Source: a virus
Taxonomy: Duplodnaviria; Caudoviricetes
IMG/VR virus record: IMGVR_UViG_3300012041_000059
Coordinates: 1 to 25,906 of that record
DNA length: 25,906 nucleotides
Direction: 5' to 3' (one strand)
Part shown: piece by piece, positions 1 to 25,906 of the stretch
Numbering within the stretch: the stretch's first letter is position 1
Layout: the number at the start of each line of letters is the position of its first letter
Position numbers and translations under genes: made by a program
The notes under the pieces: model-generated
What the model was told of the DNA's origin: nothing
What the model saw: the letters and a program-made list of their open reading frames with translations, nothing else
Databases searched by the model: none

Positions 1-2
1 AC

Positions 3-236
3 GGCAATGCGCCGAAGAAGACCTACCAGCGCACCGACGCGCCGTTCGGCAGCCGCGTGGAGTCGCACGGGTACGGCGTGGGGTGGAGCGGCGTGACCCT
101 CACCAACCTGGTGTACACCGCCACCGGCGCGCAGAACCCCGGCTACCCGGCCGACGCCTACACCGACTACAGCCAGTTCATCGTCAGCGACAACCCGATC
201 AACTTTCCGGGCGGGCACGCCCTGCCGGGGCTGTAG
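3..236 (+). CDS. 3' end of a CDS truncated by the window (possible carbohydrate-binding/virion accessory protein)
   Basis: Frame 3 is open from the window start (GNAPKKTYQRTDAPFG...YSQFIVSDNPINFPGGHALPGL*) with GC3-rich codons. The TAG at 234-236 abuts the ATG at 237. Confidence 0.7.
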   Translation, partial: GNAPKKTYQRTDAPFGSRVESHGYGVGWSGVTLTNLVYTATGAQNPGYPADAYTDYSQFIVSDNPINFPGGHALPGL

Positions 237-1358
237 ATGAGCCGCGTATCGAATGCGCACACGGTGCGCATCGTCGCGCCGCCTGCGAGTGCGCTGGCTG
301 CGCTCGCGGCGTCGATGTCTGCCGGCACTTGGGCGCAGTTGACGATCCCTGGCCAGAACTCAGTGCTTGGCGACACGGTTGTCGGCGGTGGCGGGAGCAA
401 CACGCAGTACTCGGACTCGATGCACTACATCCCGCAGTCCGACAGCGTGCAGTACGTTGGCCTGGACCACGCCGGTCCCGAGGCACTCGGCATGCACGTC
501 ATCGAGTACCTGCCTGCAACGAATCAATGGGTGTTCAAGGCGAACGGCTACCAGGTCGTTCCCGGCGCCGGCTCCGGGCACGGCTTCGACCACGCTGCGG
601 TGAATCCGTACACGGGTGACGCCTACCAGGTGCTCTACGGCCCCCCCATCGTGCCGTTCAGGCTCAGTGTCAGGCGACGTCCATTCGGATCGAACACGTT
701 CACCCAGACACTGCCGCAGACTTCGATGGAGCAGGCCATCAACATCACCTTCGGGGTGTGCTGGTGGTCCGGCAGCTTCACCGGCGGCAGCGGCGCCGGC
801 GCGCAAGGGTGTCTGCTGGTCTACAACGTCGGCGGCTCCGTCGGCAACGCGCTCGACGGCGACCTGAGCGCCTACGACCCGTTGAGCAACACCTGGTTCT
901 ATGGCCTGCACGGGGCCACGCCGTTCTGGCGTACCAACGGCACTGGCAACTACCACAACCTCGCGGAGTACAGCGCAGCCTTCAACTGCGCGGTCATCGG
1001 CGGCGGCAACAGTGGCCCCGACAAGATTTGGCGCGTCAACTCGAACGGGACCACGACCCAACTGACGAATCCGCCGCGTTCGATTGGCATTCAGCGCGGC
1101 AATCTCACTACCGACCCGGTGACCGGCAAGTTCCTGCTGTTCGCGCAGAACGAGCTTTGGGAGCTCGACCCGACCGGAGTCGGGACGTGGACCCAGCAGA
1201 CCGGCTTGAGGGCACCACCGGCGGGGCTGCCTTGCAACGGTATCGGGACCAACGACGGGACGATCGCCGTTGCTATGCCTGCTCCCTACAACGTGGTCTT
1301 TTTCGCCAACCAGTTGACCTCGACCACCGGCAGCGCGTGGCTCTACAAGCATGCCTAA
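237..1358 (+). CDS. Beta-propeller (Kelch-like) accessory virion / carbohydrate-binding protein, 373 aa
   Basis: Recurrent blade-like motifs (YLPATNQW, YDPLSNTW, IGGGNSG, LDPTGVGTW); G/S/T/N-rich. Fold inferred. Confidence 0.6.
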   Translation: MSRVSNAHTVRIVAPPASALAALAASMSAGTWAQLTIPGQNSVLGDTVVGGGGSNTQYSDSMHYIPQSDSVQYVGLDHAGPEALGMHVIEYLPATNQWVFKANGYQVVPGAGSGHGFDHAAVNPYTGDAYQVLYGPPIVPFRLSVRRRPFGSNTFTQTLPQTSMEQAINITFGVCWWSGSFTGGSGAGAQGCLLVYNVGGSVGNALDGDLSAYDPLSNTWFYGLHGATPFWRTNGTGNYHNLAEYSAAFNCAVIGGGNSGPDKIWRVNSNGTTTQLTNPPRSIGIQRGNLTTDPVTGKFLLFAQNELWELDPTGVGTWTQQTGLRAPPAGLPCNGIGTNDGTIAVAMPAPYNVVFFANQLTSTTGSAWLYKHA

Positions 1359-1599
1359 CTACCACTCCAAGACTGGTGACTTTCGCTGCGGCGAGTGCGG
1401 AGTTCGCATCACCATGTTTGTCGTACCTGACGATCAATGGGACGCGATCAAGGGCGACAACTACGCGCTGTGCAGGGCGGACGCTGAAGCCAAGTGCGCG
1501 GCGGCTGGCATCACGCCACGCTATCTCGATGGTGAAGAGGCGCAGCAAGTCGCGCGGCGCTGGAAGTTGCCAGAGATCTGGCAACAGGAGCGGCCATGA
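1351..1599 (+). CDS. Small hypothetical protein with CxxC, 82 aa
   Basis: Overlaps both neighbours (translational coupling); CGECG motif. Confidence 0.6.
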   Translation: MPNYHSKTGDFRCGECGVRITMFVVPDDQWDAIKGDNYALCRADAEAKCAAAGITPRYLDGEEAQQVARRWKLPEIWQQERP

Positions 1600-2249
1600 C
1601 CATCGTTGTTGGCACGCCCAACTCTGCCATCTCCGACGCAGGCGCGTCCGGGCAGACCGTTTCAGTCAATGTCGGCTCCGCGACGCACCGTGGCCTGGCC
1701 CTGTTCGTGGTGCACAGCGGCAACGCGGTTGCGTCGCTTACCTATGCGGGGGCTGACGCAACGACCGGCGCGGTGGCTGGGGCCAGCGGCACCACTGCCA
1801 AAGCCTATTTCATCGTGCCATCCGCGACGGGAGCAAACGACGCGGTTCTCACGATGACGGGTGCCACGAACTGCGGCCTGTTCTGCGTCCCGCTATCGGC
1901 CGATGGAGCGATGTCCGCCGACGATGGGGACAGTGTGAACAGCACCGGCAGTCCGCTCTCGCTCACGATCCTGTCAGCCATCGGTCGGCTGGTACTCGAT
2001 GCGTTCTTTCTTTCGCACACGGGCGGCGGGTCAACCACCACAGTCGGCGCGGGTCAAACAGCCCGAGCGGATCACGAGAGCTACAACGGCGCCAATTCAG
2101 CTGGATGCTCCAGCGAAGCGGGCGGCGCGTCTACTGTCATGAGCTGGACCGCGACGAATGCGGGCGGCTACGTGCAGGTGGGATTCAGCGTCGTCGAAGC
2201 GCCTACGGCGACGGGCTCGCGCAAGATTCAACGAATCATGAGAGGCTGA
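1596..2249 (+). CDS. G/S/T/A-rich beta-structured accessory virion protein, 217 aa
   Basis: ATGA overlap with the upstream stop; composition typical of phage fibre/decoration domains; short basic C-terminal tail. Confidence 0.65.
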   Translation: MTIVVGTPNSAISDAGASGQTVSVNVGSATHRGLALFVVHSGNAVASLTYAGADATTGAVAGASGTTAKAYFIVPSATGANDAVLTMTGATNCGLFCVPLSADGAMSADDGDSVNSTGSPLSLTILSAIGRLVLDAFFLSHTGGGSTTTVGAGQTARADHESYNGANSAGCSSEAGGASTVMSWTATNAGGYVQVGFSVVEAPTATGSRKIQRIMRG

Positions 2250-2251
2250 CA

Positions 2252-3364
2252 ATGCTGCTCGACATCGTCGTCAAAGGCTCCACCGATCGCTCGGTCACGG
2301 TGTCGATCATCGACAGCTCCGACGGCACGCCAGAAACCGGCGTCGTGTTCAACACCTCTGGCATCGACCTGTGGTACCGCCGCCAGGGTGCGGCCAAGAC
2401 CAGCATCACCGAGGCCACGCTGTCGGCGCTCACCGACGCGCACAGCGACGGCGGATTCCTGCACATCGGCGATGGCGTCTACCGCCTCGACCTGCCCGAC
2501 GCCGCGTTCGCCACCGGCGCGCAGCACGTCGACATCGGCGGCACCGTGACCGGCATGATCGTGATCGGCGGCCGCGTGCGGCTGATCGACTCGAACATCG
2601 AAACGGCCAACATGCCGGCCGACATGGTTTCGATCAGCGGCGACAGCACCGCAGCCGAAAACCTGGAGGGCGCGTTCGATGACACGGTCGGCTCCGTGCC
2701 GTGGATGGGAATCCTCGACCAGGGCACGGCGCAGGCCGCAACAAGCACGACACTGCAACTACGCGCCGCGGTCAATTTCGCCGACGACACCATCGTCGGC
2801 TGTGTCGTCATGGCCTTCGGCGCCACCCAGGGCTACTGGCAGGTGCGCACGATCACCGACTACGTGTCGAGCACCGACACGGCCACGGTCGACGCGTGGA
2901 CCGTCACACCCACCGGCGCCATCACCTACAAGGTGCTGGCCGCGCCCTCGGTGGTGCCGGCCAACCTCACGCAGTACCTCGGCACGGCGGTGCCGACGGC
3001 CGACACCGCCGGCTACCCCAAGGTCACCCTCAAGACCGGCACCGGCACCGGCGAGCTGTCGGTGAGCTCGGGCCGCGTGGCGCTGCAGGCCAGCCTGCGC
3101 AAGAACACGGCGCTGGCCAATTTCCCGTTCCTGATGACCGACAGCACCAACCACAACCCGATGTCCGGGCTCACGGTCACCGGCACGCGCAGCCTCGACG
3201 GCGCGTCGTTCGGGGGTGGCACCATCACCAACATGACCGAGGTGGGCAACGGGGTGTACCAGTGCGACCTCGGCGCTGGCGACTTGAACGGCGACACGGT
3301 CGCGCTGCGCTTCACGGCCACAGGTGCCGACGATCTGTTGATCACGCTGGTGACCGAACCATAA
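2252..3364 (+). CDS. Accessory virion protein with two related Ig-like/adapter domains, about 370 aa
   Basis: Start reassigned to ATG 2252 (GAGAGG SD, 2 nt after the previous stop). N- and C-terminal domains share motifs (DSSDGTPETGV..IGDGVYRLDL vs DSTNHNPMSGL..VGNGVYQCDL). Confidence 0.75.
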   Translation: MLLDIVVKGSTDRSVTVSIIDSSDGTPETGVVFNTSGIDLWYRRQGAAKTSITEATLSALTDAHSDGGFLHIGDGVYRLDLPDAAFATGAQHVDIGGTVTGMIVIGGRVRLIDSNIETANMPADMVSISGDSTAAENLEGAFDDTVGSVPWMGILDQGTAQAATSTTLQLRAAVNFADDTIVGCVVMAFGATQGYWQVRTITDYVSSTDTATVDAWTVTPTGAITYKVLAAPSVVPANLTQYLGTAVPTADTAGYPKVTLKTGTGTGELSVSSGRVALQASLRKNTALANFPFLMTDSTNHNPMSGLTVTGTRSLDGASFGGGTITNMTEVGNGVYQCDLGAGDLNGDTVALRFTATGADDLLITLVTEP

Positions 3365-3374
3365 GGGGCTCGTC

Positions 3375-4475
3375 GTGGCCAAGTTTCGCGTCGTCGTCGC
3401 GCGCGGCGCTGCGATCGTCTGGCCCAGCGAGGGTGAGGGTCCACCGACCACGGCGAAACCCACCAAGCGTTTCGAGGTACGCACCAACCGCGGCTACCTG
3501 AGGCTGCCGCAGCAAGCGCGGCGTCGCGCCGCCGGCAACCCGATCGGCATCGCGGTCGAGACGGACACCGCGTTCGCCGTGGGCGCCGGCGCGCCGGCCG
3601 GCATCGCGCTCGAGCTCGACACCGCACTCGCGCTCGGCGTGAGTGCGGTGCTGGCCACCGAAACCGACACCGCCATCGCGCTGACGCCGCGCGCGGTCGG
3701 GCAGGTGGGTTTCGCGCTCGAGACCGATACCGCCATCGCCCTCACCGGCGTGCAGCGCCTGCCCGCCGGCATGGCGGTGGAAACCGACAGCGCGCAGGCG
3801 CTGCTGCCAGGGCAGGCCGGCAAGCCGATGCCGGTGCACACCCGCAACCGGCCGGGCCGCGGCCCGTTCAGCACCGGGCGGATGTACATCCGCAATATCC
3901 CGGTGCTGGCCCCGGGCAACATCGTCATCGGGTTCATCGGTCTCGCGCAAGAGTCCGACACCGCGGTGGCGCCCAACGGCGTGCAGCTGCGCGGCACGGG
4001 GCTGGCCAGCGAGCTCGACGCGGCGTTCGCCCTCACCGGCTCCGCGCCCGGCACCGTGGGCGTGGCGAGCGAGCACGACACCGCGCTGCAGCTCGCAGCG
4101 GTGCAGGTGCTGGCCACCGGGCAGGCCGACGAGGCCGACGAGGCCCTCACGCTGGCCAGCGCGCGGCCGGTGGATGTGGCGGTCGAGGTCGACACCGCCT
4201 TCGCGCTGTACACGGCCGTCGGCCTGGCCGAAGAGCACGACAGCGCCTTCGCGCTCGACGCGTTCGTCGTCGACGCGGTGGGCCTGGCGCTGGAGCTCGA
4301 CACCGCGCTGCAGCTGTTCCCGTCGCAGGGCTCGGCGCCGGCCGGCATGGCCGAAGAGATCGACGAGGCGCTGGCGCTCGATTGCGTGATGTACGCGGCG
4401 CGCGCGCGGCGCAGCGGCAAGCGCGGCGCCGGTGTGGGGCGCTCGCCGAACGTGAGCAGATTGAAGAGGGGCTAG
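3375..4475 (+). CDS. Repeat-rich putative fibre/virion protein, 366 aa
   Basis: GTG start after an AAGGGG SD; 13 copies of G-x-A-x-E-x-D-x-A-x-x-L; Arg-rich termini. Confidence 0.75.
   Translation: MAKFRVVVARGAAIVWPSEGEGPPTTAKPTKRFEVRTNRGYLRLPQQARRRAAGNPIGIAVETDTAFAVGAGAPAGIALELDTALALGVSAVLATETDTAIALTPRAVGQVGFALETDTAIALTGVQRLPAGMAVETDSAQALLPGQAGKPMPVHTRNRPGRGPFSTGRMYIRNIPVLAPGNIVIGFIGLAQESDTAVAPNGVQLRGTGLASELDAAFALTGSAPGTVGVASEHDTALQLAAVQVLATGQADEADEALTLASARPVDVAVEVDTAFALYTAVGLAEEHDSAFALDAFVVDAVGLALELDTALQLFPSQGSAPAGMAEEIDEALALDCVMYAARARRSGKRGAGVGRSPNVSRLKRG
3546..4379 (+). repeat. Degenerate coding repeat array (13 x GxAxExDxAxxL)
   Basis: Examples: GIAVETDTAFAV, GIALELDTALAL, GFALETDTAIAL, GLASELDAAFAL, GLALELDTALQL, GMAEEIDEALAL. 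The array is interrupted once by a Pro/Arg-rich segment. Confidence 0.85.
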
Positions 4476-4478
4476 GGC

Positions 4479-5099
4479 ATGGGCATCCGCATCGTCACCG
4501 CGCCGGCCCTGGAGCCCATCACGCTGGCCCAGGCCAAGGCGCAGTGCGAGATCGACTCGAGCGTCACCCGCTTCGACGACCTGCTCGCACTGCACATCGC
4601 CGCCGCGCGCGACGCCGCCGAGCAGCGCATGGGCGCGGTGATCATGCAGCGCACCGTCGACCACACGCTCGACCGCTTCCCGCGGGCCGACGAGGCCGAC
4701 GTGCAGATCGGCATGGTGCCGGCGTGGAATGAGCGCGTGCCCGTGGCCGCGCCGGTGACGGTGTCGAGCATCCAGTACGTCGACACCGATGGCACGCTGC
4801 AGGCGCTCGACTCCAGCGCCTACACGCTCGACGACAGCAACTGGCCGTTGTGGATTCTGCCGGCGTTCGACACCGACTGGCCCGACACCCGCGAGCAGGC
4901 CAACGCGGTGACCATCCGGCTGCAGGTGGGCTACGTCAGCGAGGCGCAGGTGCCGGGCGGCGTGCGCAGCTGGCTGCTGCTGGCCACGGCGTACCTGTTC
5001 GCGCAGCGCGAGATGTTCGACCTCACCGGCAAGGTGGGCCAGATCCCGGGCGGCTTTGCGCAATCGCTGCTCGACCCGTACTGGGTGCCGTCAGCATGA
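4479..5099 (+). CDS. Head-tail connector (adaptor) protein, phiE125 gp8 / HK97 gp6-like
   Basis: Motifs EPITLAQAKAQC, IAAARDAAEQ, VTVSSIQYVD, WP..REQANAVTIR..VGY, LLDPY. Confidence 0.9.
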   Translation: MGIRIVTAPALEPITLAQAKAQCEIDSSVTRFDDLLALHIAAARDAAEQRMGAVIMQRTVDHTLDRFPRADEADVQIGMVPAWNERVPVAAPVTVSSIQYVDTDGTLQALDSSAYTLDDSNWPLWILPAFDTDWPDTREQANAVTIRLQVGYVSEAQVPGGVRSWLLLATAYLFAQREMFDLTGKVGQIPGGFAQSLLDPYWVPSA

Positions 5100-5112
5100 G
5101 GCGCCTTCCGCC

Positions 5113-5463
5113 ATGAGAACCGCCGGCCGCATCGCCGCCGGCGACCTGCGCGACACCATCACGCTGCAAACGCGCGCCACCGGCAAAGATCTGCTCGGCC
5201 GCCCCAACGGCGCGTGGGCCGATGCCATGGAGGTGGCGGCCAAGGCTGAGCCGATCCGCGGTCGCGAATTCTTCGCCGCCGGGCAGATGCAGGCCGAGAC
5301 GGTGGTGCGCTTCGTGGTTCGCTACCACGCCGACATCGTGGAGACCATGCGCGTGGTCTGGCGCGGCCAGCCCTACGAGCTCACCGCCCCGCCCATCGAC
5401 ACCGATGGCGCGCGCGAGGTGCTCGAGCTCATGTGCACGAAAGGCATCCGCGATGGCCGCTGA
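5113..5463 (+). CDS. Head closure / head-tail adaptor (SPP1 gp16-like), 116 aa
   Basis: AGDLRDTITLQ...GREFFAAGQMQAE...RYHADI..MRVVWRG..YEL. Start reassigned to ATG 5113. Confidence 0.9.
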   Translation: MRTAGRIAAGDLRDTITLQTRATGKDLLGRPNGAWADAMEVAAKAEPIRGREFFAAGQMQAETVVRFVVRYHADIVETMRVVWRGQPYELTAPPIDTDGAREVLELMCTKGIRDGR

Positions 5464-5929
5464 CGTTTTCACAGCCAAGGTCAACGGCGTCGAGATCGCG
5501 ATAGCCGAGCTGCGGGCGCTGGCGCCCAAGCTGCGCAAGCGCGCCATCATGAACGCGCTGCGCGCCGGCGCGCGCGAGGTGCGCGGCGCCATGCGCGGCG
5601 CCACGCCGGCGCTGGCGGTGCCGGTGCGGCGCCGCGGCCGCATCATCCGCACCCCGGGCACCGTGCGCCGCGCCATCAGCGTGCGCACCAGCCGCCTGAG
5701 CGCGCGCGCCGGCAACCTGGGCGTGTTCATCAACGTCAAGCCGGCCAAGGGCAGCAACCGCGGCATCGCCACCGACCCGTTCTACTGGCGGTTCCTCAAA
5801 GAGTTCGCCGGCGCCGGCGGCGCTGCGCTGCGCGCCGGTGCCGGGGCGCTGGTCAAGGCCAAGACCGTGATCGAAGAGAAGCTCGGCCGCGAGATCGTGC
5901 GGCTGGGGCAGAAAGGCTCGCAGCCGTGA
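5453..5929 (+). CDS. HK97 gp10 family tail-completion protein, 158 aa
   Basis: ALRAGAREV, TPGTVRRAISVR, DPFYWRFL; position after the head closure gene. Start at ATG 5453. Confidence 0.8.
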   Translation: MAADVFTAKVNGVEIAIAELRALAPKLRKRAIMNALRAGAREVRGAMRGATPALAVPVRRRGRIIRTPGTVRRAISVRTSRLSARAGNLGVFINVKPAKGSNRGIATDPFYWRFLKEFAGAGGAALRAGAGALVKAKTVIEEKLGREIVRLGQKGSQP

Positions 5930-6129
5930 TCATTAACGAGGTCGATGCCGTGCGCCTGAGGCTGCGGCCTGGCGAGAGTCTGGTGGTGCGTGTGCCCAAC
6001 TACGTGATCACCAGAGAGCAGGCAGATTGTCTGCGCGATCACGTGGCGCACGTTTGCGACATTGACCCGGCGCGCATCCTCGTGCTCGACAAGGACGTGG
6101 AGCTCAGCGTGCTGGAGCCTGGTGCGTGA
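5926..6129 (+). CDS. Small hypothetical protein, 67 aa
   Basis: GTGA overlaps at both ends; fills the gap exactly. Confidence 0.7.
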   Translation: MIINEVDAVRLRLRPGESLVVRVPNYVITREQADCLRDHVAHVCDIDPARILVLDKDVELSVLEPGA

Positions 6130-6482
6130 GCGCAGCCCACGACCTGCAGGCCCTGCTGCTGGCCGACACGGCGCTCACCGCGGTGGTGGGCGAGCGCATC
6201 GCCATCGACCAGGTGGAGCAGGGCGTCGAGCGGCCCTACATCGTGTTCAGCACGCAGGGCGTCGACAAGCAGCTCGGCCTGGACGGCACGCTGCTGGGGC
6301 GCATCACCACCATCGACATCCAGTGCTGCGGCGCCGACCGCGACGACGCCATCACCGTGGCCGACCTGGTGGAGGTCGCGCTCGCCGCGGCCTCGCAAGA
6401 CAGCGACCGCGGCACCACCGGCTACGACGCCGACAACGGGCTCGAGGTGGAGGTGGTCACCGTGGACTGGATAGAAACCTGA
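6126..6482 (+). CDS. Tail terminator protein (DUF3168-like), 118 aa
   Basis: LLLADTALTAVVGERI...PYIVF...IDIQC; acidic; immediately upstream of the tail tube gene. Confidence 0.85.
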   Translation: MSAAHDLQALLLADTALTAVVGERIAIDQVEQGVERPYIVFSTQGVDKQLGLDGTLLGRITTIDIQCCGADRDDAITVADLVEVALAAASQDSDRGTTGYDADNGLEVEVVTVDWIET

Positions 6483-6530
6483 CCAGCACCGGCTGCGGCC
6501 GGCTATTTTTCCCTACCAAGGAGTTCCCTC

Positions 6531-7181
6531 ATGACGACCGCCGTCGGCCGCAGCGTGCGGCTCGAGATCGCTGCCACCTTCGCCAGCAACAAGACCGTCA
6601 CCGCCATTTCGCTGGCCAACCCCGGCGTGGCCACCAGCACAAGCCACGGCATGATCAACGGCACCGTGGGTTTCTGGACGGGCACCGGCGGCGGCATGCC
6701 GCAGCTCGAGGGCCAGGCCACGCGCGTGTACAACCAGAGCACCAACGCATTCGACCTGCAGGGCCTGGACACCACCGACTACAGCGCCTGGGTCACGGGC
6801 GGCACGTTCACCCCGGTCGCCACCTGGATCACCATCAGCGAGGCCATCGGCCTCACGCTCGGCGGCGGCGCTCAAGAGCGGCTTGACGACACCAAGCTGC
6901 ACGACGTGGTGCAGCAAGACGTGTTCGGCGTGCTGCCGGCCGACACCGCGCAGGTGGACCTGCTGCGCCAGACTGTCGACGGCACCGCCATGGCGGCCAT
7001 CGCCAGCGCGTCGATCCGCAGCACCAACCTGGTGTGGCGCGCCACGCTGCACGACGGCAGCGTGTGCGTGTGGCGCGGCAGCCCCTCGCGCCCGGGTCTG
7101 AGCCTGCAGCGCAAGCAGTTGGCGACGGGTGGATTCCAGATCGCGGTCAAGGGCTTGGCGCTGGCCTGCCTGCCCGCGTGA
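6531..7181 (+). CDS. Major tail tube protein, 216 aa
   Basis: Strong SD (AAGGAG); position; ITAIS.ANPGVAT..HG-type inserted domain typical of betaproteobacterial siphophage tube proteins. Confidence 0.85.
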   Translation: MTTAVGRSVRLEIAATFASNKTVTAISLANPGVATSTSHGMINGTVGFWTGTGGGMPQLEGQATRVYNQSTNAFDLQGLDTTDYSAWVTGGTFTPVATWITISEAIGLTLGGGAQERLDDTKLHDVVQQDVFGVLPADTAQVDLLRQTVDGTAMAAIASASIRSTNLVWRATLHDGSVCVWRGSPSRPGLSLQRKQLATGGFQIAVKGLALACLPA

Positions 7182-7543
7182 GCGCCGACGCGTTCGCCGC
7201 GCAGGTGCGCGCCGCGCGCCTGCGCCACTACGAGCCCGAGGAGGGCGTGCGCCTCAGCTACGAGCTGCCGAGCACGTTTCGCATCGGGCGGCTGCTCGAT
7301 GCCATGCGCGCCGGCGACGGCGACGCCATCATCGAGCTCATGGTGCCGCAGTTCAGCGCCTGGAGCGGCGTCACGCGCACCATGCTCACGGGCGACGGCT
7401 CGAGCGACGCCGCGCCGCTGGGCCCCGACGCCGCGCGCGCGCTGCTGGCCGACCGCGCCACCTGGGTGATCGGCCTGGCGCAGCACGCGGTGAGCGAGAG
7501 CAACGAGGCGTACAAGCGCACGCAGGCCACAGCGGGAAACTGA
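7178..7543 (+). CDS. Tail assembly chaperone (lambda gpG analogue), 121 aa
   Basis: GTGA overlap with the tube gene; ends GCG GGA AAC TGA at a slippery site; lies between tube and TMP. Confidence 0.85.
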   Translation: MSADAFAAQVRAARLRHYEPEEGVRLSYELPSTFRIGRLLDAMRAGDGDAIIELMVPQFSAWSGVTRTMLTGDGSSDAAPLGPDAARALLADRATWVIGLAQHAVSESNEAYKRTQATAGN

Positions 7544-7821
7544 CAGCCCAGCTCGACGCCGCGGCAGGCGTCGAGTTTCTGGGCGAAACCCCGCCGCAGC
7601 GCACCGAGGCCGAGGACCAGGCCATCCGGTGCTGGAATTTCATCGCCAACGGCGCCGGCGGCTGCGACTGGCAGCACCTGCCGCTGGCCATGGCGCACGT
7701 GGGCGTGAGCCAGGCCGACGTGCCCGAGCTCATCGAGCGCCTGCTCGTGATCAAGAACCACCGCAAGCCTGAATCTGCCACGCCGCCACCCGGCGGGGAC
7801 GACGCCACCCTGAGCGAGTGA
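7178..7821 (+). CDS. Frameshifted tail chaperone (gpGT analogue) made by -1 frameshift at 7534-7540
   Basis: The -1 frame stays open to TGA 7821 (KLTAQLD...DWQHLPLAMAHVGV...LIERLLVIK) and has no independent SD/start. Confidence 0.8.
7534..7584 (+). promoter_or_regulatory. Programmed -1 ribosomal frameshift signal: G GGA AAC plus downstream stem-loop
   Basis: In-frame X XXY YYZ heptamer, 5-nt spacer, then hairpin GCCCAG-CTCGACGCC / GGCGTCGAG-(TTT)-CTGGGC at 7546-7584. Confidence 0.88.
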
Positions 7822-7831
7822 GAGCATCTAT

Positions 7832-9616
7832 ATGGCCATTGCCACCCTCACCGTCGACATAGAAGCGAAGTTGTCGCGGCTGCAAGAGGGCATGGACCAG
7901 GCCGCGCGCATCACGCAACGCGCCGCGCAGGACGTCGAGAGCCGCTGGACGGCGGCTGGCACGGCGCTCAAGGCGGCGCTGGCGCCGCTGGCGGCGGCGT
8001 TCAGCGTGAGCACGATCTCGGCATTCATCGCGCAGAACGCGCGCGCGGTGGATTCGCTCAACGACATCAGCGACGTCACCGGCGCCACGGTGGAGAACAT
8101 CTCCGCGCTGCAAGACGTGGCGCGCCGCACCGGCACCGACATCGCCACCGTCGAGACGTCGCTCATCAAGCTCAACATGGCGCTCAACAACGCCAAGCCG
8201 GGCAGCGACGTCGAGAAGGCGCTGGCGGCCATCGGCCTCACCGCCAAGGAGCTCAAGGCGCAAGACCCCGCCGAGGCGCTGCGCCAGGTGGCGGTGGCGC
8301 TCGGGCAGTTTGCCGACGACGGCAACAAGGCGCGCCTGGTGCAAGAGCTGTTCGACAAGAGCCTGCGCGAGGTGGCGCCGCTGCTCAAAGACCTGGCCAG
8401 CCAGGGCAAGCTCAACGCGACCGTCACCAAAGAGCAGGCCGAGCAGGCCGAGCGCTTTGTGCACGCGCTTGGCAAATTCGATGCCGCGGCCACCCAGGCA
8501 CGGCAGTCGATGGCGGTGAAGATCCTGCCGTCTCTCACCGAGATGATCCAGCGGCTGAACGACGCCACGGCGTCGTGGGGCGCCTTCAACCTCGCACTGG
8601 CACGCGCGAATCCATTGGCGAGTGTGCCGCAGAACGCCGTTACCGGTCTGCAGAAGTACCGCGACGAACTGGCCCGCCTGCAGAGCATCATCGACAGGGA
8701 AGAGGGGGCCGGCGAGGGCGTATCTCGCCGAATGGTTCTCGACGCCAATGCCGCGCGCGAGGCGCTGCCGCGCATCAGGGAGTTGGTGCGCTCCTACGAG
8801 CTGCTGCTCGGGCTCACCGATCGCGCCGGCGGCGGCCGCGGCATGGTCAACCCGACGCGCGTGCTGCCCGACATCGGCGGCGGCGGCGACGACAAGGGCC
8901 GCGCCGACGCGCTCAAGCGCCTCAACGATGCGCGCGCGCTGATGAACAAGCAGCAGCTGCAGTTCATCGACGACCAGCGTGCCGCCGAAGACGAGCGCGA
9001 GCGCGCCGCCATCGAGGGCGCCGACAAGGTGGCCGACGCCGAAAAGCGCAAGTGGGCCGAGGCATCCAAGGCCTGGGTGCTGTACGCCGAGCAGGTGCTG
9101 GGGCTCGACCAGCCGGTGGTCGAGCAGACCAAGCGGCAGATCGAAGAGGTCAGCGAGTTCGCCCGCGAGGCGCGCCGCAACCTGCAAGACAGCGTAGCCG
9201 ACACGGCGCTGGCCGGCCTGGAGGGCCGCTTCGAGGAGATCGACGACCTGTGGCGCAACCTGCTGCGCCGCATGCTGGCCGAGTGGGTGGCCTCCGGCTT
9301 CAACGAGCTCATGCTGGGCAAGAGCGCGGGCGGCGGGGTGCTGGGCGGTCTGCTCGGCATGTTTGGCCTGCCGGCGTTTGCCTCGGGCACCGACTACGTG
9401 CCGCGCGACATGGTGGCCGTGGTGCACCAGGGCGAGCGCATCGTGCCCGCGCAGCAGAACCGCGGCGGCGGCTGGGGCAGCGCGCGCATGGGCGACATCA
9501 ACATCCGCGTCGACGGCACCGCCGACGCGGCCAAGACCACGCAGCAGATGTACGGCATCGTGCGCCAGGCGCAGATCGAGCAGACCAAGCAGCTCAAGGC
9601 GCTGGGGGTGTTGTGA
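7832..9616 (+). CDS. Tail tape measure protein, 594 aa
   Basis: MAIATLTVDIEA start, Ala-rich helical body, C-terminal FASGTDYVPRDMVAVVHQGERIVPA motif. Confidence 0.92.
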   Translation: MAIATLTVDIEAKLSRLQEGMDQAARITQRAAQDVESRWTAAGTALKAALAPLAAAFSVSTISAFIAQNARAVDSLNDISDVTGATVENISALQDVARRTGTDIATVETSLIKLNMALNNAKPGSDVEKALAAIGLTAKELKAQDPAEALRQVAVALGQFADDGNKARLVQELFDKSLREVAPLLKDLASQGKLNATVTKEQAEQAERFVHALGKFDAAATQARQSMAVKILPSLTEMIQRLNDATASWGAFNLALARANPLASVPQNAVTGLQKYRDELARLQSIIDREEGAGEGVSRRMVLDANAAREALPRIRELVRSYELLLGLTDRAGGGRGMVNPTRVLPDIGGGGDDKGRADALKRLNDARALMNKQQLQFIDDQRAAEDERERAAIEGADKVADAEKRKWAEASKAWVLYAEQVLGLDQPVVEQTKRQIEEVSEFAREARRNLQDSVADTALAGLEGRFEEIDDLWRNLLRRMLAEWVASGFNELMLGKSAGGGVLGGLLGMFGLPAFASGTDYVPRDMVAVVHQGERIVPAQQNRGGGWGSARMGDINIRVDGTADAAKTTQQMYGIVRQAQIEQTKQLKALGVL

Positions 9617-10266
9617 GCACGCTGGACCTCGCCAACTACCTGCTGGCCATCGGCAAGGCCGGCGTCGTGTGGGGGCAGCGGCGCACCGACGTCGCCACCG
9701 AGAGCGTGCCATCGGGCAACGTGCAGGCGCGGCTGTACGGCTTTCCCAAGTGGACGCTCAGCCTGTCGGCGCCGCCGTCGGTGAGCGAGGAGGAGGCCGT
9801 GGTGTGGCGCGCGCTGCTGCTGGGCCTGCGCGGCCGCGTGAACTACCTGAAGGCGTGGAACCCGGCGCAAGTGGTGCCCCGTGGAACCATGCGCGGCACC
9901 ATGCTGGTGGACGGCTCGCACGCGGCCGGCGCCACCACACTCAACGTCACCGTCACCGGCACCGGCCAGGTGGGCAACACGATACTCAGCGGCAGCCCGC
10001 TCACCATCGGCACCGGCATCGGCACCAGCCAGCTGGTGCACACCCTCGGCGACGCCACCGCGGCCAACGTGGGCGGCAACAGCGACATCGCGCTCACCAT
10101 CGAGCCGCCGCTGCGCATCGCATTCGCCAACGCCACCGCGGTGACGTGGGACAAGGCGTTCACGTATTTCAGGCAGACCGGCAACGCCGCGCGCTGGCGC
10201 CACTACGGGGGCAACAACAAGGTGCATCAAGAGTTCGCGGTGGATCTGCTCGAGGCTTGGAATTGA
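9613..10266 (+). CDS. Distal tail (Dit-like) minor tail protein, 217 aa
   Basis: GTG 9613 overlaps the TMP stop; W..LL.GLRGRVN and IEPPLR motifs; position after TMP. Confidence 0.75.
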   Translation: MSTLDLANYLLAIGKAGVVWGQRRTDVATESVPSGNVQARLYGFPKWTLSLSAPPSVSEEEAVVWRALLLGLRGRVNYLKAWNPAQVVPRGTMRGTMLVDGSHAAGATTLNVTVTGTGQVGNTILSGSPLTIGTGIGTSQLVHTLGDATAANVGGNSDIALTIEPPLRIAFANATAVTWDKAFTYFRQTGNAARWRHYGGNNKVHQEFAVDLLEAWN

Positions 10267-10270
10267 AAAG

Positions 10271-10390
10271 ATGGCACAACAACAACACCAGATCACTTTT
10301 CGGGTGCGCTGGCCCCTGCTGTTGCGGGCGCTGGTGAAGGTGGGGCTCGGCAGGTTGGCGGCCAGGCTGTGTCTCGTGTTCGAGAAGTAG
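10271..10390 (+). CDS. Unannotated small basic/hydrophobic ORF, 39 aa (MAQQQHQITFRVRWPLLLRALVKVGLGRLAARLCLVFEK)
   Basis: Fills the 10267-10394 gap with 4-nt spacers on each side. Not in the ORF track. Confidence 0.55.
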   Translation: MAQQQHQITFRVRWPLLLRALVKVGLGRLAARLCLVFEK

Positions 10391-10394
10391 CGGC

Positions 10395-11012
10395 ATGCAC
10401 ACCCTCGACGGCACAGCCGGCCCGCGCTCCAGCGCTTCGGCGGCCGGTCTGCACTGGCTCATCGAGCTCGACTTTCTGAGCGGCACGCAATACTTCACCA
10501 CGTTCAACGTGACGCTGTCGGTGGGCGGGCACGACTACATGGGGCTGGGCGACATCCTCGAGGTGTCGGTGCTCAACGAGAGCGAAGACAACACCGCCGA
10601 CCGGGTGGAGTTTGCGGTGCCGATCGTCAACACCGCGATGCTGGCCACGCTCATCGGCCCGGCCACCGAGTACCGCGGCCTGCGCGCGCGCATGTACGGG
10701 CAGTTCATCGACGACACTTTCAAGCCGGCGGGCGCGGCGGTGCTGCGCTGGGCCGGCTTCATGGACGTGGTGCGCACCGAGCGCGAGGCGCCGGCCGCCG
10801 ACGGCATCGACGCCGCCACCAGCGGCAAAATCATCCTGCCGTGCTGGCGTGCCGGCCAGGCCGGCATGCGCCGCGCCAACAGCCTGCGCCGCACCCACGC
10901 GCAGCAGCTGCAGCGCACCGCCGGCGCCGACACCGGCCTGCGCTACACGCAGCCGCTGATCGAAACGCCATCGCTGTGGCTGAGCAAGCGGTTTCAGGAA
11001 ACGCAAACGTGA
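10395..11012 (+). CDS. Minor tail tip / hub protein (gpL-position), 205 aa
   Basis: WLIELDF.SGT.YF, Y.GLG, RWAGFMD, RRT.A.Q....GDTGL.Y motifs of siphophage tip proteins. Confidence 0.75.
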   Translation: MHTLDGTAGPRSSASAAGLHWLIELDFLSGTQYFTTFNVTLSVGGHDYMGLGDILEVSVLNESEDNTADRVEFAVPIVNTAMLATLIGPATEYRGLRARMYGQFIDDTFKPAGAAVLRWAGFMDVVRTEREAPAADGIDAATSGKIILPCWRAGQAGMRRANSLRRTHAQQLQRTAGADTGLRYTQPLIETPSLWLSKRFQETQT

Positions 11013-11671
11013 GCGCGCCGGTGATCATCGGCAACGCCACCCTGTACCTCGGGGACTGCCTGGAAATCCTCCCAAGCCTGCCGAAGGTGGATGCGGTGAT
11101 TACTGATCCGCCGTATGGCATAGCGGTGCAGGAAAAGCGCCGAGACGGCGAGGCCGAGTCGTGGGACACGGAGATCAATCAGCCGGCCATCGACATGGCG
11201 CTGCTGAACGCCGAACAGGCCATCGTATTCGGCGGCAACTACTACGCGCTGCCTCCGTCGCGGTGTTGGCTGATCTGGGATAAGCAGATCAGCCCCGGCT
11301 TAAACCTGGCGCACGCAGAGTTGGCGTGGACGAATCTAGAGAAATGCGGTGTGCGCATCAAGCGCCATCTGTGGAGCGGGCCGTTTCGGGAGGGGTCCGA
11401 GCATCGGTGGGGCCACCCAACGCAAAAACCAATCGACGTGATGCGGTGGTGCATTTTGTTCACCGACGGCGATGTGGTGCTGGACCCCTTCATGGGCAGC
11501 GGCACGACTGGCGTTGCCTGCGTGGAGCTTGGCCGCTCCTTCATCGGGATCGAGCGCGAGCCAAGGTATTTCGACATCGCCTGCCGCCGAATCGAAGAAG
11601 CCCAGGCCCAGGGAAAGCTATTCGAGCCTGCCGAGCGCAAGGCCGAGCAGATGGAGATCGGCGGTGCATGA
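11009..11671 (+). CDS. Orphan DNA methyltransferase (N6-adenine/N4-cytosine, beta class), 220 aa
   Basis: LYLGDCLEIL, catalytic TDPPY, HPTQKP, SAM-binding VLDPFMGSGTTG, FIGIERE. GTG start at 11009. Confidence 0.93.
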   Translation: MSAPVIIGNATLYLGDCLEILPSLPKVDAVITDPPYGIAVQEKRRDGEAESWDTEINQPAIDMALLNAEQAIVFGGNYYALPPSRCWLIWDKQISPGLNLAHAELAWTNLEKCGVRIKRHLWSGPFREGSEHRWGHPTQKPIDVMRWCILFTDGDVVLDPFMGSGTTGVACVELGRSFIGIEREPRYFDIACRRIEEAQAQGKLFEPAERKAEQMEIGGA

Positions 11672-12074
11672 CTCCCTCGCAACCCGGCTCGACGCCTACC
11701 TGCAGCGCCCGCGCGCCGAGTTCGACTGGGCGGCCAACCACTGCTGCCATTTCGCCGCCGGCTGGGTGCGCGAGGTCGAGGGGCTCGACGCCATGCCGCT
11801 GGTGCCCACGCCCGACGGCAAGGCCGCCTGGCGCCTGATTCAAAGCTACGGCGGGCTGGCCGAGGCGATCACCCAGCAGCTCGGCCGCGCGCCGATCGCG
11901 CCGGCCGATGCGCAGCTGGGCGACGTGGTGCTGCTGCCGCTGCCCGAGCGCCCGGGCCGCGCCTCGGTGGGCATCTGCAACGGCCGGCTGTCGATGTTCA
12001 TCGAGCGCAGCGGCCTCGGCGTCGTGCCGACGCTGCAGTGCACGCACGCGTGGAGGGTGGCCAATGACCGCTGA
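11664..12074 (+). CDS. NlpC/P60-like tail tip assembly protein (gpK-position, DUF6950-like), 136 aa
   Basis: FDWAANHCCHFAAGWV, AQLGDVVL, GICNG, AWRV. GTG start at 11664. Confidence 0.8.
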   Translation: MHDSLATRLDAYLQRPRAEFDWAANHCCHFAAGWVREVEGLDAMPLVPTPDGKAAWRLIQSYGGLAEAITQQLGRAPIAPADAQLGDVVLLPLPERPGRASVGICNGRLSMFIERSGLGVVPTLQCTHAWRVANDR

Positions 12075-12339
12075 CTGGCTGCAACACGAGGTGCCCACGC
12101 ACCATTGCGTCACGTGCGGCGCGCTGTGGCGCTTCTGGCCCGAGCGCGACACCGGCCGCGCCGACTCGTGGAACCTGCGCAGCGAGCGCTGCGGCCCGTG
12201 CTGCGACACCGTGGCGATGGGCGAGCAGATCAAGCCGCTCACGGTGCACCGCATGCTGCAGTGGGTGGCCGCGCGCCACGCCGTCGACGAGATGCTCATG
12301 CGCGTGTTCGGGCCGCGCGATCCCAGCGAAGTGAACTGA
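12064..12339 (+). CDS. Small Cys-rich hypothetical protein, 91 aa
   Basis: ATG 12064 overlaps the upstream gene; HHCVTCG...CGPCCD suggests Zn binding. Confidence 0.65.
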   Translation: MTADWLQHEVPTHHCVTCGALWRFWPERDTGRADSWNLRSERCGPCCDTVAMGEQIKPLTVHRMLQWVAARHAVDEMLMRVFGPRDPSEVN

Positions 12340-12345
12340 CGCGCA

Positions 12346-15300
12346 ATGCGCGCGCTCCTGCTCCTGTCGCTGCTGCTCGCCGCGCCGGCCGCGCATGCCG
12401 ACGCCATCACGGCGGTGGCGTTCCTGGCCGAGTTCATCGGCGGGGCCGCGGCTGCCTTCGTGGTGGCGGGCGCCGCCAAGATCGTGATGGTGGGGCTGTA
12501 CGTGTACGGCACCGCGCGCGCCCGGCGCGACCGGCGCAAGGCGCGCGCGCGGGCGCGCTCCGAGGCGATCGCGCAGCTGCAGGACCGCAGCATCACGGGC
12601 CTGAACGGCCTGCCGCCGTGGCGCATCGTGGTGGGGCGCTGCATCACCGGCGGCGAGGTGCACGCGATCTTCACGTCTGACAAGACGTCTTATCGCGAGG
12701 ACGGCAGCACGTCGTTCAGCCGGCCCGACGCGCTCAAGCACGTGGTGATCGTGTTCGCCGACCACGAGTGCGCGGCGCTGCACGAGATTTTCATCGACGG
12801 CGTGGCGCTCGGCGCGCTCGACGGCAGCGGCAACGTGACCACGGGTGAATTCTTCACCGCGCGGGTGGACTCGCGCACCGCCACCATCGGCGGCGGCGGC
12901 TCGGTCACGGTGGCCGAGGCGGTGGTGACGCTGCTGCACGGCTACACGCAAACGGGCAACGGCGACGCGCAGGACATCACCGACGTCACGGCCTCGCTAT
13001 CGCTGTCGGGCGGCAACCTCACGATCAACGGGCCGGCAGGCGCGATCGTCAACTACACGGTGCAGGCCAACCTGGTGAGCGTGCGGGTGCAAAAGCACCT
13101 GGGCACCGCCTCGCAGACGGTGGACACCTACCTCACGAGCGTGGCGCCCAGCCAGTGGGTGAGCACCGACCGGCTGCTCAACAAGTGCTACATCGTGCTC
13201 ACGCTGGACCTGGAGAACCAGCGCTTCATCGCCGGCATCCCCAACGTCACGGCCGACATCAGCGGCCGCAAGGTGTACGACCCGCGCAAGGACAGCACCG
13301 TGTCGGGCGGCTCGGGCTCGCACCGCGCGGCCACGCCCAGCACCTGGGAGTGGAGCGACAACGCGGCGTTGGGCAGCCGCGACTACCTGCAGGCCGAGTG
13401 GGGCTGCCGCGCCGAGCAGGAAGACATCAACGACGCCTACACCATCACCGCGGCCAACGCGAGCGACGCGCGCGAGAGCGCCAGCGCGCACAGCCACGCG
13501 CAGACTTTCACCGCCAGCGCCAGCACCGACGAGATCACGTTCGCCGCCGACGAGCCCTACGGCACGGGCGACGGCGTGCGCGTGAGCAGCACCACCACGC
13601 TGCCGGGCGGCTTGAGCGCGGCCACCACGTACTACGTGATCCGCGGCAGCATCGACTCTTCGCGCAAGTTCAAGCTGGCCACCAGCGTGGCCAACGCCTA
13701 CGCGGGCACGGCGATCAACATCACCAGCGCGGGCAGCGGCACGCACACCTGCACCTGGCACGACTACGCGCGCTACAAGGCCAACGGCGTCATCGTCACC
13801 AACGACGACTGGCGCGAGCCCACGCTCGACGCGCTGGGCGAGGCCATGGCCGGCTCGGCGGTGTACGGCGCGCAGTGGGAGCTGCTGGCCGGCGCGTGGA
13901 CTTCGCCGGTGATGGACCTCACCGACGACGACCTGCAGGGCGACATCGAGATCGTGCAGGGCGACCTGCCGCTTGACCAGCTGCTCAACGGCGTGCGCTG
14001 CACGTATGTGCCGATCGGCAAGAGCGTGGCGCGTGAGGCCGACAGCTACAGCAACGCCACCTACGTGAGCGCCGACGGCGACGAGCACTGGGACGATCTG
14101 CCGCTCGACTTTGTGGACAACCAGGTGCGGGCGCGCAACCTGTGCCGCATCCGCGTGGAGAGCCAGCGCAACGGCCTGATCATCCGCTACCCGGCCAAGC
14201 TGCGCGCCTGGCCGCTGCAGCGCGGCGACCGCGTGCGCGTGACCAACACCGAGCACGGCTACACCACGGCCAAGGTGTGGCGCATCACCGACTGGCAGTT
14301 CGGCGTCACGAGCCCCGTGCTGCTGACGCTGCAGGAGGACGACGCCGGGGCGTGGGACATCTCGGACGCCACCACGATCGACAGCACGCCCAACACGGCG
14401 CTGGCCAGCCCCAACACCGTGCAAAGCCTGGGCACGCTCACCTGCACCAGCGGCGTGGCCACGCTGCTGCTCAACGCCGACGGCAGCCGCGTGCCGCGGG
14501 TGAAGGTGAGCTGGGCGGCGGTGACCGACCCGTACCTGGCCGACGGCGGCGGGCGCGTGATCATCAAGTGGCGCACGCCGCGCGGCAGCGAGTGGCAGCA
14601 GATGGAGGTGCTGAGCGACGAGACGGCCGCTTTCATCAGCGGCGTGCGCGAGGGTGAGCTGCTGGTGATCGAGGCGGCGGCGCGCAACTCGGCGCAGCGC
14701 CTGGGGCCGCCGAGCTTTGCGAGCCACCAGGTGGCCTACACGCAGTACCCGGGCGGCTCGGCGCCGCGCGGCAATCTGATCGACGCGCGCGCGTGGGTGA
14801 TCGGCACCTCGGGCGACCAGGGCGTGGCGGGCGGCGGGCTGTTCACCGCCGAGATCACCAGCGGCGAGAACGCGATCGTGTTCGGCGACTCGCCGGAGAC
14901 GGGCGTATCGCGGCCGAAGTGGCGCGGCACCAGCGGCGACTCGGCCAGCAGCGACCGCGACGGCGGCTTCAAGACCGGCGAGGTGCCGATCGACCGCACC
15001 AAGGCGTACCGCTGGTCGGTGTGGATCAAGGCGCGCACGCAGGTCGCATCGGCGGGCACGTTCTACTTCGGGCCCTCGGGCAGCGCGCAGGGCGACACCG
15101 ACTGCGTGCGCGACATCGCCACCGGCAGCACCGACACCAACCCGTATTTCCTGATCTCGCAGTTGCGCGCCGACCTGGCGCCGACGCGTTGGTATTTGCT
15201 GGTGGGCTACGTGCTGCCGCACAACTTCGGCACCACACCACCGAGCCCGGCGGTGGGCGGCATCTACGACGGGCTCACGGGCCTGCGCATCGCCGACGCC

Positions 15301-16425
15301 GACGAGGACTACAAGTGGACGAGCACGGCCACGGTGGCGCTGCTGCGGGTGTTTCAGTACAACTCGAACACCGGCAACGTGACCGACTTTCTGGCGCCGC
15401 GCCTGGAGATGTGCGACGGCACCGAGCCCACCGTCGACCAACTGCTGGCGCCGGCCAAGACCAACGCGGCGGCGCCCGATTTCGAGGGGCAGTTTGCGCT
15501 CAACGGGCAATTCAGCAATTGGCTCAAGGGGGCCACCGAGCCGGTGGGGTGGCTCAACATCGACGGCACGCCGTCGAAAGAAACCACGATTACGCGCACC
15601 GGACCCAACGCCATGCGGCTGGTGAGCGCTGGCGGCGCCTCCACCTACAACTACCGCACGCTGGACTTTGCGTTGCCGCTGGCCGCGGGCTCGTTTGTCG
15701 AGGGCACGCTCGACGTGTACCTCGACAGCCACTCGAGCGGCGGCTACCCAGGCCTCATGGTGCGCTGCTACACCGACTCGGGGCTGACCACGCAGCGCGA
15801 CAACCTGTTCGACCTGCCCAACACCACGGCCGACGAGTGGCAGACCATTCCGTTCAAGGCCACCGTGCAAGACGGCGAGCGCATCTACGGCGTGCGCTTT
15901 TACTGCATGGCGAGCTACTCGCTGCTGAGCGGCGGCCAAGGCGTGAACAACGTGGTGTTCGACTCGCTGGTGGCCAAGGCGGTGCAGCCGAGCGGGACGG
16001 GGCATGTGGATGCGCCGGTGCTGGGCGAGTCGCGCGTGGCCACCGACTCGTCGACCACCGTGACCGAAGTGGCCCACGTGCCGGACGGGTTTGCCTTCAA
16101 CACGATCGTGGTGGCCGACTCTGGCTTTACAGCCGCCGGCCCTGGCAAGGCCACCTGCACATTCAGCGGCGACGCTTCGAAAGGGGCCTCGTCGGATGCC
16201 CTGGTGTTCAGCATTCAAGACGCCAACGGCACCTACGGCGGCGATGTGCAAGAGGTGGCCGTGCCAGGCATCAAGGTCAACGTCGGCTGCTCGCGGCAGT
16301 TCACGCTGGTGGCTGGCGACACCTACGAGTTCGGCGTCTATGCCTCAAAGGGCTCGGGCTCCGGCAGCCCGATGGTGGTGACCAGTTCGACGCTGGTGAT
16401 CGAAATCCGCTACACGCGTGCCTAA
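12346..16425 (+). CDS. Tip attachment / central tail fibre protein (lambda J-like), 1359 aa, with C-terminal carbohydrate-binding-like domains
   Basis: RIVVGRC..GG, GIPNVTADISGRKVYDPR, WEWSDNAAL..RDYL, LQRGDRVRV, an FN3-like segment (VSWAAVTD), then NLID.. and LNGQFSNW domains. Confidence 0.92.
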   Translation: MRALLLLSLLLAAPAAHADAITAVAFLAEFIGGAAAAFVVAGAAKIVMVGLYVYGTARARRDRRKARARARSEAIAQLQDRSITGLNGLPPWRIVVGRCITGGEVHAIFTSDKTSYREDGSTSFSRPDALKHVVIVFADHECAALHEIFIDGVALGALDGSGNVTTGEFFTARVDSRTATIGGGGSVTVAEAVVTLLHGYTQTGNGDAQDITDVTASLSLSGGNLTINGPAGAIVNYTVQANLVSVRVQKHLGTASQTVDTYLTSVAPSQWVSTDRLLNKCYIVLTLDLENQRFIAGIPNVTADISGRKVYDPRKDSTVSGGSGSHRAATPSTWEWSDNAALGSRDYLQAEWGCRAEQEDINDAYTITAANASDARESASAHSHAQTFTASASTDEITFAADEPYGTGDGVRVSSTTTLPGGLSAATTYYVIRGSIDSSRKFKLATSVANAYAGTAINITSAGSGTHTCTWHDYARYKANGVIVTNDDWREPTLDALGEAMAGSAVYGAQWELLAGAWTSPVMDLTDDDLQGDIEIVQGDLPLDQLLNGVRCTYVPIGKSVAREADSYSNATYVSADGDEHWDDLPLDFVDNQVRARNLCRIRVESQRNGLIIRYPAKLRAWPLQRGDRVRVTNTEHGYTTAKVWRITDWQFGVTSPVLLTLQEDDAGAWDISDATTIDSTPNTALASPNTVQSLGTLTCTSGVATLLLNADGSRVPRVKVSWAAVTDPYLADGGGRVIIKWRTPRGSEWQQMEVLSDETAAFISGVREGELLVIEAAARNSAQRLGPPSFASHQVAYTQYPGGSAPRGNLIDARAWVIGTSGDQGVAGGGLFTAEITSGENAIVFGDSPETGVSRPKWRGTSGDSASSDRDGGFKTGEVPIDRTKAYRWSVWIKARTQVASAGTFYFGPSGSAQGDTDCVRDIATGSTDTNPYFLISQLRADLAPTRWYLLVGYVLPHNFGTTPPSPAVGGIYDGLTGLRIADADEDYKWTSTATVALLRVFQYNSNTGNVTDFLAPRLEMCDGTEPTVDQLLAPAKTNAAAPDFEGQFALNGQFSNWLKGATEPVGWLNIDGTPSKETTITRTGPNAMRLVSAGGASTYNYRTLDFALPLAAGSFVEGTLDVYLDSHSSGGYPGLMVRCYTDSGLTTQRDNLFDLPNTTADEWQTIPFKATVQDGERIYGVRFYCMASYSLLSGGQGVNNVVFDSLVAKAVQPSGTGHVDAPVLGESRVATDSSTTVTEVAHVPDGFAFNTIVVADSGFTAAGPGKATCTFSGDASKGASSDALVFSIQDANGTYGGDVQEVAVPGIKVNVGCSRQFTLVAGDTYEFGVYASKGSGSGSPMVVTSSTLVIEIRYTRA

Positions 16426-16443
16426 CCCACAGGAGTGCACACC

Positions 16444-16818
16444 ATGAACCTCGACAGCCTGCCCATGTTCGCGCAAGACAAGGCCAACCACTACGGCTAT
16501 GGCTCGTGGGTGGCCACGGCGGCCGCCATCGTGGCGATGTGCGTGCTGGTGTTGCTGTGGTTCGCCACGCAGGCGCTGGCGGTGGTGGTGCTGATGCCGC
16601 TGGGGGCCGGCCTGGCGGCGCCGGTGGGCGCCTACGCCGCGGGCCGCTGGGTGGAGAGCCGCCAGCACGACATCAACCGCCGCGCCATCGCCGCCGGCCA
16701 GCCGGCGCCGCACGAGGTGAGCGTGCGCGACACCAACGCCACGGCGCTGGGCGCGCTGCCGATCCTGGTGTCGATGCTGGTGCTGCAGGTGGCGCTGCTG
16801 GTGGTCATCGCGTCTTGA
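16444..16818 (+). CDS. Membrane protein (3 predicted TM segments), 124 aa
   Basis: AGGAG SD 8 nt before ATG 16444; long hydrophobic stretches; QDKANH..YG motif. Confidence 0.75.
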   Translation: MNLDSLPMFAQDKANHYGYGSWVATAAAIVAMCVLVLLWFATQALAVVVLMPLGAGLAAPVGAYAAGRWVESRQHDINRRAIAAGQPAPHEVSVRDTNATALGALPILVSMLVLQVALLVVIAS

Positions 16819-16845
16819 CGCACGCCCTTTAGCCGGAGCTGCGAG

Positions 16846-17025
16846 ATGGGCGAGCGCAACCTCACCGACGACGACGTGCGGGCCGTGGTCGACGCGCTCG
16901 AGCATCGTCTGGCCGAGAAGTTCTACACCGACCTCGGCCGCGGCCTGTGGGGCCTGGCCAAAAAGGGCTTGATCCTGGCCGTGGTGGGCATCGCCGCCTA
17001 CGGGGCGATCAAGGGCATCAAGTGA
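16846..17025 (+). CDS. Small single-TM protein, holin/antiholin candidate, 59 aa
   Basis: Not in the ORF track. MGERNLTDDDVRAVVDALEHRLAEKFYTDLGRGLWGLAKKGLILAVVGIAAYGAIKGIK; GGAG SD; GTGA overlap with the next gene. Confidence 0.75.
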   Translation: MGERNLTDDDVRAVVDALEHRLAEKFYTDLGRGLWGLAKKGLILAVVGIAAYGAIKGIK

Positions 17026-17294
17026 CGCGGTTGCTCGCGTGGTTCGGCATCAAGGACTGGAAGCGCGGCATCGCGCTGGTGATTCTGTGGGCGTATGCCT
17101 ACCAGTTGTGCGCCTGGCCGCCGCTGTGGTGGCTGGCGGCGCTGGCCAACGCCTACGGCGTGGTGATGCCGCTGCCGCCGCTGCTGCCCTGGGAGCTGCT
17201 GGCGGCCGGCACGGCGCAGCTGGCGTCGATCGGCAGCATCCAGGTGTGGCGCGAGCGCGGCACGCCTCAACCAACGGAGGGGCAACCCCAATGA
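17022..17294 (+). CDS. Holin candidate (3TM-holin-like), 90 aa
   Basis: GTG 17022; WK.GI..V...AYAYQL..WP.L.W...PLPP.L..E.L pattern recalls 3TM holins; upstream of the endolysin. Confidence 0.6.
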   Translation: MTRLLAWFGIKDWKRGIALVILWAYAYQLCAWPPLWWLAALANAYGVVMPLPPLLPWELLAAGTAQLASIGSIQVWRERGTPQPTEGQPQ

Positions 17295-17683
17295 AAGCGA
17301 TCTCTCGCATCGTGTTCGGCCTGCTGGCCATCGCGATCTGCGGCTGCGTGGGCGTGATGGTGCTCGCGAGCGCGGCGCGCGCGCAGACGGCGCCGCCCAA
17401 GCCGCTGTGCCTGCCCAGCATGGACAGCGGCGGCAGCCTGACAGCGAGCCCGCTGTACACGGGCGCCAGCAAGAATGGCGCATGGGTGTGGTGGGTGTGC
17501 TACCTCGACGCCTTCTCCCCGCAATTCCCGCAGGCAATGCAGGTCGCGTGGCCACCATCGCCAAAGCGGCCGACCCGCTGAAGAGCCTGCAGGACGGGCA
17601 AGCGATTCACCATCTTGCCGCTCACCGACCCCAGCCTGGCTGCGGTGGTGGCCGACATGAAGGCGGCGGCGGGGAGCAAGTAG
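17291..17683 (+). pseudogene. Signal-peptide protein apparently broken by compensating frameshifts (or sequence errors)
   Basis: The ORF from ATG 17291 stops at 17581. GRVATIAKAADPLKSLQ reads well in another frame, then the original frame resumes (GKRFTILPLTDPSLAAVVADMKAAAGSK*) to TAG 17683, which abuts the next ATG. Confidence 0.6.
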
Positions 17684-17953
17684 ATGCCAGCCCTCGGCTA
17701 TCGCTACACACCAGAGCAGTTGCAGCGCAGCCTGGCCAAGCGAACACGGACGATCTTGCTGCTGCAAAAGATCGCCGACCACACGCCACCACCAGCGATT
17801 CCACGACACGTGGTGCTTCACGCGGTGCCAACGCAGGCGCGTGTCGACCCAGAGCAGATGGCGCGCGAGTGCGGGCTTCTCTACATCAACGGACGAGTGC
17901 ACACGCCACCGATGCCGGTGGTGAAAGGCGGCGCGAAATGGGCGACATCCTGA
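17684..17953 (+). CDS. Hypothetical protein, 89 aa
   Basis: ATG follows directly on TAG 17683; GGGGAG SD; overlaps the endolysin start. Confidence 0.55.
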   Translation: MPALGYRYTPEQLQRSLAKRTRTILLLQKIADHTPPPAIPRHVVLHAVPTQARVDPEQMARECGLLYINGRVHTPPMPVVKGGAKWATS

Positions 17954-18438
17954 ACAACGAGCACGCGTTTCTGGGGCTGATCGAGTTCGCCGAGGGCACG
18001 GCCGCGCGCGGCGGCGACCCTTACCGCGTGTGCTACAGCTACGCGCACACGATTCAGAGTTTTGCCGACCACCCGGCCATCACCGGCGAGTGGCTGGGCG
18101 AGCGGCTGTCCGACGAGATGTGCCGCAACGCGGGCCTGGGGCCCGGCTGCAAGAGCACGGCGGCGGGGCGCTACCAGCTCATCAAGCCCACCTGGCGCGG
18201 CATCCGCGACCGGCTGCGGCTGCCGAGCTTCGAGCCCGAGTGCCAGGACCGCGCGGCGCTGTACCTGATCACCAACCGCGGCGCGCTCGAGGATGTGCAC
18301 GCCGGGCGCATCAAGACGGCGCTGGCCAAGTGCGCGCCCGAGTGGGCCAGCCTGCCGGGCAACTTTGCGGGGCAGCCGCAGCGCCGGCAGGCTGAGCTGG
18401 TGGCCGCCTTCGAGCGCGCGGGCGGGGTGATGGCGTGA
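17938..18438 (+). CDS. Endolysin, lambda R-type lytic transglycosylase (GH104), 166 aa
   Basis: AFL.LI.FAEGT (catalytic Glu), FADHP, STAAGRYQ, F.PECQDRAAL, EWASLPG. True start is ATG 17938. Confidence 0.93.
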   Translation: MGDILNNEHAFLGLIEFAEGTAARGGDPYRVCYSYAHTIQSFADHPAITGEWLGERLSDEMCRNAGLGPGCKSTAAGRYQLIKPTWRGIRDRLRLPSFEPECQDRAALYLITNRGALEDVHAGRIKTALAKCAPEWASLPGNFAGQPQRRQAELVAAFERAGGVMA

Positions 18439-18454
18439 GCCATCGGGTGGCGTG

Positions 18455-18715
18455 ATGGCCAGGCACATCGTGTGGCGGCGCGACCGGACAGTGGCGGCGC
18501 TTGCGCCGCTTGCACTTGCGTGGGACGCAAGCCCCGGCGCGACGTCTTACAGGATTTACTGGGGCACCACGACGGGCGTCTACAGCGCGTCGCTCAACGT
18601 CGGCAACGTGACGAGTTACTCGCTGCCGGACCCCGGGCCGTCGTTCCGCTTCTTTGCAGTCTTCGCTCTGGACTCGGGTGGCGAGGGCCCTGCATCCAAT
18701 GAGTTCACCCGTTGA
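18455..18715 (+). CDS. Stand-alone fibronectin type III-like protein, about 86 aa
   Basis: LAWDASPGATSYRIYWGT..G.Y...VGNVTSY...FFAV.A.D.GGE.P.SNE FN3 pattern. Confidence 0.75.
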   Translation: MARHIVWRRDRTVAALAPLALAWDASPGATSYRIYWGTTTGVYSASLNVGNVTSYSLPDPGPSFRFFAVFALDSGGEGPASNEFTR

Positions 18716-18722
18716 GCAAACG

Positions 18723-19778
18723 ATGAAATATCTTGTCTACCTTGCAGCGCTGTTGCTGCTGCCCGTGGCGTTTGCGCAGCCGGCGGCGCCGGGCAACTTC
18801 CGCCTGGTGGTGGCAGGCCCGCCGACGCCGGCCTCGGTGGCGGCGCGCAACCTGCCGATTGTTGGCCCCATCACCACCACCAGCAACGGGCAGAGGATCG
18901 AGAACCTGCACATTCGCAGAACCTCAGGCACCGGGCCATGCATCACCGTGAACCACACCGGGGTGGTGATTCAGGACAACGAGATCGGGCCCTGTGGGGT
19001 GGCTGAGAGCACCGACAACAACGGGATAGTTTCTACTGGTGCAACAAACATCACCATCAGGCGCAACGTCATCCACGACGTTGCCAATGGTGCGTACCTG
19101 ACCTCTGCGGCCAACCCGTTCGTCTTCACCAAGAACTACGTCTATAACCTCCGCGGCCCGTGGCCGCGCGGCCAAGCCTTTCAGACAAACGGCATCACTG
19201 GTGGTACGGGGTCGAGCAAGGTCACATGCAACATCTCCGACACGAAGCCAGGGATCAGGTATGGCGTGGATCACAACGTCACCAACGTCGAGGACCACAT
19301 CAATCTGTACAACGCTACGGGGGTCGATTCAACAACTAATCGAATCGAGATTGCTTACAACAGGCTGCGCGGCGGGCATCCATCGAGCACTACCGGCTCT
19401 GGCATCAACTCTGGCGATGGGGCTTCGGGAGGTAACGTCTACTCCCACGACAACATCGTCGTCAACACGCGCAACTCGGCACTGGCCATAACGAACGGCA
19501 CCAACCACACGCACGACAACAACCGCGTCTATATGTCCCGCACCCCGTGGGCTGGCGTCGACTGGGGCGCAACCGGATGTTCCGTTTTGCAAGGTTTCGG
19601 GTCTGGCTCCGCAGGAACGTGCCACACGAACACCATATCGAACAACAGCGTCCGCGCGATCGGTCTCACATCGCACTGCGAGGGTTACTGCGTTGTGACA
19701 TACACCGACAACAACTGGACCGACACCAGCCTCACGGAAGCCATCTTCGACGAGGCGTGGACCTCGGACTGCAACTAG
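18723..19778 (+). CDS. Secreted right-handed parallel beta-helix protein (pectin-lyase-like, putative depolymerase), 351 aa
   Basis: Signal peptide MKYLVYLAALLLLPVAFA; Asn-ladder repeats (VVIQDNEI, ITIRRNVI, IEIAYNRL, YSHDNIV, TISNNSV). Confidence 0.82.
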   Translation: MKYLVYLAALLLLPVAFAQPAAPGNFRLVVAGPPTPASVAARNLPIVGPITTTSNGQRIENLHIRRTSGTGPCITVNHTGVVIQDNEIGPCGVAESTDNNGIVSTGATNITIRRNVIHDVANGAYLTSAANPFVFTKNYVYNLRGPWPRGQAFQTNGITGGTGSSKVTCNISDTKPGIRYGVDHNVTNVEDHINLYNATGVDSTTNRIEIAYNRLRGGHPSSTTGSGINSGDGASGGNVYSHDNIVVNTRNSALAITNGTNHTHDNNRVYMSRTPWAGVDWGATGCSVLQGFGSGSAGTCHTNTISNNSVRAIGLTSHCEGYCVVTYTDNNWTDTSLTEAIFDEAWTSDCN

Positions 19779-19782
19779 GGGC

Positions 19783-20133
19783 ATGAACATGCTAAGTCCG
19801 TGGCTGATCGTGGCCGCGCTGCTGGCGGTGGCCGGGGCCGGCTACACCGGCTTCGAGCTCGGCCGCGACGTGGAGCTGGCCACGCAGTACCGCGAGAACG
19901 ACGCCGCCACCAAGGCGGGCACGGCGGCCGCCGAGGCCGCGGCTCGGGCAATCTCAGGCTTGAAGGTGAACCATGTCACGATCCGCCAGCGCACCGACAC
20001 CATCACGCGCGAAGTGCCTGTGTATCGCGATTGCGTGCACGACGATCGCGTGTTCGACGCCATCAACGAGGCCCGCACCGGACAGGGCGCTGCTGCTGGC
20101 CAGCTGCCCGCCGCTTCAGCCGCTGGCCGATAA
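19783..20133 (+). CDS. Rz: Inner-membrane spanin (Rz-like), 116 aa
   Basis: N-terminal TM, Ala-rich helix, C-terminal EVPVYRDC; overlapped by a lipoprotein ORF in the +1 frame. Confidence 0.8.
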   Translation: MNMLSPWLIVAALLAVAGAGYTGFELGRDVELATQYRENDAATKAGTAAAEAAARAISGLKVNHVTIRQRTDTITREVPVYRDCVHDDRVFDAINEARTGQGAAAGQLPAASAAGR

Positions 20134-20245
20134 GACGTTCGGCGCCACCGCCACGGCGCTGATCGACACCTCGGTGCAATACCGCACCTGCAGGGCAGCG
20201 GCGCTGGCCGGCGTGCCCGACGTCGACGGCCCCGCGGCCAGGTGA
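19973..20245 (+). CDS. Rz1: Outer-membrane spanin lipoprotein (Rz1-like), overlapping Rz
   Basis: Lipobox-like TIAC, Pro-rich segment, SCPPL.PL.D.TFG...QYRTCRAA. Exact start uncertain. Confidence 0.78.
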   Translation: MSRSASAPTPSRAKCLCIAIACTTIACSTPSTRPAPDRALLLASCPPLQPLADKTFGATATALIDTSVQYRTCRAAALAGVPDVDGPAAR

Positions 20246-20249
20246 TGCG

Positions 20250-20684
20250 ATGGCCAAGAAAAAGCTCGTCACGGCCAAGGGTGTGCTCACCGACGCCGAG
20301 GTGGCGCAGTTCGACGCCGAGGTCAAGAAGTGGCAGACGCTGCTCAACCTGGGCGACTGGCGCATCGAGCGCTCCAAGAAGGCCGCCCGCAAGATGGTGA
20401 TGGCCGAGGTGGTGCGCCGCGAATTGGCGCACCGCCTGGCAAGCTACCGCCTCAACCGCGACTGGAGCAACGAGGAGCACATCACCGGCCGGTTGCTCGA
20501 GGAGATCGCGCTGCACGAGGTGCTGCACGTATTCCTGCACGAGCTGCTGGAGCACTCGGGCACCCCTGGCACCAGCGAATCGGACATCGAGGCGGCCGAG
20601 CACCGCGTTATCAACACGCTCACCCGCCTGCTGGTGCCTGACGATGCAATGCGACAGCTGCTGACGGCGTTGGGAGTGAAATAA
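20250..20684 (+). CDS. HExxH zinc-binding (metallopeptidase-like) protein, 144 aa
   Basis: WQTLLNL.DW.I; ALHEVLH motif with a downstream E (EHRVIN). Confidence 0.75.
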   Translation: MAKKKLVTAKGVLTDAEVAQFDAEVKKWQTLLNLGDWRIERSKKAARKMVMAEVVRRELAHRLASYRLNRDWSNEEHITGRLLEEIALHEVLHVFLHELLEHSGTPGTSESDIEAAEHRVINTLTRLLVPDDAMRQLLTALGVK

Positions 20685-20685
20685 G

Positions 20686-21954
20686 ATGCCAGCAACCACC
20701 CTCACCGACCGCCAGGCGCGCCTGGCCGCCGAGGCCTACAAGCGCCTGGGCGGCGAGGGGCACAAGCTGCTCTCTGGCGTGGGCATCAAGGCGTTCGACT
20801 CGCGCGTGCGCGTGGCGGTGGAGCGAGGCTTCGTGACGCGCGCCGAGCGCCGCACGGTGCCGCCCGACACGCCGATGCCAAACATCGAGGAGGCGCCGCC
20901 GCCGCCAGCGCCGCCACCGATGGCCGCGCCGGTGGCCGACGTGGACGGGCTGCGCAAGACGCTGAGCCGGGGCGCCTTCACGATTGCCGAGCTGGCCGAG
21001 CGGATGCAGCAGTCGCGCGGCGCGGTGCTCGACGCCATCGACGCCATGGTGGCGTCGGGCGTGAACGTGCAGGAGCACGGCGGGGTGTTCAGCATCCAGC
21101 ACACGCCGGCGCCCAAGCACCAGGCCGACAGCAAGAAGCTGCCCGAATACCGCAGCCGGCCCGACGGCACGTACCTGTTCGGCTTCACCAGCGACAACCA
21201 CCTGTGCAGCAAGTACGCACGCGAGGATGTGCTGGACGACCTCTACACCAAGTTTGCCGCGCAGGGCGTGGACCGCGTGTTCAATGCCGGCAACTGGGTC
21301 GACGGCGAGGCATCGTTCAACGTGCACGACCTGCTGGTGCACGGCATGGACCGGCAGATCAAGTACCTGGCCGAGCGCTACCCGCAGCGGCCTGGCATCG
21401 TGACGCACGCGATCGCCGGCAACGACCACGAGGGCTGGTGGTGCAAGCGCGAAGGCGTGGACATCGGCCGCTACGCCGAGACGGCGATGCGCGACGCCGG
21501 GCGCACCGACTGGGTGGACCTGGGCTACATGGAGGCCTACGTGCGCCTGGTGCACGCCAAGAGCGGCGAGAGCACGATGCTGCACCTGATGCACCCCGGC
21601 GGCGGCAGCGCCTACGCCATCAGCTACACGGTGCAAAAGATCGTGGAGGGCTACGACGGTGGCGAAAAGCCCGCGGTTCTGCTGGCCGGGCACTACCACA
21701 AGCTGAGCTACAACATGGTGCGCAACGTGCACGCGATCCAGACCGGCACGACCGAGGATCAAACGCCGTTCATGCGCCAGAAGAAGCTGGCGGCGCACGT
21801 GGGCGGCGGCATCTGCCAGCTGACCCAAGACCCCGCGACGGGCGCCATCGTGGCGTGCCGAGTGGAGTTTTTCAACTACTTCGTCAAGGACTACTACAAC
21901 GGCCGCTGGTCGATGTCGGGCGACGTGACGCTAGCGGATCGGATGCCTGGATGA
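20686..21954 (+). CDS. Calcineurin-like metallophosphoesterase with N-terminal HTH, 422 aa
   Basis: SDNH, AGNWVDG, AGNDHE, MHPGGG, AGHYH; HTH-like TIAELAERMQQSRGAVLDAI after a Pro-rich linker. Confidence 0.88.
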   Translation: MPATTLTDRQARLAAEAYKRLGGEGHKLLSGVGIKAFDSRVRVAVERGFVTRAERRTVPPDTPMPNIEEAPPPPAPPPMAAPVADVDGLRKTLSRGAFTIAELAERMQQSRGAVLDAIDAMVASGVNVQEHGGVFSIQHTPAPKHQADSKKLPEYRSRPDGTYLFGFTSDNHLCSKYAREDVLDDLYTKFAAQGVDRVFNAGNWVDGEASFNVHDLLVHGMDRQIKYLAERYPQRPGIVTHAIAGNDHEGWWCKREGVDIGRYAETAMRDAGRTDWVDLGYMEAYVRLVHAKSGESTMLHLMHPGGGSAYAISYTVQKIVEGYDGGEKPAVLLAGHYHKLSYNMVRNVHAIQTGTTEDQTPFMRQKKLAAHVGGGICQLTQDPATGAIVACRVEFFNYFVKDYYNGRWSMSGDVTLADRMPG

Positions 21955-22391
21955 GCGACACCAAGGCCACCAATCCGAAGGATGCGGTGGGCATCCGCAA
22001 GGCGCCGCTGTCGTGCCTGCCGATCCGCGTGCTGTGGCGCGTGGGGCTGGCGATGCTCGAGGGGGCGCTGAAGTACGGGCGCCACAACTACCGCGGCTGC
22101 GGGGTGCGGGCGTCGGTGTACTTCGACGCGTCGCTGCGGCACAAGCTGGCGTGGTGGGAGGGCGAAGACATCGACCCCGACTCGACGCTGCACCACCTGG
22201 ACAAGGAGATCGCGTGCCTCATGGTGCTGCGCGACTCGATGCTGCTCAGCAACTGGGTGGACGATCGGCCGCCGAGCTCGCGCGAGAACATGGCGGCGCT
22301 GCACCAGCACGCGTCGATGCTGATCGACCGCTACGCCACGATCGAGCCGGCGCCCAAGCACTGGACGATCGACGACCGGGTGGCCAAGTGA
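21951..22391 (+). CDS. dATP/dGTP diphosphohydrolase N-terminal domain protein (DUF5664-like), 146 aa
   Basis: TNPKDAVGIRKAPL, GALKYGRHNYR, SVYFDA..RH..AWWEGEDIDPDS.LHHL, DDRPP. ATGA overlap at 21951. Confidence 0.88.
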   Translation: MSDTKATNPKDAVGIRKAPLSCLPIRVLWRVGLAMLEGALKYGRHNYRGCGVRASVYFDASLRHKLAWWEGEDIDPDSTLHHLDKEIACLMVLRDSMLLSNWVDDRPPSSRENMAALHQHASMLIDRYATIEPAPKHWTIDDRVAK

Positions 22392-22636
22392 ACCAGACGC
22401 GGCTGGGCTCGCTCATCGAGGCGGGCGTCAACATCGTGGTCGGCTTCAGCATCAACTGGGTGGCCAACCTCCTGATCCTGCCGCTGTTCGGCTTCAACGT
22501 CACGGGCGTGCAGGCGTTCAACATCGGCCTGTTCTTCACGGCCATCAGCCTGGCGCGCAGCTACGTGATCCGGCGCTGGTTCAACGCCGGCATGCGGGGC
22601 TTTTCGCAGCGCCTGGCAAAGCGGCTGCACACCTGA
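22388..22636 (+). CDS. Small 2-TM phage membrane protein (DUF7220-like), 82 aa
   Basis: QTRLGSLIEA.VNIVVGF...FT.ISLARSYVIRRWFN; GTG 22388 overlaps the previous stop. Confidence 0.8.
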   Translation: MNQTRLGSLIEAGVNIVVGFSINWVANLLILPLFGFNVTGVQAFNIGLFFTAISLARSYVIRRWFNAGMRGFSQRLAKRLHT

Positions 22637-22678
22637 ATGCCCGACGCGGGGCCGTAGGCGCCCCGCTGCTCAACGAAC

Positions 22679-22722
22679 AGCCGCCCCGCCGCACCCTTAG
22701 GTGCCGGTGGGGCGGCTTTTTT
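22679..22722 (+). terminator. Intrinsic terminator of the late operon
   Basis: AGCCGCCCC-GCC-GCACC / CTTA loop / GGTGC-CGGT-GGGGCGGCT followed by a T run. Confidence 0.88.
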
Positions 22723-22763
22723 GCGTTGTGGGGCGGCTATTCGCGGCGGGTATTAGCGTAGCC

Positions 22764-22892
22764 TCACCCCTCGGCACAAGCAAACACCCCAGCCAAGAGA
22801 GCGGCTGCGACGATAAAGGCGTAGAAGTCGTCTGATTCGACGAGCCGCCAGAAGTCGTCCATGGGGCGCCGCCACTTCATGGCCGGCGTCAT
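22764..22892 (-). CDS. Unannotated small membrane protein, 42 aa (MTPAMKWRRPMDDFWRLVESDDFYAFIVAAALLAGVFACAEG)
   Basis: ATGA overlap with the upstream lipoprotein ORF; C-terminal hydrophobic helix. Confidence 0.55.
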   Translation of the reverse strand: MTPAMKWRRPMDDFWRLVESDDFYAFIVAAALLAGVFACAEG

Positions 22893-23020
22893 CGGCAGAC
22901 GCCCGAGGCCGCGCAGTTGGGGGGGTCGAGCGTGGCCCGGTCGGGCTCGAGCTCGGGGTCGCCGCCGCCGCAGGCGGCAAGAATTGCAGACAGAACTACA
23001 AGCGCGAGCAGCTTCTTCAC
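22889..23020 (-). CDS. Unannotated small lipoprotein, 43 aa (MKKLLALVVLSAILAA|CGGGDPELEPDRATLDPPNCAASGVCR)
   Basis: GTG start with AAGGGGA SD; textbook signal peptide II with an LAAC lipobox; Cys pair in the mature part. Confidence 0.8.
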   Translation of the reverse strand: MKKLLALVVLSAILAACGGGDPELEPDRATLDPPNCAASGVCR

Positions 23021-23053
23021 GGCATCCCCTTAGATGCCATGAGCCGATGCCGC

Positions 23054-23221
23054 TGCTACTCAGGTGCTACGAGCAGCCGCCGTGCCCTCTGGGTGCTATC
23101 CATTGAACTACGGCGGGCGGCACCAGCACATGGCCGGTGTTTACGAGGTGAACAGTCTAGCGGATTCTGGCCGCTTATGGGCATATCATCGAGGCGGTGC
23201 TACCAACTCGGGGCCGTAGCA
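23054..23221. other. attP region with repeated TGCTAC putative integrase-binding sites
   Basis: TGCTAC at 23054, 23065 (11-bp tandem spacing) and 23198, TGCTAT at 23094, inverted GTAGCA at 23216. These flank a tRNA-like core in non-coding DNA just upstream of int. Confidence 0.7.
23096..23117 (-). other. att core = 5' fragment of a tRNA (probably tRNA-Arg): CCCGCCGTAGTTCAATGGATAG
   Basis: Reads as a 7-nt acceptor strand + U8A9 + D-arm GTTC-AATGGATA-G, then loses tRNA similarity. No anticodon or T arm. The Arg(CCT) identity is recalled, not searched. Confidence 0.72.
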
Positions 23222-23222
23222 G

Positions 23223-24254
23223 ATGCCGTCGGTCATCAAGGTGAGGGATAAGTGGCGCGCCCAGGTGCGCCGCAAGGGGCACGCGCCGCAGTGTCGCACC
23301 TTCGCCAAGAAGTCCCAAGCGGACAAGTGGGCGCGCGAGCTGGAGGCGGCGATCGACGCCGGCACGCCGGCGCAGGCGCTGACGGCCCACGGACGCGGGC
23401 TCACGGTGGCCGGCGTCGACCACGAGTACCGCAAGCTGCGCGATGGCACGGCGCGGCCGATCGGCGACGCGAGCAATGAGCACTACATGCTGCGCCACCT
23501 GGCGCGGCTGCTGGGCGACCGCGCTGCGGCCTCACTGGTGCCGGCCGACCTGGTGGGCTACTGCAAGGCGCGGCGCGACGAGGGCGCGGGCCCGTACACG
23601 TTGAATATGGAGATGAGCAAGCTGGGCACGGCGCTGCGCTACGTGGCCGCGGCGCTGCACCTGCAGCTGCCGTCGGTGGTGGCCGACGCGCGGCCGCTGC
23701 TGGCGCACCTGGGGCTCATCGGTGGGGGTGGGCGGCGCGAGCGGCGGCCCACCGAGGACGAGCTCACCGCGATCGTGGCGCACCTGACGGCCAAGCGCGG
23801 GCAGCTCTATGCCGACGTGGTGCTGTTTGCGGTGGCCACGGCGATGCGGCGCTCGGAGATCGCGCGCATTCGGTGGCCGGACGTCGACGAGGCCAAGCGC
23901 CTGGTGCTGGTGCGCGGCCGCAAAGACCCGCGGCGCAAGGACAACGACCAGTGGGTGCCGTTGCTACCGGCTGCGTGGGAGGTGCTACAGGAGCAGCCGC
24001 GCGAGGCGGGCGCAGTGCGGATTTTTCCGGTGGACCTGTCGACGGTGTCGAAGTATTTCACCTGGGCGTGCAGGGAGCTGGGGATACCGGACCTGCATTT
24101 TCACGACCTGCGGCACGAGGGCACTAGCCGGCTGTTTGAAGAGGGTTTCGGCATCCAGCAGGTGGCGCTGGTGACGGGGCACCGCGACTGGCGGCACCTG
24201 CGGCGCTACACGAACCTCAGGCCGGAGGATGTGCACCGGGGGCCGGCGGGTTAG
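23223..24254 (+). CDS. int: Tyrosine recombinase / phage integrase, 343 aa
   Basis: N-terminal arm-binding WRAQVRRKG; catalytic R (MRRSEI), K (RKDP), HDLRH, TGH, Y (RRYTN). Confidence 0.96.
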   Translation: MPSVIKVRDKWRAQVRRKGHAPQCRTFAKKSQADKWARELEAAIDAGTPAQALTAHGRGLTVAGVDHEYRKLRDGTARPIGDASNEHYMLRHLARLLGDRAAASLVPADLVGYCKARRDEGAGPYTLNMEMSKLGTALRYVAAALHLQLPSVVADARPLLAHLGLIGGGGRRERRPTEDELTAIVAHLTAKRGQLYADVVLFAVATAMRRSEIARIRWPDVDEAKRLVLVRGRKDPRRKDNDQWVPLLPAAWEVLQEQPREAGAVRIFPVDLSTVSKYFTWACRELGIPDLHFHDLRHEGTSRLFEEGFGIQQVALVTGHRDWRHLRRYTNLRPEDVHRGPAG

Positions 24255-24882
24255 GCTCGGCCTGGGGTGGTGCCCCGATAGGTGCAGCAGCGCCGCAGAT
24301 GCAATCATCGTCATTGTTGCCCCCGCCTACGCCAAGACACGCGAGCGAGTGCTTGGGCGCAACCTGTGGTGCCTGTGCCCCCCTATCCCACTGAGCGAGC
24401 GCATCTTCTCCGTGGGCATGAAGGAACGTGCGAATGTCCGGCGTGGCAATCTCCCCACGTATCATGGCGACGTGAACCAAGGTCGGGTCTTGCAGCTGGC
24501 GCATGATGTCGGCCTGTGGTGCCTGTGGGGATGCGGCGAGCGCATCAATTGCGGCGTGGAGTGCGGCCAGTGTTTCTGGGCGTTCTTGCGAGCATCGGTA
24601 AATCTTATTCGCCAGCCGCTTCGCCTCATCGGGCGCCACCTGTAGCGGTGGTCCCCACGCCCAGCAGCCTTCTGCATGGGTGGTTTGGGGTGGGGCCGAT
24701 AGCGCGGCTTCAGCGGCTGCCCAGGCAAGAGGCTTGCGCCTGGCATAGTCAGCGCGCATGTCTTCCCATTTGGCCATGCTCATGCCGACTAGACCATCAG
24801 GGTGCTTGGCTTCTTCAATCAGGAATTTCAACCTCTTGAGCGCCACCAACTCAGCGAGCGCTGCGCGTACTGAATCACTCAT
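24217..24882 (-). CDS. Modular early-region hypothetical protein (Ea22/Ead-like mosaic), about 221 aa
   Basis: Start reassigned to ATG 24882 (GGGGGAG SD); short modules joined by APPQ/QAPQ linkers; 3' end overlaps int by 38 nt. Confidence 0.65.
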   Translation of the reverse strand: MSDSVRAALAELVALKRLKFLIEEAKHPDGLVGMSMAKWEDMRADYARRKPLAWAAAEAALSAPPQTTHAEGCWAWGPPLQVAPDEAKRLANKIYRCSQERPETLAALHAAIDALAASPQAPQADIMRQLQDPTLVHVAMIRGEIATPDIRTFLHAHGEDALAQWDRGAQAPQVAPKHSLACLGVGGGNNDDDCICGAAAPIGAPPQAEPNPPAPGAHPPA

Positions 24883-24898
24883 GACGACTCCCCCAGGG

Positions 24899-25132
24899 TT
24901 ACGTGGCCTCGGCCGACGCCTGATCCCGCAGCGCCTCGAGGCGCTCGGCGACATCGCGCGAGTCGGCGAAGCGGCGGCCGCCGTCGAGGTAGGTGCGCAC
25001 GCCGAGCGTGCCGTCGCCCACCTTGTTATTCACGGTGCTGGCGCCGAGTTTGAGCACGTCGGCCAGCTCTTTCATGTTGAGCCGCGGGCCGTAGCGCTCG
25101 AGCAGCCAGGCTTCTTTGAGAAGGGCGCTCAC
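24899..25132 (-). CDS. Excisionase-like winged-HTH DNA-binding protein, 77 aa
   Basis: GTG 25132 overlaps the upstream stop; LLERYGPRLNMKELADVLKLGASTVNNKV; near int, convergent with it. Confidence 0.75.
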   Translation of the reverse strand: MSALLKEAWLLERYGPRLNMKELADVLKLGASTVNNKVGDGTLGVRTYLDGGRRFADSRDVAERLEALRDQASAEAT

Positions 25133-25647
25133 GGGTACACCTTGGCCAGGTCCGCGCGCACGGCCTTGCCGCGCCGGCGCAGCACGTTGGAGAATCTGCG
25201 GACGGCTCGGGCGCGACCTTCGTAGCTCTTGTGGTAGTAGTTCTGGACGCCGTGGTGGAAGAGCTGGCCCCACGCGGACGAGCCATCGGACTCGTACTGC
25301 TCGCTGCTCCAGTACCACGCGGCTTCGAACTTGCGCTTGAGGTTGGCGTACAGCAGCGCCTGCTCTTGCCGCGTGGGCAGCTCGCCGCCGATCTCGGCCG
25401 CCCAGGCCTTGGCCTGCTCCCAGGTGACGCCGTCGTTCTGGCCGGGCACCAGCACCAGGTGGTGGCTGAAGTTGCCGTCGGCGTCGAGCACGATGCCGGC
25501 GTAGCGCTCGCCGGGGGCGAGCGCGATCTCGGCCTCGTCGATGACGTAGGCCACCGGCGCGCCGCGTTGCGCGGCTTCGAGGTCGGCGATCATCCGGGCG
25601 AGCTTGGTCTGCTCGGCCTTCACGTGTTCGAGTGTGATGGTGGGCAT
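25129..25647 (-). CDS. DUF1566/Lcl (C-type-lectin-fold) protein, DGR target A, 172 aa, with a foreign 20-aa C-terminal tail
   Basis: GERYAGI, TWEQAKAWA..GGELPTRQEQALLYANLK, WYWSS, AW.Q.F..G.Q....KS.E.RARAVRR. Confidence 0.88.
   Translation of the reverse strand: MPTITLEHVKAEQTKLARMIADLEAAQRGAPVAYVIDEAEIALAPGERYAGIVLDADGNFSHHLVLVPGQNDGVTWEQAKAWAAEIGGELPTRQEQALLYANLKRKFEAAWYWSSEQYESDGSSAWGQLFHHGVQNYYHKSYEGRARAVRRFSNVLRRRGKAVRADLAKVYP
25198..25288 (-). repeat. DGR variable repeat VR-A (91 bp)
   Basis: 78/91 identical to 25704-25794 without gaps; all mismatches are in positions 1-2 of NNC codons; the last 34 bp (coding sense) are identical. Confidence 0.85.
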
Positions 25648-25682
25648 GTGCGCCTCGTTGTGGTGTTAAAGGATCGAAGGAT

Positions 25683-25906
25683 TCAAGAACCGATGGGAAT
25701 CAAGCGGACGGCTCGGGCGCGACCTTCGTAGCTCTTGAGGAGGTCGTACTGGTAGCCGTCGTCGAAGTTCTGGCTCCACGCGAACGAGCCATCGTCTTCG
25801 TGCGGCTCGCACGTCCAGTGCAAGCGAGGCTCGAACTCTCTCTTGAGGTTGGCGTACAGCAGCGCGGCCACGGAGCGCGTGGGCAACTCGGCCTCGAGCT
25901 TGGCGG
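25683..25906 (-). CDS. DUF1566/Lcl protein, DGR target B (5' part outside the window)
   Basis: ELPTRSVAALLYANLK...HWT...AWSQNFDDGYQYDLLKSYEGRARAVRLIP; paralogue of target A. Confidence 0.85.
   Translation of the reverse strand, partial: AKLEAELPTRSVAALLYANLKREFEPRLHWTCEPHEDDGSFAWSQNFDDGYQYDLLKSYEGRARAVRLIPIGS
25704..25794 (-). repeat. DGR variable repeat VR-B (91 bp)
   Basis: Partner of 25198-25288; followed after the stop by ATCCTTCGATCCTTT. Confidence 0.85.

Follow-up and report, generated by a model that had tools for sequence, protein, structure and literature searches.

The window spans an entire viral contig (25,906 nt) and carries at its right end, on the minus strand, two Lcl_C/DUF1566-like genes, target B and target A. 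The second of these is fused to the end of a DGR RT, and avd, TR and the rest of the RT have been lost from the contig after a period in which the element was active. To judge from its sequence, the locus is a DGR relic of the Magia-type (DUF1566) phage family and not a functional DGR. Probably a single deletion of about 1.7 kb removed the core of the cassette, the RT end was kept for the sake of the adjoining xis-like gene, and the variants were frozen. With a completeness of about 41%, the contig lacks some 59% of the genome; its tape-measure, tail-fibre, endolysin and integrase genes, the last encoding a tyrosine integrase (23223..24254, plus strand), indicate that the phage is tailed and temperate. 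Among named carriers of related cassettes, the nearest are mostly Burkholderiales, for example Rubrivivax MAGs.

The target genes and the RT-derived tail

Target A (25129..25647, minus strand; 172 aa) consists of an N-terminal helix, a C-type-lectin-fold domain and the fused RT tail. Its ORF, read from 25647 to 25129, ends ...RARAVRRFSNVLRRRGKAVRADLAKVYP*, which is 20 residues beyond RAVRRF. Target B (25683..25906, minus strand) is cut by the contig end and has a normal C-terminus, with the stop directly after RAVRLIPIGS. Both fall below the Pfam cut-off for Lcl_C (target A, E 1.5e-5 and 25.7 bits under a cut-off of 34.9; target B, E 0.011). Among 119 homologues the terminal RAVR motif was found by regular expression in 113, P0006 being one of the six missed, and 112 of these 113 end at most 8 residues past the motif; the exception, P0015, has a tail that is not RT-like.

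The origin of the tail of target A is established by a profile of RT C-termini (22 RTs of related loci), which among 121 proteins matched only P0006 (E 9e-12) and target A (P0001, E 4e-5), the next match having an E value of only 0.87. The tail also matches the very end of an ORF that lies, in related viral loci, about 2 kb beyond the target on its downstream side, and all three such ORFs that were scanned contain Pfam RVT_1 (E 5e-14 or better). The resemblance to a DGR RT C-terminus proposed in the first-pass annotation is thus confirmed. P0006 is another in-frame target-RT fusion, 67% identical to target A and with nearly the same RT tail. An exact-tail pattern search of viral contigs gave no matches, the xis-like query gave no confirmed relatives in viral contigs, and a region search with target A residues 133-172 gave four candidates and no new RT fusion.

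The closest relative is a metagenome contig (L063), which is 82-84% identical to the window over the tail, the xis-like gene and the integrase, and in which the RT continues upstream of the junction position for about 35 more clearly RT-like codons. It holds only about 55-70 RT codons in all and its first 370 nt or so are unrelated, so it does not prove that an intact parent existed and may be a relic or chimera in its own right.

The AlphaFold model of target A (pLDDT 79.6) has a lectin-fold core and a tail mostly below 50. The lectin domain covers about residues 36-152 and the lectin matches span residues 36-155; lectin folds head the list of structural matches (8oks, Z 8.1, rmsd 3.1 over 91 residues; Lcl 8q4e, Z 6.7, rmsd 4.8 over 101 residues; Mtd, Z 4.9). 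These Z values are middling; the target-family profile also matches 8q4e (E 4e-5). Target A is accordingly modelled as a C-type lectin fold with a C-terminal VR, and the 20-residue tail is predicted to be a passive, disordered appendage outside that fold.

The deletion junction

Identity to L063 starts at C25190 and identity to related target ends reaches about 25189, which places the junction at 25189..25190 (minus strand) within a 2-nt overlap (CC) assignable to the target end or to the RT, instead of at 25191/25192 as first annotated. Targets of the family end in a short codon pattern followed by a stop, and the RT has a conserved Ala-Asn. The Ser codon at the junction is a hybrid in which CC is common to both, an overlap that rests on the inferred parental codon. 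The fusion of target A to an RT end thus stands as first described, while its RT-derived part (25129..25188, minus strand) shrinks from the 20 codons then proposed to the last 19 codons and the stop.

What is missing amounts to about 1.7 kb: the target stop codon, the downstream motif, avd, TR and most of the RT. The equivalent span is 1683 nt in L038, and the distance from VR end to RT stop in relatives has a median of 1756 nt (n=107); a direct intact parent of the window cassette was not found among the relatives examined. The contig (about 41% complete) has no RVT_1 match, its only RT sequence being the C-terminal remnant; a profile of 24 Avd proteins, run over 4.5 kb of the cassette strand, gave no match; and only VR-A and VR-B were recovered in the search for a TR, which covered repeats in 18000-25906 and all six frames of the window with the target profile. 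An HNH profile was likewise without match in the stretch of the window scanned, target A and the RT tail being joined directly, and no promoter-like or terminator-like sites were found in 24800-25906. The proposal of an in-frame deletion of avd-TR-RT is supported. One illegitimate recombination at the 2-nt overlap probably removed avd, TR and all but 19 RT codons. A TR-derived junction, in which VR-TR recombination came first, was considered and rejected, since the sequence that follows the anchor agrees with the VR pattern and not with that of the TR.

The junction is bridged without mismatch by sequence other than the window's own contig (L047, which was left out of this count). A 232-nt contig of run X2 covers 25074-25305 with 0 mismatches and more than 110 nt on each side, and assembly L057 is 100% identical over 23923-25564. 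The depth of the bridging contigs is low (2.5 in X2), and runs and assemblies may share samples.

Variable repeats and recent activity

VR-A (25198..25284) and VR-B (25704..25790), both of 87 nt on the minus strand, were compared with each other and with the TRs of relatives. They differ at 13 positions over 87 nt, and all 13 are at TR adenines (p about 2e-7) when each of five relatives' TRs is taken as proxy for the TR; there are no differences at the other sites, about 60 in number, while the 90 nt just upstream hold 27 mismatches. Since all the differences lie at template adenines, the DGR worked until recently. Both variable genes are now likely frozen in their last mutated state.

In intact relatives, 170 of 225 VRs but only 10 of 104 TRs have an AT-rich repeat with a period of 8 nt directly after them. 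It is present after VR-B, as two ATCCTT copies 8 nt apart (25669..25682, minus strand), and absent after VR-A. The suggestion that VR-A had lost its 3' element is supported: the downstream repeat is gone, and the invariant 33-nt 3' end of the VR itself is retained. By its position, this post-VR direct repeat is a candidate target-recognition element, and the contrast between VR-A and VR-B points to a candidate element of a non-hairpin kind. In the Bordetella phage BPP-1, whose DGR shares the Avd-TR-RT machinery with the window's family, sequence just downstream of VR is described as required for homing (PMC3240598). BPP-1 has a GC-rich hairpin there, whereas the window's family has the AT-rich direct repeat at the same place, in what may be a similar role.

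Retention of the RT end

The xis-like HTH gene (24899..25132, minus strand; 77 aa; HTH_17 E 0.019, below cut-off) has a GTG start that overlaps the RT stop (GTGA). Its orthologue in L063 is 75% identical with the same stop/start overlap, and an AAGG lies in the RT remnant at 25143-25140, 7 nt before the xis-like start. An overlap between the RT stop and the next start (ATGA/GTGA/TTGA) occurs in 78 of 107 intact loci and in 10 of 14 that keep the tail, and in the Magia annotation the RBS of the next gene lies inside the RT end. The RT tail was likely kept because the RT stop overlaps the start of the next gene: its last bases would have survived as carriers of a putative ribosome-binding site and of the stop/start overlap of the xis-like gene.

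Loss of DGR machinery among relatives

We classified 184 target-bearing loci (sets of 37, 3 and 143 new, plus the window; 33 pattern hits were left out), which dereplication at 95% reduced to 161. The intact order target(s)-avd-TR-RT is found in 108 of the 184, and in 93 after dereplication, with one locus (L022) counted as intact having a split RT. The remaining dereplicated loci comprise 5 clean deletions that keep the tail (the window, L012, L112/L116, L142 and L182), 7 loci in which an HNH gene replaces the core and the RT tail is kept, 3 with only the 5' side kept, 3 tandem and 4 single full-length targets without machinery, 28 short targets standing alone, many of them in Massilia chromosomes, and 18 loci cut by contig ends. 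Dead cassettes, deleted or replaced, thus make up 15 of the 108 distinct related cassettes with any machinery (7 of them by HNH), or roughly one in seven, with many independent breakpoints. About 20 Massilia-group records (L183-L212) carry one short Lcl_C gene each and lack DGR machinery in the 4 kb that follow; these genes may be domesticated orphans.

An RT-tail query among proteins of 100-321 residues returned 53 proteins, including 15 avd-RT fusions (one being the query), 2 target-RT fusions and 3 RT-internal deletions; others are RT fragments or have foreign N-termini, and P0006 is counted in addition. P0166 and P0167 are, like P0006, in-frame target-RT fusions, with different breakpoints. 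P0124 (L142:3006-3554) and P0176 are near-identical sequences with different avd-RT deletions, that of P0176 enclosing that of P0124. The L142 and L182 junctions show short overlaps of about 8-12 nt. Clustering of the right breakpoints in the last 90 RT codons (p=0.003 for the 4 clean deletions found through targets, against a uniform null) is not claimed, because the RT parts of the fusions start anywhere from about position 167 to 359 of 386. Two of those 4 clean deletions have in-frame junctions, which is no excess, and the target-RT fusion itself therefore bears no sign of selection. Deletions of this kind arise repeatedly in this family and would persist because the phage can do without the core, or because the core becomes a cost after a suitable variant has been obtained. 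Losses of the opposite type were also seen (L077 after 4835, L082:1387-1713 and L117:5277-5624), their forms being a TR cut short, an RT start fused to a downstream gene and an RT truncated after about 113 codons.

HNH genes in place of the core and alternative explanations

HNH_3 genes replace TR-RT or avd-TR-RT at L090:4560-5015, L093:4272-4907, L100:4463-4912, L106/L161:4471-4920, L123:5061-5540 and L086:3223-3714 (the same insert occurs in L134). They are of two types, one with NUMOD4, and roughly 35-100 RT codons are kept downstream of them. An extra ORF accompanies the HNH gene in some loci, matching DUF3077 in one (L123:4505-5068) and without Pfam match in another (L093:3661-4272). It is a speculative and rather doubtful proposal that the DGR core of this family of betaproteobacterial phages is disposable and repeatedly lost under positive selection, which would lock in a variant, with HNH homing endonucleases actively turning DGR-bearing phages into DGR-less ones. 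The homology arms for such conversion would be the target and the RT tail, the latter being obligatory, and a selfish nuclease would then be a driver of DGR loss.

For the window itself, an unlikely alternative is that the loss took two steps, an HNH homing-endonuclease gene first replacing avd-TR-RT, with target and RT tail serving as the flanking homology, or by cutting followed by end-joining, and being lost later. In seven distinct related loci an HNH_3 gene separates the RT tail from the target (or avd); in L090, L106 and L139 the left edge, judged by eye, is about 11-14 nt past the VR anchor, which is close to the 7-9 nt of the window; L139 retains a decayed HNH piece directly after the target; and the nested deletions of P0176 and P0124 fit serial trimming. 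The window junction, however, holds no HNH residue, the HNH profile had no match in the flanks of the 108 intact loci, and clean deletions with scattered endpoints are numerous, so that one step suffices.

Somewhat less probable still is that VR-B, and with lower likelihood VR-A, continues to be diversified by a cognate TR, Avd and RT supplied in trans from the unseen part of the genome or a co-resident prophage. VR-B retains both its invariant 3' segment and the post-VR motif, and avd-TR-brt expressed in trans is reported to work experimentally (PMC5758913). In addition, run X2 holds a VR that is related, ends normally and is about 80% alike, but its differences include a non-adenine site and the upstream sequence, so it belongs to another phage; it shows that kin are present, not that kin complement. 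On the opposite side, VR-A has the same sequence in X1, X2 and L057, as does VR-B in X1 and X3, no variants of either were found in three low-depth runs (contigs drop rare alleles), and no second RT gene turned up in any of 37 loci for which both strands were profiled.

That the RT tail gives target A a new function is very improbable. In-frame target-RT fusions do recur (the window, P0006, P0166 and P0167), but their breakpoints vary, the last three lack part or most of the lectin domain, P0001 and P0006 are each a singleton cluster, the tail is predicted to be disordered, and out-of-frame deletions also exist (L012, L112). Mis-assembly of the junction, which the lack of a contig over 24914-25201 in run X1 might suggest, is the least credible of all, given the two bridging contigs, a 2-nt overlap that cannot make a k-mer join, and an X1 break at 25202 that falls in the 33-nt repeat common to both VRs; the X1 gap is uninformative.

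Comparison with known systems

Of the intact elements described, that of Burkholderia phage Magia (MT701587; PMC7883833) is the closest. Like the window, it has a tandem pair of short lectin-fold genes in the early region; its target is about 51% identical and its order is target-target-avd-RT. Whereas the Magia DGR is intact, the window has lost avd, TR and about 95% of the RT and has the RT end joined to target A. The category 'd'/CLec2 DGRs of Wu et al. (PMC5758913) share short DUF1566-only targets and adenine-specific VRs with the window, but the accessible part of that report gives no account of cassette loss, fusions or retained RT tails; it does state that over half of the candidate DGRs were discarded as broken or incomplete.

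In Epsilon crAss-like phages, RTs are described as fragmented or deleted while the target gene and VR are kept, as in the window (PMC11054128; cited in PMC12386605); as far as the accessible text goes, these differ in host phylum, have receptor-binding proteins as targets and come without breakpoint analysis. In the sections available, Schillinger and Zingler suggest DGR loss in culture (PMC3575424), a 2026 preprint (10.64898/2026.02.18.706561) models loss by the decay of TR adenines, with loss of the RT left to later models, and Roux et al. treat DGR activity, not deletion; a term search of the gut DGR preprint yielded nothing relevant. A literature search, with supplements and most subscription papers outside its scope, turned up no paper on RT-tail fusions or on DGRs replaced by HNH genes. 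Dead DGRs are already in print, and the window represents a real but ordinary, often repeated way of cassette death.

The locus is a clean, recent snapshot of a dying DGR whose value lies in being one of a set, and the repeated loss across the family is more interesting than this one locus. The set of dead cassettes forms a natural series on the question of when hypermutation is worth keeping. DGR searches anchored on the RT would miss such relics.

Neighbouring regions of the contig

An insert of about 630 nt at 24258-24890, between the integrase and the xis-like gene, is missing in L063; its ORF has no Pfam or PHROG match, and related contigs of run X1 skip 87-88 nt inside it. Upstream of the integrase, a stretch at 23090-23120 resembles a tRNA D-arm and could be attP; an attP in the form of a tRNA fragment near 23100 is unsupported by ARAGORN, Rfam and comparison with the fetched loci. 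At 20686-22391, a 422-aa gene, in which a metallophosphoesterase-like motif set is apparent by eye and which has no Pfam match at the cut-off, adjoins a dATP/dGTP diphosphohydrolase gene (PF18909, E 2e-23).

Follow-up and report, generated by a model that had tools for sequence, protein, structure and literature searches.

Two tandem genes at the end of a viral contig, A and B, encode small Lcl/C-type-lectin-like proteins that share a variable repeat (VR), and they raise the question of whether a DGR is at work in this phage or has left only its products. The window analysed is the full record, a single contig of 25,906 nt (25.9 kb, approximately 41% complete), and its gene content is that of a temperate phage, including head and tail genes, an endolysin and an integrase. 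The named hosts of the relatives described below are Rubrivivax, Aquabacterium, Janthinobacterium, Undibacterium, Telluria and other Burkholderiales; therefore, the host of the window phage is probably also a member of the Burkholderiales. A 366-aa open reading frame amid the head and tail genes (3375–4475, plus strand) contains repeats of approximately 18–20 aa (families D1–D3) and is without a PHROG match.

The initial annotation pictured a working diversification system. In the window, however, the template, avd and the reverse transcriptase (RT) are gone and the tail of the RT is fused to gene A, which that reading had missed. The repeats of A and B differ only at template adenines and A runs into the end of an RT, so the locus is most likely a deleted two-target DGR. 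We put at about 0.85 the probability that a two-target phage DGR has lost avd, template and RT and has left A and B as probably frozen, likely cytoplasmic binders. The feature is not an intact DGR, since its three defining parts (RT, template repeat (TR) with its RNA, and avd) were tested for and are absent; it was nevertheless made by one, and is a recently inactivated member of the type found in phage Magia. As these parts are deleted, the variation in VR-A and VR-B is historical. The features concerned are the following.

23223..24254, plus strand: tyrosine integrase (Phage_integrase, E = 1.4e-20; phrog_1), convergent with the early operon
24899..25132, minus strand: HTH/excisionase-like (xis-like) gene (weak HTH_17/HTH_24 matches, E about 0.02), with a homologue beside the related integrase in locus L104
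25129..25191, minus strand: RT remnant, comprising the final 20 codons of a DGR reverse transcriptase with the stop; junction near 25186–25192
25129..25647, minus strand: gene A, a 152-codon DGR target (N-terminal helix and Lcl_C-like domain) fused in frame to the RT remnant
25198..25288, minus strand: VR-A, with 13 of 16 mismatches to the template of L034/L074 on template adenines
25668..25684, minus strand: 17-nt element after B, two 8-nt pyrimidine-rich units (PWM score 19.5, the best in the whole window)
25683..25906, minus strand: 3' part of gene B (Lcl/C-type-lectin-like), 73 codons in register with A, the 5' end cut by the contig end
25704..25794, minus strand: VR-B, with 12 of 15 mismatches to the template of L034/L074 on template adenines

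The two targets and their variable repeats

Searches with gene A, which has 1127 homologues, gave 37 viral, 18 genome and 46 metagenome loci. The window's own record (L056) and an identical second assembly of it (L057) were set aside, leaving 99 loci. A DGR-type RT motif is present in 56 of these and an AAC-rich template in 59, of which 38 are unique.

VR-A and VR-B align without gaps over 91 nt at an offset of 506 nt. They differ at 13 positions, eight at codon position 1, five at position 2 and none at position 3, and are identical at the remaining 78. The differences fall in ten codons of gene A (124, 127, 129, 131, 132, 134, 136, 137, 138 and 139), which are the hypervariable codons of related targets. 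The initial annotation had given the same 13 mismatches in ten codons with none at a third position, and our recount agrees; in the 110 nt directly upstream of the repeats, taken as a control, the 33 mismatches are spread 13/10/10 over codon positions 1/2/3. All 13 differences face A in the nearest real template, that of L034/L074, which has 28 A among its 91 nt (hypergeometric P = 2e-8); at every one of the 13 positions, A is found in 29–38 of the 38 unique templates of relatives. Three non-A differences per VR are seen against L034/L074, as expected of a template from another phage.

The proposal that both repeats were written from one DGR template is thus borne out: AAC-rich templates do occur in relatives, and near-identical ones lie beside avd and RT. 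The template reconstructed earlier from A and B was nearly right, except that at codons 124, 139 and 142, where it gave AAC or ambiguous bases, the majority of the nearest real templates have TAC, CAC, and TAC or TAT, respectively. The window itself holds only the two repeat copies, its own TR being absent.

In relatives the same rule holds over 96 unique TR–VR pairs, where 1048 mismatches lie on template A and 20 elsewhere. At Q128 and Q135 the scaffold adenines are nearly always kept, with changes in 0 of 94 and 1 of 96 pairs, respectively, compared with 21–82% for the variable codons; this indicates selection for a protein that folds. The substitutions at template A in these pairs are biased (G 482, T 396, C 170), and the variable codons often encode Tyr, Asp or Gly.

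Gene B is 60% identical to residues 84–150 of A. The description of A as a small target of 172 aa has the length right, but this length is not native: the last 20 residues are the RT remnant, and 113 of the 119 other top homologues have 149–157 aa.

Fold and likely role of the targets

Gene A matches Lcl_C (PF07603, formerly DUF1566) with E = 1.5e-5 and 25.7 bits, under the Pfam gathering cut-off of 34.9 bits; four of the ten related targets scanned pass it. A profile of A matches the C-terminal domain of Legionella Lcl (8q4e) across the whole domain (E = 1e-5 to 1e-6), and this domain is described as having a C-type-lectin-like fold (PMC11162425). Lcl is a secreted collagen-like adhesin, whereas A has a predicted helix of 22 residues and a linker before the domain. 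The model of A has a mean pLDDT of 82.5 and an N-terminal helix at residues 6–27. Its Foldseek matches are weak and mostly to C-type lectin domains, the best being the Lcl C-terminal domain (E = 0.24, probability 0.77). In the VR (residues 125–141) the pLDDT is under 50, and it is on this part of the model that a check of the ten variable residues for a single face falls. Fixed and variable residues alternate along the VR in the 96 pairs, an arrangement that would fit a displayed hairpin.

The genomic position is that of early genes. The initial annotation placed the targets in an early operon beside xis and int, about 9 kb from the tail-tip gene, and this agrees with our measurement: the end of the tail-tip gene is approximately 8.8 kb from gene A, and the xis-like gene lies downstream of A. 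Genes A and B thus hold the Magia-type early-operon position upstream of xis/int. The cassette neighbours are early genes in all nine annotated loci and in phages Magia and Cruim01, namely repressors, primases, ParB-like proteins, methylases, xis and int, and lysis or tail genes are found only beyond the integrase on the other strand. None of 128 targets carries a lipobox; on a crude hydropathy scale, five of the 128 have a hydrophobic N-terminal window and 12 a hydrophobic 19-mer. Many are bare domains of 114–125 aa, and among 11 longer homologues there is no fusion to a tail-fibre or tail domain.

The intracellular binding function suggested in the initial annotation therefore fits the gene position, the small size and the lack of lipoboxes and tail-fibre fusions, and is plausible. 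With somewhat better than even odds, we suggest that the targets are soluble cytoplasmic binders made early, and that their ten variable residues would have been shaped by selection against a host or competitor protein that kept changing, with counter-defence or host takeover as the most likely use. The same history could instead have served small virion or cell-surface receptor-binding proteins acting in tropism or superinfection exclusion. The closest solved relative is indeed a secreted trimeric adhesin domain (the Lcl C-terminal domain), the Magia announcement suggests a change of host range (PMC7883833), and most viral DGR targets are, in the parts of Roux et al. consulted, tail proteins, with non-structural ones also noted (PMC8144416). 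Nevertheless, we consider a virion or surface role unlikely. The genes lie between the repressor and the integrase, and in Magia the lysis genes are on the other strand; many targets are bare domains, with no tail or lipoprotein fusions; and one homologue, P0127, is fused to a sliding-clamp-like domain, a weak lead.

In P0127, residues 12–225, N-terminal to the target domain, fall near phage clusters, one of which has DNA_pol3_beta_2 in 20% of its members (score 0.94). This fusion may hint, again as a weak lead, at a replication-linked role.

A wider proposal is more speculative, and we think it improbable by a fair distance: temperate phages of Burkholderiales might keep an intracellular, antibody-like repertoire against host defence or replication proteins, addressed by a direct repeat, in which good binders would be locked by deletion of the mutator while the RT tail is spared for translation of the next gene. 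If this were true, the binders of the window would have been locked only recently. The question of the ligand could be tested in those cultured phages and prophages whose cassettes are full-length.

The intact cassette in relatives and a direct repeat behind its targets

Genes A and B belong to a DGR family that is common in temperate phages of Burkholderiales. The intact layout in relatives consists of two to four small Lcl/C-type-lectin-like targets followed by avd, the RT-15 RNA, the TR and the RT. In L038 the order is target, target, avd, template and RT, with matches to Lcl_C, bAvd/Avd and RVT_1, those to bAvd/Avd being just below the curated cut-offs. The Rfam RNA RT-15 lies between avd and the template in six of the eight related loci scanned. 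Among phage records, ten carry a target homologue and 11 an RT at 60–80% identity.

RT-15 was recognized as the structured RNA of Magia-type DGRs, 5' of the template and starting at the end of avd (L058 9169–9360, L060 1502–1694 and other full-length loci). Weinberg et al. identify RT-10 as an RNA of DGRs and, in the part seen, only speculate on the other RT motifs (PMC5737381). Several relatives contain split genes: targets are broken by frameshifts inside the VR in L024/L046 (near 10654), L031 (near 6992) and L037 (near 1762), and the RT is split in L022 (near 15182). These splits are either DGR-made indels or assembly errors. Proteins P0123, P0124 and P0125 have two target domains per chain; in P0124 and P0125 the first VR seems to end in a frameshift.

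The best-known member of this type is in the Burkholderia cenocepacia phage Magia (MT701587), with gp57, gp47, gp46, Avd (gp45) and RT (gp44) forming the DGR (PMC7883833). Gene A is 51% identical to gp46 over residues 3–152, and the RT of Magia is 64% identical to that of L060. The window shares with Magia the early-operon position, tandem short lectin-fold targets, and the VR register and ten variable codons; RT-15 before the TR is likewise a feature of the family. The cassette of Magia is full-length, whereas in the window avd, RNA and TR have been lost and the RT is reduced to 20 codons. The Magia announcement reports a DGR with two short targets (genes 47 and 57), offers host range as a guess and mentions neither deletion relics nor a direct repeat (PMC7883833). 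In Magia, gp46 (L102 8998–9462) is annotated as hypothetical, yet it has a VR, the third in this phage, that matches the Magia template, and of the Magia proteins it is the one closest to A.

A broader likeness is to the category 'd' DGRs (DUF1566/Lcl, CLec2), which, as described in the portions of the surveys consulted, combine AAC-rich templates with short DUF1566 targets that stand alone, several to a template (PMC5758913; PMC3521204). The same portions list multi-VR DGRs for Ralstonia, Burkholderia, Collimonas and Pseudogulbenkiania and note RT-truncated DGRs; these Betaproteobacterial systems are likened to the window family by description only. The Bordetella phage BPP-1 (mtd-avd-TR-brt), as far as its accounts were consulted, resembles the intact relatives in its gene order, in changes specific to adenines and in having the VR at the C-terminus of a C-type-lectin-like fold. 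It differs in having a tail-fibre target and a GC-rich inverted repeat, whereas the window family has early genes and an AT-rich direct repeat; moreover, RT-10 lies between TR and RT in BPP-1, whereas RT-15 precedes the TR in the window family.

This direct repeat is a 17-nt element in which each 8-nt unit ends in TT and which usually starts at the stop codon of the target. It does not fold. In a leave-one-locus-out analysis it follows 120 of 125 unique VRs, whereas templates are never followed by it (0 of 42) and its rate in random 55-mers is 1.2%. Of the five VRs without it, four belong to loci where no RT is visible, and one, in the full-length L055, has a weak, below-threshold copy. The element is thus a candidate target-recognition signal on sequence grounds: it may mark the targets and take the place of the GC-rich hairpin of BPP-1, or it may serve translation or termination instead. 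Wu et al., in the part consulted, report GC-rich inverted repeats after only 34% of DGRs and suggest that recognition may extend downstream of the IMH (PMC5758913). For the approximately two thirds of DGRs without such an inverted repeat in that account (PMC5758913), the 17-nt repeat offers a testable candidate for discrimination between target and template.

In the window the element is present after B and absent after A. If it does mark targets, B could still be rewritten in trans by a compatible DGR and A probably not. This bears on the possibility that the local cassette is gone while both targets are still diversified by a second DGR, encoded either by phage sequence beyond the record or by a prophage in the same host. 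At about 41% completeness, the record leaves room for a second cassette elsewhere in phage or host; non-adjacent targets and action in trans are documented in the part of the survey seen (PMC5758913); B retains its element; and one contig of sequencing run X2 carries a related target gene with about 80% likeness. Against this, A lacks an element that follows nearly every related VR, and no TR-like contig at 80% likeness was found in three runs. The contigs of the same runs (depth 2–7, with rare alleles dropped in contigs) contain no variant of the window VRs. Continued diversification of both genes in trans is therefore a distinctly improbable reading.

Deletion of the cassette

Each part of the cassette was sought in the window. 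The record contains no match to the RT catalytic domain (PF00078), and thus no RT gene with SQ and YxDD motifs; the avd of L060 gives no tblastn match; and RT-15 has no match, while in relatives the two loci of the eight without it are the deleted L012 and L063. What is left is the end of the RT. The segment 25129–25191 is the best window match of an RT C-terminal HMM (E = 0.008 over 557 segments), and its PSSM score is 25.6 bits, the next best among 51,694 19-mers being -8.7. By tblastn it is 71% identical to RT residues 333–353 of about 356 (E = 1e-4). At the nucleotide level, 47 of 63 positions are identical to the RT end of L060, and the next best of 20,070 places has 34.

The stretch missing between target and RT end (avd, RT-15 RNA, TR and most of the RT) is 1,675–1,698 nt long in nine close relatives, and its median length over 35 relatives is 1,698 nt. 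Most likely, a deletion of about 1.7 kb removed avd, template and RT in frame and fused the RT tail to A. The template of L060 is followed by letters resembling the junction, so recombination between VR and template together with a short-homology deletion is as possible as a single event.

The junction has support beyond the record, although this support is thin. The second assembly, L057, is identical over 1642 of 1642 nt across it, and a contig of run X2 spans 25074–25305 (232 nt) with no differences; the depth of this contig is 2.5, and L057 and runs X1–X3 may belong to one sampling campaign. An assembly chimera, the real phage having an intact cassette, was weighed against these observations. 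VR and TR repeats do break assembly graphs, and the X1 contig stops at 25202 with 24960–25151 uncovered, which leaves the junction bare in that run. However, the junction lies in unique sequence rather than between repeat copies, it recurs unchanged in L057 and in the X2 contig with over 100 nt on each side, and no RT or TR piece appears there as a loose end. We regard a chimera as very improbable.

The suggestion that A and B, being adjacent paralogues, were merely homogenized by recent gene conversion with no DGR history is refuted by the restriction of 13 of 13 differences to template adenines (P about 2e-8), the 0 third-position differences in the repeat against 10 of 33 upstream, and a significant RT remnant exactly where the RT ends in relatives.

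Loss of the cassette is recurrent in the family. After removal of 18 duplicates, four loci without a target domain and 28 that end too soon from the 99, 49 loci were evaluable and were classified by hand. Full-length avd, template and RT are found in 40 (L022 with a split RT). Four loci, L012, L058, L063 and L092, have a deletion junction, known from assembled sequence. The deletion in L012 runs from the start of avd to the RT tail and that in L092 from the end of avd to the last RT codons (judged by eye, the HMM score not being significant); that in L058 lies inside the RT, and L063 retains an RNA fragment and at most about 12 nt of possible RT. The remaining five loci show no cassette within 2.7–10 kb and no RT remnant; two of them keep the 17-nt element and may represent remote targets. 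In one protein, P0004, a separate break within the VR has joined the target to an RT tail, and this tail agrees with that of A at 16 of 17 residues.

The RT end is therefore kept in four of five separate deletions (the four loci and P0004). The next gene starts within the last codons of the RT in 31 of the 40 full-length cassettes, in 24 of the 40 with a 4-nt overlap, and in the window the GTG start of the xis-like gene overlaps the stop codon of the RT remnant by 4 nt. We infer that the RT end is kept because this stretch carries the ribosome site of the next gene. The retention is in part a matter of ascertainment, since deletions are detected by that very end, and it is not universal, given L063 with its few RT nucleotides and the five loci without a remnant.

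These observations suggest the following history. The ancestral cassette would have rewritten both VRs by mutagenic retrohoming until shortly before its loss, as the two are identical at all 78 other positions. The deletion would then have spared the end of the RT because the gene that follows, in the window the xis-like one, has its ribosome site there and starts in overlap with it. In the portions of the category 'd' surveys consulted, inactivation is by insertion, nonsense mutation or frameshift, in contrast to the cassette deletion with an in-frame RT-tail fusion seen here. A search of the literature, covering papers apart from their supplements, found none on RT-tail fusion relics or on the 17-nt direct repeat.

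DGR surveys anchored on the RT would miss relics such as A and B. Theory, in the part of the preprint seen, expects DGR loss once the environment stops changing, and relics of this type would be direct cases of such loss (bioRxiv 10.64898/2026.02.18.706561). With at least four of 49 evaluable relatives broken by deletion, rates of loss become measurable within one family.

Two observations concern the integrase side of the locus. In the gap between integrase and xis-like gene (24254–24650), the depth of run X1 spikes, and there are loose ends at 24254 and 24262 as well as two joints that leave out 87–88 nt, possibly reflecting an attachment site or strain variants. Related integrase (59%) and xis (38%) genes are arranged in the same convergent way at locus L104 (10001–11213), where none of the DGR parts occurs within 10 kb.
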